DNA from: a virus
Taxonomy: Duplodnaviria; Caudoviricetes
IMG/VR virus record: IMGVR_UViG_3300029288_005871
Coordinates: 18,384-82,383 of that record
Length of the DNA: 64,000 nt
Direction: 5' to 3' (one strand)
Position 1 is the first letter of the stretch, and each line of letters opens with the position of its first letter. Made by a program: the position numbers and the translations under genes. A model generated the notes under the pieces. The model saw only the letters and a list, made by a program, of their open reading frames with translations, searched no databases and was not told the origin of the DNA. Below, piece by piece: positions 1 to 64,000 of the stretch.

Positions 1-141
1 CTTCCTCAACCACTTCATCATTACCACCCTGATTGATGATAAAAAGGCGGTATGGATATTTAGTCCGCTCTTCCAAATACTTTAATGTTTGTTCTGTATA
101 AGCCTGTCGCAAAAAGCAGGTTATAAAGATATCTATTGGTT

Positions 142-432
142 TTACGTTTTCCATATTTCCCACCATTTCTTCTTTTTAATTTCCACTACCCCATGAAGCC
201 CTAATCTAGCTTGGCAATCCCAACATGGCCGAAAAACCCAATTAGGATTCATGTCATAAACCGCCTTTTCCTCATTACATAACCAACACATCAGGTTATG
301 CTGAACCGCTGGACCAGAATCCAACAGTTCTACATTTACTGACTTACCTAATTTAGTTACCCAATGTGTTTTACAGGTGTTTTTCTTTTTCATCTTTTCT
401 TTCCTATCTTTACTGCACCGCAAATTTTGCAA
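142..432 (-). CDS. hypothetical protein with Cys motifs
   Basis: ORF track; CWLC...CWDC pairs suggest Zn binding. Confidence 0.55.
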   Translation of the reverse strand: MQNLRCSKDRKEKMKKKNTCKTHWVTKLGKSVNVELLDSGPAVQHNLMCWLCNEEKAVYDMNPNWVFRPCWDCQARLGLHGVVEIKKKKWWEIWKT

Positions 433-680
433 TTGCCTTTTTCGTCTGGATCATGTCCGTTTATGCTAGTACAAGTATCACAAACAAAATCTTTAATAGT
501 CATAATATTCTTATTCTCATCTATATTATCCATCCTCTTAATTTCAAACAATCCATAAATTGGTGGCATTGTTTTATAAACAACAAAATAGTCATCACCT
601 AACCATTTTCCAAATTTATCTAATTCTTCCTTAGAAAAACCTATTAAACTTTTATTGATTAAAACTACATATTTAGCCAT
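390..680 (-). CDS. hypothetical protein, C-terminal Zn-ribbon-like
   Basis: ORF track; CDTC...CKIC. Confidence 0.6.
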   Translation of the reverse strand: MAKYVVLINKSLIGFSKEELDKFGKWLGDDYFVVYKTMPPIYGLFEIKRMDNIDENKNIMTIKDFVCDTCTSINGHDPDEKGNCKICGAVKIGKKR

Positions 681-681
681 A

Positions 682-861
682 TTAATTTGTTAAATCATTA
701 GTAATCGCATTTGACTCATTCAATTCCCTTCTATCCCAACTCCTATGAACTACTATCCAACCATCTCCCACTCTTTCTACCTTCGGACAACAATCACAAA
801 ACTTGCTTTCCTGATGGTTATAAATATCATTTATAGGCCAGACATGCCAAGTATTTTTCAT
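682..861 (-). CDS. small hypothetical protein (59 aa, not in ORF track)
   Basis: Hand translation MKNTWHVWPINDIYNHQESKFCDCCPK...VVHRSWDRRE; fills the gap between neighbours and overlaps the GT2 stop by 4 nt. Confidence 0.65.
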   Translation of the reverse strand: MKNTWHVWPINDIYNHQESKFCDCCPKVERVGDGWIVVHRSWDRRELNESNAITNDLTN

Positions 862-1679
862 TTTTGGTATACAAAATATAAATAAAAATCTACTGGTAAA
901 CTATGATATTTCCTTGTGTATTTGTACCAAATGTAAAAATCGTTTCCCATCGGATTACCCAACTCCTTAACAAACTTTTTTCCTCTTTCTTCTACGTCAA
1001 CTTGAAAAAATGATCTAATCTCAGGAAACTCCAATTGTGCCATACAAGAAAAATCCCACGGACTACAGGCTGACAATTCCCCCCTCCGATGATAAATCTT
1101 CTCCATCTCATCCTGATTTTCTGGCGTAAAGTTTCCATGAGGGAACCCGCCTAACTCTTCATAAACGCTACGGTGGAAAATAAATGTCCCATTGACTATT
1201 TTGCCACCCCCAAAGATTTCATGTCCTACCGCCTCTTTAGTAGGCGCAAACGGCCCTCTGGTAGTCATCTTACCATCCTTATGGATATAAATTGCCCCGA
1301 AATTAAACATTTTATAATCTGGATTTTCATTTATGATTTTAGCTAAAATCTGCAAGGCATAAGGGGAAAGTTGATCATCAGAGTCTAAAAAAACAAACCA
1401 GTCATTCTTAGCTAACAGCATGGCTTCATAATAACAGTTTATCCTCTCCAGATGGAGAGGATTACTTATTATATTCAGCCAAGGATAAAGTAGCTTCATC
1501 CCTTTCTTTTCTTCCTCAGTTAAAGGCAAAGTTGACCCATCCTCATAAACAATATGCTCAAATTTACTAGATGGATAAGTTTGTCCCGCTATACTATAGA
1601 TAGCCCTAAATAACCCTTGCTTACGGTCATCACTGTATAAAAAAACAGGGGTTATTATAGAAAAAGTCGGTTCACTCAT
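858..1679 (-). CDS. glycosyltransferase family 2
   Basis: FSIITPVF start, VYEDGS, FLDSDD (DxD). Confidence 0.9.
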   Translation of the reverse strand: MSEPTFSIITPVFLYSDDRKQGLFRAIYSIAGQTYPSSKFEHIVYEDGSTLPLTEEEKKGMKLLYPWLNIISNPLHLERINCYYEAMLLAKNDWFVFLDSDDQLSPYALQILAKIINENPDYKMFNFGAIYIHKDGKMTTRGPFAPTKEAVGHEIFGGGKIVNGTFIFHRSVYEELGGFPHGNFTPENQDEMEKIYHRRGELSACSPWDFSCMAQLEFPEIRSFFQVDVEERGKKFVKELGNPMGNDFYIWYKYTRKYHSLPVDFYLYFVYQK

Positions 1680-2473
1680 TTTGACTCTTTAATTAATCCT
1701 TCATTAATTTTCTCTGCCACATTTAAAAGGCTTAATCCTTCTGGATGATATTTACTGACAAAAGATTTTAGATCTTTCCTTAAACAATGGCCTCCAAATC
1801 CCCTGTATCCTCCCTGCCAAACATCCCACCCGTTTTTACTCCCCCATTTATGAGCCTCCAAAGTTTTTTTTACCTGTTCATAATTTGCACCTGATTTTTT
1901 AGCCACATCAAAAATCTGGTTGGCATAAATAACTTTCAAGGCAAAAAAGCAATTCATGGAATATTTTATAAGTTCAGCCGTAGTCGGATCACAAAGAATA
2001 AACCTTTTATTATAAACCAGATTACCAGTAAATATTTCTTTCAATTTTTCCCTGATAATAAGGTTTCTACAGCCAATCACTATAAATTCAGGATACAACT
2101 CATCCTCAATCGCCGTTGCCTCTGTCAAAAATTCAGGAATATGGGCTATTTCCAACTTGTATTTTTTAGATAGATAATCCGTAGTTCCAGGAAGAATAGT
2201 AGAACGGATAATAACTATTGGCTTTGTTTGTACCTTATTTTTGATAAATTTAAGCCAGTAATGAATTGCCTGAAGATCCTGCTCACCATTATTCTTTGTA
2301 AGTGTCGGCAAACAAAGAAAAAAATGTTTTTTTCTGGTTAATTCATCAATATCAATATTACCACTATCCTTGTTATAATAATCAGGAATTTTTAAAGCAT
2401 AGCTGGTAGCTTGACCGACTACACCATAACCGATTATCACTGATTTATAAGCTTGTATATCTTTCATATTCAA
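1676..2473 (-). CDS. UDP-glucose/GDP-mannose dehydrogenase family, lacking the C-terminal UDP-binding domain
   Basis: GYGVVG, IRSTILPG, PEFL, AELIKY..N.F.A.K, GFGGHCL.KD. Confidence 0.85.
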   Translation of the reverse strand: MNMKDIQAYKSVIIGYGVVGQATSYALKIPDYYNKDSGNIDIDELTRKKHFFLCLPTLTKNNGEQDLQAIHYWLKFIKNKVQTKPIVIIRSTILPGTTDYLSKKYKLEIAHIPEFLTEATAIEDELYPEFIVIGCRNLIIREKLKEIFTGNLVYNKRFILCDPTTAELIKYSMNCFFALKVIYANQIFDVAKKSGANYEQVKKTLEAHKWGSKNGWDVWQGGYRGFGGHCLRKDLKSFVSKYHPEGLSLLNVAEKINEGLIKESK

Positions 2474-3771
2474 TCATTTGAGTAAAAAATGGGCTCAATT
2501 TCATTTTTAAAAATCCACATCGGGTTTCTATATCTTTTTAATCTCTTCTGCTGTGCCAATACCATATTATTCTCTATCTCATACTTTATCCGCATCGCCA
2601 CATCATGATAAAACCCATGCTCATCACTATAAGTAGTGGAAATATCACCATCTAACCCGTCAAAACCGATATTTGAGGAAAACTGCTTATAAATAGCATG
2701 TCGGCCATAAATATCCCTGAACGGAGCAAAATCATGGTTCAAAACGAGTAAGTTGCCCAAAAGTGCCGCTTCCTGAGCTACCAGAGAATAAGTCTCGCTT
2801 TTACTAGGCATAATAAATACATTTGAAAGTTCCATCAGGTCATGTACCGCTTTATTAGGTATACTCACATGCCAACTTTCATGGAATTCCGAAGTAAATG
2901 TCAAATCCTGATCATTTAAACCCCAATCTATAGCTATCTGGTGCAAATCTTTACGGTAAGTTACCTTATCCCCGCCAGTCGAATGGAAATCACAAACTAC
3001 TACCCTTACAGAATAGTTCAGTTTTTTCAGCTCTGCCATAGTCTTTATCACTACTTCTACCTGTTTACCCCTGTCTAACCTAACAGGGTATATAGCCATA
3101 GCATCGGCATTAAATAAATTTTTCTCCATTGCCAATTGCGTTACCATCGGTTCCCATTTACCAAAGCTCGGCAGGTTAGTAGAATGATGAACCACTTTTA
3201 CTTGGTCTTCCTCATAACCAAAGTTTCTGGCAACTCTTGGAATAGAATAAGAATTAGGGAAAATGACAAAACTATTAGGAAAACGGGTAGCTATGACATC
3301 AAAATAAGCATCACCCTGTTTCAGTTCCTTGCCTAAAGTATAAGGGGAAGTAGCTGAATGTACCCAATGAAGCCACCTGATTTTTTTGATATGCTCGTCT
3401 TCATCTATCGCTTTTCTGGCGGCAAAATTAAGTTTTAAACTTTCTGGCTGATAAATCAAGTCATGAGTTAAAACAACATCAACATCTTTTAAATTCTCAA
3501 CCAATGCCACTTTCAACTTTTCCACATCATCTTTAAATGTGGCATCTACCGCTTCATTTATATAATTACTACAAGGGACTACAGGAATATACCGCAGTTT
3601 TACTTGGGGAAGTTCATAGACATCTTCCCTCCTGAATCCCGCCTTGACAATTACTACCGGCTCATATCCGCCAGCAACCAGCATCCGTATCTGGTTTGCC
3701 ACTACGCCACATAAAGAATAACTACCGTCATGTGAAGTGAACGAAGTCAAAATTGCTACAACCTTAGACAT
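2470..3771 (-). CDS. glycosyltransferase family 4 (GT-B)
   Basis: VFIMPSKSETYSLVAQEA motif; WVHS. Confidence 0.85.
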   Translation of the reverse strand: MSKVVAILTSFTSHDGSYSLCGVVANQIRMLVAGGYEPVVIVKAGFRREDVYELPQVKLRYIPVVPCSNYINEAVDATFKDDVEKLKVALVENLKDVDVVLTHDLIYQPESLKLNFAARKAIDEDEHIKKIRWLHWVHSATSPYTLGKELKQGDAYFDVIATRFPNSFVIFPNSYSIPRVARNFGYEEDQVKVVHHSTNLPSFGKWEPMVTQLAMEKNLFNADAMAIYPVRLDRGKQVEVVIKTMAELKKLNYSVRVVVCDFHSTGGDKVTYRKDLHQIAIDWGLNDQDLTFTSEFHESWHVSIPNKAVHDLMELSNVFIMPSKSETYSLVAQEAALLGNLLVLNHDFAPFRDIYGRHAIYKQFSSNIGFDGLDGDISTTYSDEHGFYHDVAMRIKYEIENNMVLAQQKRLKRYRNPMWIFKNEIEPIFYSND

Positions 3772-3797
3772 TTTTACTCCTTTAATTAATTTATTAA

Positions 3798-3947
3798 TTA
3801 TTGTTTAACCTGCTGTGAAGGTTCTAACTCCTGAGTCAAAGTGCTTGGTACTGGTTTTACCTCCACTTTCTCCGGTTGGCTGTTAAGCTTTGGTTTTTCG
3901 TAATTAGGAACTTTTACATCTTTTGGTCTATCCTGAATATCTGCCAT
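3798..3947 (-). CDS. small hypothetical protein (49 aa, not in track)
   Basis: RBS GGAGGTGA then MADIQDRPKDVKVPNYEKP... Confidence 0.6.
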   Translation of the reverse strand: MADIQDRPKDVKVPNYEKPKLNSQPEKVEVKPVPSTLTQELEPSQQVKQ

Positions 3948-3990
3948 AAATTATCACCTCCCCTATTGTTAACATAACAACATATAAATA

Positions 3991-4449
3991 TCAAGCCTGA
4001 ATTATCCCTAAAACGGTTGTGCCGGATATTGTCACTACTGACACAGGTTTATTTACCCAAACCTTCTCCATAACCTCACCTGAATCCAACCGATAACCGC
4101 CATTCCTGCCAGTTGTTAAATAACATTCTATCCTGCCTTGGTTCTTAAAAGTAGCAAACCTACCACTACTTATATCCTTAAAAAGAGCCACAGGCTCAGT
4201 TGAAACAGACACTTCAGCAATTATTGTTTCGTGCATTGAAATTTTCACAAAATCCACCAGATAGTCACGAAAATCATTCAAAAAGTCAAAATAAATATGT
4301 TTTAAATCACTTCTTCTTTTGATGGATTCACTGACTTCTTTATTATTGTCTAAATCACTATACATTTGTTCATTCATTAACATCATTCTCCTGTCCAAAT
4401 AGCTCCTTCTATTGTCGTTGGTAATACTGGCAATAGGAAACATCGGCAA
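3991..4449 (-). CDS. hypothetical protein
   Basis: ORF track, operon context. Confidence 0.6.
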   Translation of the reverse strand: MPMFPIASITNDNRRSYLDRRMMLMNEQMYSDLDNNKEVSESIKRRSDLKHIYFDFLNDFRDYLVDFVKISMHETIIAEVSVSTEPVALFKDISSGRFATFKNQGRIECYLTTGRNGGYRLDSGEVMEKVWVNKPVSVVTISGTTVLGIIQA

Positions 4450-6389
4450 TTTAGATGTTGAATAGGAGCAGTTACTCCACCTGGAAATTCATCCCCAACT
4501 TTTATTGACCCAACTGCCTCATTTACTAAGCAGATTTCACAATTGTGAACTACCATTCCATTTACAGTATAACTTTGATCTTCCTCTACAGTTAAATTAT
4601 AAACTATTTGTCCTGGAAAATTTTTTGTTCTTGGTTTAAGTTGCCACTTATCTAGTTTTCTAATTGCAATTGGCAAGATACAATTCAACTGTTTAATTTT
4701 ACTAGCTACTTCAAAAAAATTATTTCTAATTTGTTGACTAGAAAATCTTAATATATTTATTCCATTTTCCTTAAACCATTGATCTTTTTCTTCATCTTTT
4801 TTTTGGATATCTTTCAAATTATGAAAAAACCCATCACATTCTATAACAGTCTTTATTGATGGTAAATAAAAATCCGCCCATCCCCATTTACCATTATATT
4901 TATAAAACCATTGAGGAATAAAATTTATATTTTCTTTTATTAAAAACCATCTCATTTTCTTTTCTATAAAAGTATATCCAAGATGATTTTTACCTAAAGA
5001 TTTATGAGCAAGTTTTAACACTTCTTCTTTCCTTTTTTTATCACCATTAATTATTTTAAATGGATGATTAGGATATTTAGCTGTCCTACAATTATTTCTT
5101 ATATATATTTCTCTAAATTTTTCTTCACTATTCCATCTTTTTTTTATTGTTTCTGATGCCTTCTTTCTGGCTAAAACATATTTATATGGGTTTTTAATTA
5201 AATCAATCATCTGAGCTTTCTTCATTAATTTTACTTTTTTATACTTTTTATTAAACATTATTAATCTTTCTTTCTCTCCTTCTCTTTTCCACTTTTTCTT
5301 ATTAAACTTTTTTGTAGAACAAGAATTACATATACTACTAGTGAAAGGAATAATTTTCCCACAGATACATTTTTTCCCTATAAAATAAACCATGTCAGAA
5401 GATAATAAAGATTTAGCCTCACACCATATATCTTTTCCCTCTCTTTTTATTAAAATTGGATGTTCATCTGTTACAGTCATTTTTGCCCCACTTCTACAAA
5501 TACCTCTTGTTTTTAAAAATATCCTTACTACTTTACCTGTATACGATCTTTTGAATTTTTTTATTACTTTTTTATATCTATCTTTATGTGTTAAAACAAA
5601 ATCACCAATTTCAATATCTTTTATATTTTTAAAACCGTTTAATGTAGAAACTTTTGCATTCCCTCCTAGAATACAAGTCCTTTCATCCTCGCTCGTCACC
5701 CATTTATGTTTCTCAATTTTATTCCTTTTATAAGTTTCCAGTTCTACCATCCCCATCGCATTCCCTAATTCCGTTTCAGTTATCAACTGTGACCTTTCCC
5801 TAATCATCTTTTCGCTTTCTTTCTTTAAATATTTGGTTATTTCCTCAGTTGTCAAACCTAAAGCCAATCCCTCTTCTAAAACATTAACCACCCATCTCTG
5901 GGTGGTCTTATCAACCACACCTGTTAAAAAATCAGCCCTTTGTGACAGTTTATTTTGGATCTCTAAATTATTCAACTCAAAATTATGGTCAGGTATCATC
6001 TTTTCCAAAGCTGATTTTCCTCCCTGACTGCCCGCCCAAAGCAGGAAAGTTAAAATAGTAGCCTTCTCACCATCTAACTGCTCACTTAAAGCCAGCCAGA
6101 TTAACCCTAACCCCACTAATAAGTTTGGGTTTTCAATCTTTTGTCTCTCACCGATTAAACCTTGGATTTTATCAACTGTCGCCACATGGCTGATTTGTCT
6201 CTTTAAAGCTTTTTCTATTTTGTTTTTAAATTCTTCAGCTTCTTTCTTCTTTAAAGCCTGATGCAAAAAAATATTTATACCTGCGGCATAAAAATACCTT
6301 TGTAAAGATCTTTTAACCAGTCGCAAAGCATCGGGAGGCTGATTCAACAGAGTTTTTTTGTCCGTCAAGGATGTTATCAATTTCATCAT
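4383..6389 (-). CDS. head morphogenesis protein (SPP1 gp7/Mu F-like) with intein
   Basis: Downstream of portal; A.LI.ETEL..A, WVTSEDERT|C..C and PIQHLNCRC motifs. Confidence 0.85.
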   Translation of the reverse strand: MMKLITSLTDKKTLLNQPPDALRLVKRSLQRYFYAAGINIFLHQALKKKEAEEFKNKIEKALKRQISHVATVDKIQGLIGERQKIENPNLLVGLGLIWLALSEQLDGEKATILTFLLWAGSQGGKSALEKMIPDHNFELNNLEIQNKLSQRADFLTGVVDKTTQRWVVNVLEEGLALGLTTEEITKYLKKESEKMIRERSQLITETELGNAMGMVELETYKRNKIEKHKWVTSEDERTCILGGNAKVSTLNGFKNIKDIEIGDFVLTHKDRYKKVIKKFKRSYTGKVVRIFLKTRGICRSGAKMTVTDEHPILIKREGKDIWCEAKSLLSSDMVYFIGKKCICGKIIPFTSSICNSCSTKKFNKKKWKREGEKERLIMFNKKYKKVKLMKKAQMIDLIKNPYKYVLARKKASETIKKRWNSEEKFREIYIRNNCRTAKYPNHPFKIINGDKKRKEEVLKLAHKSLGKNHLGYTFIEKKMRWFLIKENINFIPQWFYKYNGKWGWADFYLPSIKTVIECDGFFHNLKDIQKKDEEKDQWFKENGINILRFSSQQIRNNFFEVASKIKQLNCILPIAIRKLDKWQLKPRTKNFPGQIVYNLTVEEDQSYTVNGMVVHNCEICLVNEAVGSIKVGDEFPGGVTAPIQHLNCRCFLLPVLPTTIEGAIWTGE
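4542..5675 (-). mobile_element. intein (378 aa) with DUF559/Vsr-like endonuclease
   Basis: Begins CILGGNAKV, ends VYNLTV...VVHN followed by Cys; internal DFY...VIECDG..H...KD..KD.W...G..ILRF. Confidence 0.9.
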
Positions 6390-8079
6390 ATAAATTCATT
6401 AAATGAACATCATCCCGATATTCAGAATTTATTAATGGAGCAAAAACCATATCTATTTCTTCCCTAGTCTTTGCATTTGACAGACCACTCTTTATTATCA
6501 CTTGGGTATGATCATCTAAAATATCTGTTTTAAACAGACGGGGAGACTTACCGTTTTTCCAGTCATTTATGGCAGCTTTTCTCCATTTCCTTAACTCTTC
6601 CATTTTATCCCGCTTCTGGTAGGCTACCGAAGGGACATTAGGAGTTACCATCGCTTCGCCTGATGGCGGTTTTTTTTCATCTGTCGGAGCAGTCTGTCCT
6701 GCCGGTTTATAAGGAAGTATCGGCATCTGGCCAGCATCACTTTGGCGAGCTAGGTCTTTAACAAAGATAGGTCCGATTGGAGTCATAAATAGCGGGTCTT
6801 TTGCTCCAGTCGGAGGTAATCCCTGTCTTAACCGCCATTCATCAACAGCCAACATACCACCTTGGATCATATCCCTTACCGCCTTTACTTCTTCCGGCTT
6901 GGTCGCCAAACTGATATTAGTCCAACTGAATTCTAACTCTGGATGCCCCAAATCTTCCTGGATTATTTTATCTATTAATTCATTAATAAATATTGATGTC
7001 GGATAAAGACTCCTCTCCCGATCCTGGTTAACAGAAGTAGTTGAAGTCGCCCTATTGGTGTCAAAAGTAAAACCTATAGAGCTTGGTGCTACCCCGAAAA
7101 CGCTACACGTATTGAGTAACAACCACTTCTCAAACCTTTCAAAAGTCATATCGGACATTTTTACTGTCGGCTCGTATTTCATTCCTTCTGGCAAAAACTT
7201 TAATTTTCGTTGGAATCTCGGATCACCAGACAACATCGCATCCCAAGCATCCTGCCAAGCTTTTAACTGATCCCTTGAAGAAGCAATATCCCGTGGTACT
7301 TCCACAAACCCCTCCGGTACATTCCCCTCAACGAGACTGGCAAGATTATAGGCTTGTACTTTCAATGCCGTAGTTACTGTAATTATCAAAGATTCCAATG
7401 GGGCAAAACCAAACGGGGTATAAGTTCGGGGATTCATCATTGTATATAAAAGCTCGTCAGTAGTCAGTCTGGCTATTTCCTGTCCTCTTACCCTTTGCAC
7501 ATAAGCTGCTTTATCATCTGCCGGAGTAGTACCATCGTTTTCCAATACCAAATCAATAGTTGCCGCATCAACTGGTAAATAACCAATTACATCGCCTTTC
7601 CTGTTCCTTTTCCGGTATAAAGCGACAGCATCTATAACAAATAGGTCTTCCAAAAGAGTCTTTAACCATGTATGGAAAGTCCTGTTTTTATCGCCTTGAG
7701 GCCGTTTCAAAAAATCAGTTATTTTTTTGCAGTTTGTAACATTAGTTTTATCATTTAAAGTCTCACTGGATAAATCAATCGGGACAATCTTCCAGTCAAG
7801 CTGCATTATCTGCGATTTTCTATACTCAATACATGACCTAGCTATAGGATAATAATTGGAAAAATCACGCAAAATCCTGAAAGAAACACCTAGAGGAAAA
7901 GATTTTCGCAGTCCTCCGCCTGGATAAGGCAAGTTCACTTGCTGGGGATATAAAGAAACTAATAAATCAGATGGTCCTGCTCCTTTATTAAGTCTGGCGG
8001 CAACACGACTCTCAACAATTTTATCAATTGTTTCACCGCTTGCTTTTAAAATAATGCCGCTTTTTAAGGGCAGCTCCAT
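6313..8079 (-). CDS. portal protein
   Basis: Follows terminase; GYLPVDAATI, GFAPLES, NTCSVFGVAP portal-like motifs. Confidence 0.9.
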   Translation of the reverse strand: MELPLKSGIILKASGETIDKIVESRVAARLNKGAGPSDLLVSLYPQQVNLPYPGGGLRKSFPLGVSFRILRDFSNYYPIARSCIEYRKSQIMQLDWKIVPIDLSSETLNDKTNVTNCKKITDFLKRPQGDKNRTFHTWLKTLLEDLFVIDAVALYRKRNRKGDVIGYLPVDAATIDLVLENDGTTPADDKAAYVQRVRGQEIARLTTDELLYTMMNPRTYTPFGFAPLESLIITVTTALKVQAYNLASLVEGNVPEGFVEVPRDIASSRDQLKAWQDAWDAMLSGDPRFQRKLKFLPEGMKYEPTVKMSDMTFERFEKWLLLNTCSVFGVAPSSIGFTFDTNRATSTTSVNQDRERSLYPTSIFINELIDKIIQEDLGHPELEFSWTNISLATKPEEVKAVRDMIQGGMLAVDEWRLRQGLPPTGAKDPLFMTPIGPIFVKDLARQSDAGQMPILPYKPAGQTAPTDEKKPPSGEAMVTPNVPSVAYQKRDKMEELRKWRKAAINDWKNGKSPRLFKTDILDDHTQVIIKSGLSNAKTREEIDMVFAPLINSEYRDDVHLMNLYDEIDNILDGQKNSVESASRCFATG

Positions 8080-8080
8080 A

Positions 8081-9880
8081 TTAAAATATCCTCTCTCCCT
8101 GCAACTTTACCCACCTAGCAATCCCCCATAAATTATTGGGGTTTAATTGATCAGGTGAATTATGTTCTTCGCCATACGATTCCAAAAGTGCCTGTCCAAC
8201 CCCGCCTTTTAATAAAGCAACCCTATTATAACAGCTGGCATGCATAAAATGATCAGGACCGTTTGGCACCCACTTGGCTACTGTATGACCACTCCTTTCA
8301 TCCATTATTGTCCGTCTAATAGATGAAGTGAGATGTTCATAAAATTCAGGGATATACTTTGCGTTTACAGGTAAGATTATCAACTGTCCCTGTATCTCAC
8401 TTATAAGATAGTCTAATGAAATAGTCCTGTCAAGATACACTTCAGCCTTAAAATCATCAAAAATATAATATTCCTGGACATTAAACTTCCTCATCGGGTA
8501 ATAAGCAGCATATACTTTATTAGGAAACTTTTCTATCAGTTCCCGTACTTTTCTGGTATCAGGATTAGCATCAATCACTAAAACCTGTATATTAAACCTT
8601 TTCATCAAATCTTCCAAAGAATCAGTCGGCCCGAAAAAATCCTTAACTGTCCCGATCCACAGGTATTTATTTTTATTCCCTTCCTTCTGGCTGATAACCA
8701 CATGGATAACATTACCCACGTCAGCACCAGCATAACAACCGCTACCACCTGTCACCATCTCATGTTTTCCCACACAGGCGTTCAAATCACCAATCAATAC
8801 TTTCTGCCCCTCCGCCTCATAAGGAATACCTAATACTTGGTTATAAAACTGCTGCAAAAAAGATATGCCGCTGGCATTAGCCTTTTCATAAGAATCAATT
8901 AGTTCTTCAATTGTCCGTCTGGGATTTAATATTCCACTTATCCTGTACCCATGAACTTCGGTATTTGCAGGATTCTGGACAACCCACCTGCCCATCTTAA
9001 ACCTGTCAATCGGTTTTTTACAGTTTCTGCAAACCACCTTTTTCTTCTCAAAATCAATATTAAAGAAAAAATCTATCTCCTGTTCAAGTTTACAGTTGTC
9101 ACAAGTCAGCATCCATACCCTCTGGTCGCTGTTTATATATGCCTCATTTATCCCTGTTCCAGGAAAAGTAGGAGTTGATGCTTCCCTACGCCATTTAAGC
9201 TCAGAATGCAAAAGCCTTTTATCAATATACGGCACATGCTCTTGGACGAAACGATCCCTCTCATCTAGGTAAATACAATCGGCATCCACAGTAATTATTT
9301 GCTGCTGGTTTTGGCTACCACGCAAATATAAAAACCCTTTACCGATCTGTTTCAAACCTACTTTCTTAACTTTATCCTTTTCATCAATATTTCTCTTTTT
9401 CTTCTCATCAGAAGTCAACACGCCAGTTATACGGGATAAATAATCAGACTGCATGAAAACCGGCTCAAGCCTTGCCTGGACAAAATCGTTTAATTGGGAA
9501 CTGGTCGGAAAAGTATATAAAACATTCTTGTTTAACCTGTCACAAACCCACACAGCCTCAGAAATCAATCTTTCTGAAAAACCCATCTGTGCTGCTTTTT
9601 GATAAACTATACTTGGAAAATTATCTCTGTAAATATCTACGAGGTATTTATGGTCTTCAAAATCCAATGGTTCGCCTCTGGCAGTCAGCCAAACCACTTT
9701 AACCCAAGTAAAATAATCATCCAATTCCGTATCATTAAGTGTTTTGGCTACTCTGGTTTTCACCAGATTCTCCAGCTCGGCGAGTACGCTCTCGTCTGAT
9801 GTTTGCAAGTAATTTGATAAGTCCCTCATAATCAAGCTTGTCAAGCATATCGTCAAATTTTGTCTTTGGCAAGTTAACAT
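8081..9880 (-). CDS. terL: terminase large subunit (gpA-like ATPase + RNase H nuclease)
   Basis: QKAAQMGFSE Walker A, LDERD Walker B, Zn ribbon, GADVG/IDANP/DHFMHA nuclease motifs. Confidence 0.92.
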   Translation of the reverse strand: MLTCQRQNLTICLTSLIMRDLSNYLQTSDESVLAELENLVKTRVAKTLNDTELDDYFTWVKVVWLTARGEPLDFEDHKYLVDIYRDNFPSIVYQKAAQMGFSERLISEAVWVCDRLNKNVLYTFPTSSQLNDFVQARLEPVFMQSDYLSRITGVLTSDEKKKRNIDEKDKVKKVGLKQIGKGFLYLRGSQNQQQIITVDADCIYLDERDRFVQEHVPYIDKRLLHSELKWRREASTPTFPGTGINEAYINSDQRVWMLTCDNCKLEQEIDFFFNIDFEKKKVVCRNCKKPIDRFKMGRWVVQNPANTEVHGYRISGILNPRRTIEELIDSYEKANASGISFLQQFYNQVLGIPYEAEGQKVLIGDLNACVGKHEMVTGGSGCYAGADVGNVIHVVISQKEGNKNKYLWIGTVKDFFGPTDSLEDLMKRFNIQVLVIDANPDTRKVRELIEKFPNKVYAAYYPMRKFNVQEYYIFDDFKAEVYLDRTISLDYLISEIQGQLIILPVNAKYIPEFYEHLTSSIRRTIMDERSGHTVAKWVPNGPDHFMHASCYNRVALLKGGVGQALLESYGEEHNSPDQLNPNNLWGIARWVKLQGERIF

Positions 9881-10328
9881 TAACCTGGGTTAAAGATCCA
9901 GGAACCTTACTTGCCTGTCCATCTAAACCTAATGCTTTCCTTTCAATATTAATGCCAGTTTCTATCAATTTTCTAGCTTCATCTGCCGTTTCAGGTTCAA
10001 TTGTTTCCAAAGTCCTTAACCCCCGATGTTGTAAAAGCCTGCCAAGTTTTGCCTGACGCTCTGACAATATTCTGGGATTATTAGCCAGTTCCACCCTACC
10101 AGCTACTGGCACTATTTTACCAATATCATTATTCTCCATGGCCTTAACATTACTCTTCTGCTGTCTGTATTTTTCCTCATCCCATCCCTTCATTTTCGTC
10201 TTTAAATAGACGCTTTTAGCTAAACCTTTCTCCTCTAAATATTCATTTACCTTCATCCATGGACCATTGATAAATTCCTGCCGCATCTGGTCATAGTCAT
10301 ATTTTTTCTCAAACATACAATTCACCAC
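9735..10328 (-). CDS. putative terminase small subunit
   Basis: Immediately upstream of terL; N-terminal HTH-like region, helical middle. Confidence 0.6.
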   Translation of the reverse strand: MVNCMFEKKYDYDQMRQEFINGPWMKVNEYLEEKGLAKSVYLKTKMKGWDEEKYRQQKSNVKAMENNDIGKIVPVAGRVELANNPRILSERQAKLGRLLQHRGLRTLETIEPETADEARKLIETGINIERKALGLDGQASKVPGSLTQVNVNLPKTKFDDMLDKLDYEGLIKLLANIRRERTRRAGESGENQSSQNT

Positions 10329-10959
10329 TTAAAAGTGCCAACAGTTTTCGGCAACTGGGTCTTTTCCAGCCAAAATACTTGCTGACTTTTATATATTCTT
10401 CCTCATTATCAAAAACAAAAGTCAAAGTCATTTTACCGCCTTCTTTTTCATTATACTCTTTACCCAAATCTTCTTTTTCTTCAATATCCAACCCAAAATC
10501 ATCCCCTTCATCTAAATTGGCAAAATCCTTTTCCAGATCACCGCTGGCCATCTTCAACATTAGGTTTAAAGACTTATCTGTTTCCGGCAAAAGCTTTAAC
10601 AGTTCTTCCTTATCCTCCCCAAACTCCTCATACAGATGGGAAATAAGCTTTATCCTTTTTTGGGTATCATCTGTTCCTTTCAAACGGTTTATAGTAGCCA
10701 ATAAAAGGTCAGCGTGCTTTTCATCCATTTCCCAAACTTCACACCAAACCTCCTTAAACTCCAATTCTTTACAGACGTTAAAACGGTTATGGCCATCCAC
10801 TAAAACATATTTATCGCCTCTTTTAACCACTAAAAGAGAGGGATAATTCCCAGTACTGGAAATATGCCTTTTAAGCTTATTGTACTGGTCTGGACTCATC
10901 CCGTTCGGGTTCAGGCTGTTCGGGCTGATTTTGTTTATCGGTATCTTTATTGCCTGCAT
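10309..10959 (-). CDS. ParB/Sulfiredoxin-like N-terminal domain protein
   Basis: I.PNSLNPN, YVLVDGHNR. Confidence 0.85.
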   Translation of the reverse strand: MQAIKIPINKISPNSLNPNGMSPDQYNKLKRHISSTGNYPSLLVVKRGDKYVLVDGHNRFNVCKELEFKEVWCEVWEMDEKHADLLLATINRLKGTDDTQKRIKLISHLYEEFGEDKEELLKLLPETDKSLNLMLKMASGDLEKDFANLDEGDDFGLDIEEKEDLGKEYNEKEGGKMTLTFVFDNEEEYIKVSKYFGWKRPSCRKLLALLSGELYV

Positions 10960-12397
10960 CTTTTGCTAATGCCTCCTGACGTTCTTTCTCTAAATCATTA
11001 TAAACCCCTGTAAAAAGGGTATCCCATAACTTTGCTACATTATCCCAGTCCAAAGTTCTTACCCAGGCAAGTGCTCTGTCGGTAATTTTGGCTACTTCCT
11101 GCGGATTGTCATAAATCCAGATCAGTTTCCTTACCGCATCATCCACATTCCCCAACGGCCTGACTCTTTCAAAATCATCCCTGCCGTAACAGACCCATTC
11201 CGAACTGGTAGAATTAGTCTTATAGGGAATTCCCCTGATATTTTCATCAGTTTTTAAAGCATCCAGGTTATCCAAATCCAACCCTTCAGAATTGAATATT
11301 TCAGGGATGGAAGTATGTGATGGAGCCAAATTAATCACCTTAGTCGCCATCGCCTCATTTATCGGTAATCCCCAACCTTCGCCTAAAGACGAAGAAACAT
11401 GGCAATCCATAATGTTATAAAGCAGGTTTAAAGCCTCTGTCGGATAACCGATATTTTCATTAAAGTTTCCTGGCACTGTCCAATCAGTCCCAAATTCCAA
11501 GTTAAAATTCTGGGCTATTGCCCGTAACGACCCAAAAGTGTCATTCTCCCTAGCATGGATATAAAGGAATGAATCAGGCCGCCTCTTCTGGAATTCCTTG
11601 AAAATTTTCATTACCCTGGCCAAATCCTTTCTCATTTGGTTTCTGGCAACACAGCCAACAATAAAAGTATCCTGCCTGACTTTATTCTTGAAAAACTTCT
11701 GCCTGAATGTCTTTCTTGTCTCTGTATCAACTGGATAAAAATCTTCCTGGCTTATCCCATGCGGGATAGTCAAAATATCATTTTTAAATTTACATGGCTG
11801 GACTAATTCATTATTGGCTTTTTCTATCTGCTCTTTACCATACTTGGTATAAGCTACAGAATAATCAGGAATGGATACTGCCTCTTCTATCCAGTTTCCT
11901 TTAAGAGGCGAATCTACCGGCCAATAGCTTATTACCCGATACCACATCTTAGGCGGAGTATTCTCCCGATACTTTTTATACATTAAGTCGCCAATCATTC
12001 TCATCAGTCCCAACTTCTGGCCGATTATAGGCAACGGGTATTCCATGATAAACGGATCTTGCAAAGTAAAAATTATGTCCCAAGACGGCTTTATATCCAA
12101 ATCAGCCCCCCGCAATATCTCCACAAACCTTAACCTACCATAAACATCTGTCTCTCCCAAAGGAGCTGCTGGCCAGATCCTGTAAGGATGAGTTTCTGGA
12201 TCTTTATACCCTCCCCTATCATTAATACCAAAAATATCTATATCATACCTGCCTGATCGGGCAAGTCTGGTAAAAATGCCTTTAATTACGCTCGCAAATC
12301 CCGTACTGCAAGCCGGACTATCGGCAAAAATCAACACTTTTATTTTTTTTGGTTGTTTTTCCAATTCTTCATTTTTTATATTTTCTGTATCTGTCAT
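10877..12397 (-). CDS. glycosyltransferase family 4
   Basis: VARNQMRKD, SSSLGEGWGLPINEAMA. Confidence 0.9.
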   Translation of the reverse strand: MTDTENIKNEELEKQPKKIKVLIFADSPACSTGFASVIKGIFTRLARSGRYDIDIFGINDRGGYKDPETHPYRIWPAAPLGETDVYGRLRFVEILRGADLDIKPSWDIIFTLQDPFIMEYPLPIIGQKLGLMRMIGDLMYKKYRENTPPKMWYRVISYWPVDSPLKGNWIEEAVSIPDYSVAYTKYGKEQIEKANNELVQPCKFKNDILTIPHGISQEDFYPVDTETRKTFRQKFFKNKVRQDTFIVGCVARNQMRKDLARVMKIFKEFQKRRPDSFLYIHARENDTFGSLRAIAQNFNLEFGTDWTVPGNFNENIGYPTEALNLLYNIMDCHVSSSLGEGWGLPINEAMATKVINLAPSHTSIPEIFNSEGLDLDNLDALKTDENIRGIPYKTNSTSSEWVCYGRDDFERVRPLGNVDDAVRKLIWIYDNPQEVAKITDRALAWVRTLDWDNVAKLWDTLFTGVYNDLEKERQEALAKDAGNKDTDKQNQPEQPEPERDESRPVQ

Positions 12398-12425
12398 AAT
12401 TTTTAAAATAAATTAAATAATAAGA

Positions 12426-13235
12426 TTACCAACTCATCCAATTCCAACCTTTCTCCTTTTTGTCAAAAGGAGTCTTATAAATTCCTTTCTCTTTTAAAAT
12501 CATTTCCGGCGGGTGATAAGCTTTCTGGTGAAAATCAGTATTCCATTTTCTTCTTATATAATCCCTGTTAGCTTCATAAGTCCTAACATTTTTAGAATAA
12601 AGATCCTCATCAACTTTAATAGTACGGGAACCATAATGGTAAAATTTAGCCCTATTAGTTTTCCCCGCCTTGTTTCCAGATAAAATTATTCTATAGTGCA
12701 TGTCGCCATCTTCCATATAGGCTACGCTTAAATTTTCATCAAACCAACCTACCTTTTTTATAAGCCTGTTATTAACCATAAAACAGGAAAAATGGGGATG
12801 CTCGTCAAATGAATCATTAAAACTACTACCAAGAATGGTTTTTATTGTCCTTAAAGAATCCCACTGGGAAGCAGTCCACATAATAAACCTCAAATGCCTC
12901 TGGGCAAAATCAACCAAGTTATCAACACAGTTCTCATGGAAAATCAAGTCATTATTAGCGACTATTACATACTCCATACCCTCTGCTAAAGCCATCTTTA
13001 TTCCCATATTCCAAGCTGTTCCCACATGATTGCCTTTAGGGTTATCCACCACGGTTATCCCCATCGGGACTTTTGTGGAAAAAGTAGTCGGTCTTAATCC
13101 TTTAGCAGAATAATTAACTATTAAGTAAAGCTTTAAATTGTGATCTTTAGAAGTTATTGACTCAACAGTTTGCCTAGTAAAATCAGCATGGAGTCCATTC
13201 GCATGATAAACGGGGATAACAATTCCTAACTTCAT
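12426..13235 (-). CDS. glycosyltransferase family 2
   Basis: IVIPVY, ANNDL, VGWFDE...YMEDGD. Confidence 0.85.
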   Translation of the reverse strand: MKLGIVIPVYHANGLHADFTRQTVESITSKDHNLKLYLIVNYSAKGLRPTTFSTKVPMGITVVDNPKGNHVGTAWNMGIKMALAEGMEYVIVANNDLIFHENCVDNLVDFAQRHLRFIMWTASQWDSLRTIKTILGSSFNDSFDEHPHFSCFMVNNRLIKKVGWFDENLSVAYMEDGDMHYRIILSGNKAGKTNRAKFYHYGSRTIKVDEDLYSKNVRTYEANRDYIRRKWNTDFHQKAYHPPEMILKEKGIYKTPFDKKEKGWNWMSW

Positions 13236-13277
13236 ATTGTTATGTTTATAACATGAGTTTATTGTTTTGTAAACATC

Positions 13278-14219
13278 TTAAAATAGGCTTATCCAAGTCT
13301 TCATCGCTTCTTTTAATTTCCCAAAATATTCTTCTTCTGGCAAACCCTCAGCTATTTCCAGATAACATTGCTTGACAGTTTTACCTTTCAATTCAATCCT
13401 ATCAATTATTTCCCAAAAAGTCTCATTTGCCAATAAGCCTTTACTCTCTTTTTCCAGATTAACCCAGACATTTGAAGCCCGATCATGATTAACCATCGGT
13501 TCTCCAGCCAAAACAGCTAGACCCAAATAATCACAAATCTTTTTGGCAATTATCCCGCACCAAATATCACCCATTCTTTCTACACTATAATCCTTACCCA
13601 TTAAAGGCCAAAACATTAAAGGAATTACCTTTCTCTTAAAAGCCAGATTCATGCCACTCATCGGGTAATAATAACTTGGAGGAACAGGAGAAAAAATATT
13701 TGCGTCAGCTTCACCAATACCATAAGAAAGTTGGGTTACAGCGTCTACGTCAGGTACACCATACCAGCAACCCATATTTATAACAGCTTCTACCTCGCCA
13801 GTATTATGGTAAGGAGTACCTCTTGGCCTGACTTTTTCCAATGTCCATACCCACCTAGTCAACGGCACAGATAATTTTTTTAAATGGGTTTCCAAAAAAG
13901 GCAACGCTCTGGGATCAGGATAAACATCGTCATCCATAGTGATAACCACGTCAGCTCCATCCTTGTAAGCCTTATAAAAACCAAAACATCTCACTCCATC
14001 CGTCTTTTTCCTGATTATCCAAGACTTGTCAACCAACTCACAATCAATATCCCTATGGCATAAATGGACAATTTTATTCTCACCTTTGCTAGGCAACTTA
14101 AAAGTCTTATAGGCATTATCCTCTACCACATAAATTGTGCAAGGAAAAAAATCCCACATCTCCAAGAATTTTTTGATACTTTTCTGCCTGATGGTCGGTA
14201 CTACTATAGCCGTATTCAT
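13278..14219 (-). CDS. reversibly glycosylated polypeptide (RGP/UDP-arabinopyranose mutase)-like protein
   Basis: VPTIR, RCFGFY, MDDD, W..VPD.DA..QL, GMNLAF, R.GDIW.G...K.ICD.LG motifs typical of RGP. Confidence 0.75.
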   Translation of the reverse strand: MNTAIVVPTIRQKSIKKFLEMWDFFPCTIYVVEDNAYKTFKLPSKGENKIVHLCHRDIDCELVDKSWIIRKKTDGVRCFGFYKAYKDGADVVITMDDDVYPDPRALPFLETHLKKLSVPLTRWVWTLEKVRPRGTPYHNTGEVEAVINMGCWYGVPDVDAVTQLSYGIGEADANIFSPVPPSYYYPMSGMNLAFKRKVIPLMFWPLMGKDYSVERMGDIWCGIIAKKICDYLGLAVLAGEPMVNHDRASNVWVNLEKESKGLLANETFWEIIDRIELKGKTVKQCYLEIAEGLPEEEYFGKLKEAMKTWISLF

Positions 14220-14800
14220 TTTGTTTCCAAAAGATACTGGTATTCCATCATCCAGTCATCTTTCTCCCAATCCTCACAAAAAAACCTGATCTGGCGGTAA
14301 TCCTTTACTTTCCAACCCGACAGCTTAAAAAGGTATTCCCAATTAATCCGGTGGAAAACACTATAATGATTTTTATGCCTGATACAAAACTCTGTAGGAG
14401 AAGGTACAGCTATTAAAACAAACTTAGTCGCAATCCTTCTTATTTCCAAAAGAAGAATTAAAGGCATCGGTGAATGTTCTAATGCGTGTCTAACTACTGC
14501 CATTTCAAAAGAACCATCAGGTAAACTGGTAAAGTGCATATCTTCCCGCAATACTTCGTGATCAAGTTTTTCCCCGCCTAAAGTTACCCCTAAAGTCTTT
14601 TTACCCATCTTCTTCATTTCGTCTAAACAAGGTGCAGTTCCGCAGCCAAATTCAACCGCTGACAAAAAATCCAAATGATAACAAAAATACTGTACCATCT
14701 CCTTAGCTGTCTGGGCATGATGAGCAGAATAAGGTTCAGTATAAATTTGGCTGGTTAAATACTGATAATGTCTTTCAAAATTAGTGTAATCCATAATCAC
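14216..14800 (-). CDS. class I SAM-dependent methyltransferase
   Basis: VEFGCG, DMHF..LPDGSFE, RHALEH. Confidence 0.85.
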   Translation of the reverse strand: MIMDYTNFERHYQYLTSQIYTEPYSAHHAQTAKEMVQYFCYHLDFLSAVEFGCGTAPCLDEMKKMGKKTLGVTLGGEKLDHEVLREDMHFTSLPDGSFEMAVVRHALEHSPMPLILLLEIRRIATKFVLIAVPSPTEFCIRHKNHYSVFHRINWEYLFKLSGWKVKDYRQIRFFCEDWEKDDWMMEYQYLLETK

Positions 14801-15470
14801 TTAAACAGGATATCCGGCCTTTTTTCACTTATCTCTATCATTTCAAGGTAATCAGATGCTTTTAACTTCCTGAAATTCATAAAACCACAATGGTATAAAA
14901 CAGGCGGCTCAACTGCCGCCACTTTCATACCGACTTTTCTCACATCTTCGCAAAAAGCAGAATCCTCCCCACACAACTTATCATCCAAATACCTAAATGA
15001 GCCTATTATACTTAAATCACCCCTTCTGACAAAAAAGAATATCCTGGTTGGTTATTAACAACCAAAATCTTATAACCCCTAAACTCAATTGTTTTTAAAG
15101 TCTGGTGATGAGGGTGTTTTTTCCCACCCACTACCCCAATATCGGGAAAATAATGCAGTACTTCCATTAACCTGGTATCCCAATGAGGCTCATAATAAAT
15201 ATCATCATCAGCAATATGGATATATTCAGAAGGCGAAGCTAAAGAAACTCCCAGATTCTTGGCTTCATAAATAGGTACTCGCTTTTCCAGATGCTTATAA
15301 ATAACCTTTGTCTTTTTCCTTTTTAAATAATGCTCTATCCCTTCCCAATTATCAGAAGCATCAAGTATCACTATTTCCAGTTCAGAATCAGTATTTTTAA
15401 TCAATGTTTCTACCGTTTGTCTTAGTAAAGGAAATCGGTTGTAAGTAGCAAACACTACAGGTAATATCAT
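14797..15470 (-). pseudogene. glycosyltransferase family 2 split by a -1 frameshift at a T6 run (15031-15036)
   Basis: Frame 1 ends NQPGYSFLSEGVI*; the -1 frame continues FFVRRGDLSIIGSF...GEDSAFC, the GT2 C-terminal motif. Confidence 0.75.
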
Positions 15471-15943
15471 ATCTTTACACTTTCAAAAGACATTGTTTTT
15501 TGCCCATGAGTTTCCAGTTCCTCAAACTTTTTGCAAACTAACCCCGCCTGTTTTAGATAATTTAACATTATCTTCTGATTAAAACCAGTTTGATGTGTTT
15601 CTCCATCCCTTGACTGCCCGCCAAAGATTATATCCATATCCCAACCATCAGTCTGGTGGTTTAACCACCACTGGCAGCACCATACAAAATCAGGAACCCT
15701 AATAGTTATCTTTCCTTCTGGTTTTATCACTCTTGCCCATTCTTTTAAAGTTGGTATGACTTTAGCTTTAGGAAGATGTTCCAACATGTGGGAACTCCAA
15801 ATTTCATCCACTTCCCCATCTTTATAGGGAAGTTCCCAGGCAAAAGCTTTAACATCTACCTCTTCTATATAAGGGTCAATTCTAATCCAATCACCTTCTA
15901 TCCATTCATCAGGTGAACCAGCACCTAAATCTATCCTAAGCAT
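15467..15943 (-). CDS. SAM-dependent methyltransferase (type 11-like)
   Basis: IDLGAG, SSHMLEH, VIKPEG. Confidence 0.88.
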   Translation of the reverse strand: MLRIDLGAGSPDEWIEGDWIRIDPYIEEVDVKAFAWELPYKDGEVDEIWSSHMLEHLPKAKVIPTLKEWARVIKPEGKITIRVPDFVWCCQWWLNHQTDGWDMDIIFGGQSRDGETHQTGFNQKIMLNYLKQAGLVCKKFEELETHGQKTMSFESVKI

Positions 15944-15945
15944 TT

Positions 15946-16848
15946 TTAACTTTCATTTTTAAAATTAACTATTTTATCACTCTTATAAAAAAATCCGCTT
16001 CCTGGCCAAACTTCACCACTTCTGAAGCTAAAATCATCATTTACATATAGTGGGAGTACATCTCCCCATTTATTTTTAAATATTTCGGTATTTCTATCAT
16101 GGGTAAGCAAATCTCCGTCTTTTTCCACTCCCATTTTTTTATTTATCCATTCTTGGTATTCTGGTCTGACAGCTGTTACTCCCGACACATGATGGCAAGG
16201 AACATTAACCACTATATTTTTATATCCCAATCTTAAAGAAGCTAAACCCAGCTCACGATCATACAAATGAAAATATTGATAGTTCTGGTCTATTCCATTA
16301 TTTTTCTTTAGCATTTCCATCCTGAAAATTAGGGCAAATCCATCAAAAATAGCGACTGGTTTCCACTCTTCCTTCATCCTCATCCCGTGAATTTCTGCCT
16401 CAATCATGTTGGACAAACCAGCCGCCTGATCCGCTCTTTCCGACATTTGCAATCTCCCGCCATTTGGCAGACATCCCTGCGCCCCAAAAAATCCAGCCAT
16501 ACCTAAATCTTTCATTTGTTCAAAATAGGAAAGTATTCGTCTGTCCCAATACTGTTCATAAATATAGACATCATTATGGATTATTGCCAAAACATCAGTT
16601 TCACAAAGTTCATAAATTTGCTGGTATGTTTTTACCAAACCTAAGTTTTCCTTATTCCTGACATAATTTAACTTTTTAGGTTTTATATATTCCCTGAATG
16701 TTTTTTCCACTGGATCAGTAGAATTATTATCTATTATTAACCATTCAACCTCTGGTGAAGTTACGGTTTTTAGAAGTCCTAATATACCGATTATATCCCG
16801 CAGTTGGTTCATTATAGGAATAACTATGGTCAAACGTAAACTTGACAT
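15946..16848 (-). CDS. glycosyltransferase family 2
   Basis: IVIPI, IIDNNS, IHND; paralogue of next gene. Confidence 0.88.
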   Translation of the reverse strand: MSSLRLTIVIPIMNQLRDIIGILGLLKTVTSPEVEWLIIDNNSTDPVEKTFREYIKPKKLNYVRNKENLGLVKTYQQIYELCETDVLAIIHNDVYIYEQYWDRRILSYFEQMKDLGMAGFFGAQGCLPNGGRLQMSERADQAAGLSNMIEAEIHGMRMKEEWKPVAIFDGFALIFRMEMLKKNNGIDQNYQYFHLYDRELGLASLRLGYKNIVVNVPCHHVSGVTAVRPEYQEWINKKMGVEKDGDLLTHDRNTEIFKNKWGDVLPLYVNDDFSFRSGEVWPGSGFFYKSDKIVNFKNES

Positions 16849-16857
16849 ATTGTTTCC

Positions 16858-17757
16858 TTATAAACTAGGAGTTAACTTCATTTTAAGGATCGCATCACCT
16901 TTATACTCTATTATCGGCCAGATTCTTTCAACTTGTCCACTTCTAAAGCTAAAATCATCATTTACATACAGGGGGAGTACGTCTTTCCATTTATTTATAA
17001 ATTTTTGTTTATTCTCGTTATGTATTTTACCTTCTTCAAATCCACTGCCAGTCATTTCTTTTAACCATTTTTGATATCCTGCCGATTCACCTGTTAATCC
17101 GCCTATATGGTGACAAGGAATATCAACTACAATATTTTTATATCCTCTTCTTATAGATTCCAAGCTTATATCACGATCATAGTAATGCAACCATTTGTAT
17201 CTCATATCAAATCCTCCGTCCTTCTTTAACATCTCCATATTTAAAACCATTGCAAAAGAATCAAAAATAGCGCATGATCTCCAAGGCTGTCTCATTCTTA
17301 CTCCATGTATTTCTGCTTCCAACATATTGGATAATCCAGACATTTGGCCATCTTTTTCTATATCCTGATGTCTACTACCGTCTGGCAGACATCCCTGCGC
17401 CCCGAAAAATCCCGCTATACCTAATTTATCAATTTCATAGAAATAACTGATTATCCTTTGATCCCAATCTTTCTCATAAATAAAACAATCCGTATGAAGA
17501 AGCATTAAAAGGTCTGTAGTGCAATTTTCATAAGCATATCTATTAGTCTCCATTAAACCAATATTTTTTTCAAATCTGACAAAATTTAATTTCTTTGGTT
17601 TAATATATTTTCTCACCCATTCCTCAATAGGCTCGTCAGATCCATTGTCTACTAATAACCATTCCGTTTCTTCAGAGGTATTGAATTTTAAACATCCCCA
17701 CATCGGCATTAACCAACGCAAACCGTTCATGATGGGGATTAAAATCGTAAGTCGCAT
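16858..17757 (-). CDS. glycosyltransferase family 2
   Basis: ILIPI, VDNGS, LHTD; paralogue of previous gene. Confidence 0.88.
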   Translation of the reverse strand: MRLTILIPIMNGLRWLMPMWGCLKFNTSEETEWLLVDNGSDEPIEEWVRKYIKPKKLNFVRFEKNIGLMETNRYAYENCTTDLLMLLHTDCFIYEKDWDQRIISYFYEIDKLGIAGFFGAQGCLPDGSRHQDIEKDGQMSGLSNMLEAEIHGVRMRQPWRSCAIFDSFAMVLNMEMLKKDGGFDMRYKWLHYYDRDISLESIRRGYKNIVVDIPCHHIGGLTGESAGYQKWLKEMTGSGFEEGKIHNENKQKFINKWKDVLPLYVNDDFSFRSGQVERIWPIIEYKGDAILKMKLTPSL

Positions 17758-17758
17758 A

Positions 17759-18211
17759 TTAAAAGGGATAATAAAAACTCTTCAGCTTTTTATCAGGTTT
17801 CAAATCCTCGTGTTTCATGCCAAAATAATGTGCCACTTCATGCTCCAAAATGTAATATAGGTGTTCTAAAACCAAGTCCTTCTGAAAATAATTAGCAACC
17901 AAAATATCATGTTTATAAACTATAATAGCTGTTTTTTCTCCATTTGGTTGGCCGACAAATTCAGCAAAATTAAATGTTAAACCCCGATAATATTTAAGAT
18001 AATCAACAGAGCTACAAATAAACTGAATGTTTTTACACATTGCCTCTTTCCATAATTTATGTTTTTTTATGGCTAATGAAGTTACAACATTTAACATTTC
18101 CTGATAAAACTCTTCATCAGAAGGCATATAAACCTTTAATTTCTTTATTCTGGCTTTTCTTTTATTTACTAAGTTAATCTCTTTTTTCATAATTCCTCCT
18201 TCTTTGCTCAA
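17759..18211 (-). CDS. zincin-like metallopeptidase domain protein
   Basis: HEVAHYFG (HExxH). Confidence 0.7.
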   Translation of the reverse strand: MSKEGGIMKKEINLVNKRKARIKKLKVYMPSDEEFYQEMLNVVTSLAIKKHKLWKEAMCKNIQFICSSVDYLKYYRGLTFNFAEFVGQPNGEKTAIIVYKHDILVANYFQKDLVLEHLYYILEHEVAHYFGMKHEDLKPDKKLKSFYYPF

Positions 18212-18368
18212 ATTTCTGGCAAGGACACTTATTCACACCACAACTATCAAATAAAGTTTTTTTATCCCCAAGGTAATGATGGGCGGCTTTTGAATGGTCA
18301 CAGTTCTTACAATATTTCCTTGTTTCTGGATTCCTCATTTTTCCAACTCTTCCTTTACTTTTTTCCAC
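18174..18368 (-). CDS. small Cys/His-rich protein
   Basis: CKNCDHSKAAH...C.VNKC.C..F. Confidence 0.55.
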   Translation of the reverse strand: MEKSKGRVGKMRNPETRKYCKNCDHSKAAHHYLGDKKTLFDSCGVNKCPCQKFEQRRRNYEKRD

Positions 18369-18724
18369 AAAAGGTCACAGATAGGATAAGACTTGCATGG
18401 CTTATTTTCCCCAAGCCAAGCACTCCAATATTTATATGAATAATCATAAGGTGAAAAATCATCTAAAAGTTCCATTAATTGTCCAATAGAAAGTAAAGGC
18501 AAACTTAACTTTACCCATTCAAATTCTTTCTTCATCTTATTCCAATCCTTCGCCCAAGAATCAAACATTTGATGGACAGCCCATCCTTGAATGTTTGGAC
18601 TACCTATTTTATAAGTTGGGGAATAAATATATTCGTTTCCAATCGGTTTCCACCATTTTCTTAATCTTTCTCTCCCTTTTTCTGATAATCGGTTAAGGTC
18701 ATCCGCTGTTATATTTTGCTTCAT
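18335..18724 (-). CDS. hypothetical phage protein
   Basis: ORF track; PLLSIGQLMELL. Confidence 0.65.
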   Translation of the reverse strand: MKQNITADDLNRLSEKGRERLRKWWKPIGNEYIYSPTYKIGSPNIQGWAVHQMFDSWAKDWNKMKKEFEWVKLSLPLLSIGQLMELLDDFSPYDYSYKYWSAWLGENKPCKSYPICDLLWKKVKEELEK

Positions 18725-19068
18725 ATATGGTAAGTTTTTTTAGGTTTTACTTTACCTGTTGCTTTCCAACCAAACTGGTCGTCAGGATGTTGGGCATATC
18801 TTGTTTCAAACGGATCAAACCGTTTACCCTTTTTATCAATTGCCCACGGCTTACCTGTTTTTTTATCATGCCCAAAAGCTACCGGCTCTCTGGAAAAACG
18901 GTGGAAGGCAAAATTAATCTTTTCCTTTTTTTCTTCTATTGCTAAACAGCAAAAACGAATCAACTTTTCCCTTCCAGCATCCATTACTTTAAATTCCCAT
19001 TTTTTAGTTTGTTTACAAAACGGGCAATTAGTTTTTCCAGTTTTCTTTTTCTTCTGTAACTTTTTCAT
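18721..19068 (-). CDS. hypothetical protein
   Basis: ORF track, overlaps neighbours in operon fashion. Confidence 0.6.
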   Translation of the reverse strand: MKKLQKKKKTGKTNCPFCKQTKKWEFKVMDAGREKLIRFCCLAIEEKKEKINFAFHRFSREPVAFGHDKKTGKPWAIDKKGKRFDPFETRYAQHPDDQFGWKATGKVKPKKTYHI

Positions 19069-19252
19069 TTTTAGGTACTACAATAATATCACCATTCTCA
19101 TCATAAACCTCATAGGCTTGACATTCACTATTTAAGCAGGTAAAAATATACCTTTTCTTATTCCAGTCTATATGTAAATGAGTATTAGACGGTTTACCCG
19201 CCTTTTCACACTCTTTACAAAGAATTACAAAATTTTTGATTGTTCCTGCCAT
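19028..19252 (-). CDS. Zn-ribbon-like protein
   Basis: CKEC...CLNSEC. Confidence 0.6.
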   Translation of the reverse strand: MAGTIKNFVILCKECEKAGKPSNTHLHIDWNKKRYIFTCLNSECQAYEVYDENGDIIVVPKNEKVTEEKENWKN

Positions 19253-19273
19253 AATTTTTTAATTAATTAATAT

Positions 19274-19597
19274 TTACTGCGCCTCTATCGTATTTTCATT
19301 TCCAATTATTACATTCTCTTCTTTTAGTAAAGTTGTAGTAGTTGTTTCTACTCCATCATTACCATTAATCCCTGTAGTCTGAGTTTCCGAACTCCTGCCA
19401 ATGCTTGTTAAAACATTATCCATTTCCTGCTTTTTTCTAGCTGCCATTATTTTCTCAAAAATGGCAACCGCCTTTTTCTTGGTATTTGCCTCAATCCTTA
19501 CCATATTTGCAGGCAAATTAAGGGAATGTAAAAAAGATTCCCTATCCCTTTTCACGGAATAATTTTTTTTATTGATTTTAAACAGGTATCTTGGCAT
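19274..19597 (-). CDS. hypothetical protein
   Basis: ORF track. Confidence 0.6.
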   Translation of the reverse strand: MPRYLFKINKKNYSVKRDRESFLHSLNLPANMVRIEANTKKKAVAIFEKIMAARKKQEMDNVLTSIGRSSETQTTGINGNDGVETTTTTLLKEENVIIGNENTIEAQ

Positions 19598-19807
19598 TTA
19601 TTTTTTCCTCTTTCCCTCTTTTTTTTCTTTTTTATTTACTGCACTTTTAGCCTCTTTTAATAACTCTTTACCTTCCATTTTCAATACCTCTGTAACTCCT
19701 AAATCCGGTAAGAAATATTTATAAGCCGCCCATGCCAATAAAACTAATACTAAAATAACCGCTAACCAAACCATAACTATCACCTCCCGTCTATATCCTT
19801 TGAGCAA
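19598..19807 (-). CDS. single-TM membrane protein
   Basis: Hydrophobic VWLAVILVLVLLAWAAY. Confidence 0.6.
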   Translation of the reverse strand: MLKGYRREVIVMVWLAVILVLVLLAWAAYKYFLPDLGVTEVLKMEGKELLKEAKSAVNKKEKKEGKRKK

Positions 19808-19971
19808 TTAAAACAATGCTTATATTGTTTCTTCAGAGTTATCTTCAAAGCCTTTTTCTTACAGATCGGGCAAATTACCAAGTCTTTTATTAAAGACTGT
19901 AGAATAAACAAGTGGAGATCATTTAGTCCCTTCTTCATTTTCGTCAATGCGGGGCAACGTCTGCCCATCAT
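19780..19971 (-). CDS. small Zn-ribbon protein
   Basis: CPIC...CFNC. Confidence 0.5.
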   Translation of the reverse strand: MMGRRCPALTKMKKGLNDLHLFILQSLIKDLVICPICKKKALKITLKKQYKHCFNCSKDIDGR

Positions 19972-20011
19972 TGCCCCGCATAAGCCCTGCTAAAAATATG
20001 CTAACATTCAT

Positions 20012-20040
20012 AATTTACTAAAATATTTTATTGTTGTCAA
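20012..20040 (-). promoter_or_regulatory. sigma70-type promoter
   Basis: TTGACA-N17-TAAATT just downstream of the JAB gene. Confidence 0.6.
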
Positions 20041-20054
20041 TAACATAAATATAA

Positions 20055-20660
20055 CTATTCTGCTTCCCAATCAAGTTGTTTTCCTTCAGACAGATAAAAT
20101 GGCTTTTTTATCTTGTCTTTCCAATCCCAGTTTGTCTCTTTTTTCCTAAAGCTTTTTAAAACCACTTTCTCAGTCACTTCATCCAAAAGGTTCTCCCTCA
20201 TTACCTCATCAGTGAACAAAAAATCATATTCTATTCCTTCAATAGTGCAACGGATCGGGTCAAACACATCAAGCCTGATTAACATTTCTTTTTTATGGTT
20301 AGTAACAACGGACAATAACCAGTTATCCTGTGGCTGTTCCGTATCAAAATCCTCAATAGTTCTAACATCAATATTACTCCAGAAAGTTTCCATTCCCCCA
20401 TGGCTATGCCACCATAGCTTCCAGTCAGACGGGCTTTCTCCATTTTTGATCAACTCATCATAAAACTTTGATAATGCCCGTTTATCCAAAACAGTATTGG
20501 CATAAGAAACCTCCTGGTTAAAGATTTTTATATCCTCAACAATTATGGTTTCTTCTTCCTTATTCAACCTAATTTTACCCAAACCACTAATCTCATACCT
20601 TACGGCTTCAACATAAATCCTGAATTTCTGGTATTCCCTAATGTTAAAAAGCAGTTTCAT
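20055..20660 (-). CDS. JAB/MPN metallo-isopeptidase
   Basis: EISGLG and WWHSHGGMETFWSNID (E...HxH...S..D). Confidence 0.85.
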   Translation of the reverse strand: MKLLFNIREYQKFRIYVEAVRYEISGLGKIRLNKEEETIIVEDIKIFNQEVSYANTVLDKRALSKFYDELIKNGESPSDWKLWWHSHGGMETFWSNIDVRTIEDFDTEQPQDNWLLSVVTNHKKEMLIRLDVFDPIRCTIEGIEYDFLFTDEVMRENLLDEVTEKVVLKSFRKKETNWDWKDKIKKPFYLSEGKQLDWEAE

Positions 20661-22014
20661 GATTATTTTCTAAAGCAGGGGTTCCTGCCTCTGTTATAAA
20701 TGAACGAATTCTTCTGGCTCTTAATATCCTTCTTAACCTGTAACTTCCTCCTGACATTTGCCTCTGGAATTCCTCCCAACTTACCGTTTCAAAATCAGTC
20801 CTGTTTAAAAATACTTTATCTAATTGGCCACCAACTCTGGCTAAATACATTTCTCCATGATCCCTTGTTACAACCAGATTTATTTCCTCAATTAGCCTTT
20901 CACCTTCAGGCATACATAACCTTAAATAATGTTCTGATGAAAAATTAGTCAAACCAAATCCCCTGAAAGTGTCAAATAATTCAGCTCTAGTTTCATCATA
21001 TCTGACATTAGACGGAGGCAAAGTCGAAGTCAACCAATTACTAACAGAATAACTTCCACCTCCACCTCCACCTCCAATAGAACTAAAAGTTTCTTCTAAA
21101 CTTGAAGAAGTTAATCTATCACTTGTTGATTGGATAGTACTCGTTGATACTGATGGAGATGTAGAAACTCCTGACATAGAAATTGATATTAACCTTGCCT
21201 CTCCCATTGTACCTATTTTATTTCCTTTTTCATCTTGGTCATATCTTTCAAAACAGTAATTATCAGGCTGTCTTTTAGCGTGTTTAAAAAAATCACCCCA
21301 GCTTTTTACATAACCGGCATCAATATTCGGGCTGGAGATATAATCTATCAGGTCAACAATCAGTTCATAATAATCCTTTTCCTTAAACTCCTTATCAATA
21401 TCATTTTTCAAGTTTCCCCAGCAAGGATGAGTATTATTGATTGTCGGACTGTCATAACCACCATCATGACGCTTGGTAATATTTAAAATTTCAATTCCTT
21501 GGTCAAAACTACTTTTAGAAAAATCTATACGTATCTGGAAAACTCCTAATTCTTTTGCCCTTAACCATTTATCGGCTTTTACTTTTATCAATCTGGTAGT
21601 CACAACCAACCTTTTTTTAGTATCAACTTCTATCTTTTCCACCAAAGTGTTCAGTTTTAACTGAGTAATTAATTTTCTATGTTCCTCTACTAATTCCGAA
21701 CGCTTGGTTTGCATCAGCTTTTTATATTTTTCTTCCAGTTGGCCTTTAGTCTTAGCTATAGTCTTTAACTTTTTATCCAATTCCTCCATTTCTTTACCTT
21801 GCCTGTCAACCTTATCCTTTATTTCTCCAGCCCTTTTCTTGGAAAAATCAGTTATCAGCTTAACTACCTTCTCTTCACCATTACCCTTACCCTGCTGAGT
21901 AGTTTTTTTACCTTTTGCCTCAGCAGGGGGGTTAGCTAACCCTGTATAATTTTCAGGATTACCATTAGTTAAAACTTCATTAATTTTTTGATAAAAACCC
22001 GCAATTGCCGCCAT
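20644..22014 (-). CDS. prokaryotic E2-like protein with N-terminal coiled coil and Ser/Gly linker
   Basis: LGVFQIRID...PTINNTHPCWGNL resembles the prokaryotic E2 HP..CxGN active site; lies between Ubl and JAB. Confidence 0.65.
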   Translation of the reverse strand: MAAIAGFYQKINEVLTNGNPENYTGLANPPAEAKGKKTTQQGKGNGEEKVVKLITDFSKKRAGEIKDKVDRQGKEMEELDKKLKTIAKTKGQLEEKYKKLMQTKRSELVEEHRKLITQLKLNTLVEKIEVDTKKRLVVTTRLIKVKADKWLRAKELGVFQIRIDFSKSSFDQGIEILNITKRHDGGYDSPTINNTHPCWGNLKNDIDKEFKEKDYYELIVDLIDYISSPNIDAGYVKSWGDFFKHAKRQPDNYCFERYDQDEKGNKIGTMGEARLISISMSGVSTSPSVSTSTIQSTSDRLTSSSLEETFSSIGGGGGGGSYSVSNWLTSTLPPSNVRYDETRAELFDTFRGFGLTNFSSEHYLRLCMPEGERLIEEINLVVTRDHGEMYLARVGGQLDKVFLNRTDFETVSWEEFQRQMSGGSYRLRRILRARRIRSFITEAGTPALENNHETAF

Positions 22015-22015
22015 A

Positions 22016-22483
22016 TTATTTTCTTAAAACATCTCTTTTACCATGACAACGAAGACAAAGAGTTAATAATTCATCTTCTTTATGTTCAGGATTTTTTGAA
22101 TTTCTCCCTTTATAGTTAAGATGATGAACCGTAATATCTACTCCATAGAATATTTTATGTCTTTCTCTGGTCAATCCACAATCTCTACATTTTTCTCTAT
22201 CACGTTGAATTACTTTTTCTCTAATTCCTCCAAATCTAGTTGTATGGTTATATTTAGTTCTTTTAGAAATCTCAGTATAAGGTTTAAGATTTTTTAATCT
22301 CCTTTGTTCTCGCCATCGTCTTTGTTGTTCATATCTTTCTACTCTAGTCCTTAGTTCATATTCCTTTTGTCGTAAAAGAATCCATTCTCTATTTTCTTGG
22401 TGATATTTCTTTTGATGAACAAGTATCCTTTTTTTATTTTTTAAATACCACTGTTTAAAATATTCCTTTCTATCAGAAGTCAT
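22016..22483 (-). CDS. HNH endonuclease
   Basis: CRDC...VHHL...N...LCLRCH. Confidence 0.85.
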   Translation of the reverse strand: MTSDRKEYFKQWYLKNKKRILVHQKKYHQENREWILLRQKEYELRTRVERYEQQRRWREQRRLKNLKPYTEISKRTKYNHTTRFGGIREKVIQRDREKCRDCGLTRERHKIFYGVDITVHHLNYKGRNSKNPEHKEDELLTLCLRCHGKRDVLRK

Positions 22484-22505
22484 AAATACATTATATCACA
22501 TGAGT

Positions 22506-22748
22506 TCAACATTCTTGACCGCCTTCAATATTTTTTACGAGGACTATCCTGTCACCATCTTCCAACTCATAACCCAAATCATCAATCTCTTCACCATTGA
22601 CATTTATTTCTTCTGATTCTTTTTTAGAGATACCAGCTGCCCTTAAAGCTTCTTCGACACTTCTGCTGCCATTCAAAGCCACTTCCTGTACTTTAGAACC
22701 GGAACGGGCAACTTTAACTATAATTTGTCCAGATTTTTTCTTAGCCAC
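22506..22748 (-). CDS. ubiquitin-like (beta-grasp) protein
   Basis: RBS AGGAGGAGGTGA, GTG start; VNGE...LEDGDRIVLV..IEGG followed by QEC. Confidence 0.85.
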   Translation of the reverse strand: MAKKKSGQIIVKVARSGSKVQEVALNGSRSVEEALRAAGISKKESEEINVNGEEIDDLGYELEDGDRIVLVKNIEGGQEC

Positions 22749-22763
22749 TATAATCACCTCCTC

Positions 22764-23426
22764 CTAAACCATCATTAAATTAGTAATATCAAAGATGATG
22801 TCAAACTTTGTTGACTCTTTTTTAGCATACTTTTTTACCACGCTCGCCACTAATCCACCACAGATAAAAGTGTTATAAACAATAGACCTTGCCGTACAAG
22901 GTTCCTTATGGACATTTAAAGACAGCTTACTGTCATAATGAAGAATTGAGTTCTTATCATGAGGATTAACAACCAATATCCGCAAAAGTTCCCCACCCAT
23001 CCTGGCATCTATGTAGCAATCAAACTTCTTGTTTTCCATAATTAACCGCCAGATTTCTATCCTTTCCTCCATTGAATCTACCGCACAAATTAGCACAGAC
23101 GAATGACTATATCCATTTTTTAAAAAATCCTGGAATTTTTTATTTACCTGTTTTATTTCTACCCCGATATTCTCCTTGATATTTTCAGCTAATGCTTTTA
23201 CCTTATCCTGTCCAACTTGATCAATCTTATAGAACTGTGAAGCGACATTATGGATAGAAACCTTGTCAAAATCTATCACTGTCAAATCAGTACATCCCAT
23301 CTTGGCAAGAGCTAAAGTTGTAAAACTTCCTATCCCTCCTGCCCCGATTATAGATATAGGAAAACCTAAATCTTTTTGGCTGACTAAATCCGTCTGTCTT
23401 TTAAAGATATCTTTAACTTTAAACAT
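22764..23426 (-). CDS. E1-like ThiF/MoeB adenylyltransferase
   Basis: IIGAGGIGS, DFDKVSIHNVASQ, IDARMGG, EPCTAR candidate catalytic Cys. Confidence 0.9.
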   Translation of the reverse strand: MFKVKDIFKRQTDLVSQKDLGFPISIIGAGGIGSFTTLALAKMGCTDLTVIDFDKVSIHNVASQFYKIDQVGQDKVKALAENIKENIGVEIKQVNKKFQDFLKNGYSHSSVLICAVDSMEERIEIWRLIMENKKFDCYIDARMGGELLRILVVNPHDKNSILHYDSKLSLNVHKEPCTARSIVYNTFICGGLVASVVKKYAKKESTKFDIIFDITNLMMV

Positions 23427-23436
23427 GCTACCTTTA

Positions 23437-23465
23437 ATTATATAAATTTATTTATTTGTTGTCAA
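23437..23465 (-). promoter_or_regulatory. consensus sigma70 promoter of the E1-Ubl-E2-JAB operon
   Basis: TTGACA-N17-TATAAT ending 10 nt before the E1 ATG. Confidence 0.8.
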
Positions 23466-23492
23466 TAGCACAACATAAGTTATTACTATCTT

Positions 23493-24299
23493 TTAAGCTA
23501 AATCATCTTCGCTTATATAGTGTCCAAGATTATTTGCCTTGCTTCTTAGATCACTTCTGATAACTTCATTTTCTGGTAATATATGTATCCCGACAGGAGT
23601 TACTTTTATTCCCGTCTTTTCTATCCCTTCTATCTTTTTAGGGTTATTAGTTAAAAGCCTGATAGACTTAACACCTAGTTTTTCAAGCATTTCACCTGCT
23701 ACAGTAAAATCCCTACACTCGGAAGGAAAGCCCGCATTTTTATAGGCTTTGTCTGTATCTATTATTTCCCCTTTATCATCTTTTCTTTGCTCAATATGCC
23801 CGTCATTCCATGAAAACATACCATTAAGTTGTGCCAACTTACCTGCTATTCCTGTTCCCCTTCCCTCCTGCTCAAGATATAAAATTACTCCTCTGCCTTC
23901 TTTCTTTATCTGCTCCATACTCTCATGAAGTTCATCCCTGCACTCGCAGTTTATGGCATCATAGACCTCATTAGTCCTACAGGATGAGTGCATTCTTACT
24001 AATAAATCCTCACCATCGCCTATTGCACCATTATTAATATTTCCAAACACTAAAGCCTCATGATGTTCTCCCGTTGTCTTATCGCCATAAACGATATAAG
24101 TCCAGTCGCCATGTTTAGTAGGAAGTGGTGATCTGCCAAATTCCTCAATCATACTTTCTCCCTCTTTTTGAAATAGCAGTTTTGTGTGTTCTATTACCGC
24201 CCATTTATTGTACCATTCCTCTCGTCTTGTCCCCTGTATTCCTCTAAATGGATAAAAGTCTAATTCTTCTCTTGTCGGATAACTATTTACTCGCTCCAT
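23493..24299 (-). CDS. ribA: GTP cyclohydrolase II-like protein
   Basis: VRMHSSC...NCEC, LYLEQEGRG.G...K, IRLLTNNPKK. Confidence 0.85.
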   Translation of the reverse strand: MERVNSYPTREELDFYPFRGIQGTRREEWYNKWAVIEHTKLLFQKEGESMIEEFGRSPLPTKHGDWTYIVYGDKTTGEHHEALVFGNINNGAIGDGEDLLVRMHSSCRTNEVYDAINCECRDELHESMEQIKKEGRGVILYLEQEGRGTGIAGKLAQLNGMFSWNDGHIEQRKDDKGEIIDTDKAYKNAGFPSECRDFTVAGEMLEKLGVKSIRLLTNNPKKIEGIEKTGIKVTPVGIHILPENEVIRSDLRSKANNLGHYISEDDLA

Positions 24300-24347
24300 A
24301 TCACCTTTTAGTTTTTTTAATTTCTACTATTTTACCTATATTTCTAT

Positions 24348-24533
24348 TTACCTCTTTGCTTTTAATAGATTAGATATATCTTTTAAAGCTTTATTATAGC
24401 CACGTGGATACCGCTTTTCATCAGTCGTTCTTTTCTTATCAATCTTTTTCTTCATTTTTTCAACTTCCTCAATTAGACGTTGACGTTCTTGTTTTATCCC
24501 ATCATTTACCCCAGAATTATAACCTTTATACAT
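24348..24533 (-). CDS. hypothetical phage protein
   Basis: GYNKALKDI motif common in small phage proteins. Confidence 0.55.
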   Translation of the reverse strand: MYKGYNSGVNDGIKQERQRLIEEVEKMKKKIDKKRTTDEKRYPRGYNKALKDISNLLKAKR

Positions 24534-24534
24534 T

Positions 24535-24816
24535 TTATTCTCCTTTGGTTTTAATTTCTTCTAACAAATCAATAATCCTTAAATCCCATTTTAAATTACA
24601 TTCATTCCAACCATTATCATATTCTTGACTTGTAGTTTCTACTAAATCCACTTCTAAACTATCTAATTTTTCATTGATTTCATCTATCCACTTCTCCCTC
24701 TCTTTGGTGAAAAGGGGTTGAATTTCTTTCCAAAAAGTATCCATATTTGGGTGAAATATCCAATTAGTCATTAAATATGCTTGAAATCTCTTTTTTTCCT
24801 CTTTAAGTGTTTTCAA
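24535..24816 (-). CDS. hypothetical phage protein
   Basis: GWNEC motif; ORF track. Confidence 0.6.
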   Translation of the reverse strand: MKTLKEEKKRFQAYLMTNWIFHPNMDTFWKEIQPLFTKEREKWIDEINEKLDSLEVDLVETTSQEYDNGWNECNLKWDLRIIDLLEEIKTKGE

Positions 24817-25160
24817 AGTTCCTCCTCTATAAAAATCCCTCTTTCCAAGTTTATATAATCAAATATCTTTCTTTTAATCCGGTAAACCTCAATTCCCCGA
24901 TACCCCTTGCAATCTATCACCCTCGTCTTTTGGTTCTCATTATCATAGAACATAAAATCAGCAATATAATTTATTTCCCTTATCTTCTTGCCGTTAAGCA
25001 TATAACCTTCCTGCAATCTAAACTTAGGTTGAAGCAATAAATCCTTGATCTTCCCGCACTTCTCAAGTATTTGTAAAGTTTGGTACATGCCCGCCTCTTT
25101 CCTTGAGTCAAACACCTTGCCTAGCTTTATGGTTGGTTGGTTATGGTATTTACTTCTCAT
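24813..25160 (-). CDS. DUF1064-like PD-(D/E)xK nuclease
   Basis: SKYHN, FDSRKEA, LQPKF.L, YIADF, IDCKG. Confidence 0.8.
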   Translation of the reverse strand: MRSKYHNQPTIKLGKVFDSRKEAGMYQTLQILEKCGKIKDLLLQPKFRLQEGYMLNGKKIREINYIADFMFYDNENQKTRVIDCKGYRGIEVYRIKRKIFDYINLERGIFIEEEL

Positions 25161-25368
25161 CTACTTCCCTAAACTCCATCACTACCTCAAATGTCTTTTT
25201 ACAACCATCACACTTGACCTCATCGCCAACGCTTACGAACAAAGGCACCTCGTCATCCTCATAGTCGCAATTGGGGCAAATGAAAAGTAGTCTATCGGAC
25301 ATAAATTTCTCCTAAAGCTATGGCTAAACAGATTAAAAATAATAAAATGGCTAAAAAGAATAGCTTGT

Positions 25369-26409
25369 TCATGTTTCCCTCTTAAATTCTGGCATTTCCT
25401 CAAGATTGTAGTACCATAAAAGGGCATCTTTGGCATTCATACAATCTGGATGAACAGGGATATAATATTCCCTTTTAGTTGACGCATCCCGCATTTTTAA
25501 ATATTTATGTACTCTATCAGGATCATTCTCACCCATATCCAGTCCATAAAGAGTATATTTGTTATATTCTTTATCCCCTGAAGCAAAGCTATCTATCTCT
25601 TTTCCTTTTAAAACTTTCATAAACCTATCACCCATCCGTTCCACAATCACCCTTCTTACCTCAGCATTTTCCTCTTTGGAAAAGTCTTTATATGTTAGCT
25701 TTTCAGGCTTCTCAATTACCTTTTGGGGAACAACTGTCCCATGCCAATACCAACTCTTTTTATCTCCCCAGATAAGAGCCGGTTCTTTATCGTTATGCAG
25801 ATGTTTTTCACTATCTATGGTTATTTTTGGAAAGGGAATAGCATACATAGTCGTTGAAGATAGCCATAAATAACCCACACCTGACTTTATGCACTTATCA
25901 AGTACCTTTATGGTTTTTATCCGTTTTTTTATTATTGGCAGGTTTTTATAGAAATAGCCTACAAAGACAGGCCAGATAAATTCAAAGTATTCCCATGTTT
26001 CGCTCCCAAGATTGCTCCTAAGATCGCTCCTAAGATCGCTCCCAAGATTGCTCCTAAGATCGCTCCCAAGATTGCTCCTAAGATCGCTCCAAAGATTGCT
26101 CCAAAGATCGCTCCTAAGATCGCTCCCAAGATCGCTCCCAAGATCGCTCCCAAGATCGCTCCAAAGATCGCTCCCAAGATTGCTCCTAAGATTGCTCCTA
26201 AGATTGCTCCTAAGATTGCTCCTAAGATCGCTCCAAAGATTGCTCCCATTTTCATATAAAACAACCTTCCTTTTAGTCGGTAAGAATTGGTTTAATTCTT
26301 CTAAGGCTTTTTTCATTAAAGTTTTACTCTGTTTCTTAGTCCGCCAGCCTAAAAGGATTTTTAAATACCCTTGTAAGAATTTTTGTCTATTTTCTTTAGT
26401 ATTTCTCAT
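25369..26409 (-). CDS. DUF6745-like phage protein with LxS[DN] tetrapeptide repeats
   Basis: LHNDKEPALIW, W.G..VP, ENAEVRRVI, LKMRDAST.REY...V.P. Confidence 0.7.
   Translation of the reverse strand: MRNTKENRQKFLQGYLKILLGWRTKKQSKTLMKKALEELNQFLPTKRKVVLYENGSNLWSDLRSNLRSNLRSNLRSNLGSDLWSDLGSDLGSDLGSDLRSDLWSNLWSDLRSNLGSDLRSNLGSDLRSDLRSNLGSETWEYFEFIWPVFVGYFYKNLPIIKKRIKTIKVLDKCIKSGVGYLWLSSTTMYAIPFPKITIDSEKHLHNDKEPALIWGDKKSWYWHGTVVPQKVIEKPEKLTYKDFSKEENAEVRRVIVERMGDRFMKVLKGKEIDSFASGDKEYNKYTLYGLDMGENDPDRVHKYLKMRDASTKREYYIPVHPDCMNAKDALLWYYNLEEMPEFKRET
26000..26248. repeat. 12-bp tandem repeat, about 20 units (AGAT[CT]GCTCC..)
   Basis: Directly visible; encodes LRSN/LGSD/LWSD. Confidence 0.95.
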
Positions 26410-26410
26410 A

Positions 26411-26704
26411 TTAATCCCTCACCTCTCTAGCTTTTTTAGCCGTATAATCGTATTCCCTCGTTCTTAAAACCGCATAAGTGCCCTTGTCTAAATCTATGCT
26501 TTTATGCTCCTCATGACTTAGTTTCCCCTTATTGGCAACGGTAAAATAGATTGCCTCACCGACTTTAAAAACTTCCCCACCCATTATCCTGTGACTATGG
26601 TTAGTCACTTCCCCATAAACCAAAATATTTCCTTCCTGCCTAATGGCATTCTCTAGCAGTTTGTCAATTGATTTAATTAAAAGATCCCCATGACGTATTA
26701 TCAT
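26411..26704 (-). CDS. RHGD-motif protein, usual partner of DUF6745-like genes
   Basis: MIIRHGDL, GEVTNHSH, HEEH...L..G.Y...R.REYD. Confidence 0.75.
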   Translation of the reverse strand: MIIRHGDLLIKSIDKLLENAIRQEGNILVYGEVTNHSHRIMGGEVFKVGEAIYFTVANKGKLSHEEHKSIDLDKGTYAVLRTREYDYTAKKAREVRD

Positions 26705-26786
26705 ATATCCTCCTTTAAATTTTTATAATTTTTCTATCTCCTCATCCCTTAGACCTAAAATTCTTCTAAGCCTAAGAGTCAAGAGA

Positions 26787-27041
26787 CTACCACCAACCGC
26801 CTCTTGGGGGTACAGGAGTTGCCCAAGGTTTCTCAGGTTGACTTGGCTTAGGTGTCGCCCAAGGCTTGGGAGTAGCACTTGGTTTAGGCGGTACACTTGG
26901 TTTAGGAGTTGCACTCGGCCTCATCACAACTGGTGGTTTTGGAGGAACTGGTGGCTTAGGCCAAGTAAAAGCAAAACCTACTGTCGCTGTTAAAAAAACT
27001 AAACTTACCAAAGTAACTAAACTTATCATCAATTTTTTCAT
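26787..27041 (-). CDS. secreted Pro-rich repeat protein
   Basis: Signal peptide (..VGFA) plus KPSATP/KPWATP repeats. Confidence 0.7.
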   Translation of the reverse strand: MKKLMISLVTLVSLVFLTATVGFAFTWPKPPVPPKPPVVMRPSATPKPSVPPKPSATPKPWATPKPSQPEKPWATPVPPRGGWW

Positions 27042-27121
27042 TATTAATTCACCTCCTTATTAGCCAACATAATTTTTCTAGGCAAGGTTATAACTTAATA
27101 TAACCCTGCGTACAAAAATTA

Positions 27122-27871
27122 TTAAGGATCAATACGGTCACTTAATGTCGCACAATCTTTACCGTTGAAACGCCATAACTGTACCCAGAGCGTTGCCCCT
27201 GGATTTAAACCAAAAATAGTCACTTGGTTTACTTCCTTTGACAAATACGGAATACCATAAGGCAAATTATCCTTTTCATATCCGTAAGTAATAGCCCAAT
27301 GAGTAGTATTCGTATCGTTCTCATTCCAATTTACCTGTACTGCGTCTGAACTTACCCTTTTATAGGTAAAAGATGGTTTTGCCGGTAATGCTACCGTACA
27401 GACACTCGGCTGGTAAGATGGATTGTAATTTACGTCTGGGGACCAACTGCATTCGTGTCCGGTTGCCTGTCGGCATTGTTCATCTGTTGGCGGAACCGAT
27501 GTAACTGTCGGCTCAACTATGGTTGGAATCGGAGTCGGAGAATTAGTAACTGTTGGAATCGGACAGTCCCATTCCCATTTTATACACTTTTTTTCTTCCT
27601 TAGTGCATTTCCAGCCATATTTGACACATACCTTGTAATCACTCCATTTAGTGCATTTGCCCTTTTTATCATATTTAAGGCAAATATAATCCTCTTTTTC
27701 ACAGACTGGTTCCCATTTCTTACAGACTGTCTTCCAGTCCTGACAGATCTTTTTACAACCCGTATGGTCTTCCTGCGCACTTGCCGAGGTAAATTTTAAA
27801 GAAAGCAAGGAAAGCAACAAAACACCTGCTATTAAAAATACTAAAAAAATTATCTTTTTAATATTTATCAC
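27122..27871 (-). CDS. exported Cys-rich protein with P/T linker and FN3-like C-terminus
   Basis: Signal/TM, CxxW repeats, PTVTNSPTP, V.V.W...WAITYG. Confidence 0.7.
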   Translation of the reverse strand: MINIKKIIFLVFLIAGVLLLSLLSLKFTSASAQEDHTGCKKICQDWKTVCKKWEPVCEKEDYICLKYDKKGKCTKWSDYKVCVKYGWKCTKEEKKCIKWEWDCPIPTVTNSPTPIPTIVEPTVTSVPPTDEQCRQATGHECSWSPDVNYNPSYQPSVCTVALPAKPSFTYKRVSSDAVQVNWNENDTNTTHWAITYGYEKDNLPYGIPYLSKEVNQVTIFGLNPGATLWVQLWRFNGKDCATLSDRIDP

Positions 27872-27891
27872 CTCCGATCATTAATATATTT

Positions 27892-28395
27892 TTATACGCT
27901 TTGAAACTTCTTTTTTAAATTATCAACCCAGTTACTGTTTTTAATCTCTTCCAACAAATCGTTGTATTTTCCTCTTTCCTCTCCTACCCGTCTGTCAACT
28001 TCATAAGATACCACATTTTCAATTGCTGCCTGTAATGATTTCATCGCTTCTTCAAGTCCTTTATAAACATCTACTTTCTGTTCCAATTTATTTTCTATAT
28101 CTGCATAAGTCTTTTCACTATTTCTTTTAAGATAGTCTGTTTTTCCAATCGGCTTGCTTATCTTCTGATAATAAGCCACTATTTTCTCTTTCCATACCTT
28201 TGACATGTCATAAGCTTTTAAAGTCCTTTTCACTTTTTCAACATTCTCTTTATTCATTAAACCGTTTAATATCCTAATCCTGCCATAAGCATCATCATGC
28301 CCTGTTTTTTCTTCAATTTCTTTAACTGTTGCTCCAAAATTATATAGATTTAAAAAAATATCTATTTCTTCTTCTGTCCAATGTCTACCTAGCAT
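27892..28395 (-). CDS. HTH + coiled-coil protein
   Basis: WTEEE...G.T..EI...TG; RBS GGAGGTGA. Confidence 0.6.
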   Translation of the reverse strand: MLGRHWTEEEIDIFLNLYNFGATVKEIEEKTGHDDAYGRIRILNGLMNKENVEKVKRTLKAYDMSKVWKEKIVAYYQKISKPIGKTDYLKRNSEKTYADIENKLEQKVDVYKGLEEAMKSLQAAIENVVSYEVDRRVGEERGKYNDLLEEIKNSNWVDNLKKKFQSV

Positions 28396-28865
28396 TTTAA
28401 ATCACCTCCTTCTGTCTTCTTAAAAATCAAATAATTAAGTTTCGTATATTTTTTGCTTTATTTCTTATCTTTCGGTTTTCTAATATATCAATCTATCTCA
28501 AAAACTCTGTTTTTAAAAATCAGCCATGTTTTTTCTTTCTCCTAAACAGTTTTTCTGAATAGCCCCTGACTCAACATAATGACCCAGGAAGCCCGATACT
28601 GTTCTTTCCTTACCCATTAGTCATTTTATGCCTAGCATCTTTTTTTTACCCGTTTTTAATCTTTCCTCCCTGAATATATTGTTGTGATTATTATACCATT
28701 TATTTTCAGACAATGCAAGAGGTAATTATTTGAACAGCCACTTCTTAAAACTGGAACTTGACATGCTATCGTAATTTTTCCTGAAACTTCTGGCATACTT
28801 GACTACCTTTAAGAAGTTTATGGCTTTTTCTTTTTCTTCTTTTACCTTACCGCTTTTGGAAAGTT

Positions 28866-30482
28866 TCACCAAATACCACCTCCCGCAAAAGATTCTAAAA
28901 CAACCGCTTTTTTGTTTTCAACATCAGTATCAAAAAACTTCAGGTCAACACTACCTACCGCATTACCCTTGGTCTTGGAAACATAAAGCCAGCCATTATC
29001 AGTCATCTTGATCTTATGGGGATCATCAGCATCTTTTTGCCTGACTACAATCAAAACATCAGTCGAGTCCTGCTTGAAGGAAGCGGAACCGGCTATATCG
29101 TCAGAAGTCGGAGCAGTTTCTTTCTTTTGCTCTTTAGCCCTTTTCCTCAGATGGGCGATAACCATGATGGCCATCTTTTTTTCCTTGGTGATAAACCTCA
29201 ACCTTTTTAAGACATTCGCCTGCTCCTGCAAATAATTAGACCTGTCGGTAACAAAATAACCGATATGGTCGATAATAACCAAGTCATAATGCTCCTCCAA
29301 AGAATTTATCGTCTTTTCCAGATCCTGGATGTTCTCAATATCCCTGTCAACAAACAGGTCGATATAACTTTCCTTATCAGCTAAATCCTCCTTGGCCAAC
29401 TCCCTGTATGGCTTATCCAGCCTGATTGATGCCAGCATCTCCACAATCTTGTTCCCTGTTTCTAAAGCAATATACAGGACTTTTTTCTTCTGCCTGGCGA
29501 CATTGACAGCAAAATTACAAGCCATAGTGGTCTTACCGACATTAGTATCGCCGGTAAAACAGTAAAGGTTGCCAGGAATAAACCCGACTATCAGGTCATC
29601 TAAAGAAGGAAACCCTGTCTTGGGAGCTATCTTCTCGAATTCCCTTTCTTTTAACCTCTCTTCTACTACCTCTGATACCTTTCTGGGAACCTTACTGGTA
29701 TTTTTCTTGTTTAGGTCATAATACCTGACTGCCTGCCTGAAAATCGTGTCTACCTCATGCTGTGTTAATGGCGGGGTATAATTTCTGCCAATGTTAACCA
29801 CCATGTCATAAACATTCCTCTTGTCAAGCCTGTTAAGAAGGCTTCTTGCCAGCCTGAATAAACCATCATTTCTCTCCCCTGCTCCCAAAAACAGGTAGTC
29901 GTTGATGTTAACCAGACTACTGGTCAGTCTTTTAACTTCTCCAGCAACCTCTGGTGTTGAGGAAAGCGATGGCATGTTTTTTAAGTTTTCCTTTGTCGGC
30001 GGGAAAACCCATTCGTATTTCAACTCTTGGTTGTCAACTTTCCTAATGGTTGGCGGAATGATGACATAGCCTCCTTCGCTCCTGACATCAATGTTTTTTC
30101 CGGCAATATTTACCCTGTTGCCATAACCTTCTTCAAACTTCAGGAAGAAATGCCTGCCGCCGGTTCCAGTCCTGCTGATCACCGTAGATTTCATCTTAGT
30201 GACTAGATCGTTGGACAAACCGCTTTTTTTAGCACTGTCATCGTCTATAACCATAATGCCGGATAACTTTCCGGTGATTACTGCCACCCCATGTTCTGTT
30301 TCGGAAAACCACTTCTCTAACTCCTCGTCTGAAGCCAACCTGCTTCTATAGGGAACAACTTCGGCAATGGCTGGTGTCTTATTGTTGTTGACCGGAAAGA
30401 CCGACCATCCGATTTCCTTATACCTTTTCGCCCATTTGTAAACTTGGTTCATACAATACCTTTCTCTTTGAGTGATGCCCAA
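28866..30482 (-). CDS. Prim-Pol primase fused to DnaB-like helicase
   Basis: GWSVFPV, MVIDDD, TGTGGRHFF, IDVRSEGGYVIIPP, GERND; GDTNVGKT, IIDH. Confidence 0.9.
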   Translation of the reverse strand: MGITQRERYCMNQVYKWAKRYKEIGWSVFPVNNNKTPAIAEVVPYRSRLASDEELEKWFSETEHGVAVITGKLSGIMVIDDDSAKKSGLSNDLVTKMKSTVISRTGTGGRHFFLKFEEGYGNRVNIAGKNIDVRSEGGYVIIPPTIRKVDNQELKYEWVFPPTKENLKNMPSLSSTPEVAGEVKRLTSSLVNINDYLFLGAGERNDGLFRLARSLLNRLDKRNVYDMVVNIGRNYTPPLTQHEVDTIFRQAVRYYDLNKKNTSKVPRKVSEVVEERLKEREFEKIAPKTGFPSLDDLIVGFIPGNLYCFTGDTNVGKTTMACNFAVNVARQKKKVLYIALETGNKIVEMLASIRLDKPYRELAKEDLADKESYIDLFVDRDIENIQDLEKTINSLEEHYDLVIIDHIGYFVTDRSNYLQEQANVLKRLRFITKEKKMAIMVIAHLRKRAKEQKKETAPTSDDIAGSASFKQDSTDVLIVVRQKDADDPHKIKMTDNGWLYVSKTKGNAVGSVDLKFFDTDVENKKAVVLESFAGGGIW

Positions 30483-31363
30483 TAACGGTCATACCTGTCC
30501 CTCATGCCGCCTTTTTCTGGGTGGAAACTCTTAATCGCAAAAGACTGGAACTCATCCCATTCTGGAATATGACCTCTGGTAACATCCATATTCAACCAAC
30601 GGGTGAGGGTAAAATACATCGTCTTATGCCTTGGATACAACCGCTTCATCTCTCCTCCTTTAACCAGTTCCAAAAGCTCGGAATGCTTTCTCAAAACATA
30701 TTCCAACCAGATACGGTTATTGCAGGCAATGTTATAAAGTTCCTGGTTGGTACAGGGAACCATGGCTGTTTTTGCGGAAAGAGGTTCACTTTCAACATTT
30801 ACCTTTTTCTTTTTTATGTTGTTTTTTTGTTTGACTGAATTGGGGGAACCGTTTGTGGAAAGGGGGCTTTTTTGGAGGGGTAATATGTATTTTACAAGAG
30901 GGGGGGTATTATTAATATATATGGGGGGAGATTTAGGGGAACCTTTTTTGCCAGCTAGTAGGCTTTTTCCTACTAGTAGGCTTTTTCCTACTACCCCCTT
31001 GGAATAAGAATGGGGCTTTATAAAGCCAAAAACCCTGCCTACTAGTAGGCTTTTTCCTACTACCCATCGAGAATATGTTGTATTGAAGCTCCAAACCTTA
31101 GTACCTAGTAGGCTTTTTCCTACTAGTAGGCTTTTTCCTACTAGCTGATCCAAAATTTCCTTTACTGACGGTCTGGAGATGTGGGTAAGTTTTTGAAAAT
31201 CTGTCAAAGAAATGGCATTTTCTTTTTTACCTTCTCCAAGTGTTTTTAAAAGCACCACCCAAATGACTTTCCATTCATTTCCAGACAAATGGAGAGAACA
31301 TAGCTTTTCAGCTATTTTAGGAGATATAACGATACTGCCATTTTCTATCTGGGCATTTTCCAT
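30449..31363 (-). CDS. phage replication initiator (lambda O-like)
   Basis: N-terminal wHTH LS..EWKV...L.KT.G..K; internal iterons. Confidence 0.75.
   Translation of the reverse strand: MENAQIENGSIVISPKIAEKLCSLHLSGNEWKVIWVVLLKTLGEGKKENAISLTDFQKLTHISRPSVKEILDQLVGKSLLVGKSLLGTKVWSFNTTYSRWVVGKSLLVGRVFGFIKPHSYSKGVVGKSLLVGKSLLAGKKGSPKSPPIYINNTPPLVKYILPLQKSPLSTNGSPNSVKQKNNIKKKKVNVESEPLSAKTAMVPCTNQELYNIACNNRIWLEYVLRKHSELLELVKGGEMKRLYPRHKTMYFTLTRWLNMDVTRGHIPEWDEFQSFAIKSFHPEKGGMRDRYDRYWASLKEKGIV
30955..31140. repeat. five 18-bp iterons CTAGTAGGCTTTTTCCTA (putative origin)
   Basis: Copies at 30955, 30973, 31042, 31105, 31123 inside the initiator gene. Confidence 0.85.
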
Positions 31364-31389
31364 AAGAATAGAAAACTTTAAGTTATAAA

Positions 31390-31593
31390 TTACTGAATGT
31401 TATCAGGATTACCTTCCTCTTTATCTGTCCGTCCCACATTGCTTTCTACAATAATCCCTGTCTTTTGGTCTATAACAACAATACCTTTTCCATAACATGC
31501 CTGACAGGTTATTGTTCCGTATTTAAGCGTGCCAAAGCCGTTACAAAGGCCGCATTTCTGATTAATAAATCTTGGTAAGGATGTATTTTCCAT
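31390..31593 (-). CDS. DnaJ-type Zn-finger small protein
   Basis: CGLCNGFG...CQACYGKG. Confidence 0.7.
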   Translation of the reverse strand: MENTSLPRFINQKCGLCNGFGTLKYGTITCQACYGKGIVVIDQKTGIIVESNVGRTDKEEGNPDNIQ

Positions 31594-31651
31594 GTCTGTC
31601 TTTCCTTTCTTGGAATAATAATAAAACTCTTTCTTTTAACTTGTCAATAGG

Positions 31652-31864
31652 TTAAAGAATATTTTCATTAACATAGGTTTTTATTTCTTTCTCTGTCCAC
31701 TTCCTGCCTTTATTTTTATCCTTCCATGGCCTGCCTTCTTTCGGGTGTATTTCGGGTAAAGAGATTTCTTTTACTTCATTTTCTTTAACTTTATGTTTTA
31801 AATGTAATGATGCACCTATCTTGTCTATTAATTTTTTAAGATGTTTTTTTTCAGATTCTTCCAT
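31652..31864 (-). CDS. hypothetical protein
   Basis: ORF track. Confidence 0.55.
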   Translation of the reverse strand: MEESEKKHLKKLIDKIGASLHLKHKVKENEVKEISLPEIHPKEGRPWKDKNKGRKWTEKEIKTYVNENIL

Positions 31865-32105
31865 AATTAAAATTTACGGGGCGGGCAAGGCTTTTTTTCC
31901 TTGAGATTAAAAATTATAAATGCAACGAACATTGCTACATGATACAACTGATATTTAACCCGCCCCGCTTACCTTGTACCGTAGGATACAAGGCTATCTG
32001 CCCATGGAAGGTTTTGAAGAACCTTCCTTCCCGAACAAATGTGTATATTTATTCGGGCTTTTAAAGAAACAACTTTTTAGATCAAGTTATTTCCTTAGAA
32101 GCTTT

Positions 32106-32681
32106 TTAGAAAGCATTATTATATAACTTTTGTCCTAAGTAAGTTATAACATTAACTGTAACCGCATTTCCACACATCTTGTATCTTTGCGTGTCGCTTA
32201 TAAGTTCCCCGTCTGTACCATATTTAGTCCAGTTATCAGGAAAACCCTGTAAGCGTTCACATTCAATAGGTGTTAATCTTCTAATAGACATTCCCTGTTT
32301 AATTCCGCCAGTATTTGCCCCATCTACAGTAAAAGAATAATCGCCTTTAATATTTTTCTGGTTGCGTTGTAAAAATTTAAGTGGATGTCTTTTCGGTTGG
32401 TTGTTTTCAACAACATATTGATTACCATTTTTTTGTCCTAATCTTCTTGTTTTTTGTGAAATGAGTTCAAATTCAGCCACATAAGATCCTGTCGTATTCC
32501 CTTTCCAATATTGGGCTTTGATTGTATTGGCAACATTTTTACATCCCGATATTTTTCCGTTAAATTCCTTGTCATCGTTTCCGATAGGAAATACTTTTGG
32601 TCGGGGTTGTCCTCTAAGATTTCCGATAATGAACACTCTTTCCCTATTCTGTGGGACGCCGAAATTCTTGCTGTTAAGCAC
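32106..32681 (-). CDS. C5-cytosine DNA methyltransferase, C-terminal part (motifs VIII-X)
   Basis: QNRERVFI, RRLTPIECERLQGFPD, GNAV; in frame with the N-part across one TAA. Confidence 0.85.
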   Translation of the reverse strand: MLNSKNFGVPQNRERVFIIGNLRGQPRPKVFPIGNDDKEFNGKISGCKNVANTIKAQYWKGNTTGSYVAEFELISQKTRRLGQKNGNQYVVENNQPKRHPLKFLQRNQKNIKGDYSFTVDGANTGGIKQGMSIRRLTPIECERLQGFPDNWTKYGTDGELISDTQRYKMCGNAVTVNVITYLGQKLYNNAF

Positions 32682-33157
32682 TTACCATTGGACATCATAC
32701 CCAAGCTCAGTAAGCGTGGCGAGGATGGTTTTGAAAGTTCTGCCAGAGTCATGAGATAGCAGTCCTTTGACGTTTTCCAGTAAACACAGTCTTGGCTGCT
32801 TCTTCTTGAGAATCCGAGCGATGTCAAAGAATAGTGTTCCTCTGGTGTCGTTAAATCCCCCCCGTTTGCCAGCAATACTAAAGCTCTGGCAAGGAAATCC
32901 CCCGCATAAGAGGTCGTGATCGGGGATATCGGAAGCAGGGACAGTTGTGATGTCATGGGTGTCGCACTCCCCGAAGTGTTTTTTGTAGACTGAGGCTGCG
33001 TATTTGTCCCACTCGTTTGAGTAGACACAACTAAAGGCATTGCTGCTTTCCCTCCCCTTTTGGCCGGAGTTAATGTCGGGCTTATCCCCGTCTGGTCGTA
33101 TATCATCCCTGCTTGTCCGTTGCTCTTGTATATGTTCCCCAGCTTTTTCAAGTCCAT
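32438..33157 (-). CDS. alternative-frame ORF nested in the methyltransferase gene
   Basis: 239 codons; SD AGGAGG 8 nt upstream; contains GNIY...GQAG..YD..GISPTL and SLSEILED..D.KYFLS, which resemble phage MTase variable-region segments. Confidence 0.6.
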   Translation of the reverse strand: MDLKKLGNIYKSNGQAGMIYDQTGISPTLTPAKRGGKAAMPLVVSTQTSGTNTQPQSTKNTSGSATPMTSQLSLLPISPITTSYAGDFLARALVLLANGGDLTTPEEHYSLTSLGFSRRSSQDCVYWKTSKDCYLMTLAELSKPSSPRLLSLGMMSNGKCLTARISASHRIGKECSLSEILEDNPDQKYFLSETMTRNLTEKYRDVKMLPIQSKPNIGKGIRQDLMWLNLNSFHKKQED

Positions 33158-33209
33158 ATCTGAATCCTCCTATTCCAGCAAATAAATCTATAAATCTGAT
33201 TTTTTTCAT
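32682..33209 (-). CDS. C5-cytosine DNA methyltransferase, N-terminal part (motifs I-VII)
   Basis: DLFAGIGG, GGFPCQSFS, ENVKGL; ends YDVQW*. Confidence 0.88.
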   Translation of the reverse strand: MKKIRFIDLFAGIGGFRYGLEKAGEHIQEQRTSRDDIRPDGDKPDINSGQKGRESSNAFSCVYSNEWDKYAASVYKKHFGECDTHDITTVPASDIPDHDLLCGGFPCQSFSIAGKRGGFNDTRGTLFFDIARILKKKQPRLCLLENVKGLLSHDSGRTFKTILATLTELGYDVQW

Positions 33210-33766
33210 TCTACCAGTTTCTTCAACAATTCTACTTCAGTTTCGTTTTCTTTTCCACAGTTATGGCTTGAACAGAGATAGAGAACTCTTTCCTTTTTAC
33301 CTTCTGATTCATAAACAGTTACCTTGTAGATTCCTATGGCTTCTTTCAGGCAGAATTTGGCTTGGCATTTATGCTGTTTAAGTGTAGTTTGTGGTTCTGG
33401 AGTTTCTATAACAGGTTGTAGAACGCTGTTTATAGGAACTGGAGGTATCTGGTCAGTTTTAGCTTCATCTGCATTGATCTGATGCAACTTGTTAGAGTTT
33501 TTATCACCTTGCATTGATTTAATGTCATCAATCTGATGCAAATTATTAGAATAATTATTAGTCTGCATCAATCTGATGCCATTGATCTGATGACTGGCAT
33601 TAATCTGATGCACTTCTTGTCTTAAAGCCTCTTTTAACTCTTTTGTTAAGTTAAAATTACGAATTAAATGAAGAATAAAGTCATTAATTGATATAAATCC
33701 ATCATCTTTAAAATGTTCTTTAATCTTGGAATAATATTCATCTGGAATATTGATAGTTGTTCTCAT
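33206..33766 (-). CDS. ribbon-helix-helix DNA-binding protein with repeat-encoded middle and C-terminal Cys motifs
   Basis: MRTTINIPDE...I...F...G..S.NDFI..LIR. Confidence 0.7.
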   Translation of the reverse strand: MRTTINIPDEYYSKIKEHFKDDGFISINDFILHLIRNFNLTKELKEALRQEVHQINASHQINGIRLMQTNNYSNNLHQIDDIKSMQGDKNSNKLHQINADEAKTDQIPPVPINSVLQPVIETPEPQTTLKQHKCQAKFCLKEAIGIYKVTVYESEGKKERVLYLCSSHNCGKENETEVELLKKLVE

Positions 33767-33874
33767 AATTTAGTCTGCATCGATCTGATGCAACCTGTCA
33801 GTTTAGCTTTAAAAGCATTAATCTGATGCAAGTATTATTATCTTGCATCAATCTGATGCCATTGATCTGATGCA
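33470..33874. repeat. nine copies of ATCTGATG core, full form TGCATYRATCTGATGCA
   Basis: Cores at about 33477, 33531, 33571, 33585, 33603, 33783, 33821, 33851, 33865. Confidence 0.9.
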
Positions 33875-33884
33875 ACCTGTCAGT

Positions 33885-34058
33885 TTAAATCTTGTTAATT
33901 GATTTTAATGATTCTTGTTTTTTTAATTCTTTCTCTTTAGAAATATCTTTACGAATAAGATCAAGAATATAAGAAGAAAAGGTTGTATAGCCTTCTACAG
34001 GAAGTCTTTCTTTGATTTCAGAAGCAAATTCATTAGGAATAGTAAGAGATATTCTCAT
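33885..34058 (-). CDS. second RHH protein (57 aa, not in track)
   Basis: MRISLTIPNEFASEIKERLPVEGYTTFSSYILDLIRKDI, paralogous to the N-terminus of 33206..33766. Confidence 0.7.
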   Translation of the reverse strand: MRISLTIPNEFASEIKERLPVEGYTTFSSYILDLIRKDISKEKELKKQESLKSINKI

Positions 34059-34481
34059 GAGTGCTTATTATAACACCAAATTTACACATCTGTCAATAAG
34101 TAACCTATTACATCTTGTCATTACCTTTTGGAAGAATCTGGCACAGATTTGGAGGAATCCACCTTACCTTGACTGTAGATATTTTTTGTATTTCAGGGGG
34201 TAGGGGTGTCATGTTCATGACGTAAATTAAATAATTTACGACATAGTTTTAGCTTTGATTTAATTATTTTATTTATTATTTATATATAAATAATCTTATA
34301 ATAATCTTTTAAAGTTTTATTTTTTTAAGATATCTTATATATATTGTACGATATATTAAAGATTAAAATAAATATAGTTATTCCTTTAATTTCTTTTTGT
34401 AACAATCTATTTTTATCATTTTAAATACTATAGGTAAAATAGGCTTTTTTATTATTCTTTTTTTTAGCTTCAATTTGCCTA

Positions 34482-34510
34482 TTGACAGGTTGATTTTCCT
34501 ATGTTATATT
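34482..34510 (+). promoter_or_regulatory. sigma70 promoter opening the rightward block
   Basis: TTGACA-N17-TATATT with extended TG. Confidence 0.75.
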
Positions 34511-34554
34511 ATATAAGAGATTAAAAGTTATAAGTTTAAGAAAGCACTAAAAAC

Positions 34555-34749
34555 ATGATACAATTTATAGATTTCATACCTCATATTTTAATAGTATTAT
34601 TCTTTTTTATCCTCATAGTAACAGGTATCAACAGCGTTGATTATAGACCTCAACAGCTTAAACCCAATTATTCCAAGAAAAACAAAAAGACTACCAGGCT
34701 TATTCCCATTCATTCAAAGGACGGGCTTACTTATCTTGAATTAAATTAA
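34555..34749 (+). CDS. small membrane protein
   Basis: N-terminal TM. Confidence 0.55.
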   Translation: MIQFIDFIPHILIVLFFFILIVTGINSVDYRPQQLKPNYSKKNKKTTRLIPIHSKDGLTYLELN

Positions 34750-34754
34750 ACAAG

Positions 34755-34940
34755 GTGGTGATATTTATGGACTATGTACATATAAACATTAAAGTATCTA
34801 GGAATTCATCAAATAAGCTAGGAATTATTATTTTATCAATCTTTACTATTTATATGCTTTGTCAATTCAGCAGAGCATGGGGCAGTAAAGAAGGTTACAC
34901 ACAAGCTATAAATGAGTTAAGAATAGAACAAGGCAAGTAA
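34755..34940 (+). CDS. small membrane protein
   Basis: Central TM; followed by a conserved hairpin. Confidence 0.55.
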   Translation: MVIFMDYVHINIKVSRNSSNKLGIIILSIFTIYMLCQFSRAWGSKEGYTQAINELRIEQGK

Positions 34941-35062
34941 AGCTTTGACTATTGGCTTCGTATTCTTAACATACGAGGCCAAAAGCTAAAACTTTAAAAA
35001 CTAGCACATTAATAATTTAATACTATCAACCCTATAAACTAGAGCAAGCGGGAAGGATTAAA

Positions 35063-35152
35063 ATGTCTAAAAAAGACTATACAAAAATAGCGGATATCTT
35101 TAAAAATAACCGCTTTAATAGTAGAAAATTTAAAGAGTATATAGAACAATAA
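35063..35152 (+). CDS. 29-aa ORF (not in track)
   Basis: GGAAGG SD; MSKKDYTKIADIFKNNRFNSRKFKEYIEQ. Confidence 0.5.
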   Translation: MSKKDYTKIADIFKNNRFNSRKFKEYIEQ

Positions 35153-35293
35153 GCAGATTATAAACTTACCTATCTAGTGGTGAGCTTGTCGAACCATTAA
35201 ATAGGCTCATTACAAAAAGTTATAAATCGCTTGCTCTGATTTATGGGGTTGATAATCACTGGCAGATATAAGGGTATAGCGGGAAGGTAAAAC

Positions 35294-35596
35294 ATGACTG
35301 AATACTATAAATTAGTTATTGATAAAACAGCTCGACCAATGGGAAATAATAAGGAATGGTCAAGATACGATCAGGAAATAAAATACTTTAAAAGTATAGA
35401 GGAAGCAAAAAAATATGTAAAAGATCAATATTTTTATTGCAAAACAAAGTACAAAACTTTTAATGATAATGAAGAAGGCCAAACTGGTTGGATTTATGCT
35501 TTTAAAAGTGATCCCGCTAGTTATGATGATTGTAAACATTATGAACAACACTGGATAAACTTATTTAGAATACATTCAAAACCATGTTTATTCTAA
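35294..35596 (+). CDS. hypothetical protein
   Basis: GGAAGG SD; enclosed by IR pair 2. Confidence 0.75.
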   Translation: MTEYYKLVIDKTARPMGNNKEWSRYDQEIKYFKSIEEAKKYVKDQYFYCKTKYKTFNDNEEGQTGWIYAFKSDPASYDDCKHYEQHWINLFRIHSKPCLF

Positions 35597-35671
35597 AACA
35601 TTTATAGCTATACCCTTATATCTGCTAGTGATACTTATATCTTTATACCTGGCAAGCTAGGAAGGAAAACC

Positions 35672-35992
35672 ATGCACAACGAAACAATAAACATATGGAC
35701 TGCTGGAGCGTTAGAAACCCGTAAAATATCTATTGTAAACAATGCAACCGATATTTTAGAGCTGATAAAAATAGGCAAGAAGCTAAATAATTTCTATACC
35801 CATTCATGTAATGGGTATAATTCAGAGAAATATGATCGTTTAGCTTTAAAATGGGAGAAAAAAGCCCAAGAGATAACCAAACGTATGAAAGTATATATTT
35901 ACTTTCAAACTGACCCAAGAGGCGGAACTATCTATATAGATAATAAACCAATACCAAACAATAATTATACGCAAGCTGTATTTTTAGGATAA
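35672..35992 (+). CDS. hypothetical protein
   Basis: GGAAGG SD; YFQTDPRG motif; enclosed by IR pair 3. Confidence 0.75.
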   Translation: MHNETINIWTAGALETRKISIVNNATDILELIKIGKKLNNFYTHSCNGYNSEKYDRLALKWEKKAQEITKRMKVYIYFQTDPRGGTIYIDNKPIPNNNYTQAVFLG

Positions 35993-36122
35993 TAAATAAG
36001 CCTTGCGGGATAGCTTGAGTTCGCAAGGCTTCAAGCTATCCAATAAAAAACAATATTAAAACATTAAATAGCTTGCCAGATATAAAGATATAACAATATA
36101 AACAAAAGGGAGGTGATTATAT

Positions 36123-36731
36123 ATGATTTTAGATAAAAAAATTATGGGTGTTTGTTCGATAGCTTCAACAGATGAAACACGGCCTATTCTAACAGGTGTA
36201 TTACTAAAAGATAACAAGGCTATTGCAACGGACGGTTATTCACTTATTGAAACAGAATTGCCACATATTGACAATGTGGAAACTAAACTGCCTCCAACGG
36301 GCAACCAATATATAAACGGCGAAACCATGCTTATATCAGCTGTGCAATTATCTAAAGTTCTTACTAATATTCCGAACAAACCGAAGCTACCTATTTTAGG
36401 TTACGCTTGGACTGCTAAAAGTTCAAATGAAAAAACCGTTAAAATTGTATCAAGCGACTTGGAAACAACAAACGCACCGGAAATAATGACTATTGAAGGT
36501 AATTATCCAGATTATAACAAAGTTAAACCTGTAACAGAAGTTAAAGCTAAAATAACGGTAAACGCTAAATATCTTATAAAGCTTTTACAGGCTGTCATTA
36601 AAACAGATCCCGATCAAATCAATAATATTGTAACAATCGAGGTTCGATCAGAAAAAGAACCAATAGTTATCAAAAACGGTAACGGGGAAAATTCAAAAAC
36701 TTATGCTATGCAAATGCCTTGCAGAGTTTAA
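36123..36731 (+). CDS. DNA polymerase III beta-clamp-like protein (short, about two domains)
   Basis: ASTDETRPILTGV, IATDGY.L, EGNYPDY..V.P, VNAKYL. Confidence 0.75.
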   Translation: MILDKKIMGVCSIASTDETRPILTGVLLKDNKAIATDGYSLIETELPHIDNVETKLPPTGNQYINGETMLISAVQLSKVLTNIPNKPKLPILGYAWTAKSSNEKTVKIVSSDLETTNAPEIMTIEGNYPDYNKVKPVTEVKAKITVNAKYLIKLLQAVIKTDPDQINNIVTIEVRSEKEPIVIKNGNGENSKTYAMQMPCRV

Positions 36732-36904
36732 GGCTTTACTATAACCATCTGTTACAGGTGGTTATAGATAAAATCTTAAATTTCTAAAATTAAAATAATG
36801 CTAGTAAAACCTTATAGTAAATTTAGGCTCAAAGCTAAAGGCAACCGAAATCCCGTCCTACAGCTTTTAGGCCACTAGCCTATAGAATTGGAGGTGATTA
36901 AATT

Positions 36905-37084
36905 ATGGACTACTATTATAGACAATACTTAAAAAGGCATAATCTTGACCAAACCACTACATCAACTAATAAGTCAATAGACGTATACAAACAACTAAGC
37001 GACTACGATAAACCTAAAAAAGAAAGATGGCTTGATAGCGCAATCAACAAGATCAATAACGGCTACCTGATCGAGACTTATTGA
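36905..37084 (+). CDS. small hypothetical protein (59 aa, not in track)
   Basis: GGAGGTGA RBS; MDYYYRQYLKRH... Confidence 0.6.
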   Translation: MDYYYRQYLKRHNLDQTTTSTNKSIDVYKQLSDYDKPKKERWLDSAINKINNGYLIETY

Positions 37085-37091
37085 CTACCAT

Positions 37092-37130
37092 AAAACCACT
37101 GGCTATTTTTAATCCGGCTGGTGGTTTTTT
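37092..37130 (+). terminator. intrinsic terminator
   Basis: AAAACCAC...GTGGTTTTTT hairpin with U-tract. Confidence 0.55.
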
Positions 37131-37157
37131 ATTCCTTCTTTTACCTTGCTCTACCTC

Positions 37158-37186
37158 TTGACTTTCTTATTATAATATGTTATTAT
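37158..37186 (+). promoter_or_regulatory. sigma70 promoter
   Basis: TTGACT-N17-TATTAT with TG. Confidence 0.65.
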
Positions 37187-37217
37187 ACTTACAACAATAG
37201 TTTAATGGTTTTAAAAC

Positions 37218-53946: not shown

Positions 53947-56796
53947 TTAACTTCCTTCTATGGGAGCAGTAGGATTATCCACTGTCTCATTTTGAACCAT
54001 GTTCCTATTAATATCCTCTATCCTTTTTGATATCTGCGGCTGTCGGGATGATGCCTCAATAGAAATACTATCCGCACTATACTGGTAAGCCATTATCTGA
54101 ATGACATCGGCTGCCGCTGAAGCTAAAGTTTGATCCCAAACATCCACATCCCATTGCATCTGATCCCATCTGGAATATGTTTTAGTGTTTTGTTTTATAT
54201 TCCCTACTTTCATCATGTCGCCTACCTGTACAGCCTCTATGTTATAACCTTTATGCTGCTGTTCACCATTATTATCCAGAATAGTTATCAAAGTCCTAAT
54301 TTCAGGATCTTTCTTATCATTTATCAACCTGTTTGCCATCGTATCGGCAGTATCAGTTAAAGATACCCTGTGGTCTACATAGCTATAAGCATGACGGTTA
54401 TAAGAATTGATAGAGCCGGTATTACTGTAATGCCTGTAAAGTCCTGTACCGGAAGCCGTAGTAAAGCCGGTAAAATAAACCTCATTAATCAAATCTTCAG
54501 TCCTCCGCCATGTTTCCATCTTGGCTATTTCTTTACCGATATAAAAGATATGTTCAGCCACAGCTGGCCTGGTTTTAAAATAAACAATACCGTTAGGATC
54601 TACATACCAATACCAGCCATAAGGAGCCAGTTCAATTACTTTGTCTATTGCCTCTTTAATAGTATTAGTCTGGAAAGTATAGGAAACAGTTGTACCTGTA
54701 GAATCTATTGAAGTAGCTGTATAGTTTAAAGTTCCACCATCTGTCCGGTATTTATCCAGAATGTCTTTTAAAATATCAGTCGGGTCTTGGCTGTTATAAA
54801 CAATCTTGGTATTGCCTGAACCGTCCCTTAATATATAATTTGACAGCTCATAAATATAGCTTAAAACTGTTATTTCCACATATTCAGTATTACCGTCTAA
54901 AACAGGGCGGTAGCCCGAAATGAATCCCCTGAATAATAGTAAACCGTTAGGAGTATCCCTATCATAAACCCAAGCATCCACCCGATTACCTAATTTGACA
55001 TCCACGTCTTCGCCAAAATCATCAAAATTCCTTTTTAATTTAACAATCAATTCCCCTGGCCCGCCATTTATGACAGTTCTGAAACTGGGTAAACTGACTA
55101 CTTCAGATGACCAGGTAGTTTTATAAGTCTGACCATCATAGACCTTATAATCAAAAAACTTCCAGTACCAGTCGGTTTGGGGAAAGTTTTTCCAGACAAA
55201 ATAATCATAAACCGTTAAATTAGTATTGACAGCTGCATTGTTTCCCAGATTTAAAGTTGAACCGTTATTGGCATAAAAGCCATTATTAATGATCGCATTA
55301 TTACCAAACCTTTCCGTTTCTTCAGAATCCATCGCCTGGTCAATTACATAGACAGGTTCATTAGATGACCTTCCTTGTATCCAAGCCATTTCAGCATTAA
55401 AAGGTACACCTGCTATCCTGCCATTAGTTCCATCGCCGGTATAAGTCCCCATCTGGAAAAATCCAGGCTTAGTCTTAAAAGCAATGTAATAATAAACAGT
55501 TCCACTGGTATTCACCCTGTCATTAGTGCCTATTTGGAACCCGTCAGTTAAAATCGCTTGAATATGGTCAGTAGCCGTAGCTCCAGTGAAAAGATAAGTG
55601 GTATCGCCAGTTCGTAAAGAATGCCTGTAGCATCCTGCTTGGCTGGTGTTAGCTTTTATTATTACCAGATCAGGCTGGAAACCTAAACCAGTAATTGCCC
55701 TGTCATCAGTTCCATCGCCAGTATAAGAACCAATATGAAAGTCTTTAGCACTATTATCCCTGAAACAGATATAATAATGGGTTTGGCCATTGGTGTTAAC
55801 TGTTGCATTAGTTCCTAAAGTAAAACCGTCATAGTTAAAAGCAGTTATCCCGCCAGAAAATCCAGCTGCCGCATTGGAAAAATACATGGTTGTATCGGCT
55901 GGCAAGGCAATTGCACTCCAGACAGCATACTGGTTAGGAGTCCAGATCCAGATAAAAGTTGGCTTAAAACCCAATCCGTTTATCCTTAAAACTGCTCCAG
56001 TCCCTGTATATATTCCTGTTATCATTTGTGTTTCCCGTCTGGCAGTAACTACAGGAGCAGTAGCTAAAGTAGTAGTCGTAGAAGAAGTACTGGTTGAAGT
56101 TGAACGTGTAGTAGATATGGTTGTTGAGGTGCTTTTGGAAGTAGTCGTTGAACTGGTAGACGTTGATTTAGTAGTAGAAGTAGAAAGGCTGGTTGAAGTG
56201 GATTTAGAAGTAGTTGTTGATCTGGTAGTAGAGGTAGAACTACTGGTAGTCGTTGATGAAGTAGACGTTGATTTAGTAGTAGAAGTAGATGTAGTAAAGA
56301 CAGTTGTATCATCATAATAAGTCTTAAATGATTGGTCACTGACGGCTGTAGCTGACCAAGTGGAACCGTTAAAAACCGTATTGCCATAATTGGCAATTAC
56401 TGAAGCGTCATTAAAATCCCAAAGTATGGCAGCAGATGTCGAAAAATCATAATCTCCCTGTAAAACAGTCCAGTATTTTGTGCCATTATATAAAGTAGCA
56501 GCTGAAGCAAAAGAAAACTGGATAAAAGCAGAAGATGTTCCTATAGATGATACATCTACATTAGCTGATGTTGCTAATACTGATCCGCTGGGAGAATCAC
56601 TATTATCGCTTTCAATAGTAATCCAGACATTGCCTGTTGGAGAATTAGACCTGTATAAAGACAAATCTATCCGTGGACACTGGGCAATATAGGTAGGGGT
56701 AAAGCTTTGTGCTATTTTAACCTGTGTATCAGCAGCATACCTTAAATGCCAAGTACTATCATGTGAAGTCTGATTGATATCTAAAACTGTAGCCAT
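53947..56796 (-). CDS. multidomain tail protein: adhesin-like domain, S/T-rich linker, YTG repeats, C-terminal baseplate hub-like domain
   Basis: AQSFTP..., long T/S tract, GSYTGDG repeats, GWYWYVD..G.VYFK; follows the distal tail gene. Confidence 0.75.
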   Translation of the reverse strand: MATVLDINQTSHDSTWHLRYAADTQVKIAQSFTPTYIAQCPRIDLSLYRSNSPTGNVWITIESDNSDSPSGSVLATSANVDVSSIGTSSAFIQFSFASAATLYNGTKYWTVLQGDYDFSTSAAILWDFNDASVIANYGNTVFNGSTWSATAVSDQSFKTYYDDTTVFTTSTSTTKSTSTSSTTTSSSTSTTRSTTTSKSTSTSLSTSTTKSTSTSSTTTSKSTSTTISTTRSTSTSTSSTTTTLATAPVVTARRETQMITGIYTGTGAVLRINGLGFKPTFIWIWTPNQYAVWSAIALPADTTMYFSNAAAGFSGGITAFNYDGFTLGTNATVNTNGQTHYYICFRDNSAKDFHIGSYTGDGTDDRAITGLGFQPDLVIIKANTSQAGCYRHSLRTGDTTYLFTGATATDHIQAILTDGFQIGTNDRVNTSGTVYYYIAFKTKPGFFQMGTYTGDGTNGRIAGVPFNAEMAWIQGRSSNEPVYVIDQAMDSEETERFGNNAIINNGFYANNGSTLNLGNNAAVNTNLTVYDYFVWKNFPQTDWYWKFFDYKVYDGQTYKTTWSSEVVSLPSFRTVINGGPGELIVKLKRNFDDFGEDVDVKLGNRVDAWVYDRDTPNGLLLFRGFISGYRPVLDGNTEYVEITVLSYIYELSNYILRDGSGNTKIVYNSQDPTDILKDILDKYRTDGGTLNYTATSIDSTGTTVSYTFQTNTIKEAIDKVIELAPYGWYWYVDPNGIVYFKTRPAVAEHIFYIGKEIAKMETWRRTEDLINEVYFTGFTTASGTGLYRHYSNTGSINSYNRHAYSYVDHRVSLTDTADTMANRLINDKKDPEIRTLITILDNNGEQQHKGYNIEAVQVGDMMKVGNIKQNTKTYSRWDQMQWDVDVWDQTLASAAADVIQIMAYQYSADSISIEASSRQPQISKRIEDINRNMVQNETVDNPTAPIEGS

Positions 56797-56799
56797 ACA

Positions 56800-57576
56800 T
56801 TATAAATACCTCGGTCTATAAATAAGATCTAAACTCCCGCCTTGGCAGGTTCCTGACCAAGTAGTAGTAAAAGTAGTTGACCCTGGTTCCCATCTGGGGA
56901 AAAGTCCAGCCGGTTCAACCTTATTGCTTCCTTCATAAACCAACAGGTTCTGGAAATCAAACTTGACAAAGTTACCGTAAGCCAAAGTATGGTTTCCTCC
57001 TGACCAGGTAGTTGTTTCAGCAGTCGGGTCATAACTTATGATTATTCCAGAAGTAGTGGTAGAACCGCTTGTTCCAGGAGCGGTATAAACAATTGTTGGC
57101 TCGGCAAAGACAGAACCGGAAACAGTTAGGGTATAAGATAAAGAAGCTGTACCCGATGTAACTGTCCAAGAAACAGTTTGTTGCGGTCCCAAAAAAAACG
57201 GATCAGCTGCCACCAGTTCCATATCAAAAGATGTCATCGACTGGCTATAATGCGGAGTCGGTACAGAAACAGATGCTACTGTCGCTAATATCTCCCTGTC
57301 GGTATCGACAGAAAAAGTACCTGATTTTTTTCTGGTGATATTGTCATGGAAATCATCAATCAAAGTAATCAATTGGGCATTAGAATCAGCTATTATATAA
57401 CCAGCCAACTTCATTCTTCTCTCGGCAAATTCAGCTGCCAATAGCTTTTTCCCAGGTTTTCTGGATACTGTTTCCATCTGGAATTCACGGTTTGGAGGAG
57501 TTCTGACATCAACTTCAGTCGTAATATAATTACTATCCTGTAATGAAAAATTATCAAATGTCGGTGTTAGTGCCAT
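56800..57576 (-). CDS. distal tail (Dit)-like protein
   Basis: After tape measure; F..E..A.DPFFLG; ends YRPRYL. Confidence 0.8.
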   Translation of the reverse strand: MALTPTFDNFSLQDSNYITTEVDVRTPPNREFQMETVSRKPGKKLLAAEFAERRMKLAGYIIADSNAQLITLIDDFHDNITRKKSGTFSVDTDREILATVASVSVPTPHYSQSMTSFDMELVAADPFFLGPQQTVSWTVTSGTASLSYTLTVSGSVFAEPTIVYTAPGTSGSTTTSGIIISYDPTAETTTWSGGNHTLAYGNFVKFDFQNLLVYEGSNKVEPAGLFPRWEPGSTTFTTTWSGTCQGGSLDLIYRPRYL

Positions 57577-57588
57577 AAAAATCCTTTC

Positions 57589-60201
57589 TTAAAACATTCC
57601 ATACCTGCTTAATTCATTTTGTCGGCCTAAAGTCCTGATGATCTGGTTTGCCAGTTGGTTAACTCTGTCTTCATTGTCAAGTGTTACATCACCGTTTAGA
57701 TTGATCGTTAAACTCATTCCGCTACCTCCGCCTAAATTAGTATCCACTCCGGTTCTTGAAACTATTCTTTCTCCTCCATGAGCCAGTATCGGTACAGGTG
57801 CTCCAATTGCTCCTGGTACTATCCCACCATGCTGAAAAGCAACAGTTCCTTTAACATAACCTAATTTGGTAGCTTCAGCTGCTTTTCCTAAAGCATTACC
57901 TATAGCACCTTTAATATCATCAAAAACTTTTATTATTTTGTCTTTCCAACCGATAATAACATTCCAAGCATTTTGTAAGCCATCTATAAAAGCCTGTTTT
58001 AAATTTACAAGCATTTCGGCAATCTTGCCAGGAATAGTATTCAACCAATTCATTATTTTGGTTGGCCAAGTGGAAACTTCATTAGTCACATTAGTTCCTG
58101 CCAAAATGATATTGCTCCAAAGATCAAAACCAAATTTAGCTATAGCACCTAGTACATTTATAATTAAATTAGTTATCCAAGTTAAAAATCTTCCTGGCCA
58201 AGTAGAAACCTCTGTTATAATATTTGTTCCCAGTTTTATAAATTCATTAATCACCCTAACCTCAAAATTCGGTAAAGCTACTAACCATAAGCCCAAAGCG
58301 AAACCAAACATAGTAGGTAAATCTACTACAAAAAAGTTGTAAATAGCAGTAACTATTTTTTGGGGTAATTCAGCAAAAAAAGTAACAGTAGAATTGATAA
58401 AATTACCTATAGATATCAATAAATTATTAAAAGCAGTTGGTACAGTTATCAGGAAAAAGTCTATGATTGTAGACATTGCATTGACTATTAAATCCCTACC
58501 AATTTCATAAGCAGCTGTAATTTGATCCCAATTTTTTATAATCATTACTGCTAGTATTCCAAATATGGCTCCCAAAATAATTATAGGAGCCAGTGCAGCC
58601 ATTGTAGCTATGGCTGCGGCTCCAGCAGCAGCAGCCTGAGCCAAAAAAGCAGGAACTAAAGTAACTAAAATAATAGCTACTACACCAGCAATGGCACCAA
58701 TCACATAATCTAAGTTTTCCACAAGGAACTTAAAAACCTTACTTAAAACAGGTTCAATCTTTTTGAAAGCACTAATTAATGCAGAAGCAATTTCAGTGGT
58801 AGTGGAATATACAGATTGAGCAAAATTAACAAAAGATGTTTTTACCTTATCTATACCTCCAGCTTGATCAATAAAATACATCATCGCTTTTCCTACCAGA
58901 AAAAAAGCAGGAGCTAAAATAACCATCAATTTTGCCATAGCTATCCATGGACCCAAAAGCCATATTAAAGCTGGTAGTAATAAAACGGTAATTATAGTAG
59001 CTATTGCTATTAATGCGTCTTTATTTTTTAAGAGTGAATCTACAAAATTAGCCACATCATAACGGTGAGCCATCAAAAAGTCTGATAAACCTTTAGCTCC
59101 TTGTTTAAGATAATAAAAGATGCTTCCTTCCCTGACATTTAGGTTTTTATCTATTCCTAAAATAGAAGAAGACATTACTTGTATCTGATCAACTATATTT
59201 CTGGTTAAACCCCAAAAGGTATTCAGCATTGCTTCATTAGCTCCTTTATATTTCCAAACCAAAGCATCCATTATGGCAATAGCTGTATCTTTTCCAGTTA
59301 GTCCCAATTTAGATACTTTTTGCAGATCAGCCATTATTTCTTCAGTACTTTTATGGAATGCAGTTGTAGATGTAGTACTTCCTAAAGCCGAGTTATAAGT
59401 ATTAATAGATCCTTGAGCCTTATCTAATGCCAAACGTGTACTCATGACAGATTTTTCGGCATTTAAAAAAGATTTTGAAGCTGGATCAACTCCTTTGTCT
59501 TTTAATGCTTTTAATCTAGCCTCAGCAGCTTGATATCCTTTAGTTAATATCGGCAATTTTTCAGAAGCACTCTGGAAAGCATTTACCTGAGCTTTTGAAG
59601 CTCCACCACTGGTTACTACCGCATCTGTATATCCTTTAAGCTGTACCGCACCAGAAGATAAAGCTTCTGCCAAAGTTCTCATGACAGGGATATTGGCATT
59701 ATTAAACTGTTTATTAAGTTCTTCCAAAGAGGGTACGCCTTTTATAAAAGTCTGGGTTAAAGCTCTTTGTGCATTCTCAAGCTCCAATATTCCACCACCA
59801 GTTGCCGATACCGCATTAGTCAGTGCATCCATTCCTTTTACACTGGTATCTACATCTTTTACCTGTCCAATCATTCTGGCACCAAGAGTAGTTATTTCCT
59901 TAGTTGTAAAACTAGACTTTAAGGCTAAATTGATTAAAGATTGGGAAAATTTACTGGCTTCCGCCTCATTAGCGGTTAAAAACCTAGTCATCACACCAGC
60001 TTTTTCAAAATCAGCAGCTACATCTATTACACTCTTTCCAACTAAAGATAAGGCACCAGCGACCTCTGCACTGGCTAATTTAGCATCATTCATTAGACTA
60101 CTTAATGAACCGCTTATACCTCCAACTGCCTTTTGTACGACAGCAGTTGCCTTATCTACGGCTTCGATGATGATTTGGACTGAATTTGTTGAATCTGCCA
60201 T
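57589..60201 (-). CDS. tail tape measure protein
   Basis: Tape-measure N-domain, hydrophobic repeats, FQHGGIVPG...AHGGE. Confidence 0.92.
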   Translation of the reverse strand: MADSTNSVQIIIEAVDKATAVVQKAVGGISGSLSSLMNDAKLASAEVAGALSLVGKSVIDVAADFEKAGVMTRFLTANEAEASKFSQSLINLALKSSFTTKEITTLGARMIGQVKDVDTSVKGMDALTNAVSATGGGILELENAQRALTQTFIKGVPSLEELNKQFNNANIPVMRTLAEALSSGAVQLKGYTDAVVTSGGASKAQVNAFQSASEKLPILTKGYQAAEARLKALKDKGVDPASKSFLNAEKSVMSTRLALDKAQGSINTYNSALGSTTSTTAFHKSTEEIMADLQKVSKLGLTGKDTAIAIMDALVWKYKGANEAMLNTFWGLTRNIVDQIQVMSSSILGIDKNLNVREGSIFYYLKQGAKGLSDFLMAHRYDVANFVDSLLKNKDALIAIATIITVLLLPALIWLLGPWIAMAKLMVILAPAFFLVGKAMMYFIDQAGGIDKVKTSFVNFAQSVYSTTTEIASALISAFKKIEPVLSKVFKFLVENLDYVIGAIAGVVAIILVTLVPAFLAQAAAAGAAAIATMAALAPIIILGAIFGILAVMIIKNWDQITAAYEIGRDLIVNAMSTIIDFFLITVPTAFNNLLISIGNFINSTVTFFAELPQKIVTAIYNFFVVDLPTMFGFALGLWLVALPNFEVRVINEFIKLGTNIITEVSTWPGRFLTWITNLIINVLGAIAKFGFDLWSNIILAGTNVTNEVSTWPTKIMNWLNTIPGKIAEMLVNLKQAFIDGLQNAWNVIIGWKDKIIKVFDDIKGAIGNALGKAAEATKLGYVKGTVAFQHGGIVPGAIGAPVPILAHGGERIVSRTGVDTNLGGGSGMSLTINLNGDVTLDNEDRVNQLANQIIRTLGRQNELSRYGMF

Positions 60202-60202
60202 A

Positions 60203-60415
60203 TTATTTATGTTTAATCCTGCTGGCTTGCCTTTCCAGCTTTTTATTTTCCTTTTCTTCTTTTTGGGCTATTTGGTTCATGATTAAAAGTATTTCCTCTA
60301 TAAAAAAGGCGGGCTGCGACATATAAGTAAAGTAATCCCAGCCGAATTCCTTGCAAATGACATAACGCAAGTAAGCTTCTGAATTTATTCCTTTCTTCCC
60401 GTAAAGACTCCCCAC
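60203..60415 (-). CDS. tail assembly chaperone, frameshifted (T) part
   Basis: Lies in the -1 frame after the A9 run at 60431-60439. Confidence 0.8.
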   Translation of the reverse strand: MGSLYGKKGINSEAYLRYVICKEFGWDYFTYMSQPAFFIEEILLIMNQIAQKEEKENKKLERQASRIKHK

Positions 60416-60426
60416 CAGATCCTTAA

Positions 60427-60795
60427 CTAATTTTTTTTTACCTCTGGGGTAATTTGGGAAGACTGGATCGCCTTATTTACTTGGTCATATATCTTGTTGC
60501 CGTCATCTATTAATAGGTTAGACAACCATTCCTGGGAATAGCTTTTAACTTCGTCTTCTTTATTTATTGTTTTAATCAGGAACCCAGCTGTCTTGTCTTG
60601 CGCCTCCATGTATATTTCTGGCGACAGGTTCTCCATTTTTCCGGTTTCAGCATTGAAGTTCCCACCCTTGAGCATCATTTTCTGGACTTCACGGAATTCT
60701 CCAGTAGTCAAGTATTTATACATAACTACGGTTTCTCCATTATCCAGTTTGACCTCAAGGGTGGGAATATTTGCTTTTAAACTTGTATCACTCAC
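60427..60795 (-). CDS. tail assembly chaperone (G)
   Basis: Between tail tube and tape measure; ends GTA AAA AAA AAT TAG. Confidence 0.85.
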   Translation of the reverse strand: MSDTSLKANIPTLEVKLDNGETVVMYKYLTTGEFREVQKMMLKGGNFNAETGKMENLSPEIYMEAQDKTAGFLIKTINKEDEVKSYSQEWLSNLLIDDGNKIYDQVNKAIQSSQITPEVKKN

Positions 60796-60833
60796 ACCCG
60801 ATCACCTCCTTTATTGATTTATTAATTTATTAA

Positions 60834-61814
60834 TTAAGCATATATTGCTGCTTTAGAATTTCTTGCTCTTATATCAATTAACCGTGTCGCTGTTCCTGGA
60901 TCTATATAATCCTCGGCTACAAAGTCACAGTTGACTACATAAAAATCATCTAAACCAGTGCTTACTTCAGCTTCATTTAATCTGAATCTGGATAACCTTA
61001 TCCGCAGATCCTCATTATTTATTCCGCTGGCGGTTAATATCATCGCCTGTTTGGTTAGCTTGTAATAAGCTTCCCTTTCATTAGTGCTGTCAAAAAATAA
61101 AGTATAAGATCCGCTTACTCTTATTCCTTTACTTCTGATAGCTGATACATCAGAACTTCCGCTTCTATGGATTACTTCCAGATTATTGGCAATTGTCAAG
61201 TTAAACTCACTAAGCGGTGTTGATGTTGCCGCTAATGCCGTTGTTAAAGTATTCCCGAACTGGACAAAATAATCTTTAAAAGACAGGACAGTTCCAGATT
61301 GTGTTGTAACTGTTTGAGCTGCCCCTGTTGACGGGAATTGAGCCTGAAAAGATGCTGAAATCGTTGCCAGACCATCAGAAACGGCAAAAGTAAGCTCATC
61401 AATAGCCGCATAAGTATATTGTTCCACATCTGTTGTTCCACGGGATTGAATCAATGTTGCGGTTAATGGTGTATTACCGGAAACAGTACTGTAAAACAAA
61501 TGGTCGCTTGGCGTACCGGCAGTATATATTTCATTGCCTAGTGCCAATTTCCAAAAATAACCAGCATTCCATACGTCACACAACATTTCTATATCGCCTT
61601 CACTCCATCTTTTACCTATTACTGAATCCTTATCCATTATCCGTGTAGTCTTGGCGGCGATATTTTCTATCGGCTCGTGATGTCCCCGCATACTGATATC
61701 GGTATAATTAAGATAGGTTGATGCGGTAGTATTGGCTGTACCAGGAGCTGACTCTATAGCCAAACCTACTGAACCTAATCTACCGATTAAAATATTTGTA
61801 TCTGTTTGTGCCAT
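60834..61814 (-). CDS. tail tube protein
   Basis: G.AIES.PG..., G..SEGDI, V.GSYTL.F; position. Confidence 0.8.
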   Translation of the reverse strand: MAQTDTNILIGRLGSVGLAIESAPGTANTTASTYLNYTDISMRGHHEPIENIAAKTTRIMDKDSVIGKRWSEGDIEMLCDVWNAGYFWKLALGNEIYTAGTPSDHLFYSTVSGNTPLTATLIQSRGTTDVEQYTYAAIDELTFAVSDGLATISASFQAQFPSTGAAQTVTTQSGTVLSFKDYFVQFGNTLTTALAATSTPLSEFNLTIANNLEVIHRSGSSDVSAIRSKGIRVSGSYTLFFDSTNEREAYYKLTKQAMILTASGINNEDLRIRLSRFRLNEAEVSTGLDDFYVVNCDFVAEDYIDPGTATRLIDIRARNSKAAIYA

Positions 61815-61832
61815 CTAGTTTTTCACCTCCCC

Positions 61833-62285
61833 TCATAATCCAGTATTTATAATTTCATGAGCTTCTATTTTTACTTCCAGAATTCGAGTGTCAAGTTCCC
61901 TGTCTATATATGCAGTATCCCAAGAAACTGGTATTACATATTTACAGACTCCAGACAAAGTTGTATCCCTATCGAGAGCCGTTTGTAGTTCGTCCATGAC
62001 GGTTATTGATATGTTTTCCGCCGCTTGGACTCCTTGTCCCATTTTGCTTTGTTCCTGGTATACTCTGACCCAAAACCCCTGTTTTCTTAGGTTATGCACA
62101 TTACTGGCAAAACTTCCTTCACCCTCAGCCATAGTCAAAACAGCGAAAGGATAATTACCGCTTGGATTACCTGTCGGATAGGCATAAGCAGCTTTTAAAG
62201 ATGTCATGCTATTTAACTTTACCAAAAGTGAATCCCTGATATTTACTACGCTCATATTTTTATCCTCTGGTACCACTTCTTTCAT
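61833..62285 (-). CDS. tail terminator-like protein
   Basis: Position; ALDRD.TL.G. Confidence 0.65.
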   Translation of the reverse strand: MKEVVPEDKNMSVVNIRDSLLVKLNSMTSLKAAYAYPTGNPSGNYPFAVLTMAEGEGSFASNVHNLRKQGFWVRVYQEQSKMGQGVQAAENISITVMDELQTALDRDTTLSGVCKYVIPVSWDTAYIDRELDTRILEVKIEAHEIINTGL

Positions 62286-62769
62286 ACCACATTACTATCC
62301 TGTCTCCTAAATCACCGACATATTTAGACATCGTAGGTTGCACCCAGTCAAAAGTCTGTTCTACAAACTTTTGTGCCTTGTATCCGCTTTCCTTTATTTT
62401 CCTGCCAAGTAAAAACAAGGCACTATTAGATGTTTCCAGTCCTCTGGCCATTGCCCATCTCTCTAAATTTATTTTTGGCGGGGCTTTGCCTTGTCCAGTA
62501 CTTCCTACCTCTTGGTAATATCCATGTTTTGATCCTGGTCCGATTTCCCTTCTCCCTGTTGACGGTTTTATCCTTATGCTTTGCATTAATTCTCCAGTTG
62601 CTTTTGGTGCTTCATTCTGCATTTTTGCCAAAGTAACTGATGCTATCCTGTCCAAAGCCTGTTCTATTTCCGATGGTATGTTTCTAGCCATCTCCTGCAA
62701 GGCTGGCTGGGCATTATTAACAATTGTTACTTTATAATCAATCATATTTATTTTATTCAGTTGTCTCAA
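62260..62769 (-). CDS. HK97 gp10-like neck protein
   Basis: AP..TGEL..SI, Y.E.G, I..W...RG. Confidence 0.8.
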   Translation of the reverse strand: MRQLNKINMIDYKVTIVNNAQPALQEMARNIPSEIEQALDRIASVTLAKMQNEAPKATGELMQSIRIKPSTGRREIGPGSKHGYYQEVGSTGQGKAPPKINLERWAMARGLETSNSALFLLGRKIKESGYKAQKFVEQTFDWVQPTMSKYVGDLGDRIVMWYERSGTRG

Positions 62770-63079
62770 ACTTATTAACTAAAAGTTCTATATGCGGTAT
62801 CAAATCCGGTGAAAGCCAATTAGTTCTTCCCTTCACTATAAATACTTCATTAGTCACCGTATCTACCAGCTTATCCCCTGGCAATATGCCGGAAGCCGTT
62901 GTAAAAGCTATATATGTCTGGCCAAAAGTTCCTTCTGCTAGAATTGTATCCTCACTTGAGGCTGGTTGACAATTTATCGAAGTATTAGAAAGAGCATCGT
63001 GTTTAACGTAAGACTCTTTATTTGTATTATTGTTATCTTTTGAAAGCCTATAAACGTCTATATTACGATCCAGAATCAT
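62753..63079 (-). CDS. head closure/head-tail adaptor
   Basis: Position; I..GDKL.D....F.VKG...H.E. Confidence 0.7.
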   Translation of the reverse strand: MILDRNIDVYRLSKDNNNTNKESYVKHDALSNTSINCQPASSEDTILAEGTFGQTYIAFTTASGILPGDKLVDTVTNEVFIVKGRTNWLSPDLIPHIELLVNKFETTE

Positions 63080-63082
63080 AAT

Positions 63083-63750
63083 TTACACCCATGCACTTAC
63101 TAATCTATAAGGATTCAACATCCTTTTGGCAATTTTTATATACGAACTTTCCCCATCTGTAGTTTCTGCCCATCGCTTACTAATTCTCCCCTGTGTTAAA
63201 GCAGTTAATCCTTCCTTATTGGCTTGTCGCATGAAAGTATCAGCGGTATAATAGGTAGTTGCCAAAGAAATCGGTCTAGGGATAGTACTATAGCCACCTA
63301 CATAACATACTTTAGTAAAAAAGCGGGAAAACTTAATATTGGCAAAGTTATATAAAAGTGTTGAAGTAGTAGTATAAAGCTCAAAGTTAGGGTAAATGAT
63401 GATATTTTTTCTGGTAGGAATCATATAACGGGTATTACCGCCACCAGCATCCAAATTTAAAGTTAAAGACAATGAACCTTTAACAATATTTATTGACTGT
63501 AATGATTCAACCGGATATTTTCTTGGCTGAATTATCAAATTCAAATCTCCATCTACTACTGATTCACATAACTCATTAGTAATCGTTTCCAGTTTACAAC
63601 CTGAAACAGTTGTATAACCCAGATAATTATTTACCTCATCTTCAGCCGTAGATATCCAAGTATCTATCTGATTGCTAAAAGAAGAATCAATATCTATAAG
63701 TAATAAATTTTCCAGCGATGCCTCATCAGTATAACCGTAAGTACTTGCCA
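63083..63750 (-). CDS. head-tail connector (gp6/gp15-like)
   Basis: Probable start MASTYGY at 63750; A...VNNYLG, Y..GYS.IP..I..A, L.PYR. Confidence 0.75.
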
Positions 63751-63864
63751 TAAAAAAAGATTCCTTTCTATTTATTCCTAATTGCTTTCTTTCTGCCTTC
63801 GCCTCTACCAGAAAGAATAATAGAGGCGAAGAACAATTAGGCTTCGCCATTCCCCAAAAGCCTT

Positions 63865-64000
63865 TTAAACTTCTCCTACCATGAATTCCAACTGGAATGG
63901 TTCTCCGATCACTTTCAACGCCGCCGCTTCCAAAATAAAGCTGACGTATGAGAAGCTGGTAGACGGTACATCTACCCTTGACATCGGGATCAAATCCTCA
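63865..64000 (-). CDS. 3' end of probable major capsid protein (partial)
   Basis: Open frame EDLIPMSRVDVPSTSFSYVSFILEAAALKVIGEPFQLEFMVGEV* upstream of the connector. Confidence 0.55.
   Translation of the reverse strand, partial: EDLIPMSRVDVPSTSFSYVSFILEAAALKVIGEPFQLEFMVGEV

What the first reader, a model, noticed from the sequence alone, without database searches (positions are those of the whole stretch)
35024..36093. Three consecutive genes, each looped out by its own 25-27 bp stem
Seen: the pattern arm-GGAAGG-N6/7-ATG-ORF-stop-arm' occurs three times with unrelated arm sequences. The stems abut (35254/35255; 35632/35635), forming a cloverleaf with a gene in each loop. Three of the five mismatches are G-U compatible on the plus transcript. 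These ORFs use a GGAAGG SD, unlike the AGGAGGTGA of their neighbours. Established: rRNA precursors use such flanking stems for RNase III excision. Inference: each mRNA is cut out as a stem-closed, stabilised (possibly circularisable) unit, or the IRs mark invertible or mobile DNA cassettes. I know of no named system with this layout for phage mRNAs.
Basis: partly seen in the sequence, partly recalled or inferred. Interest (0 to 1): 0.8.

Follow-up and report, generated by a model that had tools for sequence, protein, structure and literature searches.

The report
Phage genes each wrapped by RNA stems
Three neighbouring early genes of an uncultured phage are each enclosed by their own 25-27 bp stem, which evolution has kept paired in related phages, so the phage probably folds and cuts its first messages the way bacteria handle ribosomal RNA precursors.

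Summary
Three abutting inverted repeats (25-27 nt, 89-96% complementary) each enclose one small ORF with its GGAAGG ribosome-binding site. They are the only inverted repeats with at least 20 matches in the 82-kb virus record, and shuffled sequence gives almost none.

Related metagenomic phages (L009, L008, L210, L208, L011, L007) show the same layout. Their stems are private, 14-26 bp long and joined by linkers of -1 to 2 nt (L208 only on a by-eye extension). The arm sequences differ from the window's but still pair. The homologous first stem shows 10 double compensatory changes and no single ones. Mismatches favour G.U on the sense strand (23 against 9, p = 0.01). Enclosed genes always point with the operon.

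A conserved boxA-like motif (TAGCAC-N-TTAACA; exact GCTCTTTAACAA in one relative) lies just before the first stem, after a hairpin, as in rRNA operon leaders.

I read these as RNA leader-trailer-type helices, probably cut by host RNase III into end-clamped single-gene messages. Cleavage, Nus involvement and the host are untested.

Its "unrelated arms" is only partly right, because the arms of stems 2 and 3 are related.

This scan noted similar layouts before on other phage DNA. I found no paper describing it.

The parts
34482..34510 (+). Sigma-70-type promoter of the rightward early operon (TTGACA-17-TATATT with TG)
   Evidence: It scores 11 of 12 and lies opposite a perfect leftward promoter at 34096-34067.
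34938..34996 (+). Bulged hairpin (12-bp upper stem plus outer stem) in the boxB-like position before the motif
   Evidence: dG -22.1 kcal/mol, z -4.55, 0 of 200 shuffles as stable.
35004..35015 (+). boxA-like motif GCACATTAATAA, preceded by TA, 8 nt before stem 1
   Evidence: The motif GCWCNTTRAYA was found 9 times against 2.4 expected in this phage and its relatives. It lies 0-12 nt before the first stem in L007, L008, L011, L208 and L210. It matches 9 of 11 positions of the gamma-proteobacterial consensus GYTCTTTAANA (PMC5725501).
35024..35050 (+). Stem 1, 5' arm
35051..35056 (+). GGAAGG ribosome-binding site of ORF1
   Evidence: read directly.
35063..35152 (+). ORF1, 29 aa. Its N-terminus is homologous to a 63-aa protein in L009.
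   Evidence: 8/14 identical, E 2e-4. The same position inside stem 1 in L009.
35177..35213 (+). Hairpin in the 3' UTR inside loop 1. The two ends of this UTR are conserved with L009.
35228..35254 (+). Stem 1, 3' arm
35255..35280 (+). Stem 2, 5' arm. It starts at the base directly after stem 1.
35282..35287 (+). GGAAGG ribosome-binding site of ORF2
35294..35596 (+). ORF2, 100 aa. A conserved phage protein of unknown function with the motif YDDCKHYEQHW.
   Evidence: No Pfam or PHROG family. AlphaFold model with pLDDT 84 and no PDB fold match.
35607..35632 (+). Stem 2, 3' arm
35635..35659 (+). Stem 3, 5' arm, 2 nt after stem 2. It is a diverged direct copy of the stem 2 3' arm.
35660..35665 (+). 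GGAAGG ribosome-binding site of ORF3
35672..35992 (+). ORF3, 106 aa, with homologues at 43-80% identity in other metagenomic phages
36008..36041 (+). 12-bp hairpin in the 3' UTR inside loop 3. It overlaps an alternative hairpin, 36001-36008 with 36024-36031.
   Evidence: z -4.0. The alternative hairpin was read directly.
36069..36093 (+). Stem 3, 3' arm
36123..36731 (+). Next gene of the operon (sliding-clamp-like), outside the stems, with a canonical GGGAGGTGAT site

Best explanation
The three inverted repeats are long-range RNA helices in the first rightward (early) transcript of the phage. Each helix pairs the leader of one cistron with its trailer. Each gene, with its weak GGAAGG ribosome-binding site, therefore sits in its own closed loop. 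The three helices meet at one junction.

The layout copies a bacterial rRNA operon leader: promoter, hairpin, boxA-like motif, then the 5' strand of a leader-trailer helix.

Inferred mechanism:
1. RNA polymerase picks up host Nus factors at the boxA-like motif. This keeps transcription going over poorly translated RNA and holds the leader close until the trailer emerges.
2. The 25-27 bp helices form.
3. Host RNase III cuts both strands of each helix.
4. Single-gene messages are released whose 5' and 3' ends stay paired in a half-helix and so resist exonucleases and 5'-end-dependent decay.

Shown here: the repeats are real, non-random, conserved as pairings and biased as expected for sense-strand RNA. 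The motif is conserved in position.

Inferred: Nus binding, RNase III cleavage and stabilisation.
For: 1. These are the only three inverted repeats with at least 20 matches in the 82-kb record, and they are adjacent. Shuffles give about 0.05 per genome.

2. The same architecture occurs in independent assemblies. L009 has three stems of 25-26 nt with linkers of -1 and 2 nt. L008 has two stems with a 2-nt linker. L210 has three stems with linkers of 2 and 1 nt. L208 has two stems. L011, L007 and L018 also have stems.

3. The arms are private. Pairing with the own partner arm averages 22.4 pairs, against 11.8 with other arms.

4. Compensatory evolution. For homologous stem 1, window against L009: 13 pairs unchanged, 10 changed on both sides with pairing kept, 0 changed on one side, 3 broken. 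L208 and L210 stems also differ by paired changes.

5. Transition mismatches are G.U on the sense strand 23 times and A.C 9 times over 18 stems (binomial p = 0.010).

6. All genes enclosed by the stems point the same way as the operon.

7. Stem length of 25-27 bp fits the idealised 22-bp RNase III substrate (PMC3867540). It also falls in the 25-40 bp range of 16S leader-trailer helices (PMC10250234).

8. The hairpin (z -4.55), the boxA-like motif and the first 5' arm come in the same order as boxB, boxA and boxC. The motif is enriched (9 found against 2.4 expected). It directly precedes or overlaps the first stem in six of seven stem-bearing loci. In L009 it lies about 150 nt upstream. One relative has an exact GCTCTTTAACAA.

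9. An rrn leader of Flexilinea carries GAACCTTGACAA. This shows that natural boxA variation covers the phage variant.
Against: No RNA data exist.

The host is unknown, so its RNase III and its own boxA cannot be checked. The motif was not next to rRNA genes in five candidate genomes.

The window's motif differs from the E. coli-type consensus at 2 of 11 positions.

Only stem 1 has a motif in front of it. Stems 2 and 3 have none.

The stems are not tied to particular genes. The ORF2 homologue is clearly enclosed in 3 of 9 loci. The ORF3 homologue is enclosed alone only in the window.

The G.U bias rests on partly related stems, so p = 0.01 is approximate.

Both strands fold about equally well.
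Confidence: 0.55

Rival explanations
1. The helices are real RNA structures but act on translation rather than on processing. The 5'/3' pairing either masks or presents the weak ribosome-binding site, as in the 5'/3'-UTR pairing of S. aureus icaR. Alternatively, it isolates each cistron as its own folding domain so that its start site stays open. No cleavage is required.
For: In L009 the 5' arms of stems 2 and 3 include the purine-rich site itself (GGGAAT, GAGG). Enclosed genes have weak, non-canonical sites, while their neighbours have AGGAGGTGA. The covariation and G.U bias fit any RNA function.
Against: In the window the GGAAGG sites lie just outside the helices and are not paired. Near-perfect helices of 25-27 bp are far longer than needed to mask a site and would be RNase III substrates anyway (PMC3867540). 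Some stems enclose loops without an ORF: L008 with 132 nt and L211 with 126 nt. Others enclose two genes (L011, L208, L210).
Confidence: 0.2
2. The repeats act in DNA. They would be the ends of mobile or exchangeable gene cassettes, or recombination sites that invert each gene.
For: The enclosed genes are accessory and vary between relatives. The same gene is enclosed in some phages and not in others. Repeats of 25-27 bp resemble transposon terminal repeats in length. The arms of stems 2 and 3 are related in swapped order, which hints at duplication or recombination.
Against: The arms differ between units and between phages, so no shared recombinase site exists. No target-site duplications flank the units (read directly). 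No enclosed gene is found inverted in any related locus. Homologous stems change by paired substitutions with a G.U bias on the sense strand, which DNA sites would not show. Cruciforms with 177-409 nt loops are not expected in duplex DNA (own knowledge). No recombinase was seen among the neighbouring genes scanned.
Confidence: 0.07
3. The repeats are neutral by-products, for example of template-switch replication errors, and have no function.
For: The distribution among relatives is patchy. Broader phage loci carrying a DUF8033 gene show only about twice as many long-range repeats as shuffles (29 against 13).
Against: Pairing is kept through 10 double changes in stem 1. Arm length and the 0-2 nt abutment recur in most of the independent loci, by eye in L208. 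The position after a conserved motif also recurs.
Confidence: 0.03

Closest known systems
Leader-trailer helices (RNase III processing stalks) around 16S and 23S rRNA in bacterial rrn operons, made by the boxA/Nus antitermination complex (PMC10250234; PMC5725501)
   Same: Long-range helix of 25-40 bp between the sequences flanking a functional RNA. The flanks are variable and maintained by covariation. A hairpin and a boxA-type motif precede the 5' strand. The length suits RNase III.
   Different: The cargo here is a protein-coding cistron with its ribosome-binding site (or a short non-coding loop), 130-800 nt long. Several helices abut with 0-2 nt linkers. Only the first helix has a boxA-like motif, and that motif deviates from the E. 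coli consensus. No boxC-like conserved strand was seen. Cleavage and Nus dependence are untested.
RNase III sites of phage T7 early mRNA (R0.3, R0.5, R1, R1.1, R1.3); own knowledge, general RNase III rules from PMC3867540
   Same: A host RNase III would cut a polycistronic early phage transcript into single-gene messages, and the retained duplex would stabilise the ends.
   Different: T7 sites are local bulged hairpins between genes. Here the two strands of each helix lie on either side of the gene, so both ends of the product would stay paired to each other. The local bulged hairpins further along this operon (36730-40335) look more like the T7 type.
5'/3'-UTR pairing in bacterial mRNAs: S. 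aureus icaR and B. subtilis hbs
   Same: A long-range interaction between the leader and trailer of one mRNA affects its fate. RNase III is involved for icaR.
   Different: Those pairings are short, cover the ribosome-binding site and occur in single genes. Here there are arrays of near-perfect 25-27 bp helices that leave the site free in the window.
Archaeal pre-rRNA processing stems with bulge-helix-bulge motifs, cut by the splicing endonuclease and circularised by RtcB (own knowledge)
   Same: Long processing stems enclose an RNA. The phage also encodes an RtcB ligase (44119-45273).
   Different: The stems here have no bulge-helix-bulge motif. Promoters and terminators are bacterial. RNase III products (5'-P, 3'-OH) are not RtcB substrates.
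DNA cassette systems: integron attC cassettes and T4-type PeSL promoter/stem-loop cassettes (own knowledge)
   Same: Small accessory genes are individually bracketed by repeats in a variable early region.
   Different: attC and PeSL elements are shared, local elements that lie between genes. In PeSL they are direct repeats. The arms here are private, inverted and gene-enclosing, and they evolve by compensatory change.

Membership tests
RNase III processing stem | Uninterrupted double helix of about two turns (22 bp) or more | tested here: met
   Helices of 27, 26 and 25 bp with 1-3 non-Watson-Crick pairs. The 22-bp ideal substrate is from PMC3867540.
RNase III processing stem | Staggered cleavage of the helix by RNase III in vivo or in vitro | not testable with these tools
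RNase III processing stem | An RNase III is available, from host or phage | tested here: inconclusive
   No RNase III or dsRBD domain in the 82-kb record, which is 73% complete. The host is unknown.
rrn-type leader-trailer helix with boxA | Long-range helix formed by the sequences flanking the RNA and maintained by covariation | tested here: met
   Stem 1, window against L009: 10 double changes, 0 single. Own-arm against cross-arm pairing: 22.4 against 11.8 pairs.
rrn-type leader-trailer helix with boxA | boxA (GYTCTTTAANA in gamma-proteobacteria) shortly upstream of the 5' strand | tested here: inconclusive
   The window has GCACATTAATA (9 of 11 positions) 8 nt before stem 1. L011 has an exact GCTCTTTAACAA. 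The motif is conserved in position in six of seven related loci. The host's boxA is unknown. The motif was not rrn-linked in five candidate genomes.
rrn-type leader-trailer helix with boxA | Dependence on NusB/NusE and the antitermination complex | not testable with these tools
   This needs genetics or binding assays.
Transposon or MITE-like cassette with terminal inverted repeats | The same terminal repeats in all copies, and target-site duplications | tested here: not met
   Arms are private to each unit. There are no flanking direct repeats, and the units abut one another.
Invertible DNA segment | Both orientations present among genomes, and a recombinase nearby | tested here: not met
   Every enclosed gene in the related loci is co-oriented with its operon. 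No recombinase family was found among the neighbouring ORFs scanned. The sampling is limited.
Archaeal-type BHB stem with RtcB circularisation | Bulge-helix-bulge motif (3-nt bulges around a 4-bp helix) in the stem | tested here: not met
   The stems are continuous and have no bulges.

The most novel reading that the evidence does not exclude
Each cistron is not only cut out. Its clamped ends are then joined, by the phage's own RtcB or by a host ligase, after cleavage by a nuclease other than RNase III. This would give circular or covalently closed early mRNAs that resist host exonucleases. Circular mRNAs made in this way have not, to my knowledge, been described in a bacteriophage.
Probability: 0.04. 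Interest if true: 0.9.

Novelty: new variant of a known kind. Interest (0 to 1): 0.62.

Why it matters
How phages shape the stability and stoichiometry of their first messages is known in detail for very few models. The main one is T7, with its local RNase III hairpins.

A conserved design in which single genes are wrapped in private leader-trailer helices behind an rRNA-type boxA signal has two implications. First, phages would borrow the cell's rRNA transcription and folding machinery for protein-coding RNA. Second, they would make end-clamped messages.

The idea is directly testable by end mapping, RNase III digestion and compensatory mutants. It would give a portable design for insulating and stabilising cistrons. 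It would also explain why this scan keeps finding private inverted repeats around small early genes in unrelated phages.

Tried and rejected
- Cultured relatives. blastn of 34500-37500 against 50,697 phage records found no match. The large terminase is only 24-28% identical to the best-matching cultured phages, mostly Firmicutes myoviruses (Bacillus, Lactobacillus), so no cultured relative or host emerged.

- Host and boxA test. The closest RtcB homologues are in Chloroflexota (63%), but the hits are spread over many phyla. The motif GCWCNTTRAYAA occurs in five candidate genomes at about background level, except in one Chloroflexota MAG (32 against 16 in the control). Eight loci checked were not next to rRNA. 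Two real rrn leaders were read. Flexilinea has GAACCTTGACAA. A Patescibacteria MAG has ATTGACAA. The result is suggestive only.

- Function of the enclosed proteins. No Pfam or PHROG family matched. The ORF2 model (pLDDT 84) has no PDB fold match.

- Rfam found nothing between 34000 and 41000.

- A promoter inside stem 1 (TTAATA-18-TATAAA) was considered. It fails the scan's criteria and is absent in relatives.

- The exact GCTCTTTAACAA at 40338 overlaps the T-tail of a minus-strand terminator, so I do not count it as evidence.

- L014 gave a significant duplex score, but it carries two similar local hairpins either side of the gene, not a private long-range stem.

- Seventy-five wider phage loci carrying a DUF8033 gene show only a two-fold excess of long-range repeats (29 against 13), many of them AT-rich.

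- The 30-nt repeat at 21329/21804 lies inside a 456-aa ORF and was set aside.

- Phage-encoded RNase III or dsRBD: none found.

Full report
**What is there**

The window is part of an 82,383-base IMG/VR virus record, estimated 73% complete. It is a tailed phage with portal, large terminase, tape measure, PrimPol-DnaB and RtcB genes.

Divergent promoters at 34096-34067 (minus strand) and 34482-34510 (plus strand) open a rightward operon of small genes.
- S1: 35024-35050 with 35228-35254.
- S2: 35255-35280 with 35607-35632.
- S3: 35635-35659 with 36069-36093.

The arms are 27, 26 and 25 nt long, with 3, 1 and 1 non-Watson-Crick pairs. The linkers between stems are 0 and 2 nt.

Each 5' arm is followed by GGAAGG, six bases and an ATG. 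The ORFs encode 29, 100 and 106 aa. Genes outside the stems use AGGAGGTGA-type sites.

In the whole record these are the only inverted repeats with at least 20 matches and a 60-1500 nt loop. Twenty Markov shuffles produced one such repeat in total. The minimum-energy and centroid folds of the 1.1-kb RNA contain all three stems.

The arms of S2 and S3 are related in swapped order: S2 5' to S3 3' is 16/19 identical, and S2 3' to S3 5' is 13/16. I cannot explain this arrangement. It may record a duplication.

**Relatives**

ORF2 has 12 homologues and ORF3 has 6 in the 5.8-billion-protein set. Their contigs come from independent assemblies (JGI, Logan, ENA, including Hainich groundwater).

The layout recurs in these loci:
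- L009: the ORF1 and ORF2 homologues and an unrelated third gene sit in three stems of 25-26 nt, with linkers of -1 and 2 nt.
- L008: two stems of 25-26 nt, 2 nt apart. One encloses a 132-nt loop with no ORF.
- L210: three stems (15, 23 and 24 nt) with linkers of 2 and 1 nt. The first encloses the ORF3 homologue plus a second gene.
- L208: two stems, 10 nt apart as scored. By my reading, the second extends by about 8 bp with one bulged base, which leaves a 2-nt linker.
- L011, L007 and L018: one or two stems each.

Arm sequences differ from locus to locus, and each arm pairs only with its own partner. The mean is 22.4 pairs with the own arm and 11.8 with foreign arms.

Stem 1 is homologous between the window and L009. 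The same gene lies inside, and the inner stem end and UTR ends are conserved. Of its pairs, 13 are unchanged, 10 changed on both sides and stayed paired, none changed on one side only, and 3 are broken in one genome.

The stems are not bound to particular genes. The ORF2 homologue is clearly enclosed in 3 of 9 loci. The ORF3 homologue is enclosed alone only in the window.

**RNA or DNA**

Five observations point to RNA of the sense strand:
- Over 18 stems, transition mismatches are G.U on the coding strand 23 times and A.C 9 times (one-sided binomial p = 0.010). Some stems are related, so this figure is approximate.
- Every enclosed gene is co-oriented with its operon.
- The arms are private, so there is no common recombinase site.
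- No target-site duplications are present.
- Loops of 130-800 nt would not extrude as cruciforms in duplex DNA (own knowledge).

Both strands fold about equally well, so folding energy does not decide the question.

**Context: a layout like an rRNA operon leader**

A significantly stable bulged hairpin lies directly before stem 1 at 34938-34996 (z -4.55). It is followed by TAGCACATTAATAA at 35002-35015, then 8 nt, then the 5' arm.

The motif GCWCNTTRAYA occurs 9 times in this phage and its relatives, against 2.4 expected. Eight of the nine copies are in the sense of the early operon. Its position relative to the first stem is as follows:
- L008: 12 nt before the stem.
- L208 (GCTCATTAACA): 5 nt before the stem.
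- L210 (GTACCTTAACAA, after a terminator-like hairpin): 7 nt before the stem.
- L007 and L011: overlapping the start of the stem. One of the two L011 copies is the exact E. coli-type GCTCTTTAACAA.
- L009: about 150 nt upstream.

The gamma-proteobacterial boxA consensus is GYTCTTTAANA (PMC5725501). A real rrn leader of Flexilinea reads GAACCTTGACAA. The phage variant, with A at position 3 and a free position 5, therefore falls within natural boxA variation.

In E. coli the 16S leader-trailer helix is 25-40 bp long, is supported by covariation and is preceded by boxB and boxA. boxA bound to NusB is thought to hold the leader at the polymerase until the trailer emerges (PMC10250234).

The order hairpin, motif, 5' strand, cargo, 3' strand is the same here. 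This lead came from earlier notes of this scan on other phages. I tested it on my own loci. The conservation of the motif holds. Its identity as a Nus site stays inferred, because the host is unknown and the motif was not rrn-linked in five candidate genomes.

**Mechanism proposed**

I commit to the following.
1. The early transcript is made by a polymerase modified at the boxA-like site. This would also explain how weakly translated cistrons escape Rho.
2. Each leader pairs with its trailer into a 25-27 bp helix. That is long enough for the 22-bp idealised RNase III substrate (PMC3867540).
3. Host RNase III cuts both strands.
4. Each released message keeps a half-helix joining its two ends. 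This should hinder 3' exonucleases and 5'-end-dependent decay (own knowledge of 5' and 3' hairpin protection).

The 0-2 nt abutment would leave no single-stranded spacer between units and would allow the helices to stack.

The phage encodes no RNase III or dsRBD in the part available.

The bulged local hairpins between later genes of the same operon (36730-40335) resemble T7-type RNase III sites. That fits an operon that is processed throughout.

Shown here: structure, conservation and strand bias. Inferred: every enzymatic step.

**Rivals**

A translational role of the pairing is the main rival. In L009 two 5' arms include the purine-rich site itself. Against it, the window's sites are unpaired, and some stems enclose no ORF or two genes.

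DNA cassette and inversion models fail the tests above.

Circularisation by the phage RtcB is chemically mismatched with RNase III ends, and the stems lack bulge-helix-bulge motifs. I keep it as a low-probability novel case.

**Comparison and novelty**

The parts are known: RNase III stalks, boxA, and T7 early mRNA processing. What is not described in any paper I could find is their use as private, abutting, gene-enclosing helices around phage protein-coding cistrons.

Earlier AI notes of this scan report similar layouts in unrelated phages. If real, the phenomenon is probably widespread. I class it as a new variant of a known kind.

**Limits**

There are no RNA data, no host and no cultured relative. 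The sets of relatives are small. The enclosed proteins are of unknown function.

Noticed in passing
window 44119-45273 (-): The phage encodes a full-length RtcB RNA ligase (Pfam E 8e-112). Its closest genomic homologues are in Chloroflexota (63% identity), with others spread over many phyla. It probably repairs tRNA or other RNA. It is relevant only to the speculative circular-RNA idea.
   Followed up: partly
window 4383-6389 (-): A Mu F-like head protein appears to be interrupted by an intein. The Intein_splicing/Hint domains and a DUF559 endonuclease-like domain lie in one 667-aa ORF.
   Followed up: no
window 36730-40335 (+), also 34938-34996: Bulged hairpins sit between the later genes of the same operon. 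Their outer arms are conserved (AAGGCTTGACTT ... AAGATGAGGCTT) and their inner stems are variable but paired. They look like T7-type RNase III or other processing sites. This is the subject of another note of this scan.
   Followed up: partly
window 40338-40349 (+) and 40582-40570 (-): An exact GCTCTTTAACAA lies on the plus strand after the last hairpin of the operon. It overlaps the T-tail of a minus-strand terminator (40381-40352). TAGCACATTAACA lies on the minus strand directly in front of the AGGAGGTGAT site of a small leftward gene.
   Followed up: partly
window 36001-36043 (+): Two interleaved, mutually exclusive hairpins lie in the 3' UTR of ORF3 (GCCTTGCG/CGCAAGGC and GGATAGCTTGA/TCAAGCTATCC). 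A similar interleaved pair follows the ORF2 homologue in L007 (4290-4330).
   Followed up: no
window 30952-31147: Several copies of the palindromic unit TAGTAGGCTTTTTCCTACTAG lie within about 200 nt, inside a listed 304-aa minus-strand ORF. They may be an origin, an iteron set or a terminator array.
   Followed up: no
window 35255-35280 / 36069-36093 and 35607-35632 / 35635-35659: The arms of stems 2 and 3 are related in swapped order (A ... A' then A'* ... A*). Weaker alternative pairings are therefore possible, such as 35603-35624 with 36077-36098 at 82%. Their origin is unexplained.
   Followed up: partly
window 35063-35152; L009 2651-2842: ORF1 (29 aa) shares its first 14 residues with a 63-aa protein in L009 and looks like a shortened version. 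The sequences just after its stop (TAAGCAGRTTATAAAC) and just before the 3' arm (AAGTTATAAAY) are conserved. Loop 1 may therefore carry a conserved RNA element.
   Followed up: partly
L147/L148/L156 about 1020-1271; L191 1919-3038: Other phages carrying a DUF8033 gene also have long-range repeats. One is 35 nt (33 matches) around a 182-nt loop with no ORF. Another is a perfect 24-nt repeat around three ORFs.
   Followed up: no
L008 713-896; L211 1812-1981: Stems of 22-26 nt enclose 126-132 nt loops with no ORF. These are possible small RNAs released by the same route.
   Followed up: partly
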